Notes: a model not told the origin generated them from the sequence alone. A DNA stretch of 62,120 nt, filler included, from Bonamia ostreae (GCA_040357525.1; 6 parts of 6 records of this genome joined end to end with filler, not necessarily neighbours in it), one strand, 5' to 3'; counted from the first letter of the whole stretch, positions 1 through 62,120 are shown. Translations and numbers: made by a program.

Positions 1-11560: not shown

Positions 11561-13458
11561 TTATTTGAAAAAATTGTTAGAATAAAAGATTTTTAAATCG
11601 CCTGGGGAGAATTCAGTAAATATAAAAAATTTATTCAAAAAATCTTTCACAATCTTCATCAATTTCTAAAACATAAATATAATCCTGTTCAAATCCAACC
11701 ATTTCAATCTTAAAATTTCCAGAAAAACTTCCAGCCACTTCAATAATTCGCTGATCTTTCAAACAACAAATTCTAAAATTAAAATTTTTGAACAAGTCTA
11801 AAACTTCAAATTTGTCCAAAAATTCTTCTCCAAATCTCGTCAAAATCGAACATAATTTTGCGTAAACAGACAGGAAATCACATTTTCCGTTTTTTAAGCA
11901 TAAAACAACCGAACTTAGAAGCAATCTAAAAATTTGTAAATTTACTTTTGGAAAAGTGGCATGTTGTTTATCGTTTTGGAAATAAAATCTCCTTCTATGT
12001 TTTCTATCACGGCCACTACGTCTTGAATCGTTACTTTTGTTTTCTGGTCTATTTTCAGTTCGATCGCTTTTCTGATTTTGCGATTTAAAATTACCAAAAT
12101 TTTTTTTTAAATTGATGAAAATAATTTTAATTATTTTAATTTTAATTTCAATAACGCGCAAATGGCTAAAGCTTGTCTTATGTCACCAGACAGACTTGCT
12201 ACTTTTCTAGAACAGAATTCAATGGCTTCGTTTTCAAATAAGGAAGATTGGCCTAAGCGCTCCCTTATTATTAATTCAATTTGTTTTCTGTTGTACGGCT
12301 GAAAAACAATTCTTTCCATTCCTTTGGAATTAAGATTGNNNNNNNNNNNNNNNNNNNNNNNNNNNNNNNNNNNNNNNNNNNNNNNNNNNNNNNNNNNNNN
12401 NNNNNNNNNNNNNNNNNNNNNNNNNNNNNNNNNNNNNNTTTTCTGTTGTACGGCTGAAAAACAATTCTTTCCATTCCTTTGGAATTAAGATTGCCGAATT
12501 TTTATCGCCATTAACATTATTATCAAATATCGTTTTAAATTCAGAATAATCGCTTTTGAGTAATTAAAATTCGAAAACGACTTATTTTAACGAATTATAA
12601 AATTTTGACCTAACCGGCTCTGCACTTTTTTGCTCATTCGTTCTGGCAAATCCATCGTATTGGCGATACCCACTAAAACGATTTTTGTCGAATGGAAATG
12701 GTGCGGCCAGTCAAAGAGGTCATATAAAACGTCTTGGTCGGGAGTTAGCAAACAATCTAATTCGTCTACAACGAGAAGTATTCTTATTGATTTGGGATAA
12801 AATTGCCATTAAATTTTTGATTGAATGTTTTCAATTATTAAATTGCCATTTTGGCTAATTTATTGACTAAACGGGATTTTGGGTCACTTAAAATACAGCC
12901 ATTTTGTTTACTAAAGAACCAAACGATTTTAAAGAAGATTTTTAAACGTATTGTTGTGTTTTTTGAGAATGCGACTCCCTTTTACAAACAAATCGGACTT
13001 TCTTGAAGCTTTGTTATATAACAGAGATTCGAGCAATTTCTGTGATGCCAAGGGCCCTAATTGGTTCCTAAACATCTTTTTCCTGTTTTATTTAAATATA
13101 ACAATATTGTCATGTATATTTGAGAGGGGGACATTAGTTTCATGGCGTTGACGTTAATGTAAAGAAAATTTGGCAAATCGCCTTTTGTCGCCATTTTTCC
13201 CAAACCATTAATGACATAACTTACCACTGTCGTTTTGCCTGTTCCAGGCATTCCCGATATATCTAATCGCACCATTATTACAGCGAAAAAACAAAGTCCG
13301 GAGCCGGAGCTAAACTTCATGGAAAGTGCGTTTTTAAGAATGGCGTCGAGTTTTTGGATTTCGCTTTCTCTGCAAACAAGTTTGCCGAATTTGTACGAAG
13401 CGCTTAATTTTGCCAAACTTGATTTTTTGGCGATTCTGTTTATTTTCGATTTGGCCAT
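11561..13458 (-). CDS. ORC1: ORC1/CDC6-family AAA+ ATPase
   Basis: YISGMPGTGKT Walker A, LVVDELD Walker B, VLYDLFDWP, GIANTMDLPER and SGDIRQAL. Multi-exon with an internal assembly gap at 12339-12438. 3' end approximate. Confidence 0.85.
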
Positions 13459-13758
13459 TAATTTATTTACTTTTTAGGCAAAATAAGTTTTAACCGTTAA
13501 TCACTTAAAATCTGCTAAATTTTCAATGTTTGAGTTAAAAATGCGCGTTTTTGTTTTGCGACAAAACAACGAATGTATCGAAGCCAGCTATTTCCATTTA
13601 TATCTGGTCAAATCCATTCAAAATCAATAAGCGTTTAGGTGACTGGTAGCTTTAAAGCTAACGGACTAATCGAACGCTTTACATTTAAAATTTTAGCGAA
13701 TTGACTAAAATTTTGATTAATTGACTAGTCTCAAAAATTTTGATGCGAATAAAAAAAT

Positions 13759-14671
13759 TTATTTTCCGTCTAAAATTGAATTGACGTCCATTGAGGCGAC
13801 AAGTTTAGCTTCACATTGCCCCAAACCAGAAAAAGTCTTTTGGTCTAAATTAATCGCCACAAATTCTTCACTTTGACTACAAATACCGCCTTTCTCGTCA
13901 TTTTCGTTGTTTTTGATCTGAAAATTAAAATTAAACGTCGAAAAGAACATTTCCTATTTTTAGTTTGGTCTCTCCATTTTTTAATATCAATAGTTCCCCC
14001 AATTGCTGTTCGGTCAACTCGTTAATGTCGCATTTGTTATCGTCAAAATCAGTTTGTTTAGTTTTGTTCAACGGCAGTAAAGATGGCAGCTGCAACATAT
14101 AATTTTTAAGTTTCGGGCTGTTTCCTGTCAAAAAAAGATCTTCGCAATTCAATTCTTCCAATTTAAAGTTTTGCAAGTCGCTATTTAAAGACTGTTCAAT
14201 TATTTGGGCGAGTTTAAATGGTCTTTTTTCACCTTTTACGGCTAATTTTTGAAGGGCCAAATTTATCGGTGGATAAGAAATTGTGACTGGATAAGCTGAT
14301 TCGCAAGAATCTGAATAGTCATTTTCCTTCTTTTCGTCACTTTCTTCTTCGATCTTTGCGATCGATTTCGTTGTCTTTTTAGTTGTCGCTATCGGTTTCT
14401 GTTTGTTAAGAGGCCTTTTTGGTTTTTCCTTCGAATCGTTTGATTTTCGCTGCAAAATGGGGACATCTTTTGGGCGATTAAAATCCACTCTTTTTTTAAA
14501 ATTTCTTTTTTTAAATTCCACTCTTTTGCTGCTTTCTTTGCTTGGTACTCCGAAAACTTCCGAAAGAGATTTCGTTGTTCTAAATTTGTAGTTTGAGAAC
14601 CTTTGTTTTGACGATCTCTGTCGTCTGTTCGGTATGTTTATCTCAAAATTCGGCAAATTTTTTTCCGCCAT
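13759..14671 (-). CDS. POLR3D: RNA polymerase III subunit RPC4 (RPC53)
   Basis: LQLPSLLP...LGELLILKNGETKLKIGNVLFD C-terminal RPC4 domain. A 19-nt intron joins it to the last exon. Confidence 0.8.
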
Positions 14672-14765
14672 TTTTCTTATTTCACTTCGATAAGCCTATT
14701 GTCTAAAGTTTGGTTTTGCAAAATTAGACAAAAATCGATACATTTTGCAGATTTAGATTAGCGGA

Positions 14766-15094
14766 ATGTCTGAAAGATATAGTTTCACAGCTCAATTAGA
14801 GCATTTGCAAATGAAGTATGTCGGCACTGGCCATGCAGACGCCACAAAATTGTTTAGAAATACTTAAAAAAAAAGCGAATGGGTGCAGAACCAACACAGA
14901 GATACATATTCATCTTTAGTAGGGCATTCTTGCATGCTCGCATATTTTTCTGTTGTCGAAAACGAGAGCATTGGAAGAATTAAGTACAATTTTCTTACGA
15001 AAATGACTCAGCCATGGTTTCATTATAAAAATCTAGCGGACCACCTCCACCAGAGCCCGTCGATGATGACATCCCAGAGATTGATGACAAATAA
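14766..15094 (+). CDS. SF3B5: Splicing factor 3B subunit 5
   Basis: QLEHLQMKYVGTGHAD..FEWVQNQHRDTYSSLVGH...KMTQPCGPPP. Two short introns. Confidence 0.95.
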
Positions 15095-15473
15095 ATTTGC
15101 TTTGATTTCAAACATTTTTTCGACTAACTAAAAGCAATTTTAAACTAAGTAAAATTTTTGGCAATTTTATAATTTCAATTTTCGAAAATTGAAAAATAAG
15201 AATTCGCGCATTATTGGAAATTGAAGATTGTTCTTGCCGCTTTGTAATAATAGAAATAAAGCGGTACAATAAAAATTATAGACCGTTTTGTTTATAGAAA
15301 CAAAATTTACAAAAAAACGTTTTTGTTCAGATTAAAAAAAGTGGTTAATGGCCAAATGTTCAACTTTACGAACTTTACTCAAAAGAAAATTTATACATAA
15401 ATGGTTTTCACACTGTTAGGAGAAAAATAGAAAAGAAAAAATGCGTTAGTTGATAATAAAAATTTGATATCAT

Positions 15474-16094
15474 TTAATTCGATTGTAGGGAGATATCAAA
15501 AGTTGACGTATCTTTTTTCGAATTCTTTGTATTTTCCTCTTTTATGTCAAAACACCATGACGCATTGATAATTGAATAAAAAGCGGTCAATAAAGCGAAA
15601 ACGCAAATCAATAGCAAAACAACGTTGCTTTTATCTCTAAAGAAAACCGACGGATGTTCTAAACTCGCAAGTTTGTCGAGAACAGGGAATGCAACAAGTA
15701 TAGTTAAACTGGGGATAATCAATCCAGCTCCTATTTTTGATTTTAAACTTTTGCCATCGTTCAGCAACGCTAACATCGTTAACGAAAAAAGCGTTATTGG
15801 TCTCATAAAGTCGTGATCTAAAATAATTTTTCCGATCAAGTTTTTAAGCAATTTAAAAATTTTCCAAATACAAAAACGCAATATTTTTAACTGTTATGTT
15901 TTAGGAAAATCGTCTTTACCGTAATTGGTTTGAAATTAAAGAAAACTTTTTAAAAGCGTTTTGAAGCTTTCTTCGTATTCAATCACGAAAAAGTAAATAT
16001 AAATGCCGAGTAAAGCGGATTGTGCAATGGCAATGAGTGCCAAAAACACGATCATGACATATGTATATTTTGAAATGCGCTCTGTTTTACTCAT
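15474..16094 (-). CDS. Hypothetical multi-pass membrane protein
   Basis: ATG at 16094 with a hydrophobic first exon, plus hydrophobic ORF 15474-15881. Splice sites not resolved. Confidence 0.45.
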
Positions 16095-16426
16095 TTCCTT
16101 TAAATTTCCAGTTTAACTAAAGAGGTTTATTATTTAAAATTATTCGGAACATTTTTAATATATTTTTTTTAATTAATGTATGTTGAGTTTATATAATTCT
16201 TTCAAATCTGGCAAGATTTTTCGTAGACAGAAATTTGCTTTTTGGTGTAAATGCGTCGCGACATTGTATTTAATCCCATCCCTTCAAGATTTAACGTCAT
16301 TTTTGGGTGAAAAATCAATGTCTAGACTTATTAAGGAAAAATCAATGTTCTATGGCAATTAGATTATTTAGGTTGTCTTGAAATGTCGCGAGGGTAAAAT
16401 TTGCAAAATTAGGTGACAATTACAAA

Positions 16427-17161
16427 TTAAAAATGGAAAAAATCAGAAGATTCATCAAAATCAGACAGACGAAGATCGTATTTCAGCGTTTTTCTGTATT
16501 TTTGGACAATCGGCAAAAACTTTTTCGTTGCTTCACACATATCTTTTTCTTTTTTCGCGCCGGTCACTACGATTTTTCCTGTGACGAAAACTAGGAAAAC
16601 AACCTTCGGTTCTTTCATTCGATACACCAATCCCGGGAATAACTCGGGTTCGTACTAAGCAACAATTATCATTTTGTAAATTTTTTCGACAAATCGAAAA
16701 AGTTATTAATAAACGCTGGAAAAGTTATGAAAATCGTAAGCGAGTCCCTCGAGTCGTATCGAATAATCAACAGCCAAAGAACCGACCATATTGCAAATAG
16801 AAAAACCAGAAAATTTGACAGGAAAAGAGAGTTTTTGAACTATTCGCGCGAATTTACGGGCCGCGCGCAGAGACTCGTTTTCTCTCTTTGCTCCAGTAAC
16901 AATGACTTTCCCAGATTTAAACAAAAGAGCGGTTGTTTTGGGGCTGCGGATGCGCATTATTACGGCGGAAAATTTTTGTGGATTGTATTCCGAATTCCGG
17001 GCTCCGCGTGCTATCTGTTTTAAGTCGAGCTCGCATTTGCAGTCAAACGAAGAAACAACATTTCTATTTAGTAAATAGCAAAACTGTATTTTTATTTTGT
17101 CCATTTTAGTACTATTTTTTGTTTTATCTGTAGTTACATTTTTAGTACTTTTGGACGCCAT
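16427..17161 (-). CDS. TBP: TATA-box binding protein
   Basis: [39 protein letters not shown] and [27 protein letters not shown]. Intron at 17064-17084 plus one ~60-nt intron. Confidence 0.97.
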
Positions 17162-17350
17162 TTTTACAATTTATCTTATGGCTAAAATTTAAATAATCCT
17201 CGGATTTTTACGTGATTTATGCAAGATTATTATTATTAAAAACACAGTTTCATTTTTATCTAAATTCGATTATTCTTATCTTACCAAAGATTTAATATCT
17301 TGTTAATTTTTTGCATATTATTCAAAAAAAAAATAATTTTTAAACCACAA

Positions 17351-20183
17351 ATGATTTTAAAAGATTTATGGAATGATTGTTGTTCGTGCTACAACAACAA
17401 ACAAGTGTCCAAATCAACAAAATCGAAACCAATAAAAATCGATAAAAAAGCTGAGTCAACAAAATCGAAATCAAAGATAAAAATAGAGAAAAAAGCTGAG
17501 TCAACAAAATCGAAATCAAAGATAAAAATAGAGAAAAAAGCTGAGTCAACAAAATCGAAATCAAAGATAAAAATAGAGAAAAAGGCTGAAAATGAGATGA
17601 TTCCAACTCAAGAAACAAAGAAAAGTTTGAAAATGGCAAAAGAAAGCACTCCTTCGAAAAGAAAAGTCGGTGAATTTAAAGAAGGGGTAAACTCGCCAAG
17701 TTCGTCTATCAAAACACTTTCTTCAATTTCTTCTTTCAGTTTTTTCAAAGATAGTTACGATGAAAAATTGCAGAATGGTTTAGAAAGCTGTTTAAAGGGT
17801 GATAAAATTGAAAAACTGAATAGAAATTTGCTGCCACAAAAAAGAGTTTTGTATTTGAGTAAAAAATACGATATTCTTTATTGGGGTCGTTTTAAGAGTC
17901 AAAGCAATTCGAACATTCATATCACTGAAATCAAAAGGTTTCTTATACAAATAAAAATGTTTTGTTTAGAGTCTACAGACTCTATGATACGAAATTGTTG
18001 AAGGATCGAAAAATAGAAGGAGTATTTAGTGTTGTGACTAATAAAAGAATATTATATTTTGATTGTTTGAAGCGAAGCCGAGTTTTTTTTTGTAATTTTA
18101 AGAGAAACAAATGGGTTGCTATTCTACAATGGTGTATCGATAATATCAAGACAAAAGGCGCGTTGGATTTATTACTTCTTAGAGAAGAATGGAACGTTTT
18201 TGATGAAAATAATGACGGAAAACTTGTATTTAAAGAAGTTTGACAATTTTAAAAATATTAAAGGTAAAAAAACTTTTGGAAAGTTTAAATGTAAAATTTG
18301 ACTATGACGAAATTATTGGAATGATGAAAGATATTTCGAACGGGGATTTTTTAACTTTTGAGCAATTTGTGGAGCTCAAAAAGAAATTGGTGTGTCGCTA
18401 CGAGTTTATTGATTTGTTTGAAAATTATTCAGATTCTAGTTCGAAGATGTCAATTAAAGTTTTTTAGATAAAATTATTTAAACTTGAAGAAATTTGTCAA
18501 TTTTATGAAAGAAGAACAAAAAATAAAACTTTCGGAAAAAGAAGCAATTCAGTTACTTAACAAAAGTGTGACGGCAAGAAGCATTGAAAAGGAGATTAAT
18601 TTTTATGATTTTGTAGAGTTCTTGTCGTCGAAATTTAATCACCCTGTCAATTTATCTCATCAAAAAATTTTCCAGAATATGATGCAACCTCTAACTCACT
18701 ATTGCATTGCCAGCAGTCACAATACCTATCTTCAAAATAACCAATTATTTGGTTATAGCACTGTTGATATGTACATAAAAGTTTTGAAATCTGGGTGCAG
18801 GTTTCAACAATCTGTCAAATAAAATTGCTATTAAAATTTGCAGAATCGCCAAATTTCAAATTAATTTACAATAAAATTGACGAGTTTTAATTATTACGAA
18901 AAAGATGTTTGGAATTAGATGTTTGGAACAGTATAGACGGTGAACCAGAGATATATCATGGATACACACTTACATCAAAAATATATTTTAAAGATGTCGT
19001 TGCAGCTATATCTGAACAAGGATTTGTGGACAATCCATTTCCGATAATCTTATCAATTGAAAATCACTGCACTGAAAAACAACAAAACAGAATGGCGGAT
19101 GTTCTGTTATCTGCCTTTGGTGATAAAATTTTTTCTGCTGAAGATTTTGAAAAATTGAGCGAATTTCCGTCTCCAAATTTTCTGAAAGAGAAAATTTTGA
19201 TTAAAAGCAAAATTAATGAAGACGAACACGTTTTATCAAAACAAAGTAAACTCGGAAAACTTTGTTGTTTGGTGCCTGCCCATTTTTCTGGTTATGAAGA
19301 AGAGAATTATCGATTGAACCAAGTTATATCCATGCCGTTTTCTAAATTTAAAAAGGTGAAATTCACAAAATTATTATCTAACTCAATAAATTTGTATCTA
19401 TTCTTTATTTTCACATTTTAAAGGTTTCAGAAAACAACATTGACTTAATGCGAAAACTCACAAGACGGAATTTAGTGAGAGTTTATCCAGATGGTCAAAA
19501 CATAAATTCTGGGAATTTTAATCCTGCTTTTGTTTGGGCCAACGGAGCGCAAATAGCTGCTTTAAATTACCAAACAGCGGGAAAGTTTATGGGATTGAAC
19601 CAAGGAAATTTTTTTGTCAACGGATTCTGCGGATATGTTATTAAATCTGCGATCTTATTGAACGACCAAAAACGTTTTCCAATCTGTTATTCGTCAAACT
19701 ATATTTAGCAATTAAATCGCATCCATTTGGATCAATAAACTTGAAAAATTTTTATTGAAGCAACAGAGAAAATACGGTCACTTAACATGGAAATAATAAG
19801 TGCAGCATATCTTCCGAAAATCGAAACTGAAATCGTTGATCCTTATGTTGTAGTCGAACTTTTTGGACTAAACCACGTTTAAAATCACACTAACCATTTT
19901 AAACGAACAGCAAAAGAAACTGAAAACACCAGTAGTGCAAGATAACGGATTCAACCCCGTTTGGAACACGACACACAGAATATCGCTGTGCGACAAAAAT
20001 CGGCCAGAACACATTGTTATAACAGTTTTCGACAAAGACACAATAACGCAAGACGATTTCCTTGTTTGCAACTCTATTCCCGTCTGCGAGATCAGAAACG
20101 GTTATTATTTTCTGCCTATGCAAATCAACGCGTTCCAAGATTTGGCAAAATGTGGTGTGTACATTAAATTTGAGTACTCGTGA
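17351..20183 (+). CDS. PLC: Phosphoinositide phospholipase C (PH-EF-X/Y-C2, delta-like)
   Basis: ASSHNTYL, CLELDVW, IYHGYTLT, ILSIENHC, RVYPDG..SGNFNP, AALNYQT and DNGFNPVWN. Multi-exon. Confidence 0.95.
17444..17590 (+). repeat. Coding 45-bp tandem repeat (~3.3 copies; KKAESTKSKSKIKIE)
   Basis: gctgagtcaacaaaatcg recurs at 17450, 17495 and 17540. Confidence 0.95.
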
Positions 20184-20442
20184 TTTTATTGTTTGAACCT
20201 TTTCTTCTTGATTATTTACGAACGAGGACATTAATGTCATCTGTTTTAAACACTTATTCTAACGAATATTCGACTCAGCGTCGAAGTACAATATTGCCGA
20301 CAGACATTTAAAGGCGTATGCGCAGCTGACACAATGTAAACTTTTAAACTCAAGGGAGACATTGAGAGTGACAGGATTAACAATGACTTTACGAAAAAAT
20401 GAAAAAAATTCGGAAAATATTTTATTCGATAAAATTTTGTTA

Positions 20443-21111
20443 TTAGAATTCGTCGCAACAGCCTTTCGGAGAAACCCATTCGACGAAACTGGTTTTCTTC
20501 TCCGCCGCCAGAATGTCGCCAAAAGTCGCTTTTTGGGGTACCAAAGGAAACTTTGAAATCCGCCCATCCTGTAAATTTAGCAAAACGCCATCTGGCCCGA
20601 AAACGTGTCCGCTGTTGATTTTTCCGGGTGCGTGCACATAAATCAAATCTAAGTTTAGAACAAAATTTTGCCATTTCTTAAAAATGGCGTGAATGTCTTC
20701 TCCTAACCGTTTCTCGTGGTAAAGTCGCATATGCGATCCGGCCGAATGTTTGCTTTCGATCGAAATCTGTCTCCCGCCCTGTTTTTGGCGGATGACATAA
20801 CGACTTAATGTTGTATGCTCAACAGCGACTCCATTTCTAAAAATTGCTGCGGCGAATTTGCCGCCGATGCAAATTACGAAAAGAAGCGATTTTTCTTTCA
20901 AATTTTTTATTGAAAAAATTTGGTTTTCTGTCCCCATTTTGTATATTTCTTTTCTTATTCTTTTTGCAAAATTTTAGAAAAGATTTTTGATTGTAAACAT
21001 TAATTTATGATTTTTGCTGTTATTTATCAAAATCATGTCGTTTTCTGTTTCGCCGTAAAATCTGAAATCGCTTTTTAAGCAATTTTCAACGCATTTCTGA
21101 TTTTTGTAAAT
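20443..21111 (-). CDS. ANKZF1: VMS1/ANKZF1-like VLRF1 domain protein, 5' truncated
   Basis: GGKFAAAIF..HTTLSRYVIRQKQGGRQ..SAGSHMRLYHE..IYVHAP matches the Vms1-like release factor domain. Confidence 0.8.
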
Positions 21112-21509
21112 NNNNNNNNNNNNNNNNNNNNNNNNNNNNNNNNNNNNNNNNNNNNTTAATTAATTAANNNNNNNNNNNNNNNNNNNNNNNNNNNNNNNNN
21201 NNNNNNNNNNNTTTAAATACTTAATCGTTATTTTTAATCCAATAATTCTCTTCAGTATTTTAATAATATTCCAAAAATTTTATATTTTTACTTATACATT
21301 TTCATTGATTTATTGATATTGATTAGAAGCTAACATATGTTACATTTATAATTTTATGATTCCACATTTGAATACCCTTGTGAAAAATTGCCTTTATTTG
21401 AAAACGCCAATAACCGTTCAATTTACTAAATAATATTTTCGATGTTTATTATTGTATGTTAGAAAAAAATAAAGATGTAAATATCAAATTAGTTGAACAT
21501 TTATCACTT

Positions 21510-21576
21510 TTTAAGACGCCTAAATCAAGATATGCCGAGCAAATCTTTTGGCATATCCGTCACATTGCGTTTTAAA
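21510..21576 (-). promoter_or_regulatory. SECIS element (GUGA core) in GPx 3' UTR
   Basis: Minus strand: TTTAAAACGC aat GTGAC GGATATGCC AAAAgatttgctc GGCATATCT TGAT ttag GCGTCTTAAA. This gives helix I, a UGAN/NGAN quartet, a 9-bp helix II and an apical AAA. Confidence 0.85.
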
Positions 21577-21582
21577 GCGATT

Positions 21583-22230
21583 TTATTCCAAATACTTTAC
21601 AATCTCTTCTTCAATTTCTTCCCAAGTCGCCTTTTTATCGAATCGGCGCACTGGTTTTCCTGATCTATCGATGATAAATTTTGTGTGGAAATTCCAAGTT
21701 ATCTCCCCCGGGAAAGATCGTTTAAGCCATTTATAAACCGAATTGGAATTATCTCCGTTGATATCCGATTTCTCGAAGACTTGTAATTTTGAATTCTTCG
21801 ATTTTATAAAAGCTTTTATTTCCTTGTTGTCGTTATATTCTTGGTTCATAAACTTTAGAAAATTAATTAAATTATTTTCTTGTGGAAATATTATTGACCA
21901 ATATCTTTATAAGAATGATTTAGTGAAAATTGTCCTTTAAAACTTGTCCAGAGGGAAAAGCGAGGATTGTGAAGTTTTTAGATTTGTATTTGGCGTAGAG
22001 TCGGTTCTGTCTAATAAAATAGAAACCATTTGGTTGTAATTCGAACCCCTTAAACCTCATTTTGATGCGACATTGATTACAATAAAGACGTTTTGATCAA
22101 ACTGTTGAAATTTTACCAAATTTCCATCCAAATCGTTAAATGACAAATCAAAAAATGATCCCATTTCTGGGTTATAAAGATTGTTGCCTTTATAAACTCC
22201 AGATGAGAATACAGCCCTAAAGACATTCAT
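21583..22230 (-). CDS. GPX: Selenocysteine-containing glutathione peroxidase (GPx4-like, ~178 aa)
   Basis: VINVASK-TGA-GL (TGA at 22057-22059, the catalytic position), LAFPSGQFMNQE and ITWNFHTKFIIDRSG. Introns 22007-22026 and 21853-21943. Confidence 0.92.
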
Positions 22231-23105
22231 GCCTTTATAGCTATGCTTAGGATTATGATTTTATACTATAGTAGAGGTAAAATGAAATTAAACTGATATT
22301 TCTATTTGTACTTGTGTTCTTCTTTTGCACAAAAACCAGGAAATTCTTGTAATAAAAACGTCTATAATTTATTAAAAAAGCAGAGTTTATTTTATTAAAA
22401 TTTTCGTAAAAATAAAACTGAAGAAATAAACAAAATTTTTGTAAAATAAGTGAAAAGGTAATAAAAGGCACATAAATATTGTTTTTTTGTTAGAATCCAA
22501 ATGCATTAAAAACGAAAAGACGTATTAGTAGTGCTATAACATTTTTGTAAAATAATATTAAAAAAGTTTAAACAAGTTGTTTTCAATGAAAATTTTGAAA
22601 TTATAATAACAAAAAACAATATGGGATAACTACAAAAAAATTGATGAACAATTTTGTTAAAAATTTCAGTTTTTTTAGTGGTGCCAAGATGGAAACCGGT
22701 TAGGGTTAGCGAAGGGCTGACTAAAACTATCTGAACCTCAATCTTTAATATATTGAAACAAACATTCGGGGGATTGTATGCTTATACTCGAATATTTTTG
22801 TTGATCTTTTTATTTTATCTTTAATCGAAATGTAATCAGTTATTTTAGCATTCATTATACAAATTTACTTTACGTAAACTTTCTTTCAATCACTTAGTTT
22901 GATCTTTAATATCGAAACAATTGAAATTAAATTATCTATATTAACAACACGGAAATGAAGAGTAAAAAATTGAGACGTCTAAAAGAGATATGGGAAATTG
23001 GAAATGTTTAAGAAATCATAGTGACCAATTAAAAATTCTACCTGACGTACGTTATTAACAGCCATAAAGAGATTAGTAAAATTTCATATAAGGAATTATA
23101 TCTGG

Positions 23106-23306
23106 ATGGACGAAAACGAAATTCTTGAAAGGCTAACTAAATTAGATCCACAGTGCTCGGCAACAAGTCCGGCAGTCAAATTACTGAATGACTATTCCAA
23201 TAACCTTTTAAACGAGGCAGTTAATGAAACAAAACAATTTCTTAAGATCAACGGAAAGGATACGGTAGATCGAAATACGGCTAACATCATTAGCAAGAGA
23301 TTGTAA
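23106..23306 (+). CDS. Histone-fold protein, TAF12-like (upstream exons possible)
   Basis: LTKLDP...AVKLLNDYSNNLLNEAVNETKQFLKINGKDTVD resembles the TAF12 histone fold. Confidence 0.5.
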   Translation: MDENEILERLTKLDPQCSATSPAVKLLNDYSNNLLNEAVNETKQFLKINGKDTVDRNTANIISKRL

Positions 23307-23447
23307 ATTAATTTTTTTTTGTTTTTCGACAATAATAAAATCTAACCGATCTTTTTTGTTGTCAAATTGACTCCTTTCCATTCGAAAATTTTATCCGTTA
23401 ACGATCTTCTGATCAAATCCGGTTGTACTGTAAATTCGTCAAAATCG

Positions 23448-24485
23448 ATGGTCAGTGATTTTTATGAGTTTGATTTCCTGGACTTGCTAGACAACGATTT
23501 GGAAGAATATTCCGAAGACTGGATCGAAACCGAATGCGAAATAATAAACTCTTTGAGCGAACACGAACTAATATGGTTGTTCAGCGCGCTGCCTCTTAAA
23601 GAAATGTGGCTATTCAGTCATCTGTGCAAGAAAACGCTCAAATGCCAAAGCAGATTTCTGAAGAGGGTGGAAAAAGTAGACATCGCAATGCGCGGACCTC
23701 ACGTTGGCAAAATGTTGGATCTCATTTTAAATGGATGTCCCAACATTGAATCGTTGCGCGTATACAAATACTTTTATGCCGAGCGAGAACATTTCCCGAA
23801 AATTTCGGGAATCCTTGCCAACTGCTCTAATCTAAAGTCTTTCGTTGGATGGCTAACCGAGGGTGTCCTTTCGAGGTGCACAAAGAAAAAGTTGAGCCTC
23901 CGAAAAGTTTTCATCGACATGTCGGAAACGGGAAACCTGAAAACTCATCTGGAGAAGTTTGAGGAACTAGAAGAGCTTGTTCTGCGGTCGCGAGACTCGA
24001 GGGGCGTTTCCCACGCGAATATGGAGAACATTGGAGATCTGTTCAAAACAGCGCCTTCACTGACAAAACTGAGCATTCGGAGCATATACATGACTGACGA
24101 AGTCAAAAAGAAACTCACGATGAACAAGAACTTGACTCATTTCGAGATCATTGGAGGGGGCTATTGCGACGAAGATGTGGATTACCTCTCGAGGAGATTG
24201 CCCTACTTGACCCACATCGGACTCTGCGGAAACGAACTCACGAAGAAAGGGGTGAAGTCGATCAGAGACAACATTAAGCGCCTTCATTCGCTCGACATAA
24301 TGGTCGCAAGCTGCGACTCTTGCGAAGAGACGTTCAGATTCTTGTGCGAGAAAGAAAATTTCTCGGAGCTCCGCTTTCTTTACGTCCGGAAATGGCCAGT
24401 TAGCTGGACAGAGCAGTTCTTGAGAAGCAAACCGCTGTGCAAAGTAGTGGATTTTGATATGTGGCGTATCTCGTTCGAAAACTAA
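23448..24485 (+). CDS. F-box/leucine-rich repeat protein
   Basis: F-box-like LSEHELIWLFSALPLKEMWLFSHLCK followed by cysteine-containing LRRs (CPNIESL, LPYLTHIGLCGNELT). Intronless. Confidence 0.75.
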   Translation: MVSDFYEFDFLDLLDNDLEEYSEDWIETECEIINSLSEHELIWLFSALPLKEMWLFSHLCKKTLKCQSRFLKRVEKVDIAMRGPHVGKMLDLILNGCPNIESLRVYKYFYAEREHFPKISGILANCSNLKSFVGWLTEGVLSRCTKKKLSLRKVFIDMSETGNLKTHLEKFEELEELVLRSRDSRGVSHANMENIGDLFKTAPSLTKLSIRSIYMTDEVKKKLTMNKNLTHFEIIGGGYCDEDVDYLSRRLPYLTHIGLCGNELTKKGVKSIRDNIKRLHSLDIMVASCDSCEETFRFLCEKENFSELRFLYVRKWPVSWTEQFLRSKPLCKVVDFDMWRISFEN

Positions 24486-24580
24486 AAATGGCTAAACGAA
24501 AATTGATAAACTTTATATTTTTAAACATTCTGCATTGAAAATTTTATATTTTTCGCGTGTTTTCGGACTTTTATAAGCTA

Positions 24581-26332
24581 ATGCCTAAATACCAAAACCA
24601 GCAATACACAAGAAGATCGTCTCTGGCCCCGAAAGGCGGTCGGCCATCGACGATTTTTTCGCAGAGAAATGTCCAATCAGAAAAGGAGGAGAACATTCGA
24701 GTACTCGCAGAATTCCTTGTAGAACACAAGTTCCCCGACGAAGTCTCCGTGCGCACTCTGAAATCGCCTCCGACCAACTATGTTGTAAACATCTTTCTTT
24801 TCCTCTTCAACAAGTTCAACCCGAACCTCGTCGAATTTGAGCGCTTTCAAGATGACGTGAAGACGCTGCTGACACTGTACGGATTTCCCTTCAGCTTGGC
24901 GAAGAGCTATCTGCAAGCGCCCAACGCACCCAGCTCGTGGCCGTACATCCTTTCGTCCATCGTGTGGCTGGTCGAGTTGTACCAATACGGCCAAAAGCCT
25001 TCGAACAGAACCACCTCGGAGAAAGGAGCTCTAGAAGCACTGGCTCTAACTGCAGAGCAGTACAAGAGCTTTCTTTCGGGCTCGGACATGGACGAAGTGC
25101 AACAAGGAATACGCGAAAGACACGAAGAGAGGCAACAGGAGATGGCTAACGAAACCGAAGAGCAGAAGAGAGCCGTCGAAGAGTTGGAATCGGAAACTGC
25201 CCAACTTCGAAAGCGCCCAACGGCGGCACAGCGGAAAGCCGCCAAAGACAAACTCGAAAAAGACATTGAGAAGTTTGAAAAACTTCTGGACAGAAAAAAG
25301 GCCCACATCGAAGCATTGGCCGAGAAAACGCGCGAATACCAAAGCCAAGACGATGAAACGCGCAGAGAATTCGCAAAATTGTCCTCGGAAGAAAAACGCT
25401 TGCAGAAAGAAGTGCGCGGACAAGAAATAAAGCCGGAAGAAATCGACCAAATGCGCAGAGAGGGAAAAAAGTTGCAACAAGACCTAAACTCGCTCCGTTT
25501 CTTTCCTCTAAAAAACTTTTCCCAAACTCGATCTTTTTAAATTTGAAGAGAGGGCGCAAAAAGAAAAGCTGAAAAGACTTGAAAACGCGGAATCGCAAAA
25601 GGGGGTTGTGCGCAATTCGCTGGACGCTGCTGCGGATCAACTGAACGAAAGACTGAGAGCTATATCCGTTGTGCCTGCGGAGGCAAAGTTGGCGTACGAC
25701 AACAACTACGCTCTCGCGATCAATCACGACGCCGGGTTCGCCGAGGGCGAAGACATTTCTGCCAGCCTTCGCCGCGCCACCTCCGTCGACCTCAGAGGGT
25801 CGCTCAAACCACACTTGCAGCAGATCCACCGGCTGCTGGCAGAAGAAAAGATAAAGCAGGAAGCCGAAGTAGCTCAATTGGAGGCGCACTTGCAAGACCT
25901 CTCCGAACGCGAACGAAGGGCGGAGCGGGAGAAGGAAGAAGTGGCGCAGGGGCTCGTCTCGATGAAAAACATGATCGAGGCGAAGGCGCGCCAGTTTGAA
26001 GAGGAACGCGACCGAGCGAACCAGCGATTGTTCAGTAAGCAAATGGACGCGTTTAGCGCTGACAGCGGCGCAGTTGAGATCTTCGAACTTGTCGGAAAAC
26101 TAAATCAGCTCACCGACCAGTTTTCTAATTCTATCGCCTTCAACAAAAATAAAGGGAAAAGGCTTTGGAAGCAGAAGAGAAAACTCGCGAAAAGGCGAAA
26201 ACGGGCGAAGTGTTGAGAGAATTGGAAAACTTTTTCGATGAGAAGGAACGCCGAGAACTGCAATTTAGAGCGTTAGACGATTTGGCTGATCAAGTCTCGG
26301 CCAAATTTCCCGTGTTAAATAAATTCGATTGA
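24581..26332 (+). CDS. NDC80: Kinetochore protein NDC80/HEC1
   Basis: CH domain (TLKSPP..VNIFLFL..YGFPFSLAKSYL.APNAPSSWPYILSSIVWLVEL) followed by a long coiled coil. Two introns. Confidence 0.9.
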
Positions 26333-26385
26333 ATCTGCCATATTTTTAACGATTTATTAAGTCATTTTTGTTACAATTTAAGTTT

Positions 26386-26884
26386 TTAGATTGTGTCGCA
26401 ATCTTCTGTGGTGTTCAAATACTTTTCGTGTTGAAACAGACGATTTTTCTCGCAGCTTTGTATTAATCTCTTTTTAAATGATATGTCGTTTTTTGCAGGT
26501 TTGGCGAAAATGCTTCCATCCGATTCTTTTGTTGCGGCATTTGCATTTGATTGTTGAGCAGACTTTTGGAATTTGCGAGTTCTTGATTTTTCCTCCTTTT
26601 TGATTAAAGTCCTTTCAACGATAAATTGTTCGTCTTGCTTTAAGAATCCGTCGCTATTGTTTGAAATTTTCGATTGCATCGCAAATTTTTTTAAATGTCG
26701 TCGTTTTGAACTCAATAGGACGAAACAAAGTAACAGGAAAATTGACAGCAAAAGAATGTTTATTGTCGCAACGATTTGGCAAAATTGTGTTATTTCTAAA
26801 ATTTTGCAAAAAACGTTTTTGATCCAAAAAATTTATTGCAATGTCGATAACGAATTCTGATCTTCTATTTATTTGGTTTGGCAT
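26386..26884 (-). CDS. Hypothetical single-pass membrane protein (partial model)
   Basis: Hydrophobic stretch followed by a basic cytosolic tail. Upstream exons unresolved. Confidence 0.35.
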
Positions 26885-27061
26885 TCTGATATCAATTTAT
26901 AGCTGTTTCTATCTTGATTGGTAAAATTTTCTATTTTTATATAAGTTTTAGCAAAAGCTAAATATTGACTCGATTTTTATCCGACTTTAGACAATTGGAT
27001 AAATGCAAAAAATATCGATCATTACTTCAAATTATATAAATCTCCATATAAAAATTAGCCG

Positions 27062-27729
27062 ATGGCCGAAAAGCTTTCAGATGTTTTTTCGGAGCTTGTC
27101 AGTACAGTTTGCTATATATTCTATGGAAATCGGACTTTGGTCGCTTGTAATATATTGATACGAAATCAAACGTAAATTTTTATATTTTAGAGAAAACGGG
27201 CTGAAAGATGGCGCGATCGCATCGATGGGCAACTTGAGCGCATCGAAAGTTCGCGAAGCTCTAGTTTTTCCTGTTTCGCATTGTCTGGTCACAACAACAT
27301 CTCTGAAAAGCAGTCAATCGCAAAGTTTCAAAACAAGCAATTTCTTCTATCGATTGGATCCGATTCAATTTCTCACTGTTCCTCCAATAATTTAAAGGCG
27401 GTTAAATTTCGCATTATGAAAATCCAACTTGAACTGGACCAAAAGGTGACAGAAAACACATTCTTCTGTGGCAACAAAGATTGCGAAGAAAAGTTGTTGC
27501 GCAAACATTTTAAAGGGACGCGAAGATCGATGTGATGCAATTGCTGTCGGGAAAAATAAACAAAAAAGGCGAATTCGTTTGCGAGTCGTGCGACCAAGTC
27601 TTAGTTTCCTCAGCGAAAACAAGTGAAAGCTCAAATAGAGATCTTCTTAAAAAATTTAATTTGCAAATCGAGCCGGTTTTGTAGCTGATTGAGAAATTGT
27701 AGCTTTTGCTGAAAAAAATATCAGATTAA
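27062..27729 (+). CDS. GTF2E1: General transcription factor TFIIE alpha subunit (compact)
   Basis: Spliced translation LVSTVCYIFYGNRTLVACNILIRN...FFYRLDPIQFLTAVKFRIMKI...FFCGNKDC...GEFVCESCDQ...LLKKFNLQIEP matches the TFIIE-alpha winged helix plus Zn ribbon. Four introns of 19-27 nt. Confidence 0.8.
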
Positions 27730-27938
27730 ATTATTTTTATGTTAAAATTTTGTTGTTTTCTGTAAATTTTTATGTTAATAACTTTATTTTTTCATTTTAA
27801 TATCTTTTCAACAAATATTTCGCATTTTTTCATTTTAAACTAAAAAAATATTTTAACAATTAATTTTAGAAAAATCGAAAATATTTTCAATTTTAAAAAT
27901 ATTTGCGAATTAATGTTAGGCAAAAAGAAGTCATTTAT

Positions 27939-28918
27939 TCAATTATAAAGCATTCTATCTTTTTTATGAATTTTTTTGTGCGCATTCAATTGCAAATGGT
28001 TGTACTTGAACACTTTCCCGCAAAACTTGCAAACATACTCTCTTTTCTCGTGAACAGCCATATGCTTTTCTATCTTACTTATGTCTTGGACTGTTTGGTT
28101 AAAAGAAAACTCGGTATGCGCCCTTCACAGGAGCAGTCGTAGAAAGCAATTCCGTCTTTGTCTTTCCACAATCTTAGCGCTGTCTTCCCGGGCGTAGATT
28201 GCCCCGCGCGAGGCAGAAACCGAACAAATTTCAAGTTAGAACGCACCAAATTGCGCTTGGAAACAGATTTTAAGCTTTTTTGCGGGGAACTAGAGCTGCA
28301 TCTGCGCGATTTCAACGCGTTGATTGCTGCAGGTTTCTCAAAAAGTGAGTCGGGAACAGACGAAATTACTGATTGCAGCAAAGACAACGCCTCCGCGCCA
28401 GCTCTTCGCAGCCGAATAGCTGTTTCCCGCAATTTATCTATTGACCTTTCCTCGAAAAAACGGTTTTGGCTTGTTCGCCCATCCTCTTCCGCGCCTGGAA
28501 ACAAAGGGGAATGCCCAAAAGTCTCTATAAAGCAATTCACCGTTTTGTCCAAATTGGACTTTTCATTGTCGTTTTCCTTCAGAAACAACATGTTCTTGCC
28601 CACTAAATTAGCCGCGTTTCCGCCATGTTCAAAGCTGTTTTTGCAAAGATTTATTTGCAGATTTTGGTCAGAATTCCCATCCTTCGGTCCTTTGAAACCT
28701 CGATCGCAATTGTTTGTTCGCCGACCGATATCCGAATTGCCTTCTTTCAAATTTTGGCCTCTCTCCGTAAAATTGAAAATCTTTAACTCTTCGCTTTCGT
28801 TTTCATAAAGCTGATTTTTCTTAGCGGGGAAAAAGCTTTTGATCCCGTACGACAGTTTTGTTCCCGGGAAAACAGTGGTTTGACGCGATTTTTGAATATT
28901 TGCTGTTTGGGCTGACAT
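27939..28918 (-). CDS. C2H2 zinc-finger protein
   Basis: After a 20-nt intron: YDCSCEGRIPIQDISKIEKHMAVH and YVCKFCGKVFKYNHLQLNAHKKIH. Confidence 0.75.
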
Positions 28919-29191
28919 TAATCGCGTGAATATTTGTAAACGCGGCTGAATTTAAAATTTTAAGAGAGGAAATGCTTTTTTCGAAGATTTTCGCAATTAG
29001 AAAACTTTTCTTATTACGGTTTGTGCATTTTCGTTTCTGCAAATTTGCAATTTTTTGCAAAATCGAAATTTTACAAGATTTGGAGATTAAAATCGAACAC
29101 GAAAATTTGGTAAATTTAATCGATGATTGATTTCAGATTTTATGCACAGCCATTTTTTATGTACAGCAAAATTGAAAATCAAAAATGTGAT

Positions 29192-29963
29192 TTAATCGTT
29201 AAATAGCGAAAAATTGGAAATGTGTGCGTCGCCCGTGTTGCCATCAAATGGCTTTTTTGTAACAAAATGAATCAATTTCTCAACGACATCATAACGCAGT
29301 CTTTTGCTGTTTCGCAATTTTGCTTTATTGCCATTTTTTAACTTTTTAGCTTTAAATTTTTTGTCCGAAAGCTTCTTTTTCAGCTGTTCTGAAATGTCTG
29401 ACTGTTTTACAAGATATTCAAAAAAATCTCCGTCGTCGAAAGTTTTGTCGTTATCGATTTTTTCGTCTAAAAATCGAGGAAATTTTCTTTTTATCTGAGT
29501 TCGCTTGATTAATCGATTGGGATGCGCGAGCACGGCTTCGATTTGCTCTAAAATGGGCTGAATTTATCGATTAAACTTTGTTAAAAGCGGAAAATTTTGA
29601 TGTGTTCTGGAAGTCGCCTTCCAGCAAATTTATCTTTTCGGTCCATTCTTCCAACACGTCACATTTTTCTTTCTGAAAGTTATCTATCGATTCTTCGATA
29701 GCGCTCCAATCGCTTGATTTCCGCGAATTATCGTCCTTGTTGTGAATTCGGAAAACCGATAAATTGTCGATAATTATTTTGTCGACACAAGTTGACAAAA
29801 TATTTATGTCAAAAATATCGCTGCCGCACTTATTCGAATCGACTAATTGTCTTAAATCGTTAGCGAAATTAAGAAAGAAATGCAATTTCGTGCCGTCTTC
29901 TAAGATTTTGTTCCATCTCATGAGCTGTTTTTCGACGACTTCGGCTCTGGAATCTTTATCCAT
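29192..29963 (-). CDS. AATF: AATF/Bfr2 ribosome biogenesis protein
   Basis: TRAUB-like FDDGDFFEYLV and SKRLRYDVVEKLIHF. One 19-nt intron. Confidence 0.8.
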
Positions 29964-30027
29964 AATTACTAAATTCTGACTTACAAAGATTTATAAACCG
30001 AAACATTAATAAATTTTAGTAAAGGAT

Positions 30028-30249
30028 TTATTGGTAATAAAGCTCCAATCCCATTCCGTCTTTTATTTCGTAGTCATCCAAAGTTATGTGGTCTTTGTAA
30101 ATATTGTACCATTTTTGAATTCTCAGCTTGTCTGGGCGAGTTCCCAATTGTGCAGCCGCTAACATTTTTAGTTCGCCAATGGTGTCTTCCGGGTTGCACT
30201 TCACTCTCACTTTTTTGCCCATTCTGTCGTTCAAAATAACTTCGATCAT
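30028..30249 (-). CDS. UBL5: Ubiquitin-like protein 5 (Hub1)
   Basis: [25 protein letters not shown]...[15 protein letters not shown]. Confidence 0.98.
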
Positions 30250-30282
30250 TTTGATATATTTTAGATAAACTATTTAGTCAAA

Positions 30283-30866
30283 ATGGCGGAATTTGTAAAA
30301 CTAGCCGGAAAACTAAAAGTTAGCAATCTTAAGCCTGTTATAATTAAAGAGAATGAAGCGCACCGGATGGATTCTAAACAAAGTCCCCAATCCGGAAAGC
30401 GTCGCAGACCATTCCTTTTCAGTATCGCTGATGTCGCTTCTCCTTTCAAAAACATCCCCAAAAATAAACTCGCTCAAATTGGTCAAAATGGCCATAGTTC
30501 ATGACTTGCCAGAAGCGCTAATCGGCGATATTCCGCCCTTTGAAATAAGCGGCGTTAGTCGTAAAATAAAGAGAGATCTCGAAGATAAAGCGATTAGCGA
30601 AATCGGACGCGTTTTGGGGAATGAGCAATCTTGTTTTGCACAAGAAATTAAACATCTTTGTCGAGAGTACAACGAAGGCTCCTCGCAAGAAGCCAAGTTG
30701 CTTAAAGACTTGGACAAGTTTTTTTCTGAAATAAAGACTGGACATGCTGCTTACAGCAATTGACTACGAACAAAAACACAATTTAAATCTATCGTCTTTT
30801 TATAACCGCTCCTGGAAAACCAAAGCCGTTTCGGACATTGCTAAGAATGTTATCAAAAATAAATAA
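30283..30866 (+). CDS. HDDC2: HD-domain 5'-deoxynucleotidase HDDC2
   Basis: GKLKRMKRTGW..PESVADHSF..MAIVHDLPEALIGDI..KDLDKLDM. Two introns. Confidence 0.92.
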
Positions 30867-31012
30867 GTTTTGCAATATTTTTCTAAAAATGGCATTATTG
30901 AAAATAGAGTTTTTCGATTATTAAAATCGATTTTTAAGTTTTGGGAGCGCATTAAAAAGATCGATTTTTACAAATGTCAAAAATGGTCAAAAATATAAAT
31001 ATGTTAGTAGAT

Positions 31013-31494
31013 TTACAATTTGTCTCGGACGGTGAACCCGAAAGAATTCAAATAGAGAATAACAGGTTCGATGAGTTTATCAAAGCTTTCCTCCGTCAAG
31101 AGATGGCCGGCATTGTCGATCTCCACAAATTCGCACAACTTTGGATTCATTTGGTTTTTCGCGTAGAGACAGTCTTCGTACAAAGAGCTTTCGAGTCCAA
31201 TCACCGACAAAACGGAACAATTGATATTTTTCAGTTTAGTGGAAATGTCGTCTCTTTTTATCATCGCGTTTAGCAATTTTGTGAGATTTCTGGAATTTTG
31301 TCGATCAAGTACTTTCTCGTATAGTTTGCGTAGAGTAGTTGATGTCGAAGCGGAAAAGTACCGCCCCAAAAGTTTCTTTTTGGGAATGTAGTTTGAATCG
31401 TAAACTTTCCACATCGAATCCAACTTTAACGAACAAAAAATTTGAGAGAACAACAAAAATTTATAGAACAAAAATTAGTGAAATAAAACATTAA
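31013..31494 (-). CDS. NDRG-like alpha/beta hydrolase fold protein, 5' truncated
   Basis: RDDISTKLKNINCSVLSVIG..NPKLCEFVEIDNAGHLLTEE..YLNSFG. Confidence 0.65.
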
Positions 31495-31594
31495 NNNNNN
31501 NNNNNNNNNNNNNNNNNNNNNNNNNNNNNNNNNNNNNNTTAATTAATTAANNNNNNNNNNNNNNNNNNNNNNNNNNNNNNNNNNNNNNNNNNNN

Positions 31595-34500
31595 GAAGAT
31601 TTGATAAACTCGTTCACAATAATTTTTATCTGCAAATTATGTTGCGATAGCAATTCTGATTTATTGTTGCCCAAATTCTTTTCTCTAAAGCTTTTAATAA
31701 AAATATTTAACAATTCGACAAAAACTGACAAAATTCTCAAAAATATTTTTAAAAACGCGATTTTTTCGCCATTAATTCAACATTTGAGAGAAAATTATCA
31801 AAGTTTTTCCTTAAATTTAAAAAGACGAAAACTATTGTATAATAACAACCAAACTGCTCAGATTTATCGTGTTTTTAGTGAAAAACAGTACACAAAAACA
31901 TGATTTTTCTTTACAATTTGATAAAGAAAATGGTTATTCGCTTATTGAAGACATAATTTTACATTTTTTCAAGTCAAAGTGTTTCGAAAAAATCGATCAT
32001 TTTGGTGATGTGCTGCAATCTCTTATCGATTTATGTTTTTTGTACTGTAACAAAGACGACAAGCGATTTTTGTGTCCCAGAAGTTTGAAATTTTATTTAT
32101 TAAGGAAAATCATCAATACGAGCTGACACAATAATCAACAACACAAAAGCTTTAAAAACAGTTACAAAATTGTATTTGAGTAATGAAAATGACGAATTTC
32201 GATATTTTATAGCCGAACATATTTTTTTGTTATTTTCGTGGAATGAGATAAATATGAACATTGTCGCAAAATATTTTTCTTTACAATTTCTTTTTTCAAA
32301 GTTTGAAACAATTGGGCCAAAATTATGTTCGTCTGTTGCGAAAGTTTTTGTTTTAGACCTTTTATTTTAATAATGTTACCGATCTAATTTAAATTTCTTA
32401 TTTTAATATTGTCACCAGTCTCATTTTACATACTTTTGTTAATTTTTAATATAAAAAGATATTTGAATTTTATGTTTTAATATACTCAAAAAGCGACGAT
32501 GTTGAAATATTTTCGTTGTTGAAAAAATTTTTTAACTTCGAAAAAGTTTTTAAAATTTAATTTAGTTTACAATAAGTCAAATATTTAAAAATGGAGATTT
32601 TTTGATAAAAGAAGGAACCAAAATATTAAACAATATTCTCAAACGTGACAAAAATGAGAATTTTATTACAATTATGTTTCTAATTTAGCCAAAACTTAGC
32701 TTAGTTAGCTAAAAATATCAAAATTTTAATTTACCAAATTGATAAAACAAAGAAAATTATTTGAAAAAACAAATATTTTTAATGAAATTTTATCACTGAC
32801 AAAGCAAATTATTTTTCTAATAAAATCATTCCACAACGACAACAGCAATCCCCCAAACAAAAAAGTTTTGTTACATATATTAAAAAGACATCTCTCTGTT
32901 TACGTTTATTGTCATTACAAAACAAACAAACACTTTTAAATCTACTAAATACGACACTTTTGATAACAAAAAATGACGAGAAATCAAAACATTTTTTCTC
33001 GGAAAACAAACAAATTTTAATATCATGTTATAATACCAAGTATAGCCAATTTTCACTAGAAGTAGCAAAAGTTATTCTTGGCAACAACGCTAAATTATGT
33101 ATTGAGAAAATTGCGAATTTTGAGTTTTTATTGTTACTATTATTTTATTAATTTTCTGGAATTATTTAATTGTTGCCGTAAATTAAGAAGTAAGGATGAT
33201 ATAAATTTCCTATTTTTTCATGCATTCTCTGAACTAATGCAAAGAAATCCAAAGAGCGTTAAAAAAATAATAAATTTGGGATTCTTTGATAACGTTTTAC
33301 ATGTTTTGTCGTCGAAGAAGGACTTTGTTAATGTTTTAAATTTATAAAAATTAATTTTATAAATTAAGAAAATATCAAAAATCGAAAAGAATTTAAATGA
33401 AGAAATATTAACAGAGAATTTTAATTTATATTTTTGCATCCCCAAACAAAATATTCTGAAATTAATTTTTGTATTATTTGATTTGGTAACAATGATGTTT
33501 AGAAAATTAAATACGGACAATGGCCATTCTATTCAATATTTAGTCAAATTTGAGAATATTCTCGATAATTTAGTTTTTAATTTTAACTGATACCAAAAAT
33601 CATTTAAAGGATATCTGGAACACAATTGTAACAAAAAAATTTATAAAATCAATTTTAAACGTTTCAACAAACAGATTTTCAGTATTAAAAGAACGTTTTT
33701 ATTTTTAAAATTCAGAAAAATCTTCAATTAGAAAAATTCAAAATTCTTGGGTGCTCTTAAAATTGGTAAAGATAACAATTCGAAATTACAGAAAAGATAA
33801 AAATGATTATTTTCTAAAAAAACTGTTGATCGAAATCGACAAATTGATCAATAAGAAATTTTATAATTTGAAAGTTTTGGCAAATATTGATATTTTGGCC
33901 AAAGTTTTTTTTAATTAACATTTTATTTTTCAATTATTTGTTAAAATTTGAATTTTAAATATTTTAAAATTTAATAATTTGGAAATATTTAATAGTAAAA
34001 ACTAAAAACAAAAATATAGTCAAAACTTTCCCAAATTCTTTTGGAAAATTATGAACATTTGTCAAAATCTAAAAATATAAAAAATTTGACTGATGATCTA
34101 TTAACAGGTTGTATAATTAATTTTTAAGATCTGATCAGTTTCAATACAAAACCAAAAACTTTGTTGTTATATCTTACCAACACCAAAAATTGTAACAAAG
34201 AACAAAAGTTATTAAAAATGAAAAAAATGTGGAGAATGCCTTCAATTTCTTTTTTCGAGTTTAACGGATTAGAAAACGAATGTTATTTACGAAATTTAAC
34301 TACTTTGGAAATGTGGCCAAACCGATTTTCGTTCTCGTTTTGGATACATTTTCAAGGAATCGAAGATACTTGCTGGTTAAGGATATTTTGTTTCGATTGT
34401 GGCAATAAAAAACTCTTTCAATGTTTTGCACACAAATCAAAACTTGTTTTAGTTTGTCAAAATCGAGTGTTTTATGTGGATTTGAAAATAAAATCGTTGA

Positions 34501-37500
34501 AATGGTACAATATCGCCGTTTTTATATTTTGAATAATTTTAAAAAGATTGTTCATGACTCAGGAACACACATTTATGGCGCGAAAACAAAAATTTTTGCG
34601 AATTCAAAATTAAAACACGTTGAAAATTGGCCATTTGAAGATTTTAAAAAAATTGAAACTGAAAATTTAGAACTTATTTTCGGAGATGAATTTAAGCTTA
34701 AACAAAGTTGTGTATGGCGATTGGCATCTTTTTCATTTTATAATATTCTTTTCGATAAAGAAAATGTTGAAAATTTGTTTTTGAATGGCTCAAGTTGCCA
34801 TTATTTGAACCGAAAGACGTTTATTTTTTAATTTTTGAGATATGTAACAATGAAACAATTAAAATAACGAGTGCATTTTACAATTTTAAATTAGAATAGA
34901 AGACGAAAAATATTTGAAACCAGTAATAAACATTGACACGCATACAAGTATTGGTGACAGTAATAAAAAGAATGTGGGGATTATAAACTTTTCTAATATT
35001 CAAGATTCAATTCGTAAAATTGGAGGAATGACAGTTATTTTTATATTCTTTCAATTTTTTTATTAAAACAATAAAAAGTACTTTCTTCAAAAATTAAAAA
35101 ATGTGAACAATAAAAACGATTTTCAGATCTTATTGGAGATATTTTTTCTATTTTTGTATGATAATGTTGAAAATCTGAAAGTTTTTATTTAATATCTACA
35201 TAAATAAAGCAAATGATCAAAATTAACGGTTACAACATTTTGTGTGCGATTTTGAAAGAAAAAATAAGATTTTTAGAAGACAAACTAGATTTGATTTTCA
35301 CCTTTATCGAAGGAAGGCCATCTACCTTTTGTAAAATGTTTTGTTGCAAAGTAATGACAAAAAAAAAGAAATTCGATTTTCCCCAAAACGCAATTATTAT
35401 CTCGTAAAACAGAAGACGAGACATTTGAATTCTTTATAAAAACAAACCAAAAAAGAGACAAATCAACGATAATTGTAACAAAAGTGAAATCAAGTGTAAA
35501 CGGAGATCAAATTTCGAATAACGAATCTATTCCGAGAAGTACTTCTTTGAAATCGAAAAAGAACGATGATATCTTTGTTACAAAAGAGAAAGTTCTTATT
35601 TGTAGCAACAATGACGTAGTCGATTCAAAAACAAACAAAATCGATTTTCGTTTTATAAGAAAAAGATTATATAGCCTTGTACCAAATAAAAAAAGTTTCG
35701 ATAAAAAAGATTTCTTTGTTTCAAGAATTGTAGCCAATTCTTTGGCATTGAAGATATTAATTTTGAACTTAAATTTTTTCGGTTTTCTATCTGCACCAAA
35801 TAAAAATAAAACTTTGGAATGGTTGATTGAAATGATTGAAGAGAGCCCTTTGCAAATTCACATCCTAAAAAATTTGAAAAGGGTTGAAAATTCTGATTTC
35901 GTTAAATTTTTGGAAAAAGAAGAAACTGGGAAAAATTTTAAGAAAACTGTGAATAATATTGGTTTGAAGTACAATTTGGAATTGATGAAACGGGGAAACA
36001 ATTTATTGTTTTTGACTGGATTGTGTCTGAATGAGAATTTGGAAGATTTGGATTTTAATATTTTTGTTAAGTTTTTGACGGTTTACTTAATTTGAAAAAC
36101 TTTTCGATTTAATTTGCAAAATATTTCTAAACACAAAACTTGCAAAAAAGATATATTAAAATAATATTTTCCGAAAAACTTAATTTGATGACTTAAAAAG
36201 ATATCAATCTCAAATAGTTTCCAAGAAAACTATTTAAACTTTGCAATAAGTTTATTATGCCAGTTTGGAACCAAGATTTTACGAAACAATGTAGATAACA
36301 ATGAAAATATTTCGATAAATCAAAACACCAATCTAAAGTACCAAACCTTTTTCGCAGCTCACTCTATAATGCTTAAGAACATTTTCAAAACAATTTCCCC
36401 TCAAAAATCACAGAAAAACCTCCCAAATTTTAACAAAACTGAAAAAAGATTGTTTTACGAACACTGCAAAAACTGGTTATTTGCTTCATTCAATAACAAT
36501 TTCAAATACCCCATTTACGCGCAATCCCTTTGCATCCTTCAATACATTAAATCTTCAAAAATCACTTCAAAATCCGAACTTTCGGACTTTTACAAGCTTT
36601 TTTTGTATGAGAATGGCAACGAATATTTTTGCATTTTATTGGGATTGTTTTTAAACAAAGAAGTTGATATCCAATTTCGCAAAAATGAAAAATTTTTTAT
36701 TGATGAAACCAAACTTGGAAAGTATTTTTGTAGTAGCCAAACGAAGGTTATTAAATTCAACATGTGTTTCAAAAGAGCATAGATAAAAAAGCATATAGAA
36801 TTTTGGCTCAAAAACTGATAACACAAAACGGTGACAAAAAATTTTTGAAAATTTTGATAAATTGCTTTCAAAACGAAAAAATTTTTGTTATTTTAATTAT
36901 TTATTAGAAAAAGGTTACAGCCCCAGAAAATTTGGAGGTAACAGTGAGATTGTTAAATTTGACAAAAAATGAAAAAATGTTGACAAAAATTATTTCAAAA
37001 TATTTCCAAAACGGCAAATTATATTTTGCCGCTCATTCTTTGATTTTTTGTAATTTGGGCAATTTTCAAAAACTAGAAATTTTAAATTTTATTTTATGTG
37101 ACGTTTCGGTGGAGATAAAATCTGAACATTTTTGGGATAATTTTTTGTTTGTTTTGAATGAGATTTTCATTTGTTGTAACTTTGATGATAATGAAGATGG
37201 CAGAAATTTTAGTGAAAAATTGTTTTTGATAACAAAAAATTTATTTTTCTTTATTTTAAAAAACGGCAAAATTGCTTTTTTGAGAAATATTGCAAGAAAA
37301 TTGATGTTACAAGATATTATTATTAACTTGTTATCTCAAAAATTCGCAAATTTTGGAGAGAAAACAAAAGAAGATTTTTTGTGTCTAATTTTGGATAATT
37401 TTGATTTATTTCTGGGTGAAAATCAAAGCAATTTTGATTATTCTTTCGCGATTGTGTTTTATTGTTTGAAGGAATATTTCGATGTTTTTTGAGAAACCAA

Positions 37501-40500
37501 ATTTTTAAATTTTGATTAAAATATTTATTTTAAATAATTTATTTTAAATTTAGCTTTTTTGACTAAATGTTAAAGTTCGAAAATGAGAATATATCGAAAA
37601 CAAGTAAAATAATTTGTCAAATTTTTGCTCTGAATTCGCCAATAAAATTTAAAAAGTTCTTTGTTTTTGAAAACAAAAATTTTTTTGACGATAAATTTGA
37701 ATTGCTGACAAAAAATAATGCTAAATTTTATTATTGGCTAAACCATTTTGATAAAGATGAAATGAAAATATTATACGATAAAAGTTTTTTTGTAAAATTG
37801 AATCTAAAATAATTAAAATAAAAATTGAAAATAGTGAAGAAAACAATAAACGATTACAAACTAAAAAATAAAACAAAAATGGAAAATTTTAGTAAAAAAC
37901 AAGAAGAAATCTTTGCTAAATTTAGCCAAAACAGATTAAACTTTAAAGAAAATTTCAACCAGATTTTTGAAAAAATATTTAAAAAATATGAAAATTTCTG
38001 GAAATATGAAAAAAGCGCTTTTGAAAGCAAAAAACTATCGTTTATTTATCTCGAAGAAAAATATTTAAAGCAATTTGAAAAGAGTTGTTTAGAAATATAT
38101 AGAACGTTTTTTACTTTAAAATTTTAATAAAAACAGCTCGCCCCTAAAAACTTTTAACGAAAACAATAATTATAAAATTCTGGATTTTTCAGAAACTAGT
38201 AATCGAATTAGAAAGAAAATGACAAAAAATTTAAAAGTAAAATTTTTTAAATTGTTTCGAAAATTTTATTGATACTAATACAAAACAAAAATCACTTTTA
38301 AAATAAAATATTGTTATATCCACAAAGTTCGAATCCAATTACAAAATAATACAACACAAATATTTGAAACAACAAGATATTGAAGAAAAGATACCTAAAA
38401 ATGTAGCAGATGAATTATTGAATGAGAATTTAATTCTTTTGAATAACAAAATTCGTTCAATGAAGAACAAACAAAAAAATAAAGAAAACATTGAAGATGG
38501 TTCGAAGCAAAATATTATCAAACTAAGTGCTTATATCAATGAAGAAGATTTGAGAAGTTCGATTTTGGTAACTAACTCATTTTTGATTTATAATCTCCAT
38601 GAAACGAGTTTTATATTCATATGTAGATTATTTTAGTAACAACAATAATTTTAATCGAATTTATTTATTTTGTTATGTTGTAACAATTAAAAGATGGAAT
38701 TTTAGCGCTTTGTAAAAAAAGAATTTATTTTTTTGAAGGATATAGCACAGATCAAAATTCTGTTCGATCTGTTAAAATCGAAAAAGTTTGCAAAAATTTA
38801 AATTGAACTTTTATAATTAACTTATAAAGAAAAGATTATTTACTGCTTATAAAAGCGACGAAAAACAAAACGGCAATTTTTTGCTAAAATTTTTTAAGCT
38901 CAAAAAATCAGTTACAAAAACTAAAAAATATCCTCAAATTAGACAATAGTTTTTATATTTTACAGCGTCTTAATTTTTTTTGTAAAAATTGGCAAAAAAT
39001 TTTACTAAAAAATATTTAACGAAAAAGTTCTTTAGAAGATATTGATTTTGTTGAAAAAAGATATTTTGATATGCAAAACAAAGCTTTAGAAATTTTTTTC
39101 CAAAACAAAACAAATTTAATTTTTGTTTTAAACTCAAAACTGCACCGAGATAAAATGGAATCGATTCTGGAAAAATCAATTAATATCAAAAATACTAAAA
39201 ACTCAACTTTAGCCAATTTTTTGCAATACAGTTTTCTGTTTTCGGTTTTAAGAATATTTAACCAATTTGAAAATTTTTTATTAAATAAAATTTGGTCAAA
39301 AATTAATAAAAAAATTCAGAAAACCAATTAAAAATAAAATTTGGTAAAAATTTAATAAATTTGTGAAAACCAATTTAAAAAATTGGTCAAAAAAATAAAT
39401 TTAACAAAAACAAAAAAGTCTAAATGGAAAACATCTTTTACAGAACAATGGCTCGATGGAAAAATGACCAATTTTGATTATTTGATGACACTAAACACAC
39501 TCTCCGGCAGATCTTACAACGATCTTTCTCAATACCCCATTTTCCCGTGGATCCTCAAAGATTACAAAAGCCATTTTCTCGATCTCAACGATTCCAACTC
39601 TTTCCGAGATTTATCCCTCCCAATGGGCTGCATCGACCCCAATCGAAAAGAATTTTTCGATGAGAGATTTGAGCTTTGGGGCGAAAACAGCGATGGCATC
39701 CCCAAATTCCATTACGGAACACATTATTCGACACCTGGAATCGTTTTGTATTATTTGTTGCGTCTTGAGCCGTTCACAAAATTGTCTTTGGAGCTGCAGG
39801 GCGGTATGTTGGATGTCGCAGATCGAGTTTTTGCTTCGATCGAAAGAACATGGGAATCGGCATCGTCGATTGGAGGGTTGTCGGATGTTCGAGAACTTAT
39901 CCCAGAGTTTTTTTACTTGCCGCAATTTTTGGAGAATGGGAATTTTATAGATTTCGGGCGCACTCAGTCGGATGTTCCTGTTCGGGACGTTTTGTTACCA
40001 CCCTGGGCGCTCGGATCTCCAAAGGTAATTTTGTGACAATTTTAGCCGATCAAAAAAATAAAATTATTTACAAAATTGTTTATTTTAGTTGATCAAAAAA
40101 AATAAAATTTATAAAAAAATTTACATTGTAAAATCCAGATATTCATCCACAAACACAGAGAAGCATTAGAAAGCGAATATGTTTCCCTCAATCTGCACAA
40201 ATGGATCGATCTAATTTTCGGTTACAAACAGAAAGGTGAAGAAGCAATTAAAAACAGAAATGTCTTTTATTATTTGACATATCAAGAAAATGTCAAAATT
40301 GAGTCGATTTGCGATCAAACTGAGAAAAAATCTATTTTGGCACAAATTAAAAGTTTTGGACAATGTCCTTTCCAACTTTTTAATACGCCACATTTGCAAA
40401 AAAGAACGATATTAAAAAATGTTACTGACGATTTTGGTAACAATGACATTGAAACCGATAATAAAATTGAAAAAAATGGTGCTGAAAATGAAAATTTTGA

Positions 40501-41806
40501 TAAAAATGTTAGCACGAAAACAATTGAAGCAGATACTGTTGAAGCAGATACAAAAATTCCAAAACTGGAAAAAGAAACGTCAAAATTGAGCAGAGAATCG
40601 TCATTGGTCAACATATCTACCATTGAAGCTCCAAAAAATTTTCCTAAATTTAAATTTGAGAGGAAAAGACTAATTTTCGACGGAGAAAAAGTGGTTTCGG
40701 CGAAATTTAATCGTCATTTTGTGCAAATTTTAAAAATGTTTCTAATTTGGAGGAAAAACGAGTTTTTGTTGGCGAATTTTGAGAATGGGAAAGAGATTGT
40801 GAAAAAAGTTTTTGTGAATTTGATAGATGGTGATATTGATTTGGTTGAAGTCTCTCTTAATTCAAAATTGGTCGTTGTGTCGTTTAATTTTAAAAATCAA
40901 TTTTAACGAAATTTTGAATATTCTAAAAAATTAATTTTAAAATTTTGAGACTTTTGAATATTAAATAATATAAAAAGCGGAAAAGACGGAATACTATATT
41001 TACTAAATTTTAACGCTCACAAAAAAAAGCTGTTTTTTGTGAGCAGATTTTATTGTTACAACCTCGACAAAATAGCCTTGATGTAAATTTGAGTATAATT
41101 TAGTATTTTGGTTATTTTTTAACAAAACCGCGGAGGCGCCAATTTGGTACTTAATCGAANNNNNNNNNNCCTGTAAGACAAATCCAGAAGAAAGTCGACT
41201 CTTCGTTATCTGTCACCACCACGGCGAACGCGCCATTTTCGACATTAATCGAAAAACTTTTGTTTGTCCACTCAAAATGAATTGTTTTACAAAATGTATT
41301 CGCATTGACGAAAAAGAAGGCGACATTGTCGTTTGTGGTAGTTCCAAAATTTCCATTTGGGATGTTAATGGTATTTTTGGCAATTTTTATAAAAAATAAA
41401 ATTTAATTCTATAAAAATTTTTATTTTAATAAAAATGTCAAATTTTTTTTATGAAAAAGGAGATAAGTTGTGTGAAAAAAAGCTAAAAACAAGTGAAAAC
41501 ATTTTATGTTGCGAAATTAGAAAGGATATTTCGTTTCCGAAAAAAATAATTGCAACAGGCGATATGGACGGAAAGATCACTTTGTGGGCCATGAAAATAA
41601 ATGAAAATTTTTCGGAAAAGCAAAATTTTATTTACGATTTAGTTGAGATTGTTTCTTGCAGTTTGTCAAACCAGAATTCACAACCAGTCGGCGATCTGTT
41701 GAGCATTTCTTCAGAAAAAAAGTTTTTTTTGGAAATTTAAAGTTATCTTTGGAGCATGGATACTGACGGGAAAGTTCGAAAATGGATGTGTGATTTAAAT
41801 TTTTAA
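31595..41806 (+). CDS. BEACH-domain protein (ConA-like/PH-BEACH-WD40), many exons, 5' truncated
   Basis: [65 protein letters not shown] and [11 protein letters not shown]40-like C-terminus. Confidence 0.9.
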
Positions 41807-41930
41807 AATAATCATTTTTAATGTTTATTANNNNNNNNNNNNNNNNNNNNNNNNNNNNNNNNNNNNNNNNNNNNTTAATTAATTAANNNNNNNNNNNNNN
41901 NNNNNNNNNNNNNNNNNNNNNNNNNNNNNN

Positions 41931-42562
41931 TTCGAACAAACATTTCCAATTTTTGCCAAAATATTTTCAATTCGGGATCCATTTTTTGGTGTTTGGACAT
42001 AAACTTTGCTTTTTTCGCAAATAGACTCGGTCAACACGTTATTTACACAGCATAAGTACTTTTCTTCCGTCACATTCATTGAATTTTGAAATGTTTGGCA
42101 TCTACCACGATACAAAAATTTTGGCTGCGGAATTCCGTAATTCTCGTAAGTGTCATATCCCAATTGACATTTACTTTCATTTAAAACTTCTTTTAAAGAT
42201 TGTAGATAAAAACGTTTGCAACTTATGTCCTCATCATCAATGTACTTTTGCCCTACTATTTTTAAGTTATCGTTTACACATTTGCTTATAAAATATTTGT
42301 TTAAAATTTTTTCGCCAATCGAAACCAATTTTGAACTATTTTTGCATGAAACTACCATTTTTCCATTGTAAACTTTATAATTTTCATATATTCCAGATTC
42401 GTAGCCATTATTTTCCAAACTTTTGTTATGTCTCTCAAATACAAGTTCTTTAGCCATAAAAGAATCTTTTATTCTGCAATCAACAGCCAAAGTTATATTC
42501 ATAAAGATCGCTGCAATGATTAAAAACTTGAACTTGCTCTTTAATGAGATTATTCGTGACAT
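41931..42562 (-). CDS. Secreted cysteine-rich hypothetical protein, 3' truncated
   Basis: Signal-peptide-like FLIIAAIFMNITLA-VDC with regularly spaced Cys. Confidence 0.6.
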
Positions 42563-42627
42563 TAAAAAATGGTGTAATTAATTTTTCAAAAATTTTTTAT
42601 TCTATAGATATGATTTTATAGACGTTT

Positions 42628-42775
42628 AGATAAATTTCAAAAACATTTGGACGAATTTCAAAAACAATTAGACAAATTTCAAAAACAATTAGGCAAATTT
42701 AGTTGTATTTCAAAAACATTTGGACGAATTTCAAAAACAATTAGACAAATTTAGTTGTGTTTCAAAATCATTTAG
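42628..42775. repeat. Imperfect ~21-bp minisatellite
   Basis: aatttcaaaaacaWttRgacR units, about 6 copies. Confidence 0.8.
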
Positions 42776-43603
42776 GTCGATAGAGATATGCTTTTAATAT
42801 TTTTTATTTAAATTTGTCAAGAAATTTATAATGAACAAAATAAAAATAGTAAGATATTTTGCAGATATTAAAGTAATCCGACATAAAGAATAGCAATTGC
42901 TGCAAGACCAACGGAAGTAACATCTCCACTCTCTTCTCCAGTTGCTTCATCGTCATTTATGTTATCATTGTAAATTTTTATATTATCACAGGAACTAAAA
43001 TCAGTGATAACAAAAGCGTTTCAATTGATTCGCCGATAGAGAAATAGGCGCGAAAAAGAATTTGGAACAACAAGAAATCTGTGGAAAGATTTATTAAATA
43101 AAAATTTTCAAAATTTTAGCGTTTTATATCTAATGTGTAAATTTTGTATTATTTCACTAACTCAATTATTTCTATTTTACTAATTCAGTTATTTCTCAAT
43201 TTGTTTTTTCAAATCTCTGTTTTTCAATTTCCCGAGATCCAAAGATTATAATGTGGTGGCTTATCTGGATTTAAAGGTAACCTAGATTAGAAAGTATTAA
43301 GTTTGATCTGGAGTATTCTTACACCATTTTCCGACATCATATAAATAAAAAACTCTTTACTTATTTCACGACGCCGTTTTCTAAGATTTCTCGTTTTGAG
43401 ATTATGCCACGAGAAATCTTGTTAATAATAATAATATGCTTTGAAGATATACATTATTTGCAATAATCTTTATTTTGAAAATTAAAAATGTTAAATCTTT
43501 AAAAAGTCAAATTTATTCAAAAGATAGCGAATTATATAATAAAAATTGTTAAGCCATTAAAGATAGCGAAATTTATATTAAAGATAGCGAATTACAGTTT
43601 GAA

Positions 43604-45270
43604 ATGATTAAGAATTTGTTGCGTTTATCAAGGCGTTGTTACTATAATGCAAATGAAATTGCGTCAAAAAAACGCAAATACAGATTTTGTGAACCATTCC
43701 AACCTATTCAAAGTTTCAAACTTATTTCTCTCGTCTTTAAATATAAAATCAACCTGCCCTGTCTATTCTATTCATTAAAAGACAGAGAGCCAAAACACGT
43801 AAAAGCGTCTGAAGCAATGCAAGCTATTAGGTCTAAAAATAGAATTTTCATACATGGCGCAGCGGCAACGCCAATTGTGCTTATCAAAGAATTGGCGAAA
43901 AAAGGCATCGAAGACAAATTGAACGATATAAAACTGTATCACATACATACGCATGGATTTCTGCCTGTTGGCGCGGAATATGATGGAATATTCAGTGTTA
44001 TAATTTTGTGGTTGAATATAAAGACATTAAATACTCTTGAAAATTTTAAAGGATTTTTCGCTATTCATGGGGAAAAACGTTCGAAAAGCTGTAAACGCAG
44101 GAAAAGCTGATTTTATCCCCGTTTTTCTGTCTCAAATTCCCAAACTGTTCACCGATAACGTGATAGATTTGGACGCCGCGTTAATTCAAGTTTCTCCGCC
44201 TGATAAGCACGGTTTCTGTTCTCTGGGGACAAGTGTAGATTGTACCAGAGCAGCAATCAAAAACGCAAAAATTATTATTGCTCAAATAAACAGTTTTATG
44301 CCTCGTACGCATGGCGACGGACAAGTACATGTTTCGCATATTGATTTTGCTGTGGAGCACAATGAAAGTTATTTTTTGTAACAATAGAAACCTTCTTTTC
44401 GTGTGCTGTAACAAAAAATTAAAAATTTGATCAATAAAAAAAATTTTTCAGAACAAATTATTTTTTCCTTTTTTCCATTTTGATAAAAACCTGCAATTTG
44501 ACAAAACACAAGAATTGTTCGGATGGGACGACGAACCAGTCGAACCGAACGAAATTCAAAAGAAAATCGGCGAACGCGTCGCCGATCTTATCGAAAACGA
44601 CAGCGCGATCCAATTAGGAATCGGAGCCATTCCAAACGCCGTTTGCGCCTCTTTGGCCAATCACAAAAATCTCGGGATCCATTCCGAAATGTTCATGGAC
44701 GGTGTCGTTGATTGGGTGTACAATGGGGTTGTCAACATTTCTGGCAACAATGTGCAAAACGTAAAGCCGATCTTTTCTTTTGCCGTCGGGAAAAAAAATT
44801 TGTACCGATTCTTGGACTAAACCCCGTCAGTTTCAATGCTATCCTGCGAATACACAAACATGGTTTCGAACATAAAACGACTCGATAAAATGTGCGCCAT
44901 CAATTCGGCACTGGAAATCGATGTGACTGGTCAGGTCGTGGCCGAGTCACTTGGTACCAAAATGCTGTCTGGTGTGGGAGGACAGGTGGACTTCATGAAG
45001 GGTGCCGCTTTGTCAAATGGCGGGAAGCCGATAATAGCGCTGCCTTCAACGAGCTCTAAGGGACATAGTCGGATAGTCCCTGAAATTATGCCGGGCGCAG
45101 CAGTCACTACTACGAGAGCGCATGTGCAATATGTTGTGACTGAATATGGACATGTAGATTTAAAGGGCAAATCTTTGAGAGAAAGAGCGCGATTGTTGGT
45201 CAGCATTGCCCATCCTGATTACAGAGAAAAGCTCTGCCACCAAGCACTGGCGAGATTTGGGAAATTTTAA
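43604..45270 (+). CDS. Acetyl-CoA hydrolase/acetate:succinate CoA-transferase with mitochondrial presequence (contains an in-frame TAA)
   Basis: IHGAAATP, QVSPPDKHGFCSLGTSVD, QLGIGAIP, LGIHSEM, SGVGGQVDF and VVTEYG. N-terminus MIKNLLRLSRRCYY. Confidence 0.9.
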
Positions 45271-45287
45271 AGAATTGAAATTTGTGA

Positions 45288-45629
45288 AAAATTAAATTTG
45301 GTCGTTATTAAAACATTGAAATTTGAAAAAAAACATTATCTGAACTTTAATTTGACTAAGATTGCCCCTAAAAACTCGTATCTAAAAATCGACTAAATGT
45401 CCCCGAAAGCAAATAATTTTTACAAATCGCCAACATAAAATTGCCGCAAAACAAATAAAAATTAAATTTGGTCGTTATTAAAACATTGAAATTCTGAAAA
45501 AAAAAACATTATCTGAACTTTAATTTGACTAAGATTGCCCCTAAAAACTCGTATCTAAAAATCGACTAAATGTCCCCGAAAGCAAATAATTTTTACAAAT
45601 CGCCAACATAAAATTGCCGCAAAACAAAT
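45288..45629. repeat. Tandem duplication of ~170 bp
   Basis: aaaattaaatttggtcgttattaaaacattgaa...ccgcaaaacaaat occurs twice, differing only around one A-run. Confidence 0.9.
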
Positions 45630-45707
45630 TATTCCAAAACAAAATTGCGCAAAAGCTTATAAGCGATCATAAAAGTTAATTGCAAAATTGATAAGTTTTA
45701 GCCAATT

Positions 45708-46687
45708 ATGTCTGACGTCGACAAGCAAATTGAAAAGTTAAGGCGTTGTGAGTACCTAACAGAACAAGAGGTCAAACTTCTTTGCCAAAAGGCAAACGAG
45801 ATTTTGATGGAAGAAGGAAACGTCCAGAAAATTTACAGCCCCGTCACAGTTGCAATATTTTAAAAGCAGATATGCGGAGACATCCACGGCCAATTCTACG
45901 ATCTCATCCAAATCTTCAAGATCGGCGGAGACGTCCCGAAAACTAACTATCTTTTTCTGGGCGATTTGGTGGACCGCGGTTTGTACAGCGTCGAGACTTT
46001 CCTGATCATTTTGGCCTTGAAAGTGCGCTACCCCGATCGAGTCACGGTTATAAGAGGAAACCACGAAAGCAGACAGATCACGACGGTCTACGGCTTTTAT
46101 GACGAGTGCCTGCGCAAATACGGATCCACCAATGTTTGGACATATTGCACGGAAACTTTCGACTATTTGACTTTGTCGGTGCTAATAGACAACAGAATTT
46201 TCAATGTCCATGGCGGGTTGTCACCAGTGGTCTATTCGCTGGACCAAGTTTCTTCAAACAAACAACTTAAGATTCGATCGATTGACAGGAAAGTCGAAGT
46301 GCCCCACCAAGGTTCGATGTGCGACTTGTTGTGGTCCGACCCTGAGGATATCGAAGGTTGGATGTTGAGTCCCAGGGGCGCCGGGTACCTTTTCGGGGGA
46401 AGCGTCGTCGATAAAGTTTGTTTGTTCTATTAAAGTTCAACCGAGAAAATGGGATAGATTTGATTTGCAGAGCGCATCAACTTGTGATGGAGGGCTACAA
46501 GTATATGTTCGATAAGAAGCTGGTGACAGTTTGGTCTGCCCCGAATTATTGCTACCGGTGTGGAAATGTGGCCTCGATTTTACAAATCGACCAAAACTTA
46601 AAACAGGATTTTAAGATTTTTGAAGCGACTTCCGATGAAAATAGAAAGCTGCCGCTGCGTGAAGCCGTCGCAGAGTATTTTTTGTGA
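45708..46687 (+). CDS. PPP4C: Ser/Thr protein phosphatase 4 catalytic subunit
   Basis: [28 protein letters not shown] and C-terminal EYFL. Introns 45849-45869, 46248-46271 and 46416-46435. Confidence 0.92.
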
Positions 46688-47076
46688 TTAAATTTTCGCT
46701 CTATACTTGTTTTTCTTCGATTAGAAAATGATTCATTTGAATGGTTAATAAAATGCTATTCACGTCCCTTAAAAACCTCCGATCTGTTTCCATCCATTGA
46801 TCGTCATTTATATTTGTAGTAAATATTACAATTTTAAAAATAAATCAATGTTGACAATTAGTAATATTGTATTAATATGGGCTGATACATTCCATAGCGA
46901 ATGTTTGTCATCGATTTTCTTTCTAATAAATATTAAACAATATAGCTATAATTGTATTTTAGTAAATTAATTCATATAATCTGGAAAGGAATCAGGAATT
47001 TGTTAATAAAAAAGAATTAAAAAAAATATTTCATTTCAGTTTTATCGAACGAACCAAAGATTAAAGATTTTATATT

Positions 47077-49703
47077 ATGGCATTCGCCCATTTCATTTTT
47101 GCCAGTTTTGCTGCTATTGCATGTCGAAGGTACCATAATAATTACAATTATTGGTTCAGAAGAGATTGTGAAAAAAATGCGGCAAATTGGTTGGAAGATT
47201 GCGGGTTTGAGAGTGAAAAGTTCTTAAGCGGTCATTGGAGCACAAGAGGGTCCTATGGATTAATTGATGCCAACAATTTTGGGGAGGGAAAAGTATTAAT
47301 TAATAAGTTTTGTATATAATCTAAAAGTTATTTCGCCTCACATCCGTTGTCGGGTAAAAAATCTTTTTTGTCGGGATTTTGCAGAACGAAATCTAGATTA
47401 AATTTATGTCAAGATGTGTCGTTTCCTGCCAAATATCTAGAAAAAGCAAAATTTAAATTGAATTATAGATACGAATACGATTTTACAAAAGTGTATAACA
47501 ATAAAAAAACATCATTTACCGTGTCTGTAGTGACTTTGGATGCATATGGAAAAATTAAAGAGACACATCACGTGATAAAACTAAATAAAGGTACTTCATG
47601 CGACGACACGGGGTATCTAGAGAAAGATTTATTTATAAACATTTGCGATATCAAGAAAGTGTGCATTCAATGGGACTCTTTTTTGTTTAAAAATGGAGAA
47701 TTTGTACTGGAAATTGACAATCTTCTGTTAAAAAGAGGAATGTATTATGACAGTTTTGATAGCATCGAAGAGAGAATAGTAGAGAACGATGAAATTGCGG
47801 AAGAAGTGGATTATGAGTTTGAAGTGATTTCTCCTCAGTCTACTTCAAAATCTTGTCAGTTGGTGGACAACATGGCTAATATGAGAAACATATGCCAAGT
47901 TTATAAATAGTTTACTTAATAGATTGATGTAAGGGGAAATATCTACACCAAAACAATATCATTGAGGGATTTCAAGACAATGGCAAATAATCATGATGTG
48001 TTCTTAGTGTCTTCTAAATTTCCAAACACTAATAGCGGCATTCAATATTCATGTTCCTGCGTTCCAGGTAAATTTTTTTATTCCAAGATTGCGATGGTGG
48101 AGACACGGCTTATTCCAGTATTGGTCTCAAAAATCTGTCGTATTTTAAGAATGGGTATTTCCAATACTGTGTGGCCGTAAGAAAATCAGCGGCGAATTCC
48201 AAATTGTGTTTTAAAAATGATATGAATGAGGACATTGATAAACATTGTTGTTACAGCACTGAACATATCGATAAAAGCGCTGAAAAAAAATGCTCCGGAT
48301 GGTTCATAGCGGAAAATACTGATATGAGCTATAAGCACCCTTGTTACAAAACATATTGCATAAGAACAAAGGTTTTTGTTAAATATTGCAGTGGAATGAA
48401 TTCTCTGAAAATTTTGAACACGTATTGTCAGATTCGTTCACAAGAGAAACAAATGGTGTTGTTTACGTCACGAATATATTTAATAACAAAATAAACATTA
48501 TCGATGATCCTGAATTTTCGTTCGGGTCGCCGCACCCCTGGACGATTAGACAGAATTTGAACACTGAAGCGTCAATTAACACGGAAGTCATCGTTAAAAA
48601 CAACTTGGTCTTAGAAAAGACGTTGATGCACTCATATCTTCTAGGCTTCTCGAAAGGATTCGACGCATATGGCCTTACTCATTTGGCCAAGATTATGTTC
48701 GAGACGTCGGTTAAAAGGTTTTATTGATGTAGTGATCTTTAGACCGTATAAGTTGGATTTGTATAGCGTTAGAGTGAAAGGTTTTAATCAACAAGAATTC
48801 TCTTTTGGCGAATCATCGCAAGGTTGCAGTCTGGTTAAAAACGAATGTGTGCAGAAATGGTTCGTTAAGTTGACGCCAGAAGCTTCCAAATGCAAAATCG
48901 AAAATGATATTTCGGTTTCAACGCAAAAATATTAAGTTGTACTTGAGACATACTTGCGACCCTGGAGCGTCTAGCAGATGTTCCGCACCAGGAAAGATTG
49001 AAGTGATGAAAATTCCTTACGAATCGTCGAATTGGTGTGATTCGCACAAAGAAATAACTATTCCGCCGCCAACCGCAGAAATAGAATGGTTTAACTTTGA
49101 GGATTGTGAATTCGATGACATCGGTTTCGAATCGCCTTCAGTTTTGCTTTTTTATTAAAGAGCACAAGATATGAGATAACAGTGGCTGGAAACAAAAAAC
49201 TGCACATCAAAAACGTCCTATTGAACTCTTTTGACATTCTAACAAATTGCAACGACCAATCTGATGCCAAAACAATAGAAATGTTCTCAGAGGGAAAGAA
49301 TACTATAGCCGGCACGCAAGCCAACTTTAAGATCATTCCAAAACCTCGCAGAATGTGCACCAAGAACGGAATGGTTGTTCCGACAGGTCCTAATTCGGTT
49401 GTAATTCAGATGGATTTCCCGAAGAACATTTTCGATCCTCAAAAATCGTGTAAATTTGAAGTTAGAGCCTTGATGGACATCTCCTACAAAGACGAAAACA
49501 AAAATTTTTCGGAAAAACAGATTTTTACGAACGAAAAACAATTATTTGAGAACCCGTCCGTGTTTAAAGAAGATGGTGTTGCCGTGCCGAACAAGATGAA
49601 TGTGATGAAGGCAGGAACTGTAACTAAGATGAAGCTCGACAGCGAATCGCTACAGTCACTGCCGAAAACGATATTCACGATTCTCGCGATTATATTAATG
49701 TAA
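47077..49703 (+). CDS. Large cysteine-rich secreted or GPI-anchored surface protein (multi-exon)
   Basis: N-terminal hydrophobic leader, many Cys and a hydrophobic C-terminus (SLPKTIFTILAIILM). Consecutive ORFs are separated by ~20-30 nt intron-sized gaps. Confidence 0.65.
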
Positions 49704-49732
49704 AGCGTGAAAATTAAATGTAATGTTCACAA

Positions 49733-50670
49733 TTAGTTTTTCGCCAATTTTTCGAACTTTGCCACTAACATCTTCTTCTCTTCTTCGAAACACTGAGAAC
49801 TCTTTAAATTTTCCCTGTTTTTCTGGCCAGACGAAACAGCCAAAGCGTGATGGTTATAGGTAAGTACGCCCTCAATCATTTTTCGATTGCAACTCTCTCC
49901 GAGCTTTTAAGTTAATTCTAAACCAATTCGTAGGCTTCGTCTATGTATTCCGAAGTCTCTGATCCCGAATCGAGAAGAGCGTTACAAATCGCTTCCAAGT
50001 GGAGTATATAAGATGAGTTATCAACTGATTCGATGATGTCTTGCATGTTCTGGCAAGATTCCTTGAGCATCTGAGTGTCAGCCTAAATCGATTGAACATT
50101 AAAAACTGTCACGATGCTAATCCACGCGGCGACAATCACAGTGCTAACGTCTTCTGGGTTGATTGCTTTCATCTTTTCCAACACAATCTCAGCAAAATTG
50201 GTTTTTCCGAATTTGATGTACATCTGCGCAGCCAAAATGTAACTATATTTAATTGTCAAAACAAATCCAAGTTTTCCATTTCCTCTGCAAACTTGACAAC
50301 GCTATCGTAATCTTCACTATTGAAACACGAATAGGCCATCAACAAACAAACCGGCACATTTTTATAATCGACACGATCGCATTTTATGTTTTTTCGAGTT
50401 TCTTTGTTACTGTTATTTTCAAACCGTACGCTTTAGCTAATTTTCGCAATTGTTCACTTTCCTTAAAAACTTCATTGCGGCCTGTCCCCAAGTAATAAAA
50501 CACCTTCGCCAAATCACTGTCTTCATTGTCACTTTTATTAAAATAGCAAAATTTTAATAAAAGAACTTAATAACAAACCGTTCCAAACCAGAAAATTCCT
50601 TTTCAACTAATTGTGAATTCCATGTGTAAAAAGCAGATCGCAGCAAAAACAAACCGTCGTTATTCGCCAT
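49733..50670 (-). CDS. COPE: Coatomer epsilon subunit (divergent)
   Basis: DGLFLLRSAFTHG at the N-terminus. AQMYIKFGKTNFAEIVLEKMKAINPEDVSTVIVAAWISI resembles the epsilon-COP TPR region. Confidence 0.65.
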
Positions 50671-50739
50671 TAGACGATTTCCTTAGAATTCTATATACGA
50701 CCAAACTATAAACATTACTAAGAAGCTAAAACTTAATAA

Positions 50740-51991
50740 ATGGGAACTCTAAATTCTTGCTTAAAATCCAAATCTCTATACCGTGACGGAAAGTTAATTT
50801 TAATAATTTAAGTGAAAATTTTTCGGTTGGCACCGCGACGATGCAAGGTTTTGAGACAAATTTTTGACTAAAATATTTTTGTGTTTTCGTTCAATATTGA
50901 CACAGATAATTTACAATTTTGTTCAAAAATCGCACAGACAAAAATAATTTGAAAATTCTAAAAAATTTAGGATTTAGGCTAAACCAAGAAGACGCACACA
51001 AATACACATTTAGTTTAAAAAATCATCCATCATACGCTTTGTTCGGAGTGTTTGATGGCCACGGAGGCGAAAAGGCATCACATTTTTTGGAGGCCAACAT
51101 TCTTGACACTTTAAATAATCTAGAAAAACTCGACGACGAAAACATTCAGTTCAAAAATATCCTTAAAAATCTCGCGAAACAAAATTTTTTGTCTCGTCGA
51201 AAACATCTCCAAAATTTATTTTTGACTAAAACGCGATTTTAATAGAAATGCGTTAATGCTTCTCGACAAAAAATTTGTATCGGAAGAAAATAGCAACATC
51301 CGCGAGCAAGGCTCTACATGCGTCTTCTGTCTGGTCAAAAAAAGCAAAAATAAACTAAACAAAACAAGTTTAAAAAAAAATCGATTTTCCAAAATTTTCA
51401 AAATTTTTCCAAAGTTTACGATTTGACCTGTTTCAATACCGGCGATTCAAGATGTTTGTTATTAAAGCAAACGGGGGGATATCAGCCTCTCAGTAACGAC
51501 CACAAACCGACCGACAAAACAGAATTGAAAAGGATCAAAGAAGCCGGAGGAACTGTTTCATCTAATCGTGTGGTAAATTCATTCTCAATTTTACTCTGAA
51601 AATTTAAAATTAACGAAGGACAATAAAATTAAATTCGACGATAAAATAAAATAAAGGACGGAACGTTGGCAGTTTCGCGCGCGTTTGGGGATTATAACTT
51701 GAAAAACGATCCCGAACTTGATCAGGGAAAACAGAAAGTGATAGCGCTTCCGGACATAATGCGAGGCACTTGTCAAAAAGGCGACATTTTGTTAGTTTGT
51801 TGCGACGGAATTTTCGAAAATCTGCAAAATAAAGCTGTCGCGAATTTTACTCGCGACACATTTTGCAAAGTTTTTATATCAAATTTTGTTGCAAAAATAA
51901 AAATTTTGGTGTTGTTCAAAATAAATATTGAAAACTAATTTTTTTGGTTAAAATTTTTTTAATTAATAATTCTGCGACATTAAAAAAAGAC
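50740..51991 (+). CDS. Protein phosphatase 2C, 3' truncated
   Basis: MQGFRLNQEDAH, GVFDGHGG, NTGDSR, DHKP, LAVSRAFGD and CCDGIFE. Confidence 0.92.
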
Positions 51992-52359
51992 NNNNNNNNN
52001 NNNNNNNNNNNNNNNNNNNNNNNNNNNNNNNNNNNTTAATTAATTAANNNNNNNNNNNNNNNNNNNNNNNNNNNNNNNNNNNNNNNNNNNNTGTTCTTTT
52101 TTGTGATTGTACCGATAAGTACAAAATCGTCCGGGAAACCGACTTTTCAAGGGATATTTAGTATTGTTACCACAATAGAGATAAAGACGAACAACAGAGT
52201 TGTTTTGCCAATAAACCATTTCATTTCTTTTTCGTGGTTCCATTTAAAGGATTTCAGATTAGAGTATTTTATAATTATAGATTTGTTGTTTATGAATATT
52301 TGATTTATAAAATAAGAAGATAACAGTTTTGGCAATGCAAAATAATCGTTTATTCGAGG

Positions 52360-52999
52360 TCAAATCTTTTCATTCCTTTTTTCGATCATCATCGATCTTT
52401 AATTGTGTCTAAAATTACAGTGGTCCATCATTGGTAATACCAACTTCCATTCTGTGGCCAAATTTTCCTTCTAATTTTTTTAAAATTGAAAACCTTTTAC
52501 CTTCTCAAAGCCATAATTCTCTTTCAAATAATCGATAAATTTTCTGTAAAAGTCTTCCGCCAAATTGCTTTTCATCGCGTCATGGAAATCAAGTCTATTG
52601 CCTTTCAGCTTCGAATACAGAGAAAATTGACTGACTTTAGCAATTTTGTTAATTTGGTCTAAAATAATTTTTCCATCAAATGATCAACAGCAAAGCAAAA
52701 GTTGTATAAAATTGAAAACCGACTAAAATTTCATAATCCATTTCTTGGAGAGATTTCATGTAGTTCTTTTCGCCATCGGGCCAAAGTCTTAAATTTAGAC
52801 ATTTCTTGGCCCTTTATACAAAAAATTATTTAAGTAACATTTTTTCGATAAAATCCTCAGTGTCGTTTTTGTGTATTCCCAACAAAACGCAGATTCCAGG
52901 TCCGATTTGACTAATTTTTTCATTTGTTTTTTGTATTCTTGATTATTTTTAAGTTTACCTGACATGCGCTTTCTTTACTCGTTGGATCATTATTTTCAT
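52360..52999 (-). CDS. DTD1: D-aminoacyl-tRNA deacylase
   Basis: MKIMIQRV..IGPGICVLLGI..LNLRLW..VSQFSL..KGNRLDFH..GKFG..NDGPL. Five introns. Confidence 0.92.
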
Positions 53000-53572
53000 C
53001 AAAATTCTATTAAAATTGGTAATGTTGAAATGTTCATTATCTTTAATTAAAAAAATTGGTTTTTTCGACGTACAATATTTTTTAGCTGGATTTATTGCAA
53101 AAAGTCTTTTAAATCGGAATCTTTAGCAACTTAAAAACTGAATTTTATAATATTAAAACAGCGCCAGAAATAAGTGAACACAAATAATTTTTATTCGTCT
53201 ATGTACTTATTGTCTTCTTTCTTAATTGTCTCCTCGCGCATAGAATGTTTGATTTTGATCTTGAATAAATCTATCATCTATAAGGCAATAAATAAAAAAT
53301 TTGATCTCGCACGGTGATCAATGCCCAATAAAATCCTCTCGAGTTAGCATTCTTGTTTTACGCTTTCGTCAATCGTAATTTCGTCTCCAAAGAGTTTTGA
53401 CGCGTAGTCCTCAAAAAGAAACTGGCTCTTATCTTTTTTCAAAAAGTTTTGGCTCAAAAAGTTTGTAAAATGATAAAAACAACATCTTTTTCTCGTAAAG
53501 AGCAGTTTTATCTTTAGCTGTTTATTTGTTTTTTCTAAAAGTGTTTTTGTCACTTTTTAATGTTTTCTCCTT

Positions 53573-53715
53573 AAAAATAGAGACTACAAGGCGAACCTTT
53601 AATAATCAAATTATTTGTCCCTTTATTTTTGATGGCATATAAGTCTTCTTTTTAGAGAAGAGACTAAAGAAAACTCACAATTAAACAGGGTTAGGGTTTA
53701 CGAAATTACGCCGAT
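53573..53715 (-). ncRNA. TERC: Candidate telomerase RNA (TTAGGG template, ~143 nt)
   Basis: Template AACCCUAACCCU (53698-53687), enclosed by helix GGCGUA/UAUGCC. Pseudoknot at 53676-53642, three-way junction at 53622-53579, T5 terminator, and upstream TATA- and USE-like boxes. Confidence 0.7.
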
Positions 53716-53729
53716 AACAATTTGAACAA

Positions 53730-53775
53730 CAAATATAAATGAACAAAATCCGTTCAAAAAAGAAATGGGATTTTA
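53730..53775 (-). promoter_or_regulatory. Putative type-3 Pol III promoter (USE-like AATCCCATT + TTTATATT)
   Basis: TCCCA-core element at ~53764-53773 and TATA-like box at ~53732-53739, ~20 nt upstream of the predicted RNA 5' end. Confidence 0.45.
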
Positions 53776-53812
53776 TTCATTACAGCAAATTTTTTTAAAT
53801 TTCCAAAATAAA

Positions 53813-54438
53813 ATGGCAGACGCAAAAATAGTTTTCCCAGGTTTACAGTAATTAAATGTTCTCAAAGGGCAGAAATTGGGAACAACAACAAATTTTGGCG
53901 CAGGAAAAAACACCGTCCAATCGCAAAAACACTACGTCGTCGCCACACATGTCGGCCAAGCGACTTTATTCAAAAACAAAAACAACAAAACATTCATAAA
54001 AGTCACAACAAAAGGTCCGTCCCCGATCATTCCCACAAAAGACGATCTTGTCATCGGCCAAATTAGGAAGATCTCGAGCACAAACGCTATTTTAGCGATT
54101 TCGATTTGCAACAACAAAAAATGCGTCAACTCTTTGTATGGAAGCATACGAATGCCAGATGTTAGAAAGAGGGATTCGGAGAATGTCAAAATCTACAAAT
54201 CGTTTCGACCTGGCGACGTCGTCAAAGCGGTAGTGGTAAATTGAATCTTACACAAAAGATGTCTAGAGGAAACCAGAAATACTTTTATCTGTCGACTGCT
54301 CGCGAGGAATTGGGTGTTTTGGTTGGGATGGACGAACAGGGCAAAGTTCTGGAAAGAATCGGCAATGAACTAGTGGATTCTGCTGGGAATGCAGTTGTGG
54401 GCAGGAAAATAGCCATTTTGCATTGTGATGATAAATAA
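53813..54438 (+). CDS. EXOSC1: Exosome complex component CSL4
   Basis: VFPGQKLG, GSIRMPDVR..IYKSFRPGDVVKAVV and YLSTAREELGV. Two introns. Confidence 0.9.
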
Positions 54439-54527
54439 CTTAATTTTGTTTGCGACCCATTTTCCGTTTAATTCATTTTTAGTAAAATTTATATTTCTCC
54501 AAATAATGTTGTAATCCGTTTAATCAC

Positions 54528-57500
54528 TCACACTTCATTTATCACCCCCGTGAGATATTTCAACATTTCATCAATAACCAGAACGGGAGCAGACAACGCA
54601 AAAACAGCCGTCCACTCCGCGAGCCCGATCGGCGCCGTCGAGAACATTGTTTGGAAAAACGGGAAGTAGAGAATCACGAGATGAAGCGCAAAGGACAACA
54701 GAACGGCCGCGACTACAAACATGTTGCGCCACGGAGGCACTGCGAAGAGACTTTTGTTCTCCGAAATCGCATTGAGCGCGTTCAGCATTTCTATTGTCAC
54801 CAGCACCGAAAGGGACATGGTCGCTGGGGCCTTCTCTGTGAAGATCTTACAGTCGAACCCCGCCCCGAACATGTCGCTGCTTCCACAGCGCTCGAAATTC
54901 CTCAATTGCTCGAAAGTTATTCGAGGGCCGCCCGCGAAGTGCAGGTGCCACCACACGAATCCGAACACCGTCGCAAACCCGATGTAACAGCCGATTATGG
55001 CATATCGCGTGAGCAGCCACACGCCGATGATGTGCTTGTCGCGGCGTCGCGGTGGATGCCGCATTTCGTCCGGGTCGACCGGATTGAAGCCGAGAGCCGT
55101 CGCGGGGAGGCCGTCGGTGACCAGGTTGACCCACAGCAGTTGGACGGGGATCAGGGCCTCCGGGAGACCGAACAAAGCGGTGAGGAAGACAGAAGCGACT
55201 TCGCCGATGTTGGAGCTGATGAGATAGCGGATGAACTGCTTCGTGTTCGCGTAGATGGCGCGGCCCTCCTCGACTGCGCGGACGATGGTGCCAAAGTTGT
55301 CGTCTTGGAGGACGATGTCCGCGGCTTCTTGCGCGACCTGCGTGCCGGAGCCCATCGCGACGCCGATGTCGGCGCTGCGCAGAGCGGAGGCGTCGTTGAC
55401 GCCGTCGCCCGTCATGGCGACGACATTCCCCTGCGCTTTCAAGAGCCGCACGAGCATTAGTTTGTGGCGCGGTTCGACGCGCGAGAAAAGCCTTAAATTT
55501 GCTGTTTTAACAAATTTGCCAATTTTAATTTGAATTTGGGCTCACGACCGCTCGTTGAAACCTGACCGCCGTCCTCCGGCGCGGTCATCCGAAGTCCCAA
55601 CTTTAGCGGAAACAACAGTTTGGAAACGACAACACCGAGATTCGAACCCGTGCACACGCGAATGTGCAACTAAGTTCGAACGACGAAAGTAAAAAGACAT
55701 TACGAATGCGCAGTTGTTAAAAATTAAGGTAAAGACGGAAAGAATGCAAAAATCAGTAAAAGTAAAAAGACACTGCTTCCTCGGCAGCGATCAGTTGGTC
55801 TTGCTCCCCCATCCGCATGAATTCTTGGCCCGTTATCGATTTTCCTTTCAACTTTTCGTCCTCTCCGAATATTCCTATTCTGCGGCAAATCGACTCGGCG
55901 GTCGCTTTGTGATCGCCCGTTATGACTTTCACCTTTATTCCGGAGCGGTAGCAGCTTCTTATCGACTCTGCGACTTCGGCTCTCGGCGGATCGAGAATCC
56001 CCGCCATTCCCGCGAAAACGAGATTGTCCTCGTGGCCGTAATAGCCGTCTTCGCTTTTCCTCGCAAATGTCTTCTTTTCGCCGAAGACCAGTTCCGCTTC
56101 GTCTTTGTCTTCCAAATTCAGTTTTTTGTATGCGAACGCCAATACTCTCAGCCCGTCGCCAGCCATTTTCACCATCTCGGCGATCAAGAATTCGCGGTTT
56201 TCTTGGTCCAGTTTTTTCGAACCCGCTTCGCCCAGATTCTCTCCGTCTCCGCAGAAAATAGAGTCGCACCTGGACAAAACGTATTCCGGGGCGCCTTTGA
56301 CATGGACAAAAGCACTTTTCCTCTCTCGCTGAAAGCTGCTCCCGTCGCCGCCATTCGCCAATACGTCGATAGTGCTCATTATTTTGCGTTCTCTGTCGAA
56401 ATCGAAAAGTCGCTTTCGGGCGCCGTCCGGCGCTCCGCCCAATTTTCGCACCATCACGCGCAGTGCGACTTCGGTCGGAACGCCGACGACCTTGTCTGAG
56501 CGCGTTCCGGGTACGTGCCCGGCCTCGTTGCAAAACTCGCTAATCTGAGCTATCCGCCGCAATGCCGGGTTTTGCAACGGCTCGTGCAAGATTTTGCCAT
56601 TTTCGTCTCTAATAGTTCCCTTAGTGCTATAATCTGTCCCCGAAAGCTTAAACCTAAATGGTGCTATTTTGGTTTCAGGCACTAAAGACGGAAGTGAATT
56701 TGCGGTGAAAAGAGAACGAACGTTCATTTTGTTCGTCGTGATCGTTCCGGTCTTGTCCGAGCAGATCACCGTTGTGCAGCCCAAAGTCTCCACAGACGGA
56801 AGAGTGCGCACAATCGCGTTTTTTCGGGCCATCCTCGTCGTCCCCAGGGCGAGGCAAGTTGTCACTACGGCGGGCAGCCCTTCCGGGATTGCCGCTACCG
56901 CGAGAGTGACGGCTATTTTGAAGTAATATACGGCGCCCCGCAGCACGCCGCCGTGCTGTGCGTCGGTGAAATGGCCAATATTGATCAGCCACACCACTAC
57001 GCAGACAAAGAGGATTATTTTTGACAACTGCTCGGCAAACTTGTCGAGTTGTTGTTGGAGCGGCGTCCTCTTCTTCTCGGCGTTGATGCGCTCGAGTTCG
57101 CCTTGGATCTTGCCCAGTTCCGTTCTGCCGCCTGTTTTCACGACGAGGGCCATGCAGCTCCCTCTCACGACCAAAGTCCCCTTTTAATATAGAGATGAAC
57201 CGAAAAAAGCATGTTGGCCATGTCTTGGATGACGATGGAGTTGTTCATCTTGAGCGCTCGCGCCTGCTTCGATTTCGCGACCGATTCGCCGGTCAACATG
57301 GACTCGTTGCACATGAAGTCGCCCTCTGAGGTGATGGCCTGGACTCTGCAATCGGCCGGGACGCGCTCGCCCGTGGTCAGTTTGATGATGTCGCCGGGCA
57401 CCAGCTCTGCGGAGTCGACACGCAGGAGGCTGCTGTTGCGCAGCACGTAGGTGCTCTTTGCTTCCAACTCTTTCAGTCGTTCGATCGCGTTGGACGCGTT

Positions 57501-57872
57501 GATTTCTTGGACGACGCCGACGACGGCGTTGGCGATCAGGATGAGCAGGATAACGGCGGGTTCTACGAAGGAGCTAAAGATGGAGTCGTTGTTTTCGAGG
57601 AATCCCAGCAGAAACGAGATCGCGGCGGAGATCAAGAGGATGATGACCAGGCGGTCTCCGAACTGTTCTGCGAACAGTTCGGAGATGGAGGTTTCTGGTT
57701 TTTATTAGAAATGCAACTTTTCGCTTTTTGGAGCACTTAAATTAGAAAAATAACCGTTTCGGCCATGTTGTTTTCTCGCCTTTAAAACGTTCGATTCCGC
57801 CAAACCGTTAGTGACGTCAGTTTTTAGTTCGACAACCAGTTGTTTTGTGTCCTTAAAACAAGCGGAATCCAT
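54528..57872 (-). CDS. ATP2A: SERCA-type P2A Ca2+-ATPase
   Basis: [43 protein letters not shown] and LWVNLVTDG. Introns include 55492-55771. Confidence 0.97.
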
Positions 57873-58311
57873 TTCTTCTAATATATAGAATGTTGTTTAT
57901 ATAATTATCTGGGCTTTAAATGTTCTAGGAATCGCCAATTCAGCGAATAGCGATTTTTTAAGTTGTGTTCGATAAATATTCGGTAAATGTCTCCTTTCGA
58001 ATGGAGTGCATTCAATCCGCAAATTATTTCATCAACTATTCTTTTTTATTATTTTTTACAAAATAAAAATTCGCAACAAAATAAAAATTTGCTGCAAAAA
58101 ATTACCATTGAAATTTAAATTATATCCGTTGAAATAATTTATGTAAGATAATAATTAAGTAACAATATATAACAATTGTTGTCCATTTTTAAAAAATTAA
58201 GTAATATAAAAATAATTTGATGTACATTTTCAATTAACATTGTTCATATATAAAAAAGCTGGAACAAAGTTGTTAAAACGACCACAATTTTCAAACTATT
58301 TATAAAATTGA

Positions 58312-60964
58312 ATGATTAAAAAGTTCAAAGCGATATTTTTCATTTGGGTTTTCACATTTTTTGTCTTTCTATTTTACACGGGCCCTTTCTATACCATTAT
58401 TTTAATACTACTTTTGGCGATTTATGAGAATGAACGGCGTAACAAAATCGTCCAAAGTTTGTTTGATCGATTAATTTGCCAAAAATAATGGACAATTACC
58501 AAAATTTAAGAAATCCATCAAAAATACAACGAAAACATTGAAACAACAAGTTTGAATTTCCAAAAACGGTATCCAAATCTCTTAAAATATCCCAACACTA
58601 ATGCAAAGCCAACTTCACTCAATCGCTTTTTAAACAAAATTTGGGATCCACATCTTAAAAACGCCATTGAAACCAAGATAAAAACAGCTCTTGAAACCAC
58701 TTTAAAAAGACATAAACCAAAAAATTTGAGTCATTTGTCTTTGGGCACTGTTAATATTGGCAGTAAACCACCATACATAAATTGTTTTGATTGTTTATAA
58801 ACCAGTCAAAATTATTTGGCGAACAACAAACTTTTTATTTTAAAATCGATATTGAATTATTTAGTTAAAATTTTGACTATTTGAACTAAAGTAATGTCGT
58901 AATGATAAAAAGTCTTAAAAATCTACCAAAATTGCGAATTCTTAGACAAAATAACAGAAAACAGATGTAACGAATATTGTTGCTACGGCGACATGCAAAT
59001 TCTTTTCGAAAACAAAGATGCCAAAATCGAACTGTTGGTCGGATACAAAAAACTTAATACTGTTGTTTCTTTATCGAATTTGGCAACGAAAATGAACTGC
59101 AGAATCAAATTTTGTGATTTCGTGAATGTATTTCCCGGTTTCTCTAGAATCGATTTTTCTTTCAACTCGTCACCACTGTTCGATTTTGACATCTCCACGG
59201 GATGCTTCAAATTAACTGAAATACCTGGATTTTCTCGCTGGATGCAATATTTTTTAAAAACGGAGATGTTCAGTGGTGTCATTTTCCCGAAAAAAGCGTC
59301 ATTGTTGTTAGTGAATGAAGATGTTGAAGAGAAAAGGGTGATAGGAGGATTGATAATGCATGGTCAACAGGTTAGCCATTCCGAAGGAATGCTAAGGGTT
59401 AACTTTGCGTACATATTGATAATATATTTGTTGTAACAATGTTAAATATGTATATCAATTATATACTTATTGAATAGATATTAACTACATAAAAACAGGT
59501 AATTGTCAAAAACATGAAACTAAGAGTGGGCGATAATGTAAACAAGAAAAGACATATGTACTGTTTGTTATCTGTAACCGGCAGCAAAGCGATCTACAAA
59601 ACTGTAATAAATAGTACTTCAGGATCGTTTTTCGCGTGGAACCAATCGATTTTAATAAACTCTGTCACTGTAAAACCTGGAAAAGATTCTTTATTTTTTC
59701 TTAAACTTTCGATTTTTGAACAATTTCCAGGTAAAATTTTCTTATTTTACAAATTTTAGTTTCGTCCTTTTTGAAAAAGTTACAAACTTATTTACAACTA
59801 ATTTTCGTTAAAATTTAGACATAGATAAGCTTTTTGCTCAAGTGTCAGTAGATATTGGATTGGTCATAATTCAGGATAACAGAAAACCTTTAAAATTTAA
59901 TGTTCACAAAGCTGATGTACCATTAGCAAAATTAACACTGGAATTAAAATATTTGCCTCCGACAACTTTGCCCCTAAAAAACAAGACTGAAGTTACTAGA
60001 AAAACTAGAACAAAGGATAAAAAAAGGGAAAATTTGTTGCTTTTTAAAGTGAAAACAGCTAAAAACATAAAAACGAAGAAAAAAGATAAATCTTTTATCT
60101 GTGAAATTTCTGGGGAAAATATTGTTTCTGTGGTTTATTATTAACACGTTTATGTTTCAAATTAGCAATATTGTGGTAACTATATCGATATATTTATTTT
60201 TAAATAAATGTTACAATAATATTAAGACTCAAAATGTAAGAATATCAGAAAACGGCGAGATTGAATGGAACGAACCTTTTCTTTTTAACACAGCGTCAAA
60301 CATCTCAAAAATCACACTAACTATAAAAATTGGTCACAACATTAACAAAATGAGCACATTTGGTTTTTATAAATAGCGACAAATGAGCACAAATAACAAT
60401 GAATTTTTATAATTCGCAACAAAAAACTTATTAAAATTGTATAACAAGGTGTTGTTACAATTAAATTGAGAGATGATCAAAATGACTTGTTGGAAAGATC
60501 AAAGAATTGGCACGAAATAAAATCAAAAACAAACAAAATTGTTGGCTCTCTACTTATTTCATTCCGCTTCATTATAGAACCAAACATGTTTATTGTTACA
60601 TTCCAAATTAAGAAACACCAAAGCAAACGAAAAGGACTTCGTTTATTTGAAACTTCGACGACAATATAGCGAAAACAAAGAAGATTTGTTAGAAGATTAC
60701 AAAAGTTATCTAAAAAACCACAGTTTGGGCAAAAACAGCCAAAATTTCAATGAAAACAAAGAAACAATAGTTAAAAAGGACAGAAATTTAGTTGAAAACA
60801 ATGAAGATAACGACAAAATTGTTTTGGAAAGCGAAAAATCGGATCAAAAATTAAAAAAATCGAGTGAACAGAAAAGTGAAAGTTCCAACGAGCATAAAAA
60901 AGTTGAAAAACCACACAAAATAACTCAAAAATTACGAAAACTATTTTGCAACTGTACAACTTAA
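58312..60964 (+). CDS. Extended synaptotagmin/tricalbin-like SMP + C2 protein
   Basis: N-terminal TM, SMP-like LNRFLNKIWDP..LSLGTVNIGSKPP..FDFDI..LTEIPGF, and C2-like FAWNQ and IEWNEPF. Confidence 0.75.
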
Positions 60965-61663
60965 ATCGACAGACATTTTTTTTAACTTAACGCTTCTTCG
61001 CGAAGAATTAGCATTTTTAGGAACAAATAATATTTATCACATATCGACATTCCCTATCTCTCCCTCGCCACGGAAATATGTAAAAAAAATATTTTCTTGC
61101 CAATTTATTGCCATTTTGAATAAAATCTGCTAGTTTTTCGTTAATTTTATTAAAAAACGGTCTCTGATTTTTTACTATTTTTCTATTTGATACAAAATTT
61201 AATTTTAGAAAGATTAGTGTACCGGGAGGGAAACCTTAAAACTAATTAAAAATCATTTAGGAGAAATAGTTAGATCTGAAACGCTCAGCGCGAATGTTAA
61301 CACGAAAAAGGCGCTTTTTGTGAGAAAATAAAATTTAAGAGCTCTTCAGTGCACTAAATCGTCATTTATATCAGACGCAAATTACCACTAATGCAAGTCA
61401 TCATTAGAGCAAGATTAAATCGGCGCATTTAAAAAACTTAAACCTTTTTAAAAACAAAATTTTTGTATTAATTGGCAATAATTAGTTGATCGTATAATTT
61501 AGCTTTTGCTTTGATTTGACTAATTAAATTTATTTTTGAATTTAAATCAGTTTTTCACTAAAAACGGATAAATAATTATATTCAAAATCTAACATATCAA
61601 AAACAATACTTTCTGTTTTTGAACGAACAGTCAAAAATTAAAAAATATTATAAATTCTGAAAA

Positions 61664-62120
61664 ATGTCTATTAAGCAAAACGGAAATCAGCCGTTTTTGT
61701 TAAAAAACAACTCTAAAATCGCCCTGATAACTGGAATAACTGGTCAAGACGGTTCATATCTCTCCGAATTTTTGTTGAAGAAAGGGTATGAAGTACATGG
61801 TCTTACCAGAAGAGATTCCAGGTCATGTTTTTCTCGAATAGACCATTTGATAAACGACTCGTCCATTTTCGGGAAAAAATTTTTTATGCACCGCGGGGAC
61901 ATCACCGACTCTGCTAACTTAGTTCGTCTTTTAAAAAACATTGGTCCAGACGAAATTTATAATTTGGCGGCGCAAAGCCATGTCCAAGTTTCTTTCGAAA
62001 CGCCTGAAAATACTTCACAGATTAATGCTATTGGAGTATTAAAGTTTTAAATTTTGCAAATTTTCTGCTTTTCTTGAATAACTGTTCGATTTTGCATTTC
62101 TAATTTTAGCTTTTCGAAGA
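61664..62120 (+). CDS. GMDS: GDP-mannose 4,6-dehydratase, 3' truncated by window
   Basis: ALITGITGQDGSYLSEFLL and PDEIYNLAAQSHVQVSF. Confidence 0.97.

Follow-up and report, generated by a model that had tools for sequence, protein, structure and literature searches.

A candidate Pol III-type telomerase RNA beside CSL4 in the genome of the haplosporidian Bonamia ostreae

Ciliate telomerase RNAs end in a U-run, and within them a helix closes the template and the pseudoknot, with a 3' stem element coming next. They are shorter than 200 nt and are Pol III transcripts whose type-3 promoter consists of a USE and a TATA box (PMC12133305, PMC8287931). Small telomerase RNAs made by Pol III from type-3 promoters have been described in ciliates and plants and proposed in Blastocystis (PMC8287931, PMC12133305). 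The search logic of Fajkus et al. 2021 looks for a USE, then a template at less than 200 nt and then a T-rich terminator, and candidates were accepted in that study only once homologues and covariation had been found in relatives (PMC8287931). Plasmodiophorida were the only Rhizaria tried there, and none of their 10 telomerase RNA candidates is reported as supported (PMC8287931). A 2025 review mentions Rhizaria, in the text available, merely within TSAR (PMC12133305), and no telomerase RNA from Rhizaria was found in a literature search. According to a 2026 paper (PMC13746701), rhizarian telomeres are undescribed except in Plasmodiophora brassicae (TnAGn) and Bigelowiella natans (canonical); our literature search found no paper on the telomeres or telomerase of Bonamia.

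Bonamia ostreae, an oyster parasite, is a haplosporidian and belongs to Ascetosporea, Endomyxa, Rhizaria and SAR. Its published assembly comprises 12.24 Mb with 33.3% G+C and canonical introns, and telomeres go unmentioned in the available part of that report (PMC11069148). The window analysed here is a stretch of 62,120 nucleotides from this species, and a preliminary description had read a short spacer within it as a minimal telomerase RNA gene. All the strings of that description are present on the minus strand at 53573-53772, and a string check placed each named element, from the USE-like box to the U-tail, at its minus-strand position. The best single explanation of 53573-53715 on the minus strand is a Pol III-type telomerase RNA of B. 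ostreae, a reading to which we give about an even chance. The features that enter the argument at this locus are as follows.

53772-53764, minus: USE-like box AATCCCATT, with its core ATCCCATT at 53771-53764
53739-53732, minus: TATA-like box TTTATATT, with TATA beginning at 53737; the presumed 5' end, 53715, follows 22 nt on
53573..53715, minus: candidate RNA, predicted at ~139-143 nt, the 5' end placed by the distance from TATA and the 3' end by the U5 run
53712-53707, minus: 5' strand of helix P1, GGCGUA, candidate template boundary 8 nt upstream of the template
53698-53687, minus: candidate template AACCCUAACCCU, two permuted C-strand TTAGGG repeats, an exact 12-mer
53676-53642, minus: pyrimidine/purine block GAG/UUUUCUUU/AGUCUCUU/CUC/UAAA/AAGAAGACU, a putative pseudoknot or hairpin
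53676-53674 with 53657-53655 and 53665-53658 with 53650-53642, minus: stems S1 and S2 of the pseudoknot as drawn in the preliminary description
53639-53634, minus: 3' strand of P1, UAUGCC, six pairs with GGCGUA including one G-U
53622-53579, minus: predicted three-way junction, AGGGAC (53622-53617) pairing with GUCUCU (53584-53579)
53615-53601 and 53599-53588, minus: junction hairpins AAUAAU-UUG-AUUAUU and AAGG-UUCG-CCUU
53577-53573, minus: U5 run, candidate Pol III terminator, the first T5 after the template and ~140 nt past the promoter
53813..54438, plus: CSL4/EXOSC1 (Pfam EXOSC1, E 2.2e-09)
53813-53840, 53868-54235 and 54259-54438, plus: CSL4 exons

The candidate and CSL4 are arranged head to head, and the spacer, put earlier at ~100 bp, measures about 98 bp up to the CSL4 ATG at 53813. 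The CSL4 introns are very short (27 nt at 53841-53867 and 23 nt at 54236-54258) and have GT..AG ends. A plus-strand PP2C gene lies upstream of CSL4, and a minus-strand gene for a SERCA-type ATPase lies downstream; the ORF of the latter (473 aa) is 100% identical to the hypothetical protein MHBO_000250 of Bonamia ostreae, the next matches reaching at most 47%. The RNA contig of the SERCA gene stops 1 base past the stop codon (54527-54530), and the convergent CSL4 stop is 89 nt away; this suggests very short 3' UTRs, though a single contig end is no proof of them. Coding stretches such as SERCA reach 49-51% G+C at 54001-58000 and 24001-26000, compared with 23-33% for most of the window. Repeats in the window, at 45287-45629 and 17414-17589, comprise a 173-nt unit in two copies (98% identity) and a 45-nt unit in four (94% identity). 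The window holds 550 N, for example at 52036-52085, and so derives from a scaffolded draft assembly with gaps; a tRNA scan of it returned no tRNA genes.

AACCCUAACCCU has one exact match in the window, and matches of any kind with at most one mismatch appeared in 6 of 100 shuffles. Dimers of the (CCCTAA)2 type occur twice, compared with no dimer for each of nine composition-matched control 6-mer classes; the telomeric class being the only one of these ten classes to form dimers, the template word goes beyond chance. Ten other telomere-type units gave no dimers in the window. Telomere-like 7-mers have 15 matches, 12 of them within the two 12-mers and three elsewhere. The earlier reading of two permuted TTAGGG repeats is thus borne out by a perfect 12-mer whose dimer class is enriched over matched controls. 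TTAGGG-type dimers appear to carry meaning in the B. ostreae genome, and a TTAGGG telomere is indirectly favoured by their distribution. A CCCTAA template is also listed for Blastocystis and Auxenochlorella (Table 1, PMC8287931).

The surroundings of the word have the order expected of a type-3 Pol III gene. As the boxes are delimited here, 24 nt separate ATCCCATT from TTTATATT, and Pol III-type USE-TATA spacing in Arabidopsis is 23-24 bp (PMC8287931). ATCCCATT agrees at 7 of 8 positions both with GNCCCAYW, the USE consensus of the rhizarian Plasmodiophora, and with RTCCCWTA, that of Stentor (Table 1, PMC8287931), which are consensuses from other organisms; an Rfam search found in the window no snRNA genes by which the USE of the host could be defined. 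ATCCCAT alone is not rare, with nine occurrences in the window on both strands. The U5 run is placed as the terminator of a type-3 Pol III gene would be, the sole earlier run of at least four being T4 at 53673-53670; this internal U4 had been absent from the preliminary description and could act as an early Pol III stop. The layout was scanned over 118,234 anchors, i.e. each window position on both strands. CCCAYW at -82..-58 is present at 1,050 anchors (0.9%), TATA at -46..-32 at 7,544 (6.4%) and a first T5 at +92..+172 at 24,423 (20.7%), and the 15 anchors that combine all three are every one at the candidate locus. These ranges were set post hoc from the locus, so that the marginal product of ~1e-4 overstates how rare the layout is. 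The promoter-template-terminator order proposed earlier is accordingly unique in the window, with a USE-like box close to that of Plasmodiophora.

Folding favours the minus strand at every level examined, as had been proposed, the core, the hairpin of the pyrimidine/purine block, the junction domain and the whole RNA all having the lower z on that strand. The whole RNA (53573-53716, 144 nt) folds at -25.3 kcal/mol with z -1.70, and 10 of 200 shuffles are equally stable, so this fold alone is not beyond chance; the plus strand gives -19.9 kcal/mol and z +0.30. The core enclosed by P1 (53634-53712, minus) reaches -15.4 kcal/mol and z -2.97 with none of 200 shuffles as stable, compared with z -0.74 on the plus strand. 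In this single sequence the MFE of the isolated core retains five of the six P1 pairs. P1 begins just 3 nt from the presumed 5' end, after the presumed start AUC at 53715-53713 (minus), and a slight shift of the start site would delete it.

The pyrimidine/purine block had been described as an H-type pseudoknot, and its stems can indeed be drawn as written, with S1 at -0.3 and S2 at -4.6 kcal/mol. The same bases form a rival hairpin of 15 bp with a 2-nt bulge (41 nt), which outcompetes the pseudoknot at -11.6 kcal/mol (z -2.81, 4 of 200 shuffles; plus strand z -0.55). In a putative triple-helix register, the U-rich loop UUUUCUUU would run alongside the purine strand AAGAAGA in parallel orientation, its U and C facing A-U and G-C pairs. 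The pseudoknot, named earlier as the weakest element, is the least supported part here too. On the minus strand an A-rich linker leads from UAUGCC to the junction. The MFE of the 46-nt 3' domain is exactly the three-way junction as drawn, at -8.0 kcal/mol; alone it is not beyond chance (z -1.25, 18 of 200 shuffles; plus strand z -0.04). Forcing both P1 and the junction stem to form costs 0.5 kcal/mol over the MFE.

Under the telomerase RNA reading, Pol III would start ~22-25 nt downstream of the TATA-like box, guided by the USE-like box 24 nt further upstream, and would stop in the U5 run to yield an RNA of ~140 nt. P1 would close the core around a single-stranded template and, from its position 8 nt upstream, would set the template boundary. 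TERT would copy AACCCUAACCCU into TTAGGG repeats. The pyrimidine/purine block would fold into the pseudoknot bound by TERT, or into the alternative hairpin instead, and the 3' three-way junction may act as stem IV or CR4/5. The sequence elements, how rare they are in the window, the minus-strand fold of the core and the occurrence of the stretch in spliced RNA contigs are observed; for the rest of this scheme, namely RNA strand, RNA ends, polymerase, pseudoknot, telomere repeat and link to TERT, we rely on inference.

The second telomeric dimer in the window gives a comparison from within the same genome. Its location, called locus B here (the candidate being locus A), is as follows.

22698..22744, minus: locus B, with the perfect dimer CTAACCCTAACC at 22709-22698 and an upstream module at 22742-22708

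Locus B lies in a spacer between a minus-strand gene for glutathione peroxidase and an unnamed ORF on the plus strand. Its upstream module equals the candidate at 20 of 35 positions, ungapped and anchored on the shared AACCCTAACC. Among 81,096 window 35-mers of similar G+C, the A-B score was reached by 55 with A as the query and by 5 with B, which corresponds to null p values of 7e-4 and 6e-5 for the anchored similarity. The homology is significant only in this test anchored on the motif; when the candidate was compared with the window by low-stringency blastn, the match between A and B (68% over 44 nt, E 0.27) was lost among AT-rich matches. No similarity between A and B was found beyond the shared module, either further upstream or downstream of the motif. 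The 10 bases of AACCCTAACC are identical in A and B and the flanks are 57% identical, which argues for selection on the telomeric word itself.

At locus B a TATA-like word is found at -43 and the first T5 begins 46 nt past the motif start; a CCCAYW box and a telomerase-RNA-like 3' domain are both absent there, and its fold, with z -0.56, has no significant structure. To judge from the alignment, locus B is probably an old partial paralogue in which a perfect telomeric word has been retained; it may represent a truncated paralogue, some small RNA or an element of the DNA. That the word is preserved speaks against a chance origin and in favour of selection acting on it. A word and a neighbour that persist at B without a telomerase-RNA-like body also keep alive the reading as a DNA element, and the module may serve otherwise.

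Sequencing cover bears on how the spacer is transcribed. The run X4 is labelled 'RNA?' and was taken as RNA since its contigs, 99% like the window, do without the 27-nt CSL4 intron; that missing intron, and loose ends at 54235 that continue into exon 3 and so back the 23-nt intron, indicate that these contigs derive from spliced RNA. A contig of 582 letters spans 53575-54174 and thus covers the candidate, the spacer and CSL4 exons 1 and 2, with the 27-nt intron removed. One strand or both of the candidate stretch must therefore be transcribed; the contig is unstranded and gives no ends. Its left end at 53575, inside the U-run and with nine unmatched start letters, was considered as an RNA end and rejected, being the contig end of a single run. 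The gap in X4 cover at 52900-53503 was likewise rejected as a boundary, given that CSL4 exon 3 (54259-54409), which is expressed, is equally uncovered, so that holes are uninformative. In the runs X2 and X3, the contig at 53489-54709 (X2) has 10 differing letters and one gap, all at or beyond 54175, and the contig at 53562-54384 (X3) has none; the candidate is invariant across both, and the 5' half of CSL4 is so too, for which reason no inference on constraint is drawn. A repeat family was considered for the raised X2 and X3 DNA depth at 53655-53956 and set aside, the depth being consistent with one foreign contig of high depth; by arithmetic from the depth tables the stretch shared with this contig comprises ~28 AT-rich letters and extends to 53814.

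Taken alone, the X4 contig is most simply read as a 238-nt leader of CSL4, and this leads to the rival that survives best, although we consider it unlikely. It takes the stretch as the 5' leader or promoter of CSL4, the double TTAGGG as a site bound, in the DNA, by a Myb-type factor that recognises telomere repeats, and locus B as a second copy of the cis-module. In plants and fungi, telo-box and Tbf1/TRF-type sites occur upstream of genes for translation and RNA processing; they are usually ~8-9 nt long and recur across many promoters. Here the ATG of an exosome-subunit gene follows the motif at a distance of 115 nt, a single spliced contig connects 53575 with the CSL4 exons, and read on the plus strand the TATA box is ATATAAA, a canonical TATAAA that reads at least as well as on the minus strand. 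The plus-strand reading of the USE-like box, ATGGGAT, contains an ATG in frame with CSL4. Locus B fits as well: in a different intergenic region it has the motif next to a conserved stretch of 35 nt, and no RNA-like 3' part. A single contig across two genes does not prove one transcript. Against this rival, the leader would hold three upstream ATGs (53632, 53739 and 53765) and would be without a stable fold on the plus strand, the stable fold being found on the minus strand only. The minus-strand order of USE, TATA and T5 would have to be coincidence. Only 3 of the 15 telomere-like 7-mers stand outside the two 12-mers, so the word is not spread across the other promoters of the window as such sites would be, and factors of this type are not known for B. 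ostreae. The telomerase RNA reading for its part needs a second, overlapping transcript crossing the presumed 5' end at 53715.

A minus-strand non-coding RNA without a telomerase role appears improbable. It would be a divergent transcript of the CSL4 promoter or a member of a small-RNA family shared with locus B, its telomere-like word inherited with the duplicated module. The RNA cover and the minus-strand-specific structure suit such an RNA equally, the A-B homology is restricted to the promoter-proximal and 5' part, and AAUAAA-like words ~35-50 nt before the presumed end would allow a polyadenylated Pol II product. It accounts poorly for the identity of AACCCTAACC in A and B over 57% identical flanks, which points to a selected word, and for the order of closing helix, template, pyrimidine/purine block and 3' junction, which is that of telomerase RNAs; no Rfam family matches it either. 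Chance, whereby a telomere-like 12-mer arose in an AT-rich spacer and helices were read into it, is very improbable, since six-pair helices, A-U hairpins, TATA words and T5 runs are indeed common at ~29% G+C and the z of the whole RNA is modest, but two perfect dimers in 62 kb with none for nine control classes, the anchored A-B similarity, the z of the core and a joint layout found at the candidate locus only all stand against it.

Comparison with known families leaves the candidate without a named home. At the gathering score, Rfam release 15 has no matches in the whole window, so the candidate falls outside the telomerase families as modelled there, and neither a telomerase RNA nor an snRNA is among the five local matches at E<=10 or the four window-wide matches at E<=0.5. 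Models of heterotrich and of other ciliate telomerase RNAs fail to find each other (PMC8287931). As telomerase RNAs diverge fast, the Rfam miss weakens membership of a named family and not the functional reading. Elsewhere in the window, 13569-13686 (+) has a weak match to the H/ACA snoRNA TtnuHACA9 (41 bits, the gathering score being 100; E 0.0031). Protein searches of large collections found no close relatives of B. ostreae beyond its own record. When metagenomes were scanned for the template together with two words of the pseudoknot, eight loci were returned, with seven distinct sequences (L003 equals L005, and L001 and L006 are near-identical), none of which resembles the candidate around the match. 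The contig L001 (229-360) and L006 have a strong inverted repeat directly upstream of CCTAAACCCTAACCCTAAAT, which looks like the template boundary hairpin and telomerase RNA template of another organism.

The balance between these readings can be stated briefly. The telomerase RNA reading is favoured by the SAR host, the template dimer, the joint layout, the minus-strand fold, the RNA cover and the three ATGs that a CSL4 leader would carry. It is weakened by RNA evidence from just one unstranded contig, which runs on into the CSL4 mRNA and is explained by one transcript with a 238-nt leader, by the Rfam miss, by a pseudoknot less stable than its hairpin, by the internal U4, by the nearness of P1 to the 5' end, by the in-frame ATG on the other strand of the USE-like box and by locus B. 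The interpretation given in the preliminary description is thus supported in part, by the layout, the minus-strand fold, the RNA cover and the SAR host of the locus, and is qualified where the contig runs into CSL4, in the pseudoknot and by the second dimer. A more specific version is put forward only tentatively: the candidate would be a haplosporidian and the first rhizarian telomerase RNA, ~140 nt long, with Pol III biogenesis of the ciliate/plant type and a CR4/5-like junction, and locus B would be a truncated paralogue in which the promoter-proximal module and, under selection, a perfect template persist, perhaps as a second small RNA with a template or a decoy.

If the telomerase RNA reading is correct, this would be the first telomerase RNA for Rhizaria and would fill that gap, and the telomeres of haplosporidians would be predicted to be TTAGGG. 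It would also provide a test of whether Diaphoretickes ancestrally had telomerase RNAs of the Pol III type-3 kind, and a very small natural telomerase RNA, at or below the smallest ciliate size, for structural work.

Set beside known systems, the candidate shares something with each. Telo-box sites are approached in that a telomere word lies upstream of an RNA-processing gene; unlike them, it consists here of two exact 12-mers with almost no shorter copies elsewhere in the window. In the manner of vertebrate and fungal CR4/5, a three-helix junction (here a predicted fold with z -1.25) follows the core on its 3' side via a single-stranded linker, but neither an H/ACA nor an Sm-type domain is present at the 3' end. 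Likeness to the ciliate telomerase RNAs (RF00025, Telomerase-cil) extends to a predicted small size, a type-3-like promoter, a candidate U-run end, a predicted closing helix and a predicted 3' element. The candidate differs from RF00025 in giving no match to it even at E<=10, in its rhizarian host and in a template of the TTAGGG type. It also has neither the stem II nor the conserved GUCA-type boundary motif of ciliates upstream of the template, and its predicted 3' domain is a three-way junction instead of the single long stem IV of ciliates. It is known from a single sequence, unlike the candidates accepted in PMC8287931, which are backed by relatives. With the telomerase RNAs of plants and green algae and the candidates in Heterotrichea and Blastocystis it has in common the order of USE-like box, template and T-run, a predicted helix that delimits the core, a putative pseudoknot and a candidate boundary element. 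Plant telomerase RNAs are longer than the Bonamia candidate.
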